Shown here: positions 1 to 25,144 of the stretch, one piece after another
Position numbering within the stretch: the stretch's first letter is position 1
How the letters are laid out: each line of letters starts with the position of its first letter
DNA from: a virus
Taxonomy: Duplodnaviria; Caudoviricetes
IMG/VR virus record: IMGVR_UViG_3300022923_000094
Coordinates: 1-25,144 of that record
DNA: 25,144 bases
Strand: one strand, 5' to 3'
Translations under genes and position numbers: made by a program
The notes under the pieces: generated by a model
Told to the model about the DNA's origin: nothing
Seen by the model: the letters and a program-made list of their open reading frames with translations, nothing else
Databases searched by the model: none

Positions 1-312
1 ATGGTTGCGGTTGAGAATCCTGTGATGCACAAGCATGCGAAGGTTCGGATCAAGAACTATGAGCCGTTTGCTCAGAGCATACAGCCTTGGGAGTTTGCTC
101 AGTCGGATGATTGTGCGGACAATGTGAAGAAGCGGACATGTTTGTGGCTGCGTAATTTACCGAAGTTGGTACGCACTGGGAGTTTGGATGGATCGACGGC
201 GCGTGATGAGTGTCACAAGTTACCGCCGAGTGCGGATCGTTGGAAGCTGCGGTCTAAGTTTTACAGGGGCATTGCTGATGCGATGGCTATGCAGTGGGGG
301 GCTTTGGCATGA
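1..312 (+). CDS. C-terminal part of a phage DNA cytosine methyltransferase-like protein (5' end probably outside the window)
   Basis: ENPV motif (C5-MTase motif VI-like), QPWEF, KRTCLWLRNLP and terminal RSKFYRGIADAMAMQWG, typical of short phage Dcm-like proteins; SAM-binding and PC motifs are not in the window. Confidence 0.65.
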   Translation: MVAVENPVMHKHAKVRIKNYEPFAQSIQPWEFAQSDDCADNVKKRTCLWLRNLPKLVRTGSLDGSTARDECHKLPPSADRWKLRSKFYRGIADAMAMQWGALA

Positions 313-635
313 TTTTATTACAGGAGTATACGATCCGAGCGAACCGTGGTCGCCCTCGCATTTGGTTGGAGGGCAAGCGGTTGGTCGAGGCAGGTTACGA
401 GCGCGGCGTTCGGTATAACGTAATTCAGTTACCGCTGCGTGATGGAGGAATGTTGTTGGTGCAGAACGAAGAGGGCACTGGCAAGCGCAAGGTATCGGGG
501 AAGGGTGACCGCCCGATAGTTGACATCGTTGGAGCGGAGATTGTGAACAGCAAGTTGCGTGTTGGCGATGAGGTCGTGATCACTTACGATTGTGATGTAC
601 GGGAGATTTTAATCAGGAGGAAAGAGAATGCCTAA
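309..635 (+). CDS. Hypothetical protein, possible AbrB/SymE-like beta domain
   Basis: ATGA overlap with the upstream stop gives start 309; NRGRPRIWLEG..L..AG and RKVSGKGDRPIVDI resemble, from recall, a domain found N-terminal to some MGE C5 methylases. Confidence 0.5.
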   Translation: MILLQEYTIRANRGRPRIWLEGKRLVEAGYERGVRYNVIQLPLRDGGMLLVQNEEGTGKRKVSGKGDRPIVDIVGAEIVNSKLRVGDEVVITYDCDVREILIRRKENA

Positions 636-1146
636 TCATTGTTATCAGCAGGTCCGCATCGAGGGGCCACATTACTTGGTGTCCATGCTTTACAATGGAT
701 TGACTGAGAACGGTTACGATCCCCACCGTGGGGGTCGAGCCAAGAACCCACAGTTTTGTCAGTTGGTTTGTCCGATGCCGTTCGAGCAGTGGCAAGCACC
801 GAAGGCCAAGTGGCGTCAGTTCAACGTCGAGGGTTGGTATGACTGGCGCGTCAACAACTGGGGAACCAAGTGGGATGTATGTGAGGTTGAGATCGACGAA
901 GAGTTGGACCATGAAACCAGAGAAGATAATGGAAGACTTGTAGAGGCTGATACTAGGTCATGGTTCGAGTTTCGTTGTTGGACGGCATGGGGTCCGCCTG
1001 TTCCAGTGTGGGACAAGCTGCATGAGTTGGGTGTCAAGGTTCATGCTACCTATCAAGATGAGGGTGGTATGTTCGAGGGCGAGTACATCGACGGCGATGA
1101 TACTACATGGACACCAGAGGACGAGGAGGAGATGGAAGATGCCTAG
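628..1146 (+). CDS. DUF1281/YubB-like ferredoxin-fold protein
   Basis: MPNHC start, WYDWRVNNWGTKW and F.CWTAWGPP motifs characteristic of the family; AGGAGG RBS upstream. Confidence 0.75.
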   Translation: MPNHCYQQVRIEGPHYLVSMLYNGLTENGYDPHRGGRAKNPQFCQLVCPMPFEQWQAPKAKWRQFNVEGWYDWRVNNWGTKWDVCEVEIDEELDHETREDNGRLVEADTRSWFEFRCWTAWGPPVPVWDKLHELGVKVHATYQDEGGMFEGEYIDGDDTTWTPEDEEEMEDA

Positions 1147-1336
1147 TTTACCGTTGACCCAAGAGCAGTTGGAAAACTTTATCTTGCACCATGTACATCT
1201 GTGGGCGCAGGAGTTTGTGAAAGCGAACGGTGGTAATTTGTCCGAGGTTATGGATGCAGAGTTCGGGTGTTTCTATGTGCAGATGGCGGACAAGTTTCGC
1301 AACGAGGTGCTGCCCAAGTTCGAGGAGGCAGCGTGA
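1139..1336 (+). CDS. Hypothetical protein (65 aa)
   Basis: ATG at 1139 overlaps the end of the previous gene (MPSLPLTQEQ...); TGATG coupling to the next gene. Confidence 0.6.
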   Translation: MPSLPLTQEQLENFILHHVHLWAQEFVKANGGNLSEVMDAEFGCFYVQMADKFRNEVLPKFEEAA

Positions 1337-1608
1337 TGGGTAAGATGAAGGATCTGTTGATCGAGTTGCAAGAGACGCCGATCATGGTGCCATGTCCAGA
1401 TTGTTTGGGCGATGGGGTGATTGAGTATGAGATTGCTCGGCCTCAGAGTTTTACCCGAGACATTGGGTACTTGGACACGGCGACTGAAACGTGTGAGACG
1501 TGCAGCGGCGACGGTGAGATGGAGCGGCTGTGCGATTGTGGGATGCCTGTGACTAAGATCATGGGCCAAGATGCAGAGATATGTATGGAGTGTGCAGATG
1601 ACGCATAG
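1336..1608 (+). CDS. DnaJ-type zinc-finger protein
   Basis: CPDCLGDG and CETCSGDG (CxxCxGxG pairs) plus CDC and CMEC; GGAGG RBS before ATG 1336. Confidence 0.7.
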   Translation: MGKMKDLLIELQETPIMVPCPDCLGDGVIEYEIARPQSFTRDIGYLDTATETCETCSGDGEMERLCDCGMPVTKIMGQDAEICMECADDA

Positions 1609-1783
1609 GTTAGAGGTACTGATGCTTCCGAGTGTGATGGAGCAGGGGAACATTGCGTATGACAATGTGAAGGAATGGGACTTTAATTTGTCTCAAGGTC
1701 TTATGATTGAGTTGGAGGATGGGGCAGTGATTTACCTAAACCCGATGCATGTCATAGGTGTAGTTTGGAAAGAACTACAATAA
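1598..1783 (+). CDS. Hypothetical protein (61 aa)
   Basis: ATG 1598 with GGAG upstream; overlaps the previous stop and fills the gap. Confidence 0.55.
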   Translation: MTHRLEVLMLPSVMEQGNIAYDNVKEWDFNLSQGLMIELEDGAVIYLNPMHVIGVVWKELQ

Positions 1784-1786
1784 GGG

Positions 1787-1814
1787 GTTGACATGCGGAC
1801 CATCCGCATGCAAC
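1787..1814 (+). promoter_or_regulatory. Palindrome overlapping a -35 box upstream of the RAMP-like gene
   Basis: GTTG-A-CATGCGGA-CCA-TCCGCATG-CAAC; TTGACA at 1788-1793; no canonical -10 at 17 bp. Confidence 0.5.
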
Positions 1815-1857
1815 AAACAATTACTTTCAACTAGAAGCCAAGTAAGGAGAAAATATC

Positions 1858-2640
1858 ATGGCAACGAAGAAAGCACCACAAGAAGCGGCATTGGAAATTC
1901 AACCGTTGAAGCAGGGTCGCGTAAAGCTACGCATGATGGGCACGACCCCATTGTATTTTAACAGCATGAGTTCGAAGGCTATGCGTGATTTGTTGATTGG
2001 TGGCGGCAAGAAGACTGCTGCGCAGCGCAAAGAGATCAAGCACAATCCAGAGCAGGAGTACCGAGATTCGGTGTACAAGAAGCCGTTTGGGGAGACGTTA
2101 CTTTGTTTCCCTGCACCTGGTGTCAAGGGTGCGATGGCGACTGCTGCGTTGGAGACTGACGGTATTACGAAGACGAGTGTGCAGCGTTTGATCTTTTTGC
2201 CACAGACGCACGTTCAGATTTGGGGCAAGCCTCAGTTGAAGATTGACATGGTTCGGTCTGCGGACATGAACAAGACGCCAGACATGCGGACCCGTGCGTA
2301 CTTGCCGCGTTGGTGTGCGGAGGTTGACATTGCGTATGTGCAGCCGACTTTGTCTGCGTATTCGATTGTGTCGTTGTTGACGAACGCGGGATCGATTGTG
2401 GGTATCGGGGACTTCCGACAGGAGAAGGGCCGAGGATCGTTTGGCACGTTCCAAGTATTGACTGAGGACAGCATGGGTTCGTTCCAAGAGGAGTGGGATG
2501 AGTTGATGTTGGAGGGTCGAGATGTTCAGCAGGATGCGTTGGACAATCCAGAGTATGCGGATGATCAGACGGCGGAGCTTATGCAGTTCATGGCGGAGGA
2601 AAGATCCCGTCGGGATGTTACTCTCGTTGCTGCGGAATAA
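1858..2640 (+). CDS. Stand-alone Cas7/RAMP-like RNA-binding protein (candidate RNA-guided effector)
   Basis: N-terminal strand VKLRMMGTTPLYFN, FPAPGVKGAM (cf. the RAMP IPGSSLKG motif), C-terminal glycine-rich loop GIGDFRQEKGRGSFGTF; TAAGGAG RBS; adjacent to the periodic array. Confidence 0.75.
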   Translation: MATKKAPQEAALEIQPLKQGRVKLRMMGTTPLYFNSMSSKAMRDLLIGGGKKTAAQRKEIKHNPEQEYRDSVYKKPFGETLLCFPAPGVKGAMATAALETDGITKTSVQRLIFLPQTHVQIWGKPQLKIDMVRSADMNKTPDMRTRAYLPRWCAEVDIAYVQPTLSAYSIVSLLTNAGSIVGIGDFRQEKGRGSFGTFQVLTEDSMGSFQEEWDELMLEGRDVQQDALDNPEYADDQTAELMQFMAEERSRRDVTLVAAE

Positions 2641-2659
2641 TACTAGCATTAATAACAAC

Positions 2660-2685
2660 GGATCGGGGGCCGAGCGCCCCCATCC
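2660..2685 (+). other. GC-rich hairpin after the RAMP-like gene
   Basis: GGAT-C-GGGGGC-CGAGC-GCCCCC-ATCC; only a weak U-tract follows. Confidence 0.55.
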
Positions 2686-2820
2686 ATTTAGAGTTACAGC
2701 CGTGACCAACTGGCGAGAGGTGTCTCACATATGCACCGATGTTGGCGGCAAGCTGTGAGTGTCTTAACCGCAGCAATTAGAGGGAAGCTATTCTTCTCCG
2801 TTTCCTGATCTAATATTTTG

Positions 2821-3540
2821 GTCAAGGTTAGATATGTTGAGACGGTCTGGGTGAGGCGCGGTCGAGCACGTTCGGTTAAGGCGGGGTACGGTCCGGTTGG
2901 GTCAGGCGGTCCCGTTTCGTTTGGGTCTCACAGGGTTCGGCTGGGCAAGATGTGGTAAGTTTCGGTGTGGCGGTCAAGTTCAGGCGGGTCCACGTTTGTT
3001 ACGTTAAGGCGAGGTAAGGCGGTCGAGGTGTGACAAGGTCGGTTATGGCAAGTCGGGTTAAGACGGTCGGGGCACGGTCCGGTTTGGACGGGTTCGTTGA
3101 GTTGGGGCGCGGCACAGGCATGGCCCGTTTTGGTTTGGCGGTCTAGGTTGGGTACGGCGGTGTGTGTTGGGTTTCGTTGGGTCAAGGTTTGTTAAGGCGG
3201 TCGGGGTCATTCTAGGTGAGGCGTGATATGTTCGGTTAAGGCGTGGCCTGGTCACGGTACGGCGGTCTTGATTAGGTGCGTTCGGGTTAGGTTCGGTAGG
3301 GTGAGGACACGGTACGGCGGTCATGGAATGATAAGTTGAGGTATGTCGGGTTCGGTCAGGTCGTGTCATGGCGGTCTAGGTTGGGTGTGTTGCGTTGTGT
3401 CCCGTTGTTATGCGGTGTGTCATGGCGGTCCCGTTTGGGTGGGTCGTGTCATGGTTAGATCCGACAAGTTATGTCAAGGCGGTCGAGGCGCGGCATGATG
3501 AGTCACGTTGCGGTCAGTCGGGTCGCGGTACGGCGGTCAA
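2821..3540 (+). repeat. Non-coding array of GDY-NN pentamers punctuated by GGCGGTC; putative guide-RNA array (12 full units + 1 partial)
   Basis: GGCGGTC/GACGGTC at 2841, 2905, 2969, 3018, 3062, 3137, 3196, 3261, 3316, 3370, 3424, 3478, 3532; spacings 64,64,49,44,75,59,65,55,54,54,54,54 (5n+4, or 5n where one extra base is present); about 120 of 128 hand-parsed triplets fit G[G/T/A][C/T]. Confidence 0.9.
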
Positions 3541-3567
3541 CTAAACAGCTAGAAAAGGAGAAAAGAA

Positions 3568-4080
3568 ATGGCTGGTTTTCCAAAGAAAGAACGTCAAAGA
3601 ATTATTGACGATTACTTAGCGGCATCGGGCCGCAACATGTTTCATCCTGCGGAGTTCGTGGATTGGTTGGGTGGACAGCCTGACCATGAGGCGTATGAGT
3701 GGTTCTATGGGATGGAAGATCAAGAAGCTGCACGACAGTGGCGCATACAAATGGCGCGTCAGATGGCGAGTGGTCTGAGGATCGTGGTTCAAGAGTCGGA
3801 CCCCGAGGATCAGGTGGTGAGCATAAGCGTGAGGGAGTATCCTACGTTTATAAGTCCGGTGAGTTTACGCAAGAAGGGTGGCGGCTACGAGCGGTTTGAT
3901 CCTGACAGTGATGACTCGCAGCGTGAGTTGCGGCGACAGGCCGCGACGGCATTGGCGACCTGGTTGGGAAGATACCGTGGTTGTGCGGAGAATTTTGGGT
4001 TAAACTTGACAGCAATAGAGGAGATTGCGGAAGTTCTTAGAGAGAAAGGAGAGAGCGATGTTCAAGAAAATGTGGGATAG
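3568..4080 (+). CDS. Hypothetical protein, probable accessory of the RAMP/array locus
   Basis: AGGAG RBS at 3556-3560, just after the array; P.EFVDWL...PDHEAYEWF..EDQEAARQWRIQMARQ resembles a recurrent phage family; function unknown. Confidence 0.75.
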   Translation: MAGFPKKERQRIIDDYLAASGRNMFHPAEFVDWLGGQPDHEAYEWFYGMEDQEAARQWRIQMARQMASGLRIVVQESDPEDQVVSISVREYPTFISPVSLRKKGGGYERFDPDSDDSQRELRRQAATALATWLGRYRGCAENFGLNLTAIEEIAEVLREKGESDVQENVG

Positions 4081-4300
4081 GTTGACGCGCAAGCGACAGA
4101 CCAACCAGAAGCTGACGAGGAAGGAGCAGATCCTAGCTGAGTTGGACCGAGGAGTTGGGACTGCGAAGCAGTTGGCAGACCGCACTGGTTTAAAGCTGAC
4201 GATTGTGAGGGCGACGATGACGCAGTTACACAAAGCGGGAATGATCAGGGACACTGGCAAGAACGCGGGTCGTGAAGGTGTGTGGGAAGTTTCCCGATGA
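4058..4300 (+). CDS. Winged helix-turn-helix DNA-binding protein
   Basis: EQILAEL..GTAKQLADRTGLKLTIVRATMTQLHKAGMIRDTG...VW wHTH pattern; GGAG upstream of ATG 4058. Confidence 0.75.
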   Translation: MFKKMWDRLTRKRQTNQKLTRKEQILAELDRGVGTAKQLADRTGLKLTIVRATMTQLHKAGMIRDTGKNAGREGVWEVSR

Positions 4301-4545
4301 TTGAGTTTTTCACGGCACTTGTGATTGAGTACACGGTGCAGGATCACGAGATTGAGACGACTGTTTGGTTTGAGAGTGAGAAGCATTGTGCTTCTGCTAT
4401 GAGTGGTGGGAGTGCAGATGGGATATACAACCATTTGTACGACCTCTACGGCAACGACATCATGATGACCTGCGAGACAAGTAGTAAGGTGTCGAAGTAC
4501 ATCAGGCCAAGATTACGGCCCGAGAAGGAGGCGGTCGATGGGTGA
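4297..4545 (+). CDS. Hypothetical protein
   Basis: ATGA overlap at 4297; MIEFFTALVIEY... Confidence 0.6.
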   Translation: MIEFFTALVIEYTVQDHEIETTVWFESEKHCASAMSGGSADGIYNHLYDLYGNDIMMTCETSSKVSKYIRPRLRPEKEAVDG

Positions 4546-4726
4546 CGAGCAGTTGACTACGTTTCAGGCGGCACAATTGAAATGGCTCAAGCAGCAAGTA
4601 GATAACTTGGCGGACGAACGGTACAGGAAAGATGCCCGTCCGAATATACATCGTGAATTGTTTGCTGCTCGGGAAGAATTAGATAACTATGTTCAGGCTC
4701 TAAGAGATGGAGGATACAACATATGA
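4538..4726 (+). CDS. Hypothetical helical protein (62 aa)
   Basis: AGGAGG RBS; coupled to both neighbours. Confidence 0.65.
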   Translation: MGDEQLTTFQAAQLKWLKQQVDNLADERYRKDARPNIHRELFAAREELDNYVQALRDGGYNI

Positions 4727-4944
4727 GTCGATGGACAGCAGCACAGAAAGAATGGCAGGGATACAAGCGCAAGATGGCGAATGGTCATGAGGCTATATCC
4801 TTGTCCCAACCACCGTGGGAGAAAAAGGATGGAACACTTGGATCTGATAAGCGATCTGATCAAGAGAACACAAAAGCAGATCGACGATATCGAGTGGGAG
4901 AACCACACGGATCCAAGGATCGAGGCCCTAGTTCGACAGCTTAA
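4723..4944 (+). CDS. Hypothetical protein
   Basis: GGAGG RBS and ATGA overlap, but its 3' half overlaps the next ORF by 116 nt. Confidence 0.45.
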   Translation: MSRWTAAQKEWQGYKRKMANGHEAISLSQPPWEKKDGTLGSDKRSDQENTKADRRYRVGEPHGSKDRGPSSTA

Positions 4945-4996
4945 ATATTACAAAGAACAAGAGAAAGAAGGAGAAATTTATGAGCCGAGATTTTAA
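4829..4996 (+). CDS. Hypothetical coiled-coil protein (55 aa)
   Basis: MEHLDLISDLIKRTQKQIDDIEW...YEPRF; GGAG upstream. Confidence 0.55.
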   Translation: MEHLDLISDLIKRTQKQIDDIEWENHTDPRIEALVRQLKYYKEQEKEGEIYEPRF

Positions 4997-5207
4997 GACA
5001 GAATCGATGGGTGTGTTGGTCGAGGGTAAGACGTACTCGGGTAGCGCGTTTGGTGTGAACGACGAGGGTGAGGCTGTGTTCTTTAACTCTCGGATTGTTG
5101 AGCGGATGGAGCTTGAAGAGGGCGACGAGATTGTTGCGCACTGCATCCCTAACTATGTGGACAAGCGAGACGATATTCCATGGCGTTGCATACGAGTGGA
5201 CGAATGA
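4980..5207 (+). CDS. Small beta-barrel protein, possibly OB/cold-shock-like
   Basis: AGGAG RBS; SAFGVNDEGEAVFF...LEEGDEI pattern. Confidence 0.55.
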   Translation: MSRDFKTESMGVLVEGKTYSGSAFGVNDEGEAVFFNSRIVERMELEEGDEIVAHCIPNYVDKRDDIPWRCIRVDE

Positions 5208-5208
5208 C

Positions 5209-5267
5209 TTGCAACTAGCCCCCAGTCAATGTATAAGTCTTATACAAATGGACTACAAACTGGGGGC
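5209..5267 (+). promoter_or_regulatory. Sigma70-type promoter with palindromic operator
   Basis: TTGCAA(5209-5214)-17 bp-TATAAG(5232-5237); perfect inverted repeat TGTATAAG-T-CTTATACA (5230-5246); outer inverted repeat GCCCCCAGT(5218)/ACTGGGGGC(5259). Confidence 0.65.
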
Positions 5268-5271
5268 GCAC

Positions 5272-5442
5272 ATGGCTCGAAAGAAAATGAAAGAGAAGGA
5301 CAAGCAGCAGTTTCAGAATGTTGGCTTGTTAAAGGAGGACCACGATCTGCTTCGCAAGTTAGCGGATTCAGAACAGAGGTCCATGGCACGACAACTATCT
5401 GTATTGATTCGGAAAGCTGTTGCCGATACGGAACCTGCGTGA
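5272..5442 (+). CDS. Ribbon-helix-helix (Arc/CopG-like) regulator (56 aa)
   Basis: FQNVGLLKEDHDLLRKLADSEQRSMARQLSVLIRKA fits the strand-helix-RS-helix pattern. Confidence 0.75.
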   Translation: MARKKMKEKDKQQFQNVGLLKEDHDLLRKLADSEQRSMARQLSVLIRKAVADTEPA

Positions 5443-5454
5443 TAGGATATATTT

Positions 5455-5532
5455 ACACTGCTCGACAGTAAGACCCATGCCTGTGGCCTTACTGCCTCAT
5501 ATAACTAGCCCCTTAAACGGGGCTATTTTTTT
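5455..5532 (+). ncRNA. Candidate small RNA (~75 nt)
   Basis: TTGCCG(5420)-17 bp-TAGGAT(5443) with TGn extension, internal stem CAGTAAG/CTTACTG, ends at an intrinsic terminator; no credible ORF. Confidence 0.4.
5506..5532 (+). terminator. Rho-independent terminator ending the early region
   Basis: TAGCCCC-TTAAAC-GGGGCTA followed by T7. Confidence 0.8.
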
Positions 5533-5765
5533 GCCTCATTGGGTTTACCTTTCTTGCCTTCGATCTGGTAATCTTTTTCTTTGGAGTAGCCACGGATCTG
5601 CGTGACGTTGTTGCGCTTCATGTTCTTGAGGAAGGCTGCGGCAATGTCGGGCGTGAACCCTGCCAGTTCCCCGAGCTCCCTTGAGGCGGAGTCCAGGTTG
5701 GTCCAGCCTTTTTTGTAGTCGCATACTGCTTCGATTATTTCGTCGTGGGTTTTAGTCTTAGCCAT
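5523..5765 (-). CDS. Hypothetical protein (80 aa)
   Basis: Follows and overlaps the helicase gene; GGAGAGG upstream on the - strand. Confidence 0.65.
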   Translation of the reverse strand: MAKTKTHDEIIEAVCDYKKGWTNLDSASRELGELAGFTPDIAAAFLKNMKRNNVTQIRGYSKEKDYQIEGKKGKPNEAKK

Positions 5766-7207
5766 TCTTTTGCTTCCTCTCCTAGAACCTTGGCTCCGAT
5801 GTTGATCTTGTCTCTGAGGGACTGCACGATCTTCTCGTCGATTGTACCTTCAGTGATTAGATCGATGTATGTTACGTTGTTCTTTTGTCCGATCCGATGG
5901 GCGCGGTCCTCTGATTGGATGCGCGTTTCAAGATTGAAGTCGTTGGCATAGTATACCACGAGGTTAGCTTCGGTCAAAGTCAGGCCGTATCCAGCGGTGG
6001 CTGGGTTGCCTACGAAGAAACGGAGCGGGTGGTTGGGATCTTGAAAGTTCTTGACGATGTTGTTGCGGTCATCGTCGGATGTGTCCCCGTAGTATGCAGC
6101 AGCGCAGCCGTCCCCGAAAGTTTCGTTTAGTGTACGCGTGATCTGTTGGATGTCGTATCGGAAACGTGACCAGATGATTGCTTTGCCTTCGTGCTCATCG
6201 AGTATTTCTTTGAGAGCATCCATGCGAAGGGACGGGAAGTACAGCATTTCGTCGTCGTCAGTCTTGAGGTGACCGGACATGATCTGTTGCAAGCGTAGCA
6301 TCTGCGTAATTACGGCGGGGGCCGTGGACATCTCACCGCTGTCGAGCATGACCATGGCGTTCTGCCGGATCTGGTTGTACATGTCCCGCTGCTCGGGGGT
6401 CAGGCCAACGTAGCGTACTGTGTACATTTTGTCGGGGAGATCGAGGCAGTCTTTCTTGAGCACCCGATAGGAGAACATGTCTATCTTATCGGTTAGCTCG
6501 TCGAGGTTTCGATATCCGACGATCTGTTGGAACGCAGATTGGCCCATGGTTTTCTTTTGTACGATGGCGTAGCGACCTTGGAATGCGTAGTAGGAATCGT
6601 ATCCCAAGAGACCTGGTCGTAGGAACTCGCACTGCGAATATATATCCATCGGACTTTTTGTCACGGGAGACCCTGTCAATAGTCTTTTGTACTTGAATCC
6701 CGATGCAATCTTCATCAAGTTCTTGGTGCGCTTGGCCTTGTGGTTTTTGATAGTTGTTGATTCGTCGATGGCGATCAGGCCATGAGGCCCAAGCGCACGA
6801 GACATCCACTCCCCTGCTTGCTTACCTTTCAAAGAAGAGAACGCTTCGACGTTCATGACAAAGATGGTAAGGCCATCGAACTTGTCCTTGACGGAGCGCA
6901 TTTCTTCCTGTTGTGTTTTGTTTGGTGATGCGACCCACCGAATCACTCGGTGCGGTACTTCATCGGACATGTGTTCGGGTATTTCTTTGACCACCCAGTT
7001 GCGATACACGCCCTTGGGTGCGATGACCAAAGCGAAGTTGATCTGCCCTGCGAGGTACAACATACCCATGTTGTCGATCAGAACTTTGGATTTACCTGTT
7101 CCCATTTCCATGAACAGTCCGAACTCTATTCGTCGCCACCCGTAATCAAGGGCCGTGGTCTGGTGCTCGAAGGGTTTTAATTTAAATTTGTAGTTGACAG
7201 ACATCAT
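5735..7207 (-). CDS. SNF2-family (SF2) helicase/ATPase
   Basis: MEMGTGKS Walker A, IDES Walker B, LLTGSP motif III, GYGLTLT motif V, QSEDRAHRIGQ motif VI; GGAGG RBS favours a start at 7204. Confidence 0.93.
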   Translation of the reverse strand: MMSVNYKFKLKPFEHQTTALDYGWRRIEFGLFMEMGTGKSKVLIDNMGMLYLAGQINFALVIAPKGVYRNWVVKEIPEHMSDEVPHRVIRWVASPNKTQQEEMRSVKDKFDGLTIFVMNVEAFSSLKGKQAGEWMSRALGPHGLIAIDESTTIKNHKAKRTKNLMKIASGFKYKRLLTGSPVTKSPMDIYSQCEFLRPGLLGYDSYYAFQGRYAIVQKKTMGQSAFQQIVGYRNLDELTDKIDMFSYRVLKKDCLDLPDKMYTVRYVGLTPEQRDMYNQIRQNAMVMLDSGEMSTAPAVITQMLRLQQIMSGHLKTDDDEMLYFPSLRMDALKEILDEHEGKAIIWSRFRYDIQQITRTLNETFGDGCAAAYYGDTSDDDRNNIVKNFQDPNHPLRFFVGNPATAGYGLTLTEANLVVYYANDFNLETRIQSEDRAHRIGQKNNVTYIDLITEGTIDEKIVQSLRDKINIGAKVLGEEAKEWLRLKPTTK

Positions 7208-7223
7208 ATACCTCCACTATTGT
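7194..7223 (+). promoter_or_regulatory. Candidate promoter of the replication operon
   Basis: TTGACA(7194-7199)-18 bp-TATTGT(7218-7223), overlapping the start of the divergent helicase gene. Confidence 0.45.
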
Positions 7224-7280
7224 CTACTGTACGGATAGCATGAGGCTACCGCAGAAAGCAACCCTGAAGAGGAAAAACTT

Positions 7281-7841
7281 ATGACCGATATATTCGAGGA
7301 CATAATTGATGAGGCCGACGCCCTCTCTAGCGTCGATACTGGAACTGGAAAACAATTGAGTTCTTTGGTTCGAAACCTACGCCGCATTGAGCAAGAGATT
7401 GAAGATGCGGACAACCACCTGAAAGCACTGAAGCAAGAGAAGCATAAGCTCTCTGTAGAAAACATCCCAGCCTTGATGGATGAGATGGGTGTCGAGCGTC
7501 TGGACGTTGACGGCGTGACCGTTGAAAGAAAGATGATCGTTAGTGCATCGATACCAGCAGCGCGTAAGGACGAGGCGTTCTCGTGGCTGCGGGACAACGG
7601 GTTAGATGACATCATCAAGAACGATGTGACCTGTTCCTTTGGTAAAGGTGAAGATAATGTTGCGGGGGATGTCGTTGGACTCCTGCAAGAGCGTGGCTTT
7701 GATCCAAAGACCAAGACCCACGTTCACCCGTCCACACTCAAGGCGTTTGTGAAGGAGCGCATTACGGACGGTAAACCGATTGACCTTGATATGTTCGGGG
7801 CATTTATATCCAACGCTGCACAAATTCGGAGGAAAGCATAA
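7281..7841 (+). CDS. Conserved phage replication-module protein (coiled coil + VHPSTLKAFVKE domain)
   Basis: N-terminal coiled coil, AFSWLRDNGLDDIIKN, VHPSTLKAFVKE; position before an SSB-like gene. Confidence 0.7.
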   Translation: MTDIFEDIIDEADALSSVDTGTGKQLSSLVRNLRRIEQEIEDADNHLKALKQEKHKLSVENIPALMDEMGVERLDVDGVTVERKMIVSASIPAARKDEAFSWLRDNGLDDIIKNDVTCSFGKGEDNVAGDVVGLLQERGFDPKTKTHVHPSTLKAFVKERITDGKPIDLDMFGAFISNAAQIRRKA

Positions 7842-8629
7842 TGGGCGCAGTAGCTAAGAAAAAAGAAACCGCAGTATCAACCGATGTAATGGACGATATC
7901 CTTGAGTTCGCTGGCGAAGGTGCGGCGTTTGACAGTAGCGAGATGCAGATCCCGTTTGTTCGGATCTTACAGGCGATGTCACCGCAACTGAAGAAGCGCG
8001 AGGCAGAGTACATCGAAGGCTCTGAGCAAGGTGATATGTTTAATACTGTGACCAAGCAGCATTGGACGGGGGAAGATGGCATTACTGTTATCCCGTGCTA
8101 CCAAACAACCAAGTACCTAGAGTTCACACCTCGTGATCAGGGTGGTGGTTTCCGTGGCGAGATAGCTGCGACCGATCCAGTATTGCAAAGAACCGAGCGG
8201 CAGGGTGCAAAGGAAATGTTGCCCAATGGTAACGAGTTGGTTAAGTCAGACCAGCATTACTGTTTGGTTGTGGAAGCTGACGGCACGTATCAACCTGTGG
8301 TGATCGACATGAAGTCGAGCCAGTTAAAGGTGAGCCGCCGTTGGAAAACACAGATTGCAATGCAGAAGATCAAGCACCCAAAGACGGGCGCAATGATTAC
8401 GCCTCCGTTGTTTGCAACGCAATGGAAGTTTACTACGATAGAAGAGAGCAATGACCAAGGGTCGTGGTTCAACTATCAGATAGAGAAGGTTGGGCTGCTT
8501 GAGAGCCGCGACCTTATGCTTGAAGCTAAGTCGTTTCGCGATAGCGTTGCGGCTGGCGAAGTGAAAGCTGCACCGGAGGAGGGCTCCTCCACAGTTTCCT
8601 CTTCCAACTCGGATGAGATACCGTTTTAG
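7841..8629 (+). CDS. Putative single-stranded DNA-binding protein
   Basis: IPFVRILQAMSPQ motif, flexible tail ending DEIPF (SSB-Ct-like); location in the replication module. Confidence 0.65.
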   Translation: MGAVAKKKETAVSTDVMDDILEFAGEGAAFDSSEMQIPFVRILQAMSPQLKKREAEYIEGSEQGDMFNTVTKQHWTGEDGITVIPCYQTTKYLEFTPRDQGGGFRGEIAATDPVLQRTERQGAKEMLPNGNELVKSDQHYCLVVEADGTYQPVVIDMKSSQLKVSRRWKTQIAMQKIKHPKTGAMITPPLFATQWKFTTIEESNDQGSWFNYQIEKVGLLESRDLMLEAKSFRDSVAAGEVKAAPEEGSSTVSSSNSDEIPF

Positions 8630-8636
8630 CAGCCTC

Positions 8637-8664
8637 GGGGGACAGCGGGTACTGTCCCCCTTTT
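8637..8664 (+). terminator. Intrinsic terminator/attenuator between the SSB-like and primase genes
   Basis: GGGGGACAG-CGGGTA-CTGTCCCCC-TTTT. Confidence 0.7.
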
Positions 8665-8680
8665 CACTTTGGAGCAGTAG

Positions 8681-10216
8681 ATGTCACAAGCTAACAGACT
8701 GCTTGCCGCATATGTTGGGGCGTCGAGTGCCCATGGGACAACGATAGTTGGACGCATAGGACGGAACGGTAAGGCAGAATCACAAAGCAAAATTATACGG
8801 GAGCCTCTGACCGAGGATCTTGTTCAGGCGCACATCGACGGTACGCATGGGGTTGGGGCGATCCCAATCAACGAGAACAACGAATGCAAGTTCGGGGCTA
8901 TCGACATCGATGTGTATGACTTGAACCATAAAGAATTGCAGGAGCGCATACGCAAGTTGAAGCTCCCGTTGTTTCATTGCCGCTCCAAGTCGGGCGGTGC
9001 CCACCTGTATTTGTTCCTCAAAGAGTTTGAGCAAGCAGCCGTGGTCCGTGAATACCTGACCGAGATGTCGATCATGCTTGGTCACAGTGGTGTGGAGATC
9101 TTTCCAAAGCAGGACAAGATCATTGCCGAGCGCGGGGACGTGGGCAACTTTATCAACATGCCATACTTTAATGCAGAGTTACCGCAGCGGTTTTGTTACA
9201 ACGAGAAGGTCGAGGCGATGGAACTCGACGAGTTCTTGGATGCGGTGGACAAGGGCCGTGTTGCGCTGTCTGATCTAGAAGCGGTACGGGCCACGACTAA
9301 AGCGCGTAAGCATTTCACTGACGGGCCTCCGTGTATACGGGAGATCTTTTCGGACGGGCCGCAGTCGGAGCCGAGAAACAAGCTGCTGTTTTTTATCGGG
9401 GTGTACTGCAAGAAGAAGTTTCCTGATGATTGGCACGGGGCGGTTGAAGAGTACAACCGAACTTTGTTTTCTCCACCGCTGCCGTCGAAGGAAGTATCGA
9501 CGATCATTCAGCAGCATGAGAAGAAAGATTACAGCTACACATGCAGCGATGAGCCGTTCAAGTCGTTCTGTGATCCGGCACTCTGCGTGTTGGCAAAGCA
9601 TGGGATCAGCGACGATGCGCCGGATGCGCCACAGGTTGGTGGACTGACGATCATGCTGTCGGAACCACGGCTGTATTTTATGGATGTGAACGGAACACGG
9701 ATCATGTTGTCCACAGAACAACTACAGAACCAAACACTGTGGCAACGTGCATGCATGGAGCAGTGTATGTTCATGCCGCCGACAACCAAGGCTAACCGCT
9801 GGCAGCAGATGGTCAACGGGCTGATGAGCCAAGCTACATACATAGATGTACCAGAAGAACTGACCATGGCAGGGCAGTTCAAGGATCTGTTGCGGACGTA
9901 TTGCACGAGCCACATTCGGGCGATGGCCCCAGAGGAGATTGACATGGGTAAACCGTGGACCGATGGCGGCATTACGAAGTTCAAGTTGGAGGGGCTTTTG
10001 GAGTTTCTGCACAACCGCCGCTTCAATGTTACCAGCCGTGGGTGGGTGACACAGATGATCCGCGATATCGGGGGAGACAGCGGAGTGCAAAACATTAAAA
10101 AGCGTGGGCCCAAGGGGGAGAGGCGGAGCACGGTGCGATGCTGGTGGGTTCCTGCGTTTGACGAAGAAGAAGTAGAATTGCCTGCAAAGGAGATTAGTAA
10201 TGACATCCCATTCTAA
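8681..10216 (+). CDS. AEP-family primase/primase-polymerase with PriCT-like domain
   Basis: IDID (motif I), RSKSGGAHLY (motif II), GNFINMPYF (motif III); RNKLLF...N...PPL..KEV PriCT-like region. Confidence 0.82.
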   Translation: MSQANRLLAAYVGASSAHGTTIVGRIGRNGKAESQSKIIREPLTEDLVQAHIDGTHGVGAIPINENNECKFGAIDIDVYDLNHKELQERIRKLKLPLFHCRSKSGGAHLYLFLKEFEQAAVVREYLTEMSIMLGHSGVEIFPKQDKIIAERGDVGNFINMPYFNAELPQRFCYNEKVEAMELDEFLDAVDKGRVALSDLEAVRATTKARKHFTDGPPCIREIFSDGPQSEPRNKLLFFIGVYCKKKFPDDWHGAVEEYNRTLFSPPLPSKEVSTIIQQHEKKDYSYTCSDEPFKSFCDPALCVLAKHGISDDAPDAPQVGGLTIMLSEPRLYFMDVNGTRIMLSTEQLQNQTLWQRACMEQCMFMPPTTKANRWQQMVNGLMSQATYIDVPEELTMAGQFKDLLRTYCTSHIRAMAPEEIDMGKPWTDGGITKFKLEGLLEFLHNRRFNVTSRGWVTQMIRDIGGDSGVQNIKKRGPKGERRSTVRCWWVPAFDEEEVELPAKEISNDIPF

Positions 10217-10427
10217 CAGATTGCTGCGCGTGGGAGAGGTGGCGGATATCTTGGGGGTATCGCGCTCATACGTTTACAAGTTGGCGCAAAACTCGACCAG
10301 TTTTCCAAAGCCCATCATTCTTGGTGACGAGAGCAACAGGCGGTCATCAAGCCGTTGGGTTTTGACAGAGATAGAAGACTGGGTAAACACTAGACCGAGA
10401 GGCAAGGATTATGATCCCGAAGGCTAA
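10200..10427 (+). CDS. AlpA/excisionase-like HTH regulator
   Basis: LLRVGEVADILGVSRSYVYKL...FPKPI.LG...RW...EIEDW. Confidence 0.85.
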   Translation: MTSHSNRLLRVGEVADILGVSRSYVYKLAQNSTSFPKPIILGDESNRRSSSRWVLTEIEDWVNTRPRGKDYDPEG

Positions 10428-11940
10428 ACTTATTCTGGGTCCACCAGGTTGCGGCAAGACCTATCGTTTGATTGAGGAGATCAAAGACGCACTGGCACAA
10501 GGGGCGCACCCGTCACGCGTGGGGGTGATCTCGTTTACCCGCAAGGCTATCGAGGAGATGGTGACACGGGCGTGTGCCGAGTTCCAACTGGAGCCGAAGG
10601 ACTTTCCGTTTATGCGAACGAGCCACTCGTTTGGGTTCCGTGGGTTGGGGCTACAGCCTAGCGACATCATGAACAAGGAAGACTATGACAACATCGGGGC
10701 GATGGTGGGCCTGACCTTTGAAGGAAAGATAACCAACAATCTTGAGGATGGTATGTCCCTGCCTTCGATTGGAGGTTCAGGGGCCGTGTACCTACAGATG
10801 GTGGGCCGAGCACGGTTGCGGATGGTGGACTTGGACACGGAGTTCAACGAGACGGCTGACCGTAGTTTGTTCTATCCTAAGTTGGTGCAACTGCACGAGC
10901 AGATCGAAGAGTACAAACGTGCGGTCAACAAGTACGACTACGTTGATATGATCGACAAGTATATACAGGTGGGGGAGCCCCCTGCCCTTGACTATTTGTT
11001 TATCGATGAGGCCCAAGACTTCACGCCGTTGCAGTGGGAGATGGCAGCAAAAATCGCTGACGCATCTGACCAAGTCTTTATTGCTGGTGACGACGATCAG
11101 GCCATCCACCGTTGGACGGGCGTGGATGTTAATGTGTTTAACACATGCACCAATCAAGTGGAGGTGCTTGAGCAATCGTACAGGATCCCTGCATCTGTGC
11201 ATAGGTTAGCCGTGGACATTTCCAAGAGGATTGATGATCGTCACATCAAAGTGTTTAAGCCCCGAGAAGAAGAGGGCATGGTTGAGTGGGTCACATACCT
11301 TGATGAAATACCGCTGCACGAGGGGTCATGGACTATTATGGCTCGGACCAACGGGTACGTTCACGACCTGGCAAAGCGGATCAAAGAGATGGGCTTCAAG
11401 TATTCTTTGAAGGGCAGACCCAGTGTGTCGGAGAAACTCGTAGCAAACCTATACACATGGGACGATCTGTGTGCTGGTAAATCTGTGGGGCTGCAAAGGA
11501 TCAAGGACCTGTACTCTTCGGTCCCGAAGCAGGGGCAGAATGCTGTGGTCAAACGTGGTTCGACACAGATGCTGGACCTGTTGGCTCCTGATGCGGAGCT
11601 CAACATGGATCGATTGCAACAGGAATTTGGATTGTTGGCTGGGCCAGAGCAGAGCGCGTATGAGGTCATGCGTGTAGGCGGAGCCGAACAAGACTACATC
11701 GATGCGATGGAACGACGGGGCGACGACTTGCTGTCAGAGCCAAGAATAAAACTGTCTACCTTCCATGCGATGAAGGGAGGCGAGGATGACAACTGCGTTG
11801 TATCCCTTGCGTCAACCAAGGCATGTGTGGAGAGCGACCACCCTGACGATGAGCATCGTGCGTTTTACGTTGCGGTCACACGGGCAAGGCACAATCTCTA
11901 CATTCTACAGAGCAACAATAACTACAGGTATACGATATGA
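10411..11940 (+). CDS. UvrD/Rep-like SF1 helicase
   Basis: GPPGCGKT, SFTRKA, IDEAQD, GDDDQAI, QSYR, STFHAMKGGE, FYVAVTRA. Confidence 0.93.
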   Translation: MIPKAKLILGPPGCGKTYRLIEEIKDALAQGAHPSRVGVISFTRKAIEEMVTRACAEFQLEPKDFPFMRTSHSFGFRGLGLQPSDIMNKEDYDNIGAMVGLTFEGKITNNLEDGMSLPSIGGSGAVYLQMVGRARLRMVDLDTEFNETADRSLFYPKLVQLHEQIEEYKRAVNKYDYVDMIDKYIQVGEPPALDYLFIDEAQDFTPLQWEMAAKIADASDQVFIAGDDDQAIHRWTGVDVNVFNTCTNQVEVLEQSYRIPASVHRLAVDISKRIDDRHIKVFKPREEEGMVEWVTYLDEIPLHEGSWTIMARTNGYVHDLAKRIKEMGFKYSLKGRPSVSEKLVANLYTWDDLCAGKSVGLQRIKDLYSSVPKQGQNAVVKRGSTQMLDLLAPDAELNMDRLQQEFGLLAGPEQSAYEVMRVGGAEQDYIDAMERRGDDLLSEPRIKLSTFHAMKGGEDDNCVVSLASTKACVESDHPDDEHRAFYVAVTRARHNLYILQSNNNYRYTI

Positions 11941-12188
11941 AACGAGATGAGATCCTCAAACAGGCAGAGAAACTTATCAACGGGGACCGTAACAAAGACT
12001 ACGGTGACGCCAAACAAAACTTCCAAGACATAGCAGATCTATGGTCCGTGTTCCTTGGTACGAAGATCACGAGAGAACAGGTGGCAGTGTGTATGATCCT
12101 GATGAAATGTTCGCGGTTGATGAAGTCTAATCACATGGACGGATGGGTGGACATCTGTGGGTATGCAGCTTTGGGAGGAGAAAAATGA
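11937..12188 (+). CDS. DUF6378-like protein
   Basis: INGDRNKDYGD...NF..IA.LWS...M.L.K.SR...D.WVDICGYAALG. Confidence 0.8.
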   Translation: MKRDEILKQAEKLINGDRNKDYGDAKQNFQDIADLWSVFLGTKITREQVAVCMILMKCSRLMKSNHMDGWVDICGYAALGGEK

Positions 12189-12385
12189 GGTATACTTGGA
12201 AAGTTACAGACGACGGGATGAATGTGTACGAGGATGGTGTTAGGGTAGCAAAGTTCGAACCGAATCAGTTCGTGCACATACTTGCCGAGTTGTCCTCGCA
12301 TGTGCGTTGGCAGCAAGTAAACAAAAACAAAAACAACTTCATTGAGAGCAAACGACAGCATGCAAAAAAATCTATTCGGGAGTGA
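12185..12385 (+). CDS. Hypothetical protein (66 aa)
   Basis: GGAGG RBS, ATGA overlap at 12185. Confidence 0.55.
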   Translation: MRYTWKVTDDGMNVYEDGVRVAKFEPNQFVHILAELSSHVRWQQVNKNKNNFIESKRQHAKKSIRE

Positions 12386-14261
12386 CCTACACCATCAGAT
12401 CAAACATGAGTTGGATTTGATAGATGTAGATTGGAATATCCCACCAGACTATCCAGATCTAACCAGCTACAAAGATGTGGCTGTGGACCTTGAGACATAC
12501 GACCCCAACATCAAAACACTGGGACCAGGATGGGCGCGTAATGACGGGCATATTATAGGCATAGCCGTGGCAGCAGGGGAGTATAAAGGCTACTTCCCAA
12601 TGCGGCACGAGAACGGACACAACCTAGATCCTAAGTTCACGCTCAAATGGATCAAGAAGCAACTGTCTGTACCAGAGATGAACGTGATCATGCACAACGC
12701 AACCTACGATGCAGGGTGGCTACGGGCCGAGGGCGTGGAGATCAAGGGTCGTATCATCGACACCATGATTACTGGAGCATTGGTAGACGAGAACCGTTGG
12801 TCCTTTGGCCTTGATGCTATGGCTCGGGACTTCGTAGCACTGCGTAAAGACGAGAAGCTACTGCAAGCCGCAGCCAAAGAATGGGGCGTGGATCCCAAGT
12901 CTGGCATGTATCTATTGCCGCCCAAGTATGTGGGGGCCTATGCAGAACAGGACGCCGTGGCAACGCTTAAACTGTGGGACGCACTGAAGGTGCAGCTAGA
13001 AGAGCAGGAGCTCTGGCATATCTGGAACATCGAGACGGACCTGATCCCATGCATGTTGGACATGCGAAGCAATGGGGTGCGTGTCGATCTGGACAAGGCT
13101 GACCAAAACAAGAAGCTGATTCGTAAGCAGACGTCCAAGCTGCGTAAGTATATCGAAGGCGAGGCTGGCATGGAGGTGGACATCTGGGCATCGGCGTCGA
13201 TCCAGAAGATGTTTGACAAGCTGGGTATGGAATACCTTACCACGGAAAAAGGGGCACCGTCCTTTACCAAATCCTTCTTGAACGACCACCCATCCGAAGT
13301 CTGTCAGGCACTGGTTAAGCTGCGCGAGTTCGACAAGGCTGACTCTACCTTTATTGACAGCATCTTGCGCCATGAGCATAACGGACGTATCCATACGGAG
13401 CTTCACTCTACCCGCAGGGATGAGGGTGGCACCGTGACGGGTAGGTTTTCGTCTTCGAACCCCAACCTCCAGCAAATTCCTGCGCGTGACCCTGACATCA
13501 AGAAGATGATCCGTGGTTTGTTCGTGCCGAACGAAGGATGCCAGTGGGGATCGTTTGACTATTCGAGCCAAGAGCCGAGGTTATTGGTGCACTTTGCGGC
13601 GTCCATGCCTGATTACATGAGGCACCATGTGGTCGATGACATCGTTGAGGAGTTCAACACGGGGGACGTGGACCTGCATCAGATGGTAGCGGACCTTGCT
13701 GGCATCACACGGAAGCAGGCCAAGACTGTCAACCTTGGGATTATGTATGGCATGGGGGTAGCAAAACTAGCTGATCAACTTGGGATTCCAGCGGATGATG
13801 CGAAGTCTTTGATCCGTCAGCATCGGGACAAGGTGCCGTTTGTTAAGCAGCTTGCGGACGTGGCTACCAAACAGGCGTCAGAGAACGGTCAGATACGCAC
13901 TCTGCTGGGCCGTAAGTGCAGGTTTCCGCTTTGGGAGCCTGTCACCTTCGGGGTAGGCAAACCCCTACCTCACGACGAAGCACAGAAGCAGTACGGCAAA
14001 CAGATCAAACGGGCGTTTACATACAAGGCACTGAACAGATTGATCCAAGGTTCAGCAGCCGACCAAACAAAAAAAGCAATGCTCGATTGCTACAACGAGG
14101 GACTTACTCCTATGCTCACAGTTCATGATGAGCTATGCTTTAACATAGAGAGCCAAGAGCAGGCGGACAGGATTAAGGAGATCATGGAAACAGGAGTGCC
14201 ACTCAAGGTCCCCTCTAAAATAGACGTAGACATTAAACCAGATTGGGGAGAAATAGAATGA
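12360..14261 (+). CDS. polA: Family A DNA polymerase with 3'-5' exonuclease
   Basis: ExoI VDLET, ExoII HNATYD, ExoIII YAEQD; TGRFSSSNPNLQQIP; motif A DYSSQEPR; motif B KTVNLGIMYG; motif C VHDEL. Start at ATG 12360 (track start 12342). Confidence 0.96.
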   Translation: MQKNLFGSDLHHQIKHELDLIDVDWNIPPDYPDLTSYKDVAVDLETYDPNIKTLGPGWARNDGHIIGIAVAAGEYKGYFPMRHENGHNLDPKFTLKWIKKQLSVPEMNVIMHNATYDAGWLRAEGVEIKGRIIDTMITGALVDENRWSFGLDAMARDFVALRKDEKLLQAAAKEWGVDPKSGMYLLPPKYVGAYAEQDAVATLKLWDALKVQLEEQELWHIWNIETDLIPCMLDMRSNGVRVDLDKADQNKKLIRKQTSKLRKYIEGEAGMEVDIWASASIQKMFDKLGMEYLTTEKGAPSFTKSFLNDHPSEVCQALVKLREFDKADSTFIDSILRHEHNGRIHTELHSTRRDEGGTVTGRFSSSNPNLQQIPARDPDIKKMIRGLFVPNEGCQWGSFDYSSQEPRLLVHFAASMPDYMRHHVVDDIVEEFNTGDVDLHQMVADLAGITRKQAKTVNLGIMYGMGVAKLADQLGIPADDAKSLIRQHRDKVPFVKQLADVATKQASENGQIRTLLGRKCRFPLWEPVTFGVGKPLPHDEAQKQYGKQIKRAFTYKALNRLIQGSAADQTKKAMLDCYNEGLTPMLTVHDELCFNIESQEQADRIKEIMETGVPLKVPSKIDVDIKPDWGEIE

Positions 14262-14467
14262 TTGATCCAAACATGAAAAGCCTTGGCCTTAGACAAATGC
14301 ACCCTGCTCAGATAGAAGCACTGATGGAGTTTATCGGGATGTCAATCAACCTAGCTGCTCTAACCAAGGACAAAGAGATCGTAGAAGAAACAGAAAGCGC
14401 AGCCGACGAACTCGTTAGAATGTTCGGGGGCAATGGTGTGCGGGTGGTTGTCGAAACAGACTACTGA
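14258..14467 (+). CDS. Hypothetical protein (69 aa)
   Basis: ATGA overlap with the polymerase stop; GGGGAG RBS. Confidence 0.65.
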   Translation: MIDPNMKSLGLRQMHPAQIEALMEFIGMSINLAALTKDKEIVEETESAADELVRMFGGNGVRVVVETDY

Positions 14468-17400
14468 TTTGCGCGGCGGTTCAGGATCTCTTGGTTAGCA
14501 GCTTGAGACGCTGGGTCACTACCCAATAGACTTGGGGCCACGGTCCGAGCACGTTCAACCAACCCCTGTGTAATCCCCCGCCCTGTATCAACTACCGCGT
14601 CCGTTGCACGACCGATAAAGGTTTCGCTAGGCTGTGGTTCGGGGACCGTGGGTTGTGGCTGTGAAGGCATTTGCAATAGATCATCGAAAAGCCCACCAGA
14701 AGCAGGTGCAGTAGGAACAGGTTGCTGCTCCCCTACAATTGGAGCGTTTCTAAATGCTTTCGCTGCGTCAAGTATTTCAGTGCGAGGTAGTTTCTTTAAG
14801 ATTCGGCTCTCACGTTTAACGTTAACTTCGTTGCTAACTTCCCTAATTAAACTTCGACTGACCTTAATTGGAGAGTATCGGTTGTTCATAATCTGCGTTA
14901 GTTCTTTTTGCGACACGCCAGTATTTTTAAACGCTTGATAGATTTGACCAATGGTCATTCCTGCGGCTTTGGCTTTCTCAATCTTGTCCCGTAGTTCCGC
15001 TTGGTGACGACGACGCGCTTCGTTTGCTTTGATGTACGCATTGACGATGTCCTCCGCAGTAGCGTCATTGTCATCGGCAACCTTTGTAAAGATCTGCACT
15101 GCACTTGAACGGTTGGCAGAATACTCTCCGCCAGCATAGCCAAGGCTTCGATCTACCTTGAGCTTCATGGGACGCACACCAATCATCATGGTCCCTGCTT
15201 CTTCGGCTATTGTATAGGGGTCGCCTTCTCTAGATGGCATGTCTGTGGCTGCGCGTGTGGCACGACCAGGAACAAACTGTCCGCCTTTGACTGTGGTAAA
15301 CTGGTCTATAATACCTGGCATAAATGCGCCTGCTACATGGACCAAGGACTTCGAAAGTTTATCCCCCCACATTTCACCTGGCTCATAGATTTCTGCGCCC
15401 GTCTGGGTTTTACCATCCCGCATAGTGACGTCAAACACCCGCTCCGCTGCCAGTGCTTCTGACGCAAACGGTTCGGCAAACTTCTTAAACCCTTCCCAAG
15501 ATGCAGCAAAGATCTGTTCTGCTTCGTTGGCTCCAACCTCACCCTTCTCTCCGTACACTTGTAGTGCCGCACGGGCAGGGGCCAGCATAAACTCATAGGG
15601 CAACATGTAGGACAGGTCAGCGTATTCAGCCTCGCCGTCCTTGAGCTTGCTTAAATACATAAGCGTGTTGCCTTTGGTCCAGTACGGACTGTTCTCTTCC
15701 AGCAACTGCTCCTCTTCTGGCGTTACTTCAAGAACGCTATGGGCAGCGTCACGCATTGCAATCGGCGCTACACCAGCCATAGAGATGTAGCCTGTCAAAC
15801 GCTGCGCCCCGATCCCACGGATCTGACGCGCAAGAGCACGAGCCTGCTGCTCACCAAGAGCTTGGACCAGTTCTGGGGTAGCTTTGAACCCCATCTCCTT
15901 GACAGCGCGGTTTACGATGTTGCCAGAAGTACGAATAATCTCCGCAGGAAACGCCATAAAGTTACCAACGACAGGGACCCGACGAATAGCTTTGATAGCT
16001 TCGGGAACCATGGAGTATGTAGGCATGGTTTGCTTTACAAGATCAATGGCAAGCATGTCACCGAAATCAGTGTCGGCAATCGAACGTGTTCTCTGCACAA
16101 GACCCGCGTCCATCAGAGCTTGCTGCACCTGTGGTGACACATTGTCGATATCAATGCCGCCCTTGCGAAGAGCCGCACCATACCGAGCCTTCTCGCCCAA
16201 CGCACCTACGACCTTCCAGTAGTCGTCGCCAAGCTGGTAGGTTTTCTGCATGAAGCGAACTGGCGCACCAGCTTTTGACTCAACAACAAAGTTGCCGAGC
16301 TTGTTTAATCTAGAAGAAACGCCAAGTTCTGTTTGCTCTTGCAGAAGTCTACGCATCTCGTTGATCTGAATGTTCTGACCAATCGCACCCTCGTTTGCCA
16401 TGGCTCGAAGTAACTTGAACTGCTCGGGACTATCGACAGCGTTTGCCAAGAGCACATCTGCACTTTCAAACAAACCCATGTTTCTGCCAAGCAAACCATT
16501 GGCTCCTACAACAAACGTGTTGGACAGAAAGTTCCGAACCTGTGACAGTGGGTTGAGCACCGTCTTCGACATCTGCGACAGACCCTTGAGTTGCAAGGAT
16601 ACAGCAAGAGCTTCTTGGACCGAGGAGCTTGAGCGCAGAGGCGTGGTCATAGCGTTATATACTTCAGCGGGAACATAGTCCCCACTCAAAGCACCAAAGG
16701 ACCCGCCAAAAGCATTGTCTTGAGCTTTGACAGCATCCCCAGCTTTGACATAACCTAACCCTGTGAGGCTTGCCACTGCGTCATCAGGCACAGTGCTACC
16801 ATCGATGGTGGGACGGTATGTTCCAGAGGCCAGCCTTGGAGCCGCCGCTTGATAGTCTACTTTACCTAAACTTCTTTGTACTTCAGAATATAGTTTCTGA
16901 GCGGCAAGAGTGTTTGATAAATTGTTGATCGTGTAAAGATATGCGTCCTTGGGATTGTCAACAACACCCATCATCTCTTGCAAGAGAGGGGCCTCATCAA
17001 GGATCGAGGACCTGTCTTTCAGCATCCCACTAGACAGGTTAAATAGTTTGCCACGCGTGGCATTCTCCACGGCCTTCTTGCCTCTTGCGTATTCTTCTCT
17101 CAAAGCTCTTGGCGCATCTGAAGAAAACTGTCCTAACGTAACGCCAGCATTTTCAAACTGTTGATCTATAAACAATTCGGCTGCGGCTCTAGGGTCATCT
17201 ACAAGGAGCTCTACCTGTGGGTCATCAGGACGAATGGTGCCGTTATCAATACCGTTCTGGATCCGCATGTTTCTGTTGCGCATTGCCTGTTCGGTTTGCG
17301 CCAACGCAGCATCGTATTGGGGTAAGTCTCTAACAACCACGCCTTTAAACTTGTCAGGGTTTAGTTGGATCTCATACACCCGACGTAGATACGTTGCTTG

Positions 17401-18651
17401 GTTCTGATCAAACAGTCCTACAATTCGATCAATCTCTTCTCTTGGCAGGTTAGATTCTTCGACAGATTGCCGAAAGGCGTTGCTCAAATCTGTGATCTGA
17501 TCCCGCATTCTATCCGCAGCCTTGGTAACTTTAGAACCATACGCCGAACGGAAATCCGCAGGAGACATTTCTCCTGTCAGATAATCAAATGTGTCGTTGT
17601 ATGTGCGCTGTATTCGTTCTCGACCTGAACGGAACAAACCTCTGACGCCCTGAAACTTAATTAGGTTCTGAACAGCCTTGTCATAGTCTCGTATAATATC
17701 ACTGGCAATTTTTTCTTGACCCTCGGTCATGCCCTCCGCTGTCCGCAACGCAGTCATGACTTCGTTATTAGCAAGGCCATCTGGCGTTAAATATTTTTTA
17801 GTAACACGTCCAATGACAGGAGCTTCAAGGATCTTGTTGCCCATGTAGTCAAACGCATTAGACAGCCCCCGAGCCATGGCTGGCACACCTGGAACCTGAC
17901 CAATACCTTTGATAGTCGCACCCACCACTGGGAGTGCAACCTCTGCACCAAGGTTAAACCCAGCGCCCTCAAGACCAAGACGCAGCTTGTTGCGCAGACG
18001 GACACCTGTGAGTTCTTTGCCTGTCAAGCCTTTTTCGTCTTCCGTCCGCATAAACTCGGGCATTGCATCCCAACTATCAGCAAGCGTAGTCATCGAGCTA
18101 GGTGACACCAATACGTCGGCAACTCCTGTGCCTACCGTGGTCAGAGCAGCGCGACCTACGCGTGTGCCCGTCAGCGCTTTGGGTGCTTTCTCCCCAAACT
18201 TAACAGCGGACTTACCGAACCAAGTCTTTGCTTTGGGTAGTGGGGCTCCAGCCTGTAGAGCTTTCCGTGCTTTGTCTGCTTTAGATACCCAGCTAAATAC
18301 ACCAAGGCCAGGTGTAGCATAGTTTGTTATAACCTCTGCGACTTTACCCGCAGTGCGCTCTGGTCGTAACCCTGTCGCATCCTTGAAGTTTTCAAAGGCT
18401 TGTGTGACTGCCTCTTGACTGCCCTCGTCTACGATGTTGGTAGCTTCTAACCCAGCCGCACCAAGTTCTGAGATCCCCTGTGCGATGTTAACTAAACCAG
18501 CGGGTACACCTCGACCGATAGAACCAACAACCGTTTGATCTGATTCTTCTTCAGCTTCTTCCACTAAAAGATCATCGAACAACCCACCACTGGGGGCGGA
18601 GGGCGGTGGAGCATTGTTTTCTTGCAATAAGTCGTCGAACAACCCTGCCAT
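14461..18651 (-). CDS. Large internal virion/ejection protein (1396 aa)
   Basis: Very long, predicted helical ORF at the distal end of the structural operon; position typical of podoviral ejectosome proteins; no enzymatic motif recognised. Confidence 0.6.
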   Translation of the reverse strand: MAGLFDDLLQENNAPPPSAPSGGLFDDLLVEEAEEESDQTVVGSIGRGVPAGLVNIAQGISELGAAGLEATNIVDEGSQEAVTQAFENFKDATGLRPERTAGKVAEVITNYATPGLGVFSWVSKADKARKALQAGAPLPKAKTWFGKSAVKFGEKAPKALTGTRVGRAALTTVGTGVADVLVSPSSMTTLADSWDAMPEFMRTEDEKGLTGKELTGVRLRNKLRLGLEGAGFNLGAEVALPVVGATIKGIGQVPGVPAMARGLSNAFDYMGNKILEAPVIGRVTKKYLTPDGLANNEVMTALRTAEGMTEGQEKIASDIIRDYDKAVQNLIKFQGVRGLFRSGRERIQRTYNDTFDYLTGEMSPADFRSAYGSKVTKAADRMRDQITDLSNAFRQSVEESNLPREEIDRIVGLFDQNQATYLRRVYEIQLNPDKFKGVVVRDLPQYDAALAQTEQAMRNRNMRIQNGIDNGTIRPDDPQVELLVDDPRAAAELFIDQQFENAGVTLGQFSSDAPRALREEYARGKKAVENATRGKLFNLSSGMLKDRSSILDEAPLLQEMMGVVDNPKDAYLYTINNLSNTLAAQKLYSEVQRSLGKVDYQAAAPRLASGTYRPTIDGSTVPDDAVASLTGLGYVKAGDAVKAQDNAFGGSFGALSGDYVPAEVYNAMTTPLRSSSSVQEALAVSLQLKGLSQMSKTVLNPLSQVRNFLSNTFVVGANGLLGRNMGLFESADVLLANAVDSPEQFKLLRAMANEGAIGQNIQINEMRRLLQEQTELGVSSRLNKLGNFVVESKAGAPVRFMQKTYQLGDDYWKVVGALGEKARYGAALRKGGIDIDNVSPQVQQALMDAGLVQRTRSIADTDFGDMLAIDLVKQTMPTYSMVPEAIKAIRRVPVVGNFMAFPAEIIRTSGNIVNRAVKEMGFKATPELVQALGEQQARALARQIRGIGAQRLTGYISMAGVAPIAMRDAAHSVLEVTPEEEQLLEENSPYWTKGNTLMYLSKLKDGEAEYADLSYMLPYEFMLAPARAALQVYGEKGEVGANEAEQIFAASWEGFKKFAEPFASEALAAERVFDVTMRDGKTQTGAEIYEPGEMWGDKLSKSLVHVAGAFMPGIIDQFTTVKGGQFVPGRATRAATDMPSREGDPYTIAEEAGTMMIGVRPMKLKVDRSLGYAGGEYSANRSSAVQIFTKVADDNDATAEDIVNAYIKANEARRRHQAELRDKIEKAKAAGMTIGQIYQAFKNTGVSQKELTQIMNNRYSPIKVSRSLIREVSNEVNVKRESRILKKLPRTEILDAAKAFRNAPIVGEQQPVPTAPASGGLFDDLLQMPSQPQPTVPEPQPSETFIGRATDAVVDTGRGITQGLVERARTVAPSLLGSDPASQAANQEILNRRANQ

Positions 18652-18652
18652 A

Positions 18653-21136
18653 CTACTCTAGCCCTTTTGTGTCGTAACCTTCATTTCTAAGTCGTGTTAG
18701 CATAACGCTTTTTAGCTCTGGTCTGGTGGCAAGAATACTGTTGTATTGAGCTATAGCTTCTTCTTGACTAAGTTTAGGTTTCTCGGGAATGTCTCCTGTG
18801 ACAACGCTATCAAGATATGTGTTTAGTCTATTCGGATCGATTTGACCGTCGTCGCCTAAAAGACCTGGATAAGCGTAGGGATCTCGAAGAATAACTTCTT
18901 TAAGACGACTTCTTTCTCGTTCCGTTGTGTATTTATCTGTGCCAGAGCCGCGCACTCTTGCAAGAGCAAGATCCCTTTTAAACTTGGCAGCGTCGTCTTC
19001 CATCTTAAATGCCCGTTCAATCGCCATTGTTTTGACGGCGTCTTCACGTTTCTGTTTAGTGGCACGATCTTCTTTCATCATCTTCGTACCAGCCAGCATA
19101 CCGTTGGCGATGTTCTGTAATGCGCTAGGGCTTTCTCCTGCGGCAATGGCAAACCCAATCATTGCCATGTTGTGCCACATTTCTTTCTCGGCGTCTTTGT
19201 CATCCATGCCTAGCATTTCGCTAAACAATCTTTCATACGCTTTGACAGAATCTTTAGAGGACATACTTACGTCTTTGCCAGCGATACCAGAAAACAACGT
19301 GTCAGATAACTCACTGGCTTTTTGTTCAGGTGTTTTGTCTGGGTCGTTTGCAATAGGCTCGAACTTTTCCAAAGGCGCTACATTATCTGGTTGAGCTTTT
19401 GGGCGAGGAATTTCGTCCTCTGTCGTAGTTGCCTCTTCAACGACCGTTGTTTCTTCAGTGCCATCGGTTGTTGTTTCTTCAACAGTCGTAACTCTTGCTG
19501 AGTCTTCCGCAGCCTCCCGTCTTTGTTCAGGTGTTAGCTCTTGTTCGGTTACAACCGCCGACTCTGTGTCTACAGCAGGAGGTGTTTCGCCATCGCGTAA
19601 ACTTTCAATCTTTGCTTCCCGCGCAGCCTCGGCGTCTTTCTGTTCTTTATCCCGAGCATCTCGTAATGCTTGAGTGTATTCCTGTGTTTGTTTATACTCT
19701 TTGAGTTTTTCAGCCGCCTGATACGGATCAAGGCCTGCACCCACATACTCTTGGTATTTACGTGCAAGTAAACCACCCACGTCGCCAACAAAGTCAATAG
19801 CGGCTGTACCCGCGCCAGAGATGCCTTCTACTACATCAATACCCGCCTCTTTCCCCGTTAATACGGCTAGGATTACATCTTTTCGTTGTTGTAGGCTGTC
19901 CGCTAATATTTGATCGTTATTATCTAAAGCGTTTGGTATAGCTTTGTTTATTTCTGCAAGTTCTGCTTCAAGTCTTGTTGTGTCTGTAAGTGCGGAAGAT
20001 GCCCCTTTAACGAGGTCTACAGTCCCGCCGATAATGTCCCCCGCAACAGCCCCCCCGTAGTCTATTACATCCGAGAATTGTCCCTCGGGCAATGAAAGAG
20101 GAGTCGTCTGTGGGTCAAAACTGTCCGCACGTTCGTCAGCCAAAAGCAGCCTTTGCACTTCTTGCTGACCAAGGTTCAAGGTGCTCGGATCAGCAAACCG
20201 AACGTCCTCTGGTCGTTGATCAACAGGAACAACAGGTTGCTCAAGGACACTGACATCGTTTGGAAACACATCAGGCTTGGCTTCACCCACACCAATGTTC
20301 CCTACAAACTTAGCCTCTTCCATCGCTACCTGTTCAGGAGTCATTACTATTTCATCAGAGGACACGCCTTGTGAAGACAACGGTAAGTTAGGATCAAACA
20401 CGTCTTCAACAACTTGACCCTGATTGGCTCTTGCTTGCATCACGCGCTCGGCGTTAGCAACAATGGCCCGTGGATCAAGGCTATTGATGTATTCCTGCAA
20501 AGTCTTGTTACTGCGCTCCGCCATTAACTGCGTTACGTTATCGGTTGCAAGGATTGCTTTCTGCGCGGCTAATGGATCTGCCTCAACAGACGCAGCAGTA
20601 GCTGCGGTTTGCGCTTCGTTTGTTGGAACAAAACCCCTGTCTGTTTGTGTTGGAACAGCTTCGTTTGTTTCAGGAGTACCAGCCAGTCTCCGCCTGTTTG
20701 CCATCGCCTCTTCTTGCGTCATCGTGGGTTCAGAAAAGAAAGTGTTTCTTTCCAGTTGAGATCGAGAAGGGGAACGACCATATGGATTTACAATCTCTGA
20801 AGCGATATCCCTTAAAATATCTCTTCCGAAAACTTGCTCCGCTTGCGCCATGTGTCTAAACAAGAACGACGAGGGATCTAACTCGTTGTTAAGATACGCT
20901 TCAACTAAGTTTCCTCCACCCCGAGGTCCTATCTTATCACTATACGTTCTATTCATTTCAAGGATTTGACTTACAAACTTTGAAATGTCGTCAGGGTTTG
21001 CAGTAACTTCGCCGCCAGGTGCAAACTTCTGCACCTCGTTCATAAGCTCCCCCGAGGAAGCCATGATGCCACCCATTTCGCTTAAACGTTTCCGTGCGTC
21101 CCGATTTGCAAAGAGCTTTCTGTTTTCGACTTTCAT
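18653..21136 (-). CDS. Probable internal virion protein (827 aa)
   Basis: Acidic, partly low-complexity; N-terminal NRKLF..GGIM and C-terminal MIGFAIAAGESPSALQNIANG segments; operon position. Confidence 0.55.
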   Translation of the reverse strand: MKVENRKLFANRDARKRLSEMGGIMASSGELMNEVQKFAPGGEVTANPDDISKFVSQILEMNRTYSDKIGPRGGGNLVEAYLNNELDPSSFLFRHMAQAEQVFGRDILRDIASEIVNPYGRSPSRSQLERNTFFSEPTMTQEEAMANRRRLAGTPETNEAVPTQTDRGFVPTNEAQTAATAASVEADPLAAQKAILATDNVTQLMAERSNKTLQEYINSLDPRAIVANAERVMQARANQGQVVEDVFDPNLPLSSQGVSSDEIVMTPEQVAMEEAKFVGNIGVGEAKPDVFPNDVSVLEQPVVPVDQRPEDVRFADPSTLNLGQQEVQRLLLADERADSFDPQTTPLSLPEGQFSDVIDYGGAVAGDIIGGTVDLVKGASSALTDTTRLEAELAEINKAIPNALDNNDQILADSLQQRKDVILAVLTGKEAGIDVVEGISGAGTAAIDFVGDVGGLLARKYQEYVGAGLDPYQAAEKLKEYKQTQEYTQALRDARDKEQKDAEAAREAKIESLRDGETPPAVDTESAVVTEQELTPEQRREAAEDSARVTTVEETTTDGTEETTVVEEATTTEDEIPRPKAQPDNVAPLEKFEPIANDPDKTPEQKASELSDTLFSGIAGKDVSMSSKDSVKAYERLFSEMLGMDDKDAEKEMWHNMAMIGFAIAAGESPSALQNIANGMLAGTKMMKEDRATKQKREDAVKTMAIERAFKMEDDAAKFKRDLALARVRGSGTDKYTTERERSRLKEVILRDPYAYPGLLGDDGQIDPNRLNTYLDSVVTGDIPEKPKLSQEEAIAQYNSILATRPELKSVMLTRLRNEGYDTKGLE

Positions 21137-21145
21137 AATAACTCC

Positions 21146-22945
21146 TTACCGTGTTGCGCGGTACATTCCATACAAGCCGCCAGCCAGACCGCCAAGTTGC
21201 GAAATAGTGCTTGGGGCTGGAGTAGTAGTCTGCGAGTACGTTGACTGACCAATAGGCATACCTTGGAAAATGTCTGAGTAGAAACCCAACTCCTGCATTG
21301 GACGTTGGTACTGAGCCATCTGGTTTGCGTAAGACGCATCCAGTTCTGCCTGACGTTGCTGCTGCTCTTGTGCGCCGACGGACAGAAGTGTGTTGACGTC
21401 GTTGAGGTTGAGGCCCTGTTGCGCCTCTCCAAGCTGCGCTTGCTGCATACCCAAGGACCCCAGTCCCTGACCCACGCCTGCAATACCTTGGCCCAACTGT
21501 CCGTACTGACCTGCAATCGCGCCCATCTGCCCTGCGCTTGCCAATCCCATTTGACCAAACTGCTGACCCATCTGACCAACCTGTGCGCCGAGACCCGCTG
21601 CTTGACCAGCCGCTTGCCTTGAGGCTTGTGCCCCTGCCAATCCCATTTGTCCTGCGGACTGTGCACCCTGCATGCCCATCTGCGCACCTTGCATCTGAGC
21701 TTGACCCGCTGCCTGTGCGCCTTGCATACCTTGTTGTATACCTGCCAGTCCAAGCTGTGTAGCTTGACCCGCTATGTTGGCTCCTGCTTGCGTACCTTGT
21801 TGTGCCGCTTGACCCGCTGCTTGTGCTGCCTGCATACCCGCCTGAGTTGCTTGTAATCCTGTTGCTGCGCCAGCTTGACCAAGCTGACCAGTAAGTCCCG
21901 CTGCCTGTTGCTGACGGCCTTTGGCAGACTCATACGCTGCTTGCGCTCGTTGCGCTGCGCTTTCATATCCCGCCTGACGGAGTCCCGCCGCTGTCTTGGC
22001 CTGCTGCTCTATAACGTTACGCCCAATTTCGGCTGCTTGTACACCCTGACGCGCTCCACCAAATGCACCCGCACCTACCGCAGTTGCATCCATCTGGTTT
22101 CTTTGTATCGCACCAGCCCGTGCTACGTCCTGCATAGCCGCATCAATAACAGACTGCTCATACGGGTTCATGTAATCCTGTATCGCAGACGGATCGAACT
22201 CAGCCGCTGAACCCCGCAACCCTGCAATGCCAGCCTGTGCCGCAGTCAAACCATACTGACCAATCTCATCCGCCGCACTACCAGCCTGTAAAATGTTTCT
22301 CGCTGTGGTTTGACCTTGCTGCTCCATGCGTGTGCCATACTCTGGCAACGCTCGTAGTGCAGTCAGACCAACCTCTTCCGCTTTACGACCACTGCTTAAA
22401 ATATTGCCTGCGGTTTCTTCTCCTGTTCGAGCACCCGCTGTTGCTGCATCAGTTATGCCACGTACCGCACCCGCTGCGGCAAGCTCCCCACGAGCACCCG
22501 CTGCCTGTACATCTGGAATTGCTGCTTGCATCTGCTGAACAGCATAGTCACGATATGGAACCGCGCCTGTATACGCATCGGTAACCATAGTCTGTGCAGC
22601 CGCCAGTGGATTGTACCCTTCCTGCATAGTCTGCAATGCAGTACCAAGGCCCGTGACCCCCGCACCAACGGTTCCCGCACCCGCTTGTAGCATAGGTAAA
22701 TAGGAACCAACGCCAGAAGCAGCGAGTTGCCCCGCTTGCGTTTGCAGTGGGGTACGCCCAGCAACTTGTAGTTGGGCAGGTGTAAGAGCGGCAAGTTGAG
22801 CGTCAGTTAGTTGTCCAGAACGCGCCTCGTATTGGCGCATAGCTTCGTCGAGAATCCCTGTATAGTTGGGATCCGCCGTAGCCATGTAGTTTTTCATCCA
22901 CTCTGGGATATCCTGTACGGCGATTTGTGTGTTTGTTTCTGTCAT
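21146..22945 (-). CDS. Gln/Ala/Gly-rich DNA transfer (pilot/ejection) protein
   Basis: YMNPYEQSVID, AGAFGGARQGV motifs, QAG-rich repeats, C-terminal SQLGGLAGGLYG. Confidence 0.65.
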   Translation of the reverse strand: MTETNTQIAVQDIPEWMKNYMATADPNYTGILDEAMRQYEARSGQLTDAQLAALTPAQLQVAGRTPLQTQAGQLAASGVGSYLPMLQAGAGTVGAGVTGLGTALQTMQEGYNPLAAAQTMVTDAYTGAVPYRDYAVQQMQAAIPDVQAAGARGELAAAGAVRGITDAATAGARTGEETAGNILSSGRKAEEVGLTALRALPEYGTRMEQQGQTTARNILQAGSAADEIGQYGLTAAQAGIAGLRGSAAEFDPSAIQDYMNPYEQSVIDAAMQDVARAGAIQRNQMDATAVGAGAFGGARQGVQAAEIGRNVIEQQAKTAAGLRQAGYESAAQRAQAAYESAKGRQQQAAGLTGQLGQAGAATGLQATQAGMQAAQAAGQAAQQGTQAGANIAGQATQLGLAGIQQGMQGAQAAGQAQMQGAQMGMQGAQSAGQMGLAGAQASRQAAGQAAGLGAQVGQMGQQFGQMGLASAGQMGAIAGQYGQLGQGIAGVGQGLGSLGMQQAQLGEAQQGLNLNDVNTLLSVGAQEQQQRQAELDASYANQMAQYQRPMQELGFYSDIFQGMPIGQSTYSQTTTPAPSTISQLGGLAGGLYGMYRATR

Positions 22946-23751
22946 TATGCCCTCTCAAACTCGCGCATCATCGCGTACATTTTAGCTGCGCCCTTTTCTC
23001 TATCTCCGTTACCCGCCCCTTTTACAGCGCGTTCAGTCATAACGAACTCGCCATCAGATAATGCTGCCTCTTGTACAGGTTGTCCGTCTTGATAAATCTG
23101 CGCAGGTATAGAATCACTGCGCCCTGTTCCTGGCCCTTCGATATAGCCACCCATGGCATATCCCACGGACCGAGGAGGAAGACCCTCTGGATATTCAAAC
23201 CCGTGTTTCTGCCTAAACATTTCTTCGTATTCGTCTCGTGCTTCTGGTGTGCTGAACCTACGACCCGTATACCGATCTACATATAACTCTTTGAAATCGC
23301 CTTTTGGTTTGGTTAACTCTTCTACTGCACCAAGGGCCGTGAGCCCCCCGTAGAGCATCAAGGGGTTGCCACCAAGAACCTGACTCATGATTCCTTTTCC
23401 AGCAGCGTTTTGAGCACCCTGTGTTGCAAGGTTAGTTGCGACTTCTTTTGTCAACTGTGCACCAACAGCTTGCTGTATAGGGGCACCAGCAGCACCAACA
23501 GATGCACCAAGTGGATTGATGCCTGCGGAACCCAACAGCGATGTAATACCTGAACCAAAGCCAGAAGTTTGAATAGCTGGACCAAAGAACTTGGCTCCTA
23601 CTCCAGCAATTAACGCGTCTTTGATGGCGTCCTTTGGTTTCTTTTTGTCAATAATTAAGCCGCCCAAGCCAGAGCCGATTGCGGAGGCTATCGCTCCACC
23701 ACCTGGAATAAGTAATCCAGCTAAACCACCAAGTATAGAACCAAGGCTCAT
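22945..23751 (-). CDS. Virion-associated protein with GPGTGRSDSIPA domain
   Basis: Gly-rich hydrophobic N-terminus; GGYIEGPGTGRSDSIPA...LSDGEFV...AV motif common in phage virion proteins. Confidence 0.65.
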   Translation of the reverse strand: MSLGSILGGLAGLLIPGGGAIASAIGSGLGGLIIDKKKPKDAIKDALIAGVGAKFFGPAIQTSGFGSGITSLLGSAGINPLGASVGAAGAPIQQAVGAQLTKEVATNLATQGAQNAAGKGIMSQVLGGNPLMLYGGLTALGAVEELTKPKGDFKELYVDRYTGRRFSTPEARDEYEEMFRQKHGFEYPEGLPPRSVGYAMGGYIEGPGTGRSDSIPAQIYQDGQPVQEAALSDGEFVMTERAVKGAGNGDREKGAAKMYAMMREFERA

Positions 23752-23978
23752 CAGGCTTCCCCTCTAATAGCTTCAGGCGCAGTCACAGTAATTGTGGTGC
23801 TACGTTTTTCTGCGCCTGTCCAAGACTGTCCGCAATCTGGACAGTTCCCATCGGGGTAGCTTGCGACTTCTTCTGGCGTGTCAACTGCGTTGTCACAGTT
23901 TACACAATGCACTGTATCAGAACTTGACGAAGGTTTCCAGCGTGACCCGTCGGGCATAGTTATAATTGTATCGGTCAT
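23751..23978 (-). CDS. Small zinc-ribbon protein
   Basis: CVNC...CPDC; coupled to both neighbours. Confidence 0.65.
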   Translation of the reverse strand: MTDTIITMPDGSRWKPSSSSDTVHCVNCDNAVDTPEEVASYPDGNCPDCGQSWTGAEKRSTTITVTAPEAIRGEA

Positions 23979-24271
23979 GGTGTACTCACTGTTACTGATC
24001 CAACAGCGCCCGTAGCCTGAGATCCACGAACGTATGGAGAATGCGCTAATGGCACTCTAACATATCCATCATGGTTAAAGATAGCCCCTGGCTCTAAACC
24101 GCTGTCGTCGGTTTGTAAATTGGTGAATACGGCAAAAGTGTTTCGTCCTTCACCTGGGTTTTGCATCTGCTCCAGATAAACAGAAAAAGATCGAACCACT
24201 TCTGCAATGTATTGCTGGTTGTAGTCTGGAGGCGCAACTGGAAAGAAAGGAAGATTTAGGTTTCGAGACAT
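23975..24271 (-). CDS. Hypothetical structural-module protein (98 aa)
   Basis: FPVAPPDYNQQY pattern; coupled to both neighbours. Confidence 0.65.
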   Translation of the reverse strand: MSRNLNLPFFPVAPPDYNQQYIAEVVRSFSVYLEQMQNPGEGRNTFAVFTNLQTDDSGLEPGAIFNHDGYVRVPLAHSPYVRGSQATGAVGSVTVSTP

Positions 24272-25144
24272 TACCGCATCCCGTCAGGCTGCACTTCTAC
24301 TCTCGGAGAACCTAGTCTCCATCCTACACCTGCATCTGTTGTTTCTATTTTAAACGCAAACGAGCGACCACGCAGCCGAACGTTAACCTGATTAGTCCAC
24401 TGTTCCACAGGAACTGACGCTGTTTTACTAACCGTCTTACTGTTAGTTTGCAGGTATTCGCCACCTGGATAATTTCGCGCTTGAAGCGTCATCGTAGCCG
24501 ACGGCGTCACCGCTGTACTATCACGGAACGTCAAATCTGGTATCAACTTGCGTAGGAACACAAAGTTGTCCCCTTCTCCGAGCGACATCTGACTGCTTTC
24601 GATAAACGACGTAATCGCCGTGGCAGGAGAAGTCGATCCGTCATCAAACCCACGCTCGTGGAAATACAAGGCGTGGTCTGTGCTTGCTGCAATGGGGAAG
24701 TTCTCAACTCCACGATCCAACCAAACAGTCCGATTCAAAGATCCATAGTACCAAATCTGCTGCTGGTAGTTGTACACAACATACTTGTCGCACTCTGTGC
24801 TCGAAGCCGAAGGATAAAACCACCAAATCTCAGAAAAGGCTGTGTTGGTGGACGCCGTTACTTTCTCAAGCTGGTCAGTGTTGATGTCGCTAAATATAAA
24901 GTCCCGCACCGTACACGGCAACCGCTGCACGGCACCGCCATATACATAGAACTCTTCTGCACCCATCCAGTACACCTGATCCTCGATTGCAATAGCGGCT
25001 AACGGACCAGCAATCGTGATGTTTTCCGACACCGTGTTTATGCCAAAGGTAAACGGTGGCCCAAGAAACTGCATTGCGTGAAGCGATACGTCGGTAAACA
25101 CCAGAACCTGTTGCCGCGTCTCGATAGCCGTAACAATCTCGGAC
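24271..25144 (-). CDS. Tail tubular/DNA stabilisation protein, C-terminal part (5' end outside the window)
   Basis: Frame stays open to the window edge (SEIVTAIETRQQVLVFTD...); beta-rich with EIWWFYPS, YVVYNY, WYYG, RLRGR, WRLG, QPDGMR motifs typical of podoviral gp10-like/nozzle proteins. Confidence 0.7.
   Translation of the reverse strand, partial: SEIVTAIETRQQVLVFTDVSLHAMQFLGPPFTFGINTVSENITIAGPLAAIAIEDQVYWMGAEEFYVYGGAVQRLPCTVRDFIFSDINTDQLEKVTASTNTAFSEIWWFYPSASSTECDKYVVYNYQQQIWYYGSLNRTVWLDRGVENFPIAASTDHALYFHERGFDDGSTSPATAITSFIESSQMSLGEGDNFVFLRKLIPDLTFRDSTAVTPSATMTLQARNYPGGEYLQTNSKTVSKTASVPVEQWTNQVNVRLRGRSFAFKIETTDAGVGWRLGSPRVEVQPDGMR

Follow-up and report, generated by a model that had tools for sequence, protein, structure and literature searches.

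What information a phage might hold in an array of five-base steps is the question raised by positions 2821–3535 of the DNA analyzed here, a 25,144-nucleotide virus record that we refer to, at its full length, as the window. The 25-kb window contains phage replication and virion-type genes, including those for a helicase, a primase, and a DNA polymerase A. The polymerase is 46–53% identical to polymerases of HTVC023P-group marine phages, and no cultured close relative of the phage carrying the array was found. The array is flanked on the same strand by a 260-residue open reading frame (ORF) at 1858–2640 and a 170-residue ORF at 3568–4080. The same early region encodes a DNA methyltransferase fragment (1–312), a winged-helix protein (4025–4300), and a ribbon-helix-helix protein (5269–5442).

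Architecture of the array and its flanking genes

The array consists of one partial and 12 full units on the plus strand, each ending in a register slip of one base. Its pentamer parse reaches 108.5, compared with −19.1 ± 5.2 (maximum −4.0) in 300 dinucleotide shuffles. Over positions 2821–3540 the autocorrelation at period 5 is 0.418 (z = 7.7; 500 base shuffles), and secondary peaks at lags 19, 24, 29, 34, and 39 match −1 slips. A preliminary description of the sequence had predicted this period and these phase slips, and its account of the unit boundaries also stands: all 13 units start with GTC-NN, 11 end in GGCG and two in GACG (at 2841 and 3062) when the partial unit is counted, the full units run for 8–14 pentamers (44–75 nt), and the unit at 3482–3535 reads exactly as given there. 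The grammar that it proposed, (GDY-NN)n, describes most of the array, with 121 of 129 triplets being GDY (53 of these GGY; ~45% of window triplets are GTY and 8% GAY). However, eight of the 129 are non-GDY, and the grammar is not exact because three of the 12 full units (3066–3140, 3200–3264, and 3265–3319) are one base longer through an internal +1 slip. The middle base of the triplet was said never to be C, which is true in the window (0/129) but not in related arrays, where 245 units contain 25 GCT triplets. Likewise, the NN strings are unique to each unit inside the array, as claimed, but the same strings recur in other phages. The interleaving of repeat and spacer at a 5-nt scale was correctly recognized; it is the VIPR code of earlier work. 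The novelty implied for the array was too high, because staggered arrays have already been named in print, as "1-nt overlapping, staggered vrRNA arrays" in the legend of fig. S18 of bioRxiv 10.64898/2026.04.26.720920. Here, the last G of the junction GGC-GG is common to the GTC of the next unit, so that neighboring guides overlap by 1 nt.

No CRISPR-like tandem repeat, with direct repeats and contiguous spacers, was found in the window, and no cas genes were seen among its ORFs. The units abut via the 4-nt junction, with no tail, ribozyme, or hairpin between them and no invariant ~40-nt structured 3′ tail after the repeat tracts. In folding they do not surpass shuffled sequences (mean z = +0.56), and an Rfam search of positions 1700–3700, covering the array and its leader, identified no known RNA family. 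A scan for sigma-70 promoters returned 0 sites. The last unit (3482–3535) is followed by ~30 nt that contain the ribosome-binding site of the downstream gene.

The extra base often lies directly before a recurring GTC-AC GGT-AC ending, both in the window (3245–3264 and 3300–3319) and in related arrays, and this ending is also found as a mini-unit in one related locus (L008). Out-of-register recombination between a GGT-CA pentamer and the junction may account for the pattern. Across 59 arrays, C-ending triplets rarely precede an NN that starts with C (GGC-CG supplies 0 of 120 CG steps and GTC-CG two), and scaffold choice therefore depends on the neighboring NN, perhaps through avoidance of self-pairing or palindromic sites.

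The product of the 260-residue ORF (1858–2640, plus strand) is a stand-alone RAMP homolog related to Vipr, built from an RRM core with thumb and G-loop, as judged from its sequence profile and its Cas7/Csm3 fold. Its best sequence match in the PDB is SUSP1 Vipr (36pp), with E = 0.032 for the sequence alone, E = 0.0027 when 37 close relatives are added, and E = 3.6e-8 for a profile of 106 sequences (profile A2; next match 0.31), in a link that spans only ~50 residues around the G-loop. A predicted model of the protein (pLDDT 96) retrieved Csm3/Cas7 RAMPs as the top Foldseek matches (E = 2.9e-6), and VIA comparison with these RAMPs gave Z = 10.1 and an rmsd of 4.2 over 150 aligned positions; Vipr was not among the matches in the fold library, which ends at 8 April 2026. 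Residues R146, D185, and R187 align with R138, D177, and R179 of SUSP1 Vipr and are kept in 105, 101, and 106 of the 106 family sequences, respectively, while F186 occupies the position of SUSP1 W178. In the SUSP1 structural study, R138, D177, and R179 contact the guide scaffold and W178 stacks on its second G (10.64898/2026.04.26.720927). The family of this protein is large, with 2194 representatives at E ≤ 0.001.

Downstream of the array, the vap-like 170-residue partner gene (3568–4080, plus strand) adjoins 43 of 43 complete related arrays and has a homolog in Mycobacterium phage Brocalys, where it follows the vipr homolog (hhalign E = 6.9e-7). Searches with the partner protein identified no family, including no nuclease family or fold, and its model gave no match at E ≤ 0.001 in Foldseek, the sole fold search on it. 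Upstream, between vipr and the array, a G+C-rich hairpin is seen in the plus-strand sequence at 2660–2685, and similar hairpins with differing stems occur in the leaders of related loci. Between this hairpin and the array lies an optional insert of ~130 nt (2688–2819, plus strand), present in the window and in seven of 58 related arrays (L002, L006, L007, L010, L011, L025, and L027). It has conserved stems and variable loops, and four of its 38 predicted pairs show two-sided changes in six sequences. The insert could act as a promoter region, or as a structured RNA that defines the 5′ end of the array. In general appearance it may resemble a ribozyme, a likeness to which the Rfam search lends no support. 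Contigs from metatranscriptome libraries (two runs) cover vipr and parts of the array, but as assemblies they can show neither transcription nor RNA ends.

The target code and the elements that it matches

The NN strings were read with 0–3 skipped target bases (after bioRxiv 2026.04.26.720920), with at least 90% agreement counted as a match and with skips 0, 2, and 3 and shuffled guides as controls. In 84 satellite loci, a skip of 1 gave matches for 34 of 230 guides, compared with 0, 0, and 0 for skips 0, 2, and 3 and 0 for shuffles; these loci were reached via the HGGxSTG gene, which makes the count partly circular for guides against that gene. A guide-blind set of 100 integrase-centered stretches, chosen among 283 matches across 38 Ascidiaceihabitans and Planktomarina genomes, yielded 39/230 at skip 1, with 2, 0, and 3 at skips 0, 2, and 3 and 1 for shuffles. 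For six cultured T7-like roseophages the corresponding numbers were 9/230 at skip 1 and 0 for every other skip and for shuffles. The contiguous reading (skip 0) has no signal in the satellite-locus and integrase sets. Sixty strong guide–target pairs, chosen by their total match and not independent (variants of one unit are included), place the skip at the wobble position in 58 cases: 46 pairs by the longest open frame and 12 more once the HGGxSTG frame is preferred over an antisense shadow frame. The units match their targets by a two-match-one-skip code. Neither the window nor any of the 62 related vipr loci contains a target (0/228 at 90% with any skip), and no unit matches its own genome at more than 75%. 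The targets are competing mobile elements, both satellite-like elements and phages, and not self.

Seven of the 12 full units have a target: the HGGxSTG gene (twice), two satellite integrases, two terminases, and a virion gene. Unit 2 (2845–2908) matches the HGGxSTG-domain gene of Roseobacter satellite-like elements at 23/24. Its exact gapped pattern of 11 NN occurs at three places in 185,579 genomes, namely in Ascidiaceihabitans, in Planktomarina, and in a 2.8-kb contig of a Flavobacteriaceae bin, and the held-out first NN matches at 3/3. The one match of unit 2 in viral contigs was rejected as chance since its held-out NN fail. The HGGxSTG gene (NF041373), on which a literature search found no paper, has a P4-family primase and a tyrosine integrase as neighbors, a satellite-like layout. 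Unit 4 (2973–3021) matches the same gene at 17/18, at a site that lies 138 bp further downstream than that of unit 2. Unit 3 (2909–2972) matches a tyrosine integrase gene at 22/24, antisense and spanning its HDLRH motif, and unit 5 (3022–3065) a second tyrosine integrase gene at 16/16.

The remaining targets are phage genes. Unit 7 (3141–3199) is antisense to the large terminase of T7-like roseophages, a target that first surfaced in the guide-blind integrase set and that is matched at 20/22 in six cultured Roseobacter (CRP) phages and at 21/22 at 18 places in IMG/VR contigs. Unit 13 (3482–3535) matches a second large terminase family (PF03354/PF20441) at 18/20. Among the 120 listed of ~360 viral matches to its first eight NN, 107 are in this one family; the ninth NN is matched in 107 of the 120 listed and the tenth in one, and guides from related arrays hit the same terminase gene at 20/20 and 16/16. 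Unit 11 (3374–3427) is antisense to a phage virion-module gene. Its first nine NN gave 120 matches, 116 of them in one family of ~125-residue proteins that weakly resembles a PHROG head protein. The tenth NN is exact in 33 of the 120, and these 33 contigs match perfectly at 20/20; in roseophage CRP-6 the target is gp62, beside the portal gene, at 18/20.

Five full units are without a validated target. The first eight NN of unit 8 (3200–3264) fit the start of a T4-like ssDNA-binding gene, with 32 of 46 matches in that one family, but the held-out NN mismatch. The best matches of unit 6 (3066–3140; 16/20) and unit 12 (3428–3481; 16/20) lie within the shuffle range, as do those of unit 9 (3265–3319), and that of unit 10 (3320–3373; 17/20) equals the shuffle maximum. 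A reading of unit 9 as the catalytic motif of a serine recombinase found no support: eight NN gave two unrelated viral matches, 301 family genomes gave one match, not in a recombinase, against one control match, and 28 resolvase loci contained no match. The partial unit 1 (2821–2844) has four pentamers and GACG.

Satellite-like elements integrated in Roseobacter genomes (L066 7192–12061, L069 1179–6645, L085 10001–15711, and L195 9124–14594) form a family with a gene set of an integrase, an AlpA-like gene, a variable replicase (P4 primase, PolA-like, or another primase), and HGGxSTG. The HGGxSTG gene is their most heavily targeted, and ~950 metagenome stretches match its patterns. At L066 12677–13531, an ORF that resembles a reverse transcriptase, with a score below the cut-off of the group II intron RT profile, adjoins the satellite integrase. 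Two guides from related arrays (L048:2 and L058:9) match tRNA-Arg genes (L207 11590–11666 and L230 3392–3468) at 15/16 and 16/18, which are near-chance lengths, and a third (L044:6) matches at 19/20 a tRNA-like stretch, not called by ARAGORN, just upstream of a satellite integrase (L085, near 15779). The tRNA-matching guides are possibly aimed at integration sites. Because of the guide targets, we infer that the host is a pelagic Roseobacter.

Unit boundaries, scaffold tolerance, and exchange of units

In the 60 strong pairs, the first NN of the unit matches the target at a rate of 0.98 and the last at 0.84, whereas the GG of the junction matches in 3/60. The junction is left unpaired and therefore bounds the target footprint, making it a true unit boundary. 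The NN match about equally after GGY (0.953), GTY (0.936), GAY (0.914), and other triplets (0.919), and the middle base of the scaffold is therefore relaxed. In SUSP1, perturbation of GGY abolished silencing (bioRxiv 2026.04.26.720920). F186 is a candidate cause of the relaxed middle base: two actinobacterial phage homologs with Trp at this position accompany mostly GGC arrays that slip at a different motif, GGCAGG, although two cases give no more than a hint.

Sixty-two related viral loci were collected, of which 59 were parsed; three were omitted because their vipr ends at a contig end. An array is present in 58 of the 59, and together with the window they contain 313 unique units, which group into 170 families. 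Each of the 12 full window units recurs, in 4–19 loci, and L002 carries an array identical to that of the window. The 46 unique arrays contain 366 junction-class steps (GGCGGTC 268, GGCGGTT 48, GTCGGTC 28, GACGGTC 17, and five others) and 54 other 4-nt steps. Sixty-five units have internal slips, and a few of these stay in register with known targets across 4-nt steps, in a comparison that is uncontrolled and allows several parses. Thus a −1 slip alone may be insufficient to end a guide. Of 644 pairs compared between arrays, 615 keep their unit order, and unit turnover and sharing show no leader-end polarity (0.77, 0.73, and 0.74 by array third). Because shared units keep their order without polarity, they are gained and lost as whole modules, and they are exchanged as modules among related phages.

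In Gordonia phage ODay (L184 3110–3290) and Mycobacterium phage Brocalys (L185 2121–2350), vipr homologs are annotated as hypothetical and accompanied by GGC-rich arrays of pentamers that lack annotation and have their slips at GGCAGG. Both phages are cultured and ready as test systems.

Probable guides for a Vipr filament and comparison with known systems

The skip-code matches to competitor genes indicate that the units are therefore likely guide RNAs for the neighboring Cas7-like protein. Membership of the locus in the VIPR family, as its staggered subtype, is close to certain. We put a probability of roughly 0.85 on the full reading, that this is a VIPR locus whose units guide Vipr filaments that silence satellites and rival phages. 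Points against it are the five units with no validated target, the short stretch of the protein that links it to SUSP1 Vipr by sequence, the many GTY and GAY triplets in view of the SUSP1 result on GGY, and the missing type II tail. In this process, the array would probably be transcribed together with vipr and its RNA cut or capped at or near the GGCGGTC junctions, giving guides of 44–75 nt. By analogy with SUSP1, one Vipr protomer per pentamer would hide the triplet and present the NN, and the resulting filament would bind double-stranded DNA and repress rather than cut, blocking the transcription, in co-infecting satellites and phages, of genes for integrases, replication, packaging, and virions.

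The same code and targets would also serve if the array RNA stayed uncut, with the slip punctuating filaments along one long transcript of multiplexed guides. The abutment of the units, with none of the elements named above between them, no folding beyond that of shuffles, and no Rfam family in the region, is what such a transcript would look like. However, the junction is a specific motif, with GGCGGTC and GGCGGTT supplying most of the 366 steps, and in some units the match apparently runs on through other 4-nt steps, so that the motif seems to be more important than the slip. The published legend, moreover, draws staggered arrays as processed RNAs, although outside those confirmed by sequencing (bioRxiv 2026.04.26.720920). 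We therefore regard an uncut transcript as unlikely. Recruitment of the 170-residue partner to cut or block target DNA, in place of transcriptional silencing, would fit its tight linkage to the array, its conservation as far as an actinobacterial phage, and the presence of late genes and both strands among the targets. Against this, the searches found no nuclease family or fold for the partner, and published nuclease partners occur only in types III–V, mostly in cellular defense (bioRxiv 2026.04.26.720920), which makes such recruitment quite improbable. Two minus-strand ORFs of 85 and 103 residues overlap the array, as they would if it were a low-complexity coding feature, or a DNA-level feature such as an origin or packaging site, and not a set of guides. 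We give this explanation hardly any credence: skip-specific, wobble-phased matches to mobile-element genes contradict it, and unit lengths of 44–75 nt would mostly break reading frames, yet units exchange freely.

Returning to guides for a Vipr filament, a bolder and speculative extension, which we consider unlikely, is that phages with tail-less staggered VIPR carry an immune memory that is self-contained, holds many guides, and can be updated, in which Vipr reads the GGCGGTY slip as a cut or cap signal and new gapped guides are written and swapped there without Cas1. If so, a single ancestral RAMP would do a Cas6-like job, and this memory would be recorded across the 59 close arrays by 170 unit families that tile conserved genes of satellites and phages. 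The hundreds of related units make the origin of such guides directly approachable, and cultured target phages are at hand for tests (CRP-114 and relatives, and CRP-6). The targets also map a conflict in abundant pelagic Roseobacter genera, whose parties are marine roseophages, T7-like and other phages, and satellite-like elements. With 12 guides, 4-nt junctions, and no tails, such an array would offer a compact format for multiplexing.

The system class and the register slip have already been published. The targets, the footprint bounds, and the scaffold tolerance appear to be additions, although published figures or data tables may already list this clade. The methods of bioRxiv 10.64898/2026.04.26.720920 allow scaffolds related to the GGY consensus. 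The same preprint mentions YNNNG-type degenerate scaffolds, and the natural targets given in its text belong to guides of types II, III, and V, with none for staggered arrays; another study describes 21 clusters with non-canonical triplets (2026.10.21.760802). A literature search on marine Roseobacter staggered vrRNA listed no VIPR paper among the best 10 of 602 matches, and the terms "staggered", "marine", and "tRNA" are absent from the available text of 2026.10.15.759431. For staggered arrays, the clade thus supplies evidence of natural targets, of the 1-nt overlap as a footprint limit, and of working GTY and GAY scaffolds.

Compared with published staggered VIPR (10.64898/2026.04.26.720920), through legend text alone and with no marine roseophage named in that text, the locus likewise has vipr and one accessory gene in a phage, no CRISPR array, and neighboring units that overlap by 1 nt, the published units having ~9–16 pentamer repeats. 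With Cas7/Csm3 of class 1 CRISPR it shares the RAMP fold and a guide array directed against mobile elements, but it differs in having no direct repeats, contiguous spacers, cas genes, or sharing polarity. The type II VIPR of SUSP1 and P. fulva, as described in 10.64898/2026.04.26.720927 and 10.64898/2026.10.15.759431, resembles it in the 1-nt skip code, in wobble-phased targets on both strands, in a satellite recombinase among the targets, and in the conserved thumb Arg and G-loop Asp/Arg. In contrast to type II, where SUSP1 has a ~40-nt pseudoknot tail, a Vipr of 202 residues, and Trp178, the locus described here has no tail, a protein of 260 residues, and Phe186; it carries 12 guides instead of the four in SUSP1 and P. 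fulva, uses a GDY scaffold in place of GGY, and splits its targets between satellites and several phage families.

Follow-up and report, generated by a model that had tools for sequence, protein, structure and literature searches.

The first unit of a pentamer array in a phage genome is probably a guide of a VIPR system that would silence a predicted small-terminase-like gene, so that a likely satellite could not divert the packaging of the phage. The array lies in the window, the 25,144-nucleotide stretch of DNA analysed here, a 25-kb virus record with a G+C content of about 50%. The anatomy of the pentamers, the RAMP-like neighbour gene, the match with one skipped base, the identity of the target with its gene context, and the codon register were computed in this work. 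One protomer per pentamer, a gapped R-loop, transcriptional repression and independence of a PAM are taken from the SUSP1 system. We infer the existence of separate guides cut or read at the GGCG|GTC junctions, the role of the HGG protein as small terminase, and that of the phage as helper of the targeted element.

Unit 1 consists of 12 pentamers (2845-2904, plus strand) and extends over 2845..2908 with its GGCG junction. Read in steps of five from 2845, its scaffold triplets are GTC GGT GGC GGT AGC GTT GTT GGC GGT GGT GGT GGT, and the last two letters of the pentamers are TG GA GC CG AC CG AA GG AC CC TG CA. The twelve pairs are exactly those of the preliminary description, which had read them as the Cys motif at the N-terminus of HGGxSTG proteins. 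The run fits GGY at 32 of 36 letters, compared with 22 for the best run elsewhere outside the array and 28 for the best among 300 shuffled versions of the array region. Translation of 2831-2920 in all six frames does not give the HGGxSTG Cys motif, and the peptide is therefore visible solely via the gapped code. A reading of 2845-2904 as coding sequence or coding remnant was rejected for the same reason.

The pattern search that had been proposed together with the decode, including annotation of the matched genes, bore the decode out. The 24-base one-skip pattern of unit 1 had no exact match in 2.9 million viral contigs and none in GTDB genome contigs, and five in metagenome contigs. All five lie in frame in HGGxSTG genes, with the unit matching the coding strand of CEARTR[KN]GTPCQ, which is followed by RC[RS]LHGG, and all five proteins score above the cut-off of NF041373 HGG_STG (47-60 bits versus 29). 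By our own arithmetic, which does not use a base count of the database, 24 fixed bases would match fewer than 0.01 times by chance even in 10^12 bases. The contigs are short; the gene in L005 is truncated (55 aa), and L003 and L004 carry no adjoining replication genes. Unit 1 was also compared, at up to two mismatches, with 401 genomes of the family to which a Rhodobacteraceae isolate belongs; it matches 4 of them, all four in HGG-type frames, and the reversed-pattern control matches none. Over 53 target sites the modal identity at codon positions 1, 2 and 3 is 0.93, 0.91 and 0.45, the first two values being inflated by the choice of sites at ≥20/24. The base skipped by unit 1 is the third codon base, the variable one. 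To judge from these matches, unit 1 likely specifies the DNA of an HGGxSTG gene as a VIPR guide and is not a coding remnant. The codons that it spells are the best conserved of this gene, as found in small integrative elements of marine alphaproteobacteria.

The whole array (2816-3535) is located between the vipr gene (1858-2640) and a conserved accessory gene (3568-4080), and comprises 12 units, each with 8-13 pentamers, preceded by a short leader. The leader unit (2816..2844, plus strand) has, according to the parse, 4-5 pentamers and a GACG junction at its end. Each unit closes with four nucleotides, GGCG or GACG, by which the register is displaced by one base; 267 of 290 junctions are GGCG. 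Entropy amounts to 0.42, 1.29 and 1.10 bits at pentamer positions 1-3, and to 1.95 and 2.00 bits at positions 4-5. The scaffold is G-[G/T]-Y, its second letter being G or T with frequencies of 0.62 and 0.30 over 2781 pentamers, values that may be biased by the prior of the parser. The spacer between vipr and array (window 2641-2815) is 175 nt long here and 30-80 nt in many relatives, and has a short inverted repeat near 2662-2685. A promoter scan of 1700-4200 gave no site, with 1.7 expected. A contig from one RNA library spans 2845-3077 without a difference; being an assembled contig, it is silent on transcription, strand and processing. A second RNA-library contig has the R/S variant at 2879, and most of the array is uncovered in the runs X3 and X5 (contigs were from four runs).

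Some units depart from the regular spacing. Six-base steps within units 5, 7 and 8 (3112-3116, 3250-3255 and 3300-3305) recur unchanged in relatives. In relatives of unit 12, the pair preceding such a step still fits the target, and the step may therefore mark the end of a guide or a recombination scar. In the arrays of L006-L067, entire units are common to related phages in altered order, and contigs from RNA libraries link units at the junctions with those in between left out. The sharing and reordering of units and these joins suggest that units are exchanged by recombination at GGCGGTC.

The vipr gene (1858..2640, plus strand) encodes a RAMP/Cas7-like predicted guide-binding protein of 260 aa. 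All 37 matches listed by Foldseek for its structure model (pLDDT 71) are CRISPR type III/VII effector chains, with a best E of 2.8e-5 and TM values of 0.2-0.4. A profile of 65 Vipr homologues has SUSP1 Vipr (36pp, E 0.0022) as its best PDB sequence match. Residues D177, W178, R179 and R138 of SUSP1 Vipr, which contact the guide according to the SUSP1 structure preprint, align opposite D185, F186, R187 and R146 of the window protein, and these four are invariant in the 65 homologues. From model and alignment, the product of 1858-2640 appears to be a stand-alone RAMP with G-loop and thumb, as defines a VIPR protein. Distant Vipr homologues (29-33%), found in a search of a phage collection, occur as hypothetical proteins in Mycobacterium and Gordonia phages; HTVC023P has no Vipr match at E 0.001.

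The accessory gene (3568..4080, plus strand; 170 aa), a candidate vap gene, matches phrog_15946 weakly and falls into unnamed viral clusters. All 44 relatives with sufficient sequence have it immediately 3' of the array. Neither it nor Vipr has a match in Pfam or NCBIfam. The family A polymerase of the window phage is 53% identical to that of phage 023Pt_psg01 and 49% identical to that of pelagiphage HTVC023P. From this one gene, the window phage is probably an HTVC023P-like marine phage. A 599-aa Gln/Ala/Gly-rich protein with internal repeats is encoded in the virion region (window 21146-22945, minus strand); it has no PHROG match.

For comparison, 62 related loci (L006-L067) were fetched and 59 arrays were parsed alongside that of the window; L065 and L066, where vipr is cut, and L050, which has no sequence after vipr, were left out. 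When 241 distinct guides from the related arrays were compared with 66 HGG-centred loci, 33 matched at a skip of one base and none at skips 0, 2 or 3 or after shuffling. Of the matching guides, 13 have their sites within the HGG gene, with both strands represented; the other 20 match in or near integrase, PolA, primase and AlpA genes, and so are independent of the choice of loci. The test is circular for unit 1 itself because the loci were found using its pattern; for this unit the skip rule rests on the matches in neighbouring genes and on the reversed-pattern control in the 401 genomes. With all target sets taken together, skip 1 places 60 of 242 guides and skip 3 two, while skips 0 and 2 and shuffled guides give none, the sets found with a unit being circular for that unit (units 6, 9, 10 and 12). 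By these counts, skips of 0, 2 and 3 and shuffled guides were rejected as pairing rule. The skipped base falls on the wobble position for targets on either strand.

A guide within four letters of unit 1 is present in 20 of the 59 related arrays, in 18 of them at the first position; as the arrays come from related phages, the 20 are no set of independent events. The variants of this guide correspond to natural variants of the target: the K form fits L001-L005 at 24/24, the R/S form L074 and L131 at 24/24, and the Q form L130 at 24/24. This suggests that the phage follows changes in its target. The motif had been spotted after the fact, and the decode might for that reason be a coincidence in a G/T-rich repeat. 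Such a coincidence has next to no probability and is refuted by the five exact matches, all in NF041373 genes, the empty control, the mapping of guides specifically at skip 1, and the 24/24 fits of the variants.

Close homologues of the HGG protein were found in SAR116 and Roseobacter-group genomes in a scan of half of the genome collection. The best genome matches of unit 1 are 22-23/24 in the Roseobacter group (L074, L130, L131) versus 19-22/24 in SAR116. Twenty-eight loci were compared, namely the five exact matches, the 20 closest GTDB loci, and L125, L133 and L134. In 21 of them the HGG gene points towards a primase, PolA, AlpA or integrase gene that lies on the other strand at a distance of up to about 5 kb. 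The remaining seven have no mobile gene downstream, several of them being on short contigs. In integrase-AlpA-primase/PolA elements of about 5 kb, the HGG gene is the terminal, convergent gene at the far end. The assignments of integrase, excisionase/AlpA, primase and polymerase in the elements are borne out by family scans, and no terL or capsid gene was recognised by eye in 11 element loci.

Further features of these loci were noted. In L003, L133, L083 and L078, the HGG gene stands in the chromosome without the rest of the element, and these are likely remnants. A tRNA-Met or tRNA-Arg gene lies at the far end of some elements (L076 and L082, 13270-13348; L083, 10555-10631), and L076 has no integrase between AlpA and the tRNA. 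L080, L125, L133, L003, L004 and L134 have a stretch in common 50-70 nt before the HGG start, at the end of the element. It contains a TATAAT-like hexamer within a short inverted repeat and is a possible promoter or packaging signal.

With their integrase, AlpA and replication genes, small size and lack of a recognised capsid gene, the target elements likely are VEIME/PICI-like satellites. They could instead be islands of the host, or satellites belonging to other phages, that hinder infection and are silenced as bystander competitors. No attachment-site repeats over 11 bases were found in the nine elements tested, some loci are truncated remnants, and no structural genes common to phage and element were seen, all of which would agree with bystanders. 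Against this stand the gene content, which fits VEIME/PICI-like satellites, and the frequent, mostly leading place of the unit 1-like guide, which has been kept and tracks the variants of its target and so points to a lasting conflict. We consider bystander elements quite unlikely.

A position near packaging genes, which the preliminary description had expected for the HGGxSTG genes, applies to those that are carried by phages. The HGG domain starts the gene directly before terL in Pasteurella phage Pm86 and in L127, and the HGG gene adjoins the pac site in Bacillus phage Flasso. It does not apply to the best-matching targets, which lie in small integrative elements beside primase/PolA, AlpA and integrase genes. 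Among element-type HGG homologues, 70 of 93 match a TerS PHROG, weakly (best E 1.7e-5), while a single HGG protein had no PHROG match at E 0.001. The element HGG protein and the protein in the terS slot of L127 have 34 columns in common, and no solved structural relative of the HGG protein was found. Scans of five related phage contigs (40-58 kb), one of them run without a positive control, found no HGG gene in any; the satellite protein would thus be no copy of the helper's own TerS. Placement in the TerS slot of phages, set against the weak TerS homology, makes a packaging role of the HGG protein likely rather than established.

It is conceivable, since the HGG gene lies at the end of the element, that unit 1 is a VIPR guide on this gene whose filament acts as a roadblock to excision or replication of the element; otherwise the HGG protein might be a regulator or a factor interfering with phages. 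The weak TerS scores would fit such a protein outside packaging, as would the homology to terS-slot proteins, confined to the Cys/HGG domain, the related phages without the domain, and the terminal, convergent position of the gene. On the other side, in Pm86 and L127 the domain does occupy the position of the small terminase and in Flasso it lies beside the pac site, TerS homologues are reported as part of marine satellites (PMC9618062), and the guides match the coding region on both strands. We regard a role outside packaging, or a roadblock, as unlikely.

Besides unit 1, further units point to the same opponents and to others. Altogether 8 of the 12 units map, four to integrative elements and four to genes of rival phages (two large terminases, a ribonucleotide reductase and a virion gene). 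Unit 2 (2909..2972, plus strand, as are all units) matches the template strand of a tyrosine integrase of an element in its catalytic-motif region (TDLTFHDLRHEA), at 22/24 in L080, where the matched gene is an integrase, and 21/24 in L076, with a shuffle maximum of 18. Unit 3 (2973..3021) matches a second site, KHGKFTKEK, in the same HGGxSTG gene as unit 1 (17/18 in L004, L074, L077 and L125; shuffle maximum 16). Unit 4 (3022..3065) matches EVKRIKGK, on the coding strand of the integrase gene in an element that carries an HGG gene, at 16/16 in L125 only, the next best match being 13.

Four units match genes of rival phages. Unit 6 (3141..3199) has as its target a large terminase of phages, matched on the template strand (HLNLPDPTPVQY; phrog_38 TerL), which we take to be T7-like. 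It is matched in about 140 viral contigs, with 118 of 120 inspected matches in an ORF of ≥100 aa on the template-matched strand, and at 22/22 at 16 sites. Unit 9 (3320..3373) matches the coding strand of a phage ribonucleotide reductase (phrog_84) at MINEIGRRVM in about 320 viral contigs; all 120 inspected are in frame, and 52 sites fit at 20/20. Unit 10 (3374..3427) matches the template strand of a phage virion gene of about 125 aa at ITATGTATHY. Its 33 exact viral matches all lie in an ORF on that strand, and the target gene matches the phrog_240 head protein (E 6e-5 to 9e-8). Unit 12 (3482..3535) matches the coding strand of a second family of phage large terminases. The first nine of its ten pairs occur in about 330 viral contigs; all 120 inspected carry the motif EAI[ED]TAQGA, in a gene with TerL_ATPase and TerL_nuclease that is followed by a portal gene. 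L210, a phage with a large terminase among the matches of unit 12, has a vipr homologue (1498-1818; 72% identical over 108 aa) directly after terL, and rival phages may therefore hold related VIPR systems. Other guides of relatives match further sites in the same rival-phage target sets.

No target was found for the other four units. Unit 5 (3066..3140) has 45 scattered GTDB matches, about the chance level, and reaches at most 15/18 in the target sets. Units 7 and 8 together span 3200..3319. Unit 7 has two viral matches, both outside ORFs, and none in GTDB; unit 8 (3265-3319), the decode of which we take to resemble the catalytic start motif of serine recombinases, matches none of 121 genomes. 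Unit 11 (3428..3481) has three GTDB matches in unrelated taxa, about the chance level. Within the 25-kb window, the guides reach at best 12-16 letters of their 16-24, unit 1 at best 15/24, and no self-target is apparent.

As units 6 and 12 match large terminases of rivals, the true target of unit 1 might be a small terminase of the HGG type in rival temperate phages, with the integrative elements as by-catch. The HGG genes of the true phages L127 and L128 match unit 1 at 21/24 and may be silenced by it too. We nevertheless hold a primary target in rival phages to be very improbable. The perfect matches and the second site KHGKFTKEK of unit 3 occur in the element-type protein, the 20 other guides match the integrase, PolA, primase and AlpA region of the same elements, and the 2.9 million viral contigs hold no exact match.

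For the preferred reading of unit 1, a guide against the HGG gene of a satellite, the following course of events is proposed by analogy with SUSP1. Vipr would polymerise on the guide, one protomer per pentamer, and grip the three fixed bases. The two variable bases of each pentamer would pair with the template strand of the HGG gene, the wobble bases being flipped out, and the filament would block transcription of the gene. At the GGCG|GTC junctions the array may be divided into separate guides, by cutting or in the way it is read, or the junctions may merely reset the register. An element could be expected to escape only through residue changes in the Cys motif of the HGG protein. The same array would also silence the integrase of the elements (units 2 and 4), the HGG gene at its second site (unit 3), and the genes of rival phages (units 6, 9, 10 and 12).

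The arrays of this marine phage clade may, as we tentatively propose, be a readable record of its opponents. They would name a widespread Roseobacter/SAR116 satellite family as parasite and the HGGxSTG protein as packaging hijacker, and a single tail-less array would silence, within one host, packaging genes both of the satellite and of no fewer than two unrelated phage families. If this is true, the helpers and hosts of marine satellites could be assigned at scale by decoding arrays of this kind. The guides would serve as a sequence-level pointer to the helper and the hijacking route of a marine satellite family, making both testable, and as a first way into the function of the HGGxSTG domain.

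In literature searches, nothing was found on HGGxSTG genes, or on a helper-satellite link or an HGG target of this phage clade; nor, in the texts searched, were reports of marine VIPR targets found. The text of 10.64898/2026.10.15.759431 mentions neither 'HGG' nor 'marine', and the PDF supplement of 10.64898/2026.04.26.720920 does not mention 'HGG'. Packaging genes and ribonucleotide reductase were not met as natural VIPR targets in the text of the VIPR preprints, as distinct from the target tables in Data S3. The helpers of marine satellites and their route of hijacking are called open questions in PMC9618062. The target elements resemble the marine VEIME satellites and PICIs described there in being small, in having a tyrosine integrase, AlpA and a primase/helicase or polymerase, and in having small-terminase homologues and no capsid gene, a likeness of gene content drawn without sequence comparison. 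The likeness of the window phage to HTVC023P-type phages lies in the family A polymerase, the one gene compared.

VIPR, the skip rule, staggered arrays and the action against satellites are already known from preprints of 2026, at the level of their text, and VIPR arrays have been recovered in bulk (10.64898/2026.10.21.760802). The SUSP1 preprints (10.64898/2026.04.26.720920, 10.64898/2026.04.26.720927) describe one protomer per pentamer, a gapped R-loop on double-stranded DNA, and transcriptional repression without a PAM. As described there, the type II VIPR system of SUSP1 (10.64898/2026.04.26.720920; PDB 36pp) shares with the window a vipr RAMP gene, pentamers with three fixed and two variable letters, a one-base wobble skip, targets on both strands, 9-12 repeats per guide and the lack of a self-target. 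It also has one accessory gene in the locus, to which the candidate vap gene of the window, unassigned to vap1-6, may correspond. The one-base overlap of successive guides in staggered vrRNA arrays (10.64898/2026.04.26.720920, Fig. S18) is found here as ggcG|gtc. Like the window phage, SUSP1 as reported in its conflict with F5 satellites (10.64898/2026.10.15.759431) is a lytic-type phage with wobble-aligned guides against conserved codons of a resident satellite, including a recombinase. The F5 satellites are described with tail genes and no terminase, whereas the elements targeted here have a primase or PolA and the HGG gene. In contrast to the published SUSP1 type II arrays, the window array is without a structured 3' tail and its units abut via a 4-nt GGCG junction; its scaffold is G-[G/T]-Y, its Vipr of 260 aa is weakly like SUSP1 Vipr (E 0.0022), and among its targets are genes for packaging and for nucleotide synthesis from several phage families. 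Since this type of system has been published, the mechanism itself is not new; the targets are.

Follow-up and report, generated by a model that had tools for sequence, protein, structure and literature searches.

The window analysed here is a linear virus record of 25,144 nucleotides with a completeness of 44%, which carries genes for a DNA polymerase A, a primase, and SNF2- and UvrD-type helicases. Its polymerase is nearest to those of HTVC023P-type marine phages (46-53% identity), and DNA near-identical to the window is present in sequencing runs from salt-marsh, seawater, freshwater and mollusc sources. On the plus strand, an array of 12 units (2841..3538) sits between a gene for a 260-aa Vipr-like RAMP protein (1858..2640) and a gene for a 170-aa protein without a known family (3568..4080), a candidate accessory (vap) gene. 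The array displays the NN-GGY pattern with a five-base periodicity: its units have 8-14 slots, are built from pentamers combining NN with G(G/T)Y, and are set apart by G(G/A)CGGTC delimiters.

VIPR was described in 2026 as a CRISPR-like, RNA-guided gene-silencing system with guides made of alternating GGY/NN pentamers, about 9-16 in each; every NN pairs with two target bases, after which one base is skipped, mostly at the wobble position, and bound VIPR represses transcription (10.64898/2026.04.26.720920). Together, the Vipr-like protein, the array and the neighbouring gene, which has a homologue in 50 of 62 related loci, identify the locus at 1858-4080 as VIPR in the sense of that work. The top sequence match of the 260-aa protein in the PDB is the Vipr of SUSP1, both as a single sequence (E 0.032) and as a profile of 48 sequences (E 0.0031). 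The relationship is distant and significant only over the region of the glycine-rich loop (E 0.003); this loop, GIGDFRQEKGRGSFG, is invariant across the 48 sequences. A structural model of the protein (pLDDT 69) retrieves Csm/Cmr complex chains as the top Foldseek matches (best E 4.5e-05), with TM values of 0.3-0.4 against type III CRISPR complex chains. Searches with the protein against Pfam, NCBIfam and PADLOC gave no match, and no cas genes were detected among the 15 window proteins scanned. The 170-aa accessory candidate, whose homologue is the neighbour found in the 50 loci, likewise has no match in Pfam, NCBIfam or PADLOC; it groups with viral hypothetical clusters, and no tie to a named vap family was found.

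When the array is read by the one-base-skip rule, the wobble base being the one passed over, unit 5 and unit 2 each give a protein motif in frame, on opposite strands. Within the window, which represents 44% of the genome, no self-match is supported: the best self-match of unit 5 anywhere in the window is 6/12, and none of the guides with at least 7 scored slots exceeds the threshold on the window. Contigs bearing unit 5 occur in the RNA runs X19 and X20, as assembled contigs that carry no strand, end or level information. As regards the host, a Vipr 75% identical to that of the window comes from an assembly named Sulfitobacter.

The type II VIPR of Escherichia phage SUSP1 resembles the window locus in that a phage carries a RAMP-like gene together with GGY/NN guide units and a small accessory gene (a candidate one in the window), in the one-base-skip code with a skipped wobble, in using both strands with no self-match, and in apparently targeting conserved motifs of competing elements, a recombinase included; SUSP1 aims at the recombinase of its satellite (10.64898/2026.10.15.759431). 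The two differ in the length of Vipr (260 aa in the window versus 202 aa in SUSP1) and in the array, which in the window comprises 12 tail-less units with one-base-overlap junctions and many GTY/GAY scaffold variants, as against four tailed vrRNAs in SUSP1. At the junctions of the window array (CGGTC + CNNGG) one base is common to both neighbours. This fits the 'staggered' vrRNA arrays of the Fig. S18 legend in 10.64898/2026.04.26.720920, where consecutive units likewise have one base in common, at the end of the first and the start of the second.

Downstream of the Vipr stop, ahead of the array, lies a short GC-rich inverted repeat (2665-2690); it is possibly a processing or terminator hairpin, and a terminator scan gave it no score. 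No sigma-70 promoter-like site was found within 1600-4300. When the array is compared with those of related phages (L021-L082), whole units are seen to be gained, lost and shuffled as modules, and sequencing runs contain joints at delimiters that leave out whole units.

Decoding of unit 5 and its helicase family

Unit 5, a predicted guide (vrRNA) at 3062..3136 on the plus strand, opens with the delimiter GACGGTC (3062-3068), which is followed by 14 slots (3069-3136): GG AC CC TT CG TC GA GG GC [ACA] AT CC TT TT. By the one-base-skip rule it decodes to GTPFRSDGA-x-IPF-(F/L). The initial annotation had listed all 14 slots correctly, as both the sequence and our parse confirm, but had paired them with 13 residues only. 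Reading probably stops short of the last slot, because last slots are biased in composition (AA in 60 of 194 distinct guides, drawn from 325 units parsed in 51 loci).

A pattern made from slots 1-7 and 11-13 found 20 matching stretches among viral contigs, every one in frame and in an ORF with an upstream DExHH, while one control pattern with the slot order reversed had no match. A second, relaxed pattern, which admitted Arg and Ser/Thr alternatives and required G at slot 8, again placed 20 of 20 matches in DExH ORFs, the two scans overlapping by 9 matches. Requiring G-A at slots 8-9 yielded 1 match in viral contigs, 31 in metagenomes and 11 in genomes, every one reading GTPFR(S/T)DGA-x-IPF; four of the metagenome matches have no in-frame DExH, which probably reflects broken frames. 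The helicase reading proposed in the initial annotation is well supported at the level of the family, with matches above chance. That annotation had also noted that the motif III region (TGSPVTKS) of the phage's own SNF2 helicase (5735..7207, minus strand) does not correspond to the guide; indeed, unit 5 matches it in only 3 of 14 slots.

The genes so matched encode SF2 helicases (Pfam ResIII/DEAD) that have a DExH motif II, an SGTP motif III and a ResIII domain and, as a rule, an HNH nuclease at the N-terminus; in two members tested the HNH, ResIII and DEAD domains were all present (PF01844, PF04851 and PF00270). PIS_093 of Saccharomonospora phage PIS 136 is an example. The motif corresponding to unit 5, GTPFR(S/T)D-x-x-x-IPF, lies about 30 residues past the DExH. 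We take the guide footprint to be the end of motif III plus the next 11 residues, and the ResIII model ends at this footprint. In a set of 232 helicase proteins collected by homology and not by motif, 179 contain GTPF-x-x-D-x-x-x-[IMLV]-P, with I at the variable position in 172 and a following F in 172.

In viral contigs the helicase gene is found in early, replication or packaging regions. A conserved gene encoding a protein of about 190 aa follows it in 26 of 32 viral loci versus 4 of 41 metagenome or genome loci, counts in which 8 of the viral loci were seeds, some are near-duplicates, and five duplicate loci were omitted. This partner groups with viral hypothetical clusters, and in phages that infect many different hosts it comes immediately after the HNH-helicase (L007:11152-11721, L204:4919-5467 and L083:4985-5578, among others). 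Judged by gene order, the helicase and its partner form a putative two-gene phage module; our literature search returned no paper on such a module by title or abstract start. We also considered the helicase as an accessory nuclease of a host VIPR and rejected the idea, as a Vipr homologue was absent from 62 helicase loci, in which just 2 short runs rich in GC were seen.

The extra base and variation among guide copies

One slot of unit 5 departs from the regular pattern in having three bases, ACA (3114..3116), the position of the extra base being ambiguous (AC+A or A+CA). The base is inherited: of 12 copies of unit 5 in 62 related loci, 11 are full-length, all 11 retain it, and no full-length copy is without it. 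(One of these loci, L022, has an array identical to that of the window and may be the same phage.) Further, in 7 of 8 sequencing runs a contig spans the position gap-free, the eighth having no coverage there. Hence, it does not stem from faulty assembly. As the 179 helicases have exactly three residues between the D and the I, the three-base slot equals exactly one helicase codon, and the codon register is preserved across the extra base. The chance of AT CC TT following the extra base is about 2.5e-4 per register, or 7e-4 over three registers. The match shows that a helicase served as the source of the guide all the way through I-P-F; present pairing on both sides of the extra base, and with it the tolerance of bulges suggested in the initial annotation, is plausible. 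Odd slots are found in 49 of the 194 distinct guides of the clade as parsed, some of which are parsing artefacts.

The copies of unit 5 are constant at slots 1-4, 7, 8 and 11-13. At slot 5, CG is replaced by AG (Arg to Arg) in 2 of 12 copies; slot 6 has AC in place of TC (Thr for Ser) in 6 of 12 and AG in place of TC (Ser retained, with two bases changed) in 1 of 12; and slot 9 changes from GC to TC (Ala to Ser) in 1 of 12, with the biased last slot varying as well. These changes are seen again in independent sequencing runs. Among the 179 helicases, the residues facing slot 6 are S in 110 and T in 38, those facing slot 9 A in 13 and S in 12, and slots 10 and 14 face T in 12 and L in 33, respectively. 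The guide copies therefore switch only between codon families allowed by the helicase (Arg CG/AG, Ser TC/AG, Ser/Thr). That variants differing at slots 5, 6 and 9 still share the extra base suggests that adaptation of the guide went on once the base had been acquired.

A comparison of all 194 distinct guides with the 232 helicases points to the same family from a different direction. Nine guides reach a fixed threshold in three or more proteins, as opposed to none in each of 5 shuffles. Five of the nine are variants of unit 5; the remaining four (from L045, L047, L056/L060 and L057/L058) belong to six other loci and tile the N-terminal HNH of the family, W..DH.VP..KGGET.V.NGQALC..CN..KG, with correct spacing. 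The HNH guides could, however, be aimed at other HNH genes bearing that motif. A DNA-level count of guide matches on the loci gave 499 versus 6-11, a difference inflated because the loci were chosen with patterns from these guides, so that only the HNH hits are independent. One HNH is covered in tiled fashion by three neighbouring units of L045. A delimiter-like GGCGGT has been made inside guides by a one-base deletion (L045:3616-3780) and by an 11-base duplication (L082:501-590); staggered junctions may arise through such delimiter-creating changes.

Other guides of the array and the search for a target

In 10 of 66 loci, all 11 non-terminal slots of unit 2 (2905..2968, on the plus strand) match, on the opposite strand, the tyrosine integrase active-site motif EDLTFHDLRHEG; these loci are low-GC phage contigs (L135, L148, L150, L156, L173, L175, L182, L187, L188 and L190) whose annotated members form one group. 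As these are phage integrases, the array appears to be aimed at other phages, and an integrase target is in line with the published VIPR targets. Guides of relatives match an overlapping integrase motif, FHDLRHEAI, in up to 11/11 slots.

Unit 1 (2841-2904) decodes to C-(D/E)-ARTRKGTPC; a first scan with its patterns gave 0 matches and a second gave 3 copies of one chance antisense site. Unit 9 (3261-3315), which contains one three-base slot, decodes to (F/L)YARYS(S/R)D, resembling the N-terminus of a serine recombinase; its pattern matched 1 of 401 genomes versus 1 control match, and the match is not in a recombinase. Several guides of relatives (L026, L030, L045, L059 and L063) decode to GRC..LHGG..STGP, which resembles an HGGxSTG-type motif; the string 'HGGxSTG' was not found in the literature searched.

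Across viral contigs, metagenomes and genomes, no 14/14 or 13/14 slot match to unit 5 was found, and the exact helicase addressed by the guide is not among the family members collected. The best DNA matches reach 12/14 slots, as do 23 of the 31 metagenome and 8 of the 11 genome matches. Slot 10 as AC or CA occurs in 0 of the 43 G-A matches; a Thr at this position is found in 12 of the 179 helicases, and also in L011 and L204 (as ACG in L204). Most of the 12/14 matches are genes of cells that lack the partner; they come from genomes with the titles Vulcanimicrobiota, Dormibacterota or Rhodospirillales and are unlikely to occur in the host of the window phage. Three partner-bearing loci (L086, L098 and L109) attain 12/14 slots.

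Among Rhodobacterales, 0 of 301 genomes yielded the helicase protein in a search run without a positive control. In 401 Rhodobacteraceae genomes the unit-5 pattern was found in two, one being the centre genome and the other a chance antisense match in a cysteine-desulfurase-like gene, and the unit-2 pattern in none. The possibility that the helicase and integrase targets reside on one element was examined and rejected, the helicase being present in 0 of 10 integrase-phage records, which are mostly fragments.

Competing explanations and implications

We propose that unit 5 spells the motif-III region of an HNH-SF2 helicase and likely guides Vipr to silence this gene in a competing element of the same host, either a temperate phage or a prophage, given that it spells a conserved nuclease-helicase motif in step across the extra base. 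By analogy with SUSP1, unit 5 would be transcribed, cut out at the staggered junctions and coated by Vipr with one subunit per pentamer; each NN would pair with the first two codon bases on the template strand, the wobble being skipped, and the bound filament would keep the helicase from being transcribed, along with genes further downstream such as that of the ~190-aa partner. On the sequence evidence, the extra base at 3114-3116 may be looped out or its slot left unpaired, with pairing resuming in register to I-P-F. Slot 10 corresponds to a variable position of the helicase family, and a poorly read slot there would cost little.

The guide might address this same family with no pairing across the extra base at all, the nine slots on one side being sufficient and AT CC TT being either left over from acquisition or a staggered piece in its own right. 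We regard this as possible, if somewhat doubtful. An eight-slot short form does exist (in L029; runs X18 and X20 also show loose ends at 3107), and most three-base slots lie close to the end of a unit (penultimate in 14 of 26), as if marking the ends of guides. The SUSP1 literature also offers a six-unit footprint for vrRNA4 (10.64898/2026.10.15.759431) and a structure with one Vipr subunit per pentamer (10.64898/2026.04.26.720927). The latter report, however, has SUSP1 DNA engagement beginning at the guide 3' end, which is the side of slots 11-13. These slots, moreover, are constant in 11/11 full-length copies where slots 5, 6 and 9 have changed, and in L082 a scaffold base between them has changed while the slots themselves have not. 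A further HNH guide argues in the same direction: that of L045 has a one-base slot where L047 has AC and yet stays in register, with a CG to AG change behind it, although this one-base deletion also makes a delimiter.

Reading the guide as a counter-defence against a helicase of the host chromosome, an island or a plasmid, possibly an anti-phage nuclease-helicase, would agree with the mostly cellular origin of the best slot matches and with the presence of helicase relatives on 56 plasmid records, one of them next to integrases. We nevertheless consider it unlikely. The family shows partial helicase-domain matches to PADLOC models (best PbeA, E 9e-23), but NCBIfam matches fall below the cut-off and neither collection gave a full-length match to a defence model (2 members searched against each); the HNH members with the partner, for their part, are mostly in phage early regions. 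The sole match titled Rhodobacteraceae (L122) encodes HNH and ResIII, agrees in 12/14 slots and has no partner, but lies on a 4.2-kb contig that may be mis-binned. That the helicase reading is a matter of chance, or a by-product of the G/T-rich repeat composition, is scarcely credible: the exact target was not found and the patterns of units 1 and 9 gave only chance-level matches, but the counts of 20 versus 0 with the reversed control and 9 versus 0 with shuffles, together with the synonymous codon-family switches among the copies, speak strongly against it.

The preferred reading, in which Vipr is guided to a rival phage's helicase, departs from the published work in two respects, as unit 5 has the HNH-SF2 helicase family for a target, unlike the SUSP1 guides, and bears an inherited extra base, whereas the target searches in 10.64898/2026.04.26.720920 retained gap-free matches only and dropped gapped hits. 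In term searches, 'bulge' was absent from 10.64898/2026.04.26.720920, 10.64898/2026.04.26.720927 and 10.64898/2026.10.15.759431, and 'indel' from the available parts of 10.64898/2026.10.15.759431 and of the supplement of 10.64898/2026.04.26.720920; 'helicase' was absent from 10.64898/2026.10.15.759431 and appeared once, for vap genes, in 10.64898/2026.04.26.720920. A broader conjecture, which we rate as rather improbable, is that VIPR filaments read through one-base indels of the guide and that this marine clade repeatedly targets an undescribed phage HNH-helicase/partner module because the latter is an anti-superinfection weapon. If true, such read-through flexibility would be invisible to the published gap-free target searches.

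VIPR is newly described and programmable, its rules are still being set, and its arrays are now mined widely, as indicated by 10.64898/2026.10.21.760802. Unit 5 constitutes a natural test of the tolerance of the filament for a bulged guide base, a property relevant to the prediction of targets, the risk of off-target effects and the design of guides. The guide variants, in turn, suggest that the phage tracks Arg/Ser codon-family switches, an escape route left by wobble-skipping, and the repeated targeting of one nuclease-helicase family singles out a phage gene module worth testing.

Follow-up and report, generated by a model that had tools for sequence, protein, structure and literature searches.

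A guide unit of a staggered phage VIPR array predicted to address the nucleophile motif of large serine recombinases

The stretch of DNA analysed here (the window, 25,144 nt) is an entire virus record with an estimated completeness of 44%, containing a DNA polymerase A, a primase, two helicases and virion genes. The nearest relatives of its DNA polymerase, at 46-53% identity, are found in 023Pt_psg01, DSL-LC04 and the pelagiphages HTVC023P/HTVC027P. Part of the window is occupied by a VIPR locus. VIPR, which was described in 2026 and is related to CRISPR, silences genes by means of guide RNAs (10.64898/2026.04.26.720920; 10.64898/2026.04.26.720927; 10.64898/2026.10.15.759431; 10.64898/2026.10.21.760802). 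In this locus, the array of guide units is flanked by the vipr gene on one side and by a conserved partner gene on the other:

1858..2640, + strand: vipr gene, encoding a 260 aa RAMP/Cas7-like protein with a G-loop GIGDFRQEKGRG
2848..3538, + strand: staggered vrRNA array of 12 units, built of NN-G[GTA]Y pentamers, each unit closed by the 4-nt GGTC
3568..4080, + strand: candidate vap (accessory) gene, 170 aa, 3' of the array and kept in relatives

The ORF at 1858-2640 has no Pfam family in a Pfam scan. Compared with the Vipr of SUSP1 (PDB 36pp), it gives E=0.032 as a single sequence and E=3e-8 with a profile of 128 relatives. D185/F186/R187 and R146 align with D177/W178/R179 and R138 of the SUSP1 protein, whose GGY-binding residues have aligned counterparts in the window Vipr, a RAMP homologue with both G-loop and thumb. 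The predicted fold (AlphaFold2, pLDDT 96) resembles the class 1 CRISPR RAMPs, the top Foldseek matches being Csm3 and type VII Cas7 (E 6.6e-7; TM 0.3-0.45). Class 1 CRISPR systems differ from this locus in that the window lacks CRISPR repeats and other cas genes among its 22 scanned ORFs, and in that guide information is carried here in dinucleotides. The sources named for a Vipr relative (75% identity) and a partner-gene relative (60% identity) are a Sulfitobacter MAG and Tranquillimonas, respectively; this is a loose indication of marine Rhodobacteraceae as possible hosts.

As a conserved accessory gene, the candidate vap gene is present in 50/62 related loci overall, and in all 41 of the 41 whose sequence extends 1700 nt or more downstream of vipr. 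None of its 215 homologues is named, and it has no Pfam family. An Rfam scan of 1600-4200 gave no match and a promoter scan found none. Between vipr and the array lies a 200-nt segment (2641-2847) that is missing or altered in many relatives; at its end, at about 2824-2847, four extra pentamers stand ahead of the array.

VIPR arrays consist of alternating GGY/NN pentamers, or a related consensus, beside vipr, and here the consensus is G[GTA]Y (scaffold triplets GGT 35, GTT 27, GGC 24, GTC 15). The period-5 signal is limited to the array, with a lag-5 identity of 0.42 at 3001-3600 against 0.19-0.33 in other 300-nt blocks. Splitting at GGCGGTC/GACGGTC sets the unit borders and gives 12 abutting units of 44-75 nt that have only GGCGGTC in common, in agreement with the numbering of units 8 and 2 in the preliminary description. 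Sixty-two related viral loci yielded 226 distinct units, and since 163 of these have a length of 5n+4, the arrays fit the 'staggered' type named in the legend of Fig. S18 of the first VIPR report, a source accessible in part (10.64898/2026.04.26.720920). Among the 62 relatives (L089-L150, downstream of vipr), both the order and the content of units are reshuffled.

Contigs from RNA libraries, from which runs with a small share were left out, cover the array; these contigs may be DNA, and transcription and ends are not readable from them. Some contigs (2689-3561, runs X1 and X2) join array units with skips, for instance from 3322 to 3560 or from 3203 to 3472, and are consistent with strain variants that gain or lose units at GGCGGTC borders.

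The code was studied over the guides of the whole clade. The search covered 49 stretches, each a whole record (1.66 Mb with both strands counted). Matches at E<0.01 were obtained for 11 of 187 guide runs when one base was skipped, whereas skips of 0, 2 and 3 bases gave 2, 1 and 0; guides related to units 2 and 6 were left out of this count, since those had picked the records. A mapping in 3.7 Mb gave 21 guide runs at E<0.05. In frame are 16 in the antisense and 3 in the sense orientation (the latter all variants of unit 9), and the remaining 2 are off frame. Thus, in 19 of 21 guides the one-base skip is aligned to the codon wobble. Counting independent well-mapped sites, 8 of 9 are antisense and 1 of 9 sense (the reversed controls gave 4), so that the sense orientation, which unit 8 requires, is real but uncommon in the clade. 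The targets lie in competing mobile elements and not in the phage itself; searches of the window and of four near-complete relatives gave no significant self match.

Three units apart from unit 8 could be assigned to a target:

2912..2975, + strand: unit 2, antisense guide on the H-x-L-R-H box of tyrosine integrases
3144..3202, + strand: unit 6, antisense guide on the N-terminus of the T7-like terminase large subunit (LNLPDPTPVQY)
3323..3376, + strand: unit 9, sense guide on a phage ribonucleotide reductase (MINEIGRRVM)

For unit 2, Pfam Phage_integrase was found in 76 of 109 viral matches, 79 of the 109 having been scanned (ORF of at least 60 codons). Ten contigs match 11 of its 12 pairs, and the same box is addressed by another three guides of the clade. 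In the best targets (L195 and nine similar contigs) a gene resembling an HTH repressor adjoins the integrase, and this phage group may represent temperate competitors. As for unit 6, 119 of 120 viral matches fall in frame in an ORF of at least 100 codons, 17 of them with 11/11 pairs; a weak Pfam terminase match was obtained in 14 of 20 scanned targets, and tblastn leads to T7-like DNA maturase B, the closest named phages being pelagiphages, Roseobacter CRP and Ralstonia phages. In variants of this unit (L100-L134), a change of the pair AA to AG swaps leucine codon families, and changes also occur in the pair corresponding to a residue at which the terminase motif varies. Unit 9 matches 19 of 20 bases in a single record of the local set (L501, E=2e-4), in an ORF belonging to Ribonuc_red_lgC. 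With unit 6 matching terminase and unit 9 ribonucleotide reductase, the array cannot be regarded as specific for integrases.

Among the relatives, the T7-like terminase gene is a shared target of no fewer than five independent guides, and a small gene of record L287 is shared by two. Units 1, 3, 4, 5, 7, 10, 11 and 12 have no significant target in 3.7 Mb of sequence from the local set. Unit 5 (3069-3143) and unit 11 (3431-3484) show weak sense matches of 15/18 and 16/20 (E about 1, not significant) in large ORFs of T7-like phages, which we take to be RNA and DNA polymerase.

Unit 8 comprises two parts:

3268..3304, + strand: guide part with eight NN pairs (TT TA GC CG TA TC AG GA), a sense match to the nucleophile motif of large serine recombinases
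3305..3322, + strand: unit end, a GGAC slip and a 14-nt end module shared with other units, likely not target-reading

In the 5-nt register, the unit reads TT-GAT (NN starting at 3268), TA-GGT (3273), GC-GTT (3278), CG-GGT (3283), TA-GGT (3288), TC-GGT (3293), AG-GGT (3298) and GA-GGAC (3303). After these eight pairs comes a one-base register slip, followed by the end module (3309-3322), which ends in GGCGGTC. The preliminary description had given the span as 3265..3315; its NN register from 3268 stands, while the unit ends at 3322 and not at 3315. The end module closes 18 of the 226 clade units, and the guide of unit 8 is therefore likely eight pairs long. Unit 8 is present in 6 of the 62 related loci, beside differing neighbours, and its eight pairs are invariant in all six copies, which vary at one scaffold base and at the last NN of the end module. 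One further unit (L100:4814-4878) has the last three pairs and the end module of unit 8 with different upstream pairs. This variant has no clear target among 121 matches examined (largest cluster, 11), and a single 19/20 match was rejected because it lies off the codon frame and is about as good as expected by chance.

When the pairs are taken as the first two bases of codons, the sense decode of unit 8 is [FL]-Y-A-R-Y-S-[SR]-[DE], a degenerate reading in which TA could also be a stop; on the opposite strand it is S-L-[DE]-Y-R-A-Y-[KN]. The serine of YxRxS is the nucleophile of resolvases, and the recognition of this motif in the preliminary description was borne out by the searches that follow.

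Searched in IMG/VR, pairs 2-8 hit N-termini of serine recombinases in 79 of 120 examined matches (about 170 estimated), distributed in 41 clusters at 80% identity. The calls were made with an HMM from 13 GTDB proteins, the residues of the motif having been removed from the queries beforehand. None of these viral recombinases has TT at the first pair, where AT, CT or GC mostly appear. The same seven pairs in reversed order gave 50 matches in the whole collection, with a largest cluster of 8 and no dominant family. This total equals the background of non-recombinase matches obtained with the real pattern (41/120, which corresponds to about 58 for the estimated 170). With all eight pairs exact, 13 of 86 GTDB matches belong to Pfam Resolvase (8 clusters), the match lying at the domain start. 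So far, 18 of 88 exact matches, those in which the sense frame stays open for 60 codons or more, have been sent to Pfam: a Resolvase domain starting at the motif was found in 13 of the 18 ORFs, 9 of which also have the Recombinase domain. One further exact match (L052) has the motif followed by a stop after 21 codons and was left out of the recombinase count; another (L039), from a Kordiimonadaceae MAG, lies in a recombinase with three domains that stands alone amid metabolic genes, with nothing seen to link it to the phage of the window. In metagenomes, all eight pairs retrieved recombinases in 12 of 120 examined matches (about 150 estimated; 8 clusters). Three spot-checked proteins from the viral and Rhodobacteraceae matches contain Resolvase, Recombinase and zinc-ribbon domains.

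The preliminary description had also proposed a search for enrichment of serine recombinases, and this enrichment appeared, in frame, in the viral collection with pairs 2-8 and in the genome and metagenome collections with all eight pairs. Its claim that both major integrase classes are targeted agrees with the results for unit 2 and unit 8; that this occurs at their least mutable codons was its own supposition, and third codon positions vary freely across the 53 recombinase clusters.

It has to be noted that strings spelling a motif enrich for their own family, which makes these searches partly circular, and the case therefore rests on a null of random guides. For this null, 30 recombinase loci were drawn by Pfam PF07508 from 41 Rhodobacteraceae genomes without use of the unit 8 pattern, and a regular expression located the motif in 15 of them, the other 15 being dropped. 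The best match of unit 8 to the 15 sampled motifs is 14/16, a value reached by 12 of 2,000,000 random 8-pair guides of clade composition in either orientation (p=6e-6 per guide window). The best value among the 186 other clade guides is 12/16. Allowing for about 50 windows in the array, the probability becomes 3e-4, and with an assumed 50 recognisable motifs as well it is about 1-2%.

Other results weigh against the match. The guide of unit 8 has only 16 bases, and the recombinase motif was picked after the sequence had been seen. The exact 16 bases gave two matches in IMG/VR, neither a recombinase nor in codon frame, and pairs 1-7 gave 86 matches in that collection with no recombinase and no family in either wobble-aligned frame, so viral recombinases fit unit 8 only with a mismatch at the first pair. 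In 401 genomes of Rhodobacteraceae (the family of a Paracoccaceae record), at most one mismatch being allowed, unit 8 had 8 matches against 25 for the reversed control and thus no excess in count; four of the eight are recombinases, all at 15/16 and reading IYARYSSD. No match was obtained in the phage's own record at up to 3 mismatches, nor in 50 competitor or related phage records at up to 2, and the searches yielded no particular element as the target. Serine recombinases are absent from the window and from four near-complete relatives. When 200 clade guide runs were compared in frame with recombinase ORFs (E<0.1), unit 8 alone mapped, whereas the tyrosine box and the terminase are each targeted by several clade guides.

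With the array, the homology of Vipr, the skip-one code of the clade and the motif match demonstrated, we consider it probable (about 0.75) that unit 8 is an array guide on the YARxS motif of large serine recombinases, predicted to bind there and likely silencing the recombinase of a rival integrated element. The array as a whole is predicted to be a general anti-competitor panel directed at serine recombinase, tyrosine integrase, T7-like terminase and ribonucleotide reductase. Rather doubtful is the broader proposal that unit 8 serves as a family-wide blocker of many unrelated large serine recombinases across hosts, and not of one satellite; if this were true, marine lytic phages would broadly police integration and excision.

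It could also be argued that unit 8 works, but that its likeness to recombinases is coincidental and its true target lies in some other gene not yet sampled, which it would read out of frame or in the antisense direction (S-L-[DE]-Y-R-A-Y-[KN]). Antisense is the commoner orientation at mapped sites (8/9), the pairs corresponding to S-L-[DE] in that reading are all three retained in the L100 variant, and natural guides often carry mismatches (the mean match of SUSP1 vrRNA4 is 89% in the accessible part of its report), so exact scans can miss targets. However, antisense in-frame calls as the best frame are few and unrelated (2/120, 4/86, 6/120 and 4/86), and the 14/16 match to the recombinase motif would arise by chance with a probability of only 6e-6 per guide window, which leaves this explanation improbable. 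A specific antisense target was rejected, the matches being scattered over unrelated genes. Still less probable is that unit 8 silences nothing and is carried as a passenger, short, recombined or outdated, since its eight pairs, fewer than the 9-16 repeats reported for vrRNAs, its register slip, its presence in only 6 of 62 loci and the reshuffling of arrays are answered by the constancy of those pairs beside differing neighbours, by the six-unit footprint described for SUSP1 vrRNA4 and by the fact that units of 7-8 pairs are common in the clade.

For silencing of the recombinase by unit 8, a mechanism can be proposed by analogy with SUSP1. Thus, the array would be transcribed together with vipr, and the transcript would be cut at the unit borders and coated by one Vipr per pentamer. 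The NN pairs would then read DNA, with each third base flipped out. The reading of the target may nucleate close to the RNA's 3' end, as the accessible text on SUSP1 suggests, and unit 8 would therefore tolerate a mismatch at its 5'-most pair; a U-G pair could let this first pair accept CT. Bound where the recombinase ORF begins, the resulting Vipr filament would repress it, and the element would be held in place.

The closest precedent in the accessible part of the literature is SUSP1, whose vrRNA4 silences the recombinase of the F5 satellite through a wobble-aligned site at residues 79-84 (10.64898/2026.10.15.759431). The locus of the window resembles this type II VIPR in its Vipr RAMP protein, its accessory gene, its GGY/NN code and a skipped base that corresponds to codon position 3 (10.64898/2026.10.15.759431; 10.64898/2026.04.26.720920), as well as in directing a guide to a recombinase of the serine type, within its catalytic domain. 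Judging from the same accessible text, the two differ in several respects. The footprint is at residues 79-84 in SUSP1 and at the N-terminal YARxS motif for unit 8; SUSP1 has four vrRNAs of ~100 nt with a structured tail, whereas the window has 12 abutting, tail-less units of 44-75 nt; the placement of the array between vipr and the partner gene stands as another difference; and Vipr has 260 aa in the window against 202 aa in SUSP1. The satellite targeted by SUSP1 is named (F5), while the reading for the window rests on a motif match. Because no structured, invariant 3' tail was found in the units, which share only GGCGGTC, the system is not filed as type II. The likeness to the staggered-array VIPRs of the Fig. 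S18 legend, as far as this source is accessible, extends to abutting units, a register shift of one base and the length of 5n+4. No natural targets of marine or staggered VIPR arrays were found in the published literature searched, which was accessible in part.

The VIPR system, its code and the strategy of silencing a recombinase (SUSP1) are already published, as the accessible parts of those reports make clear. What is new is the clade, the footprint on the YARxS motif and the combination with a guide on tyrosine integrases, although the clade may already figure in published target data. Recombinase-directed VIPR is thereby extended from one phage-satellite pair of E. coli to an abundant clade of marine phages with staggered arrays, in which both integrase classes, terminase and ribonucleotide reductase are addressed by a single array. 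Moreover, the 226 distinct units of the 62 relatives constitute a readable record of the competition between elements.

Beyond the VIPR locus, a terminator-like hairpin lies at 5506-5525, where the run of + strand genes meets a helicase run on the - strand.
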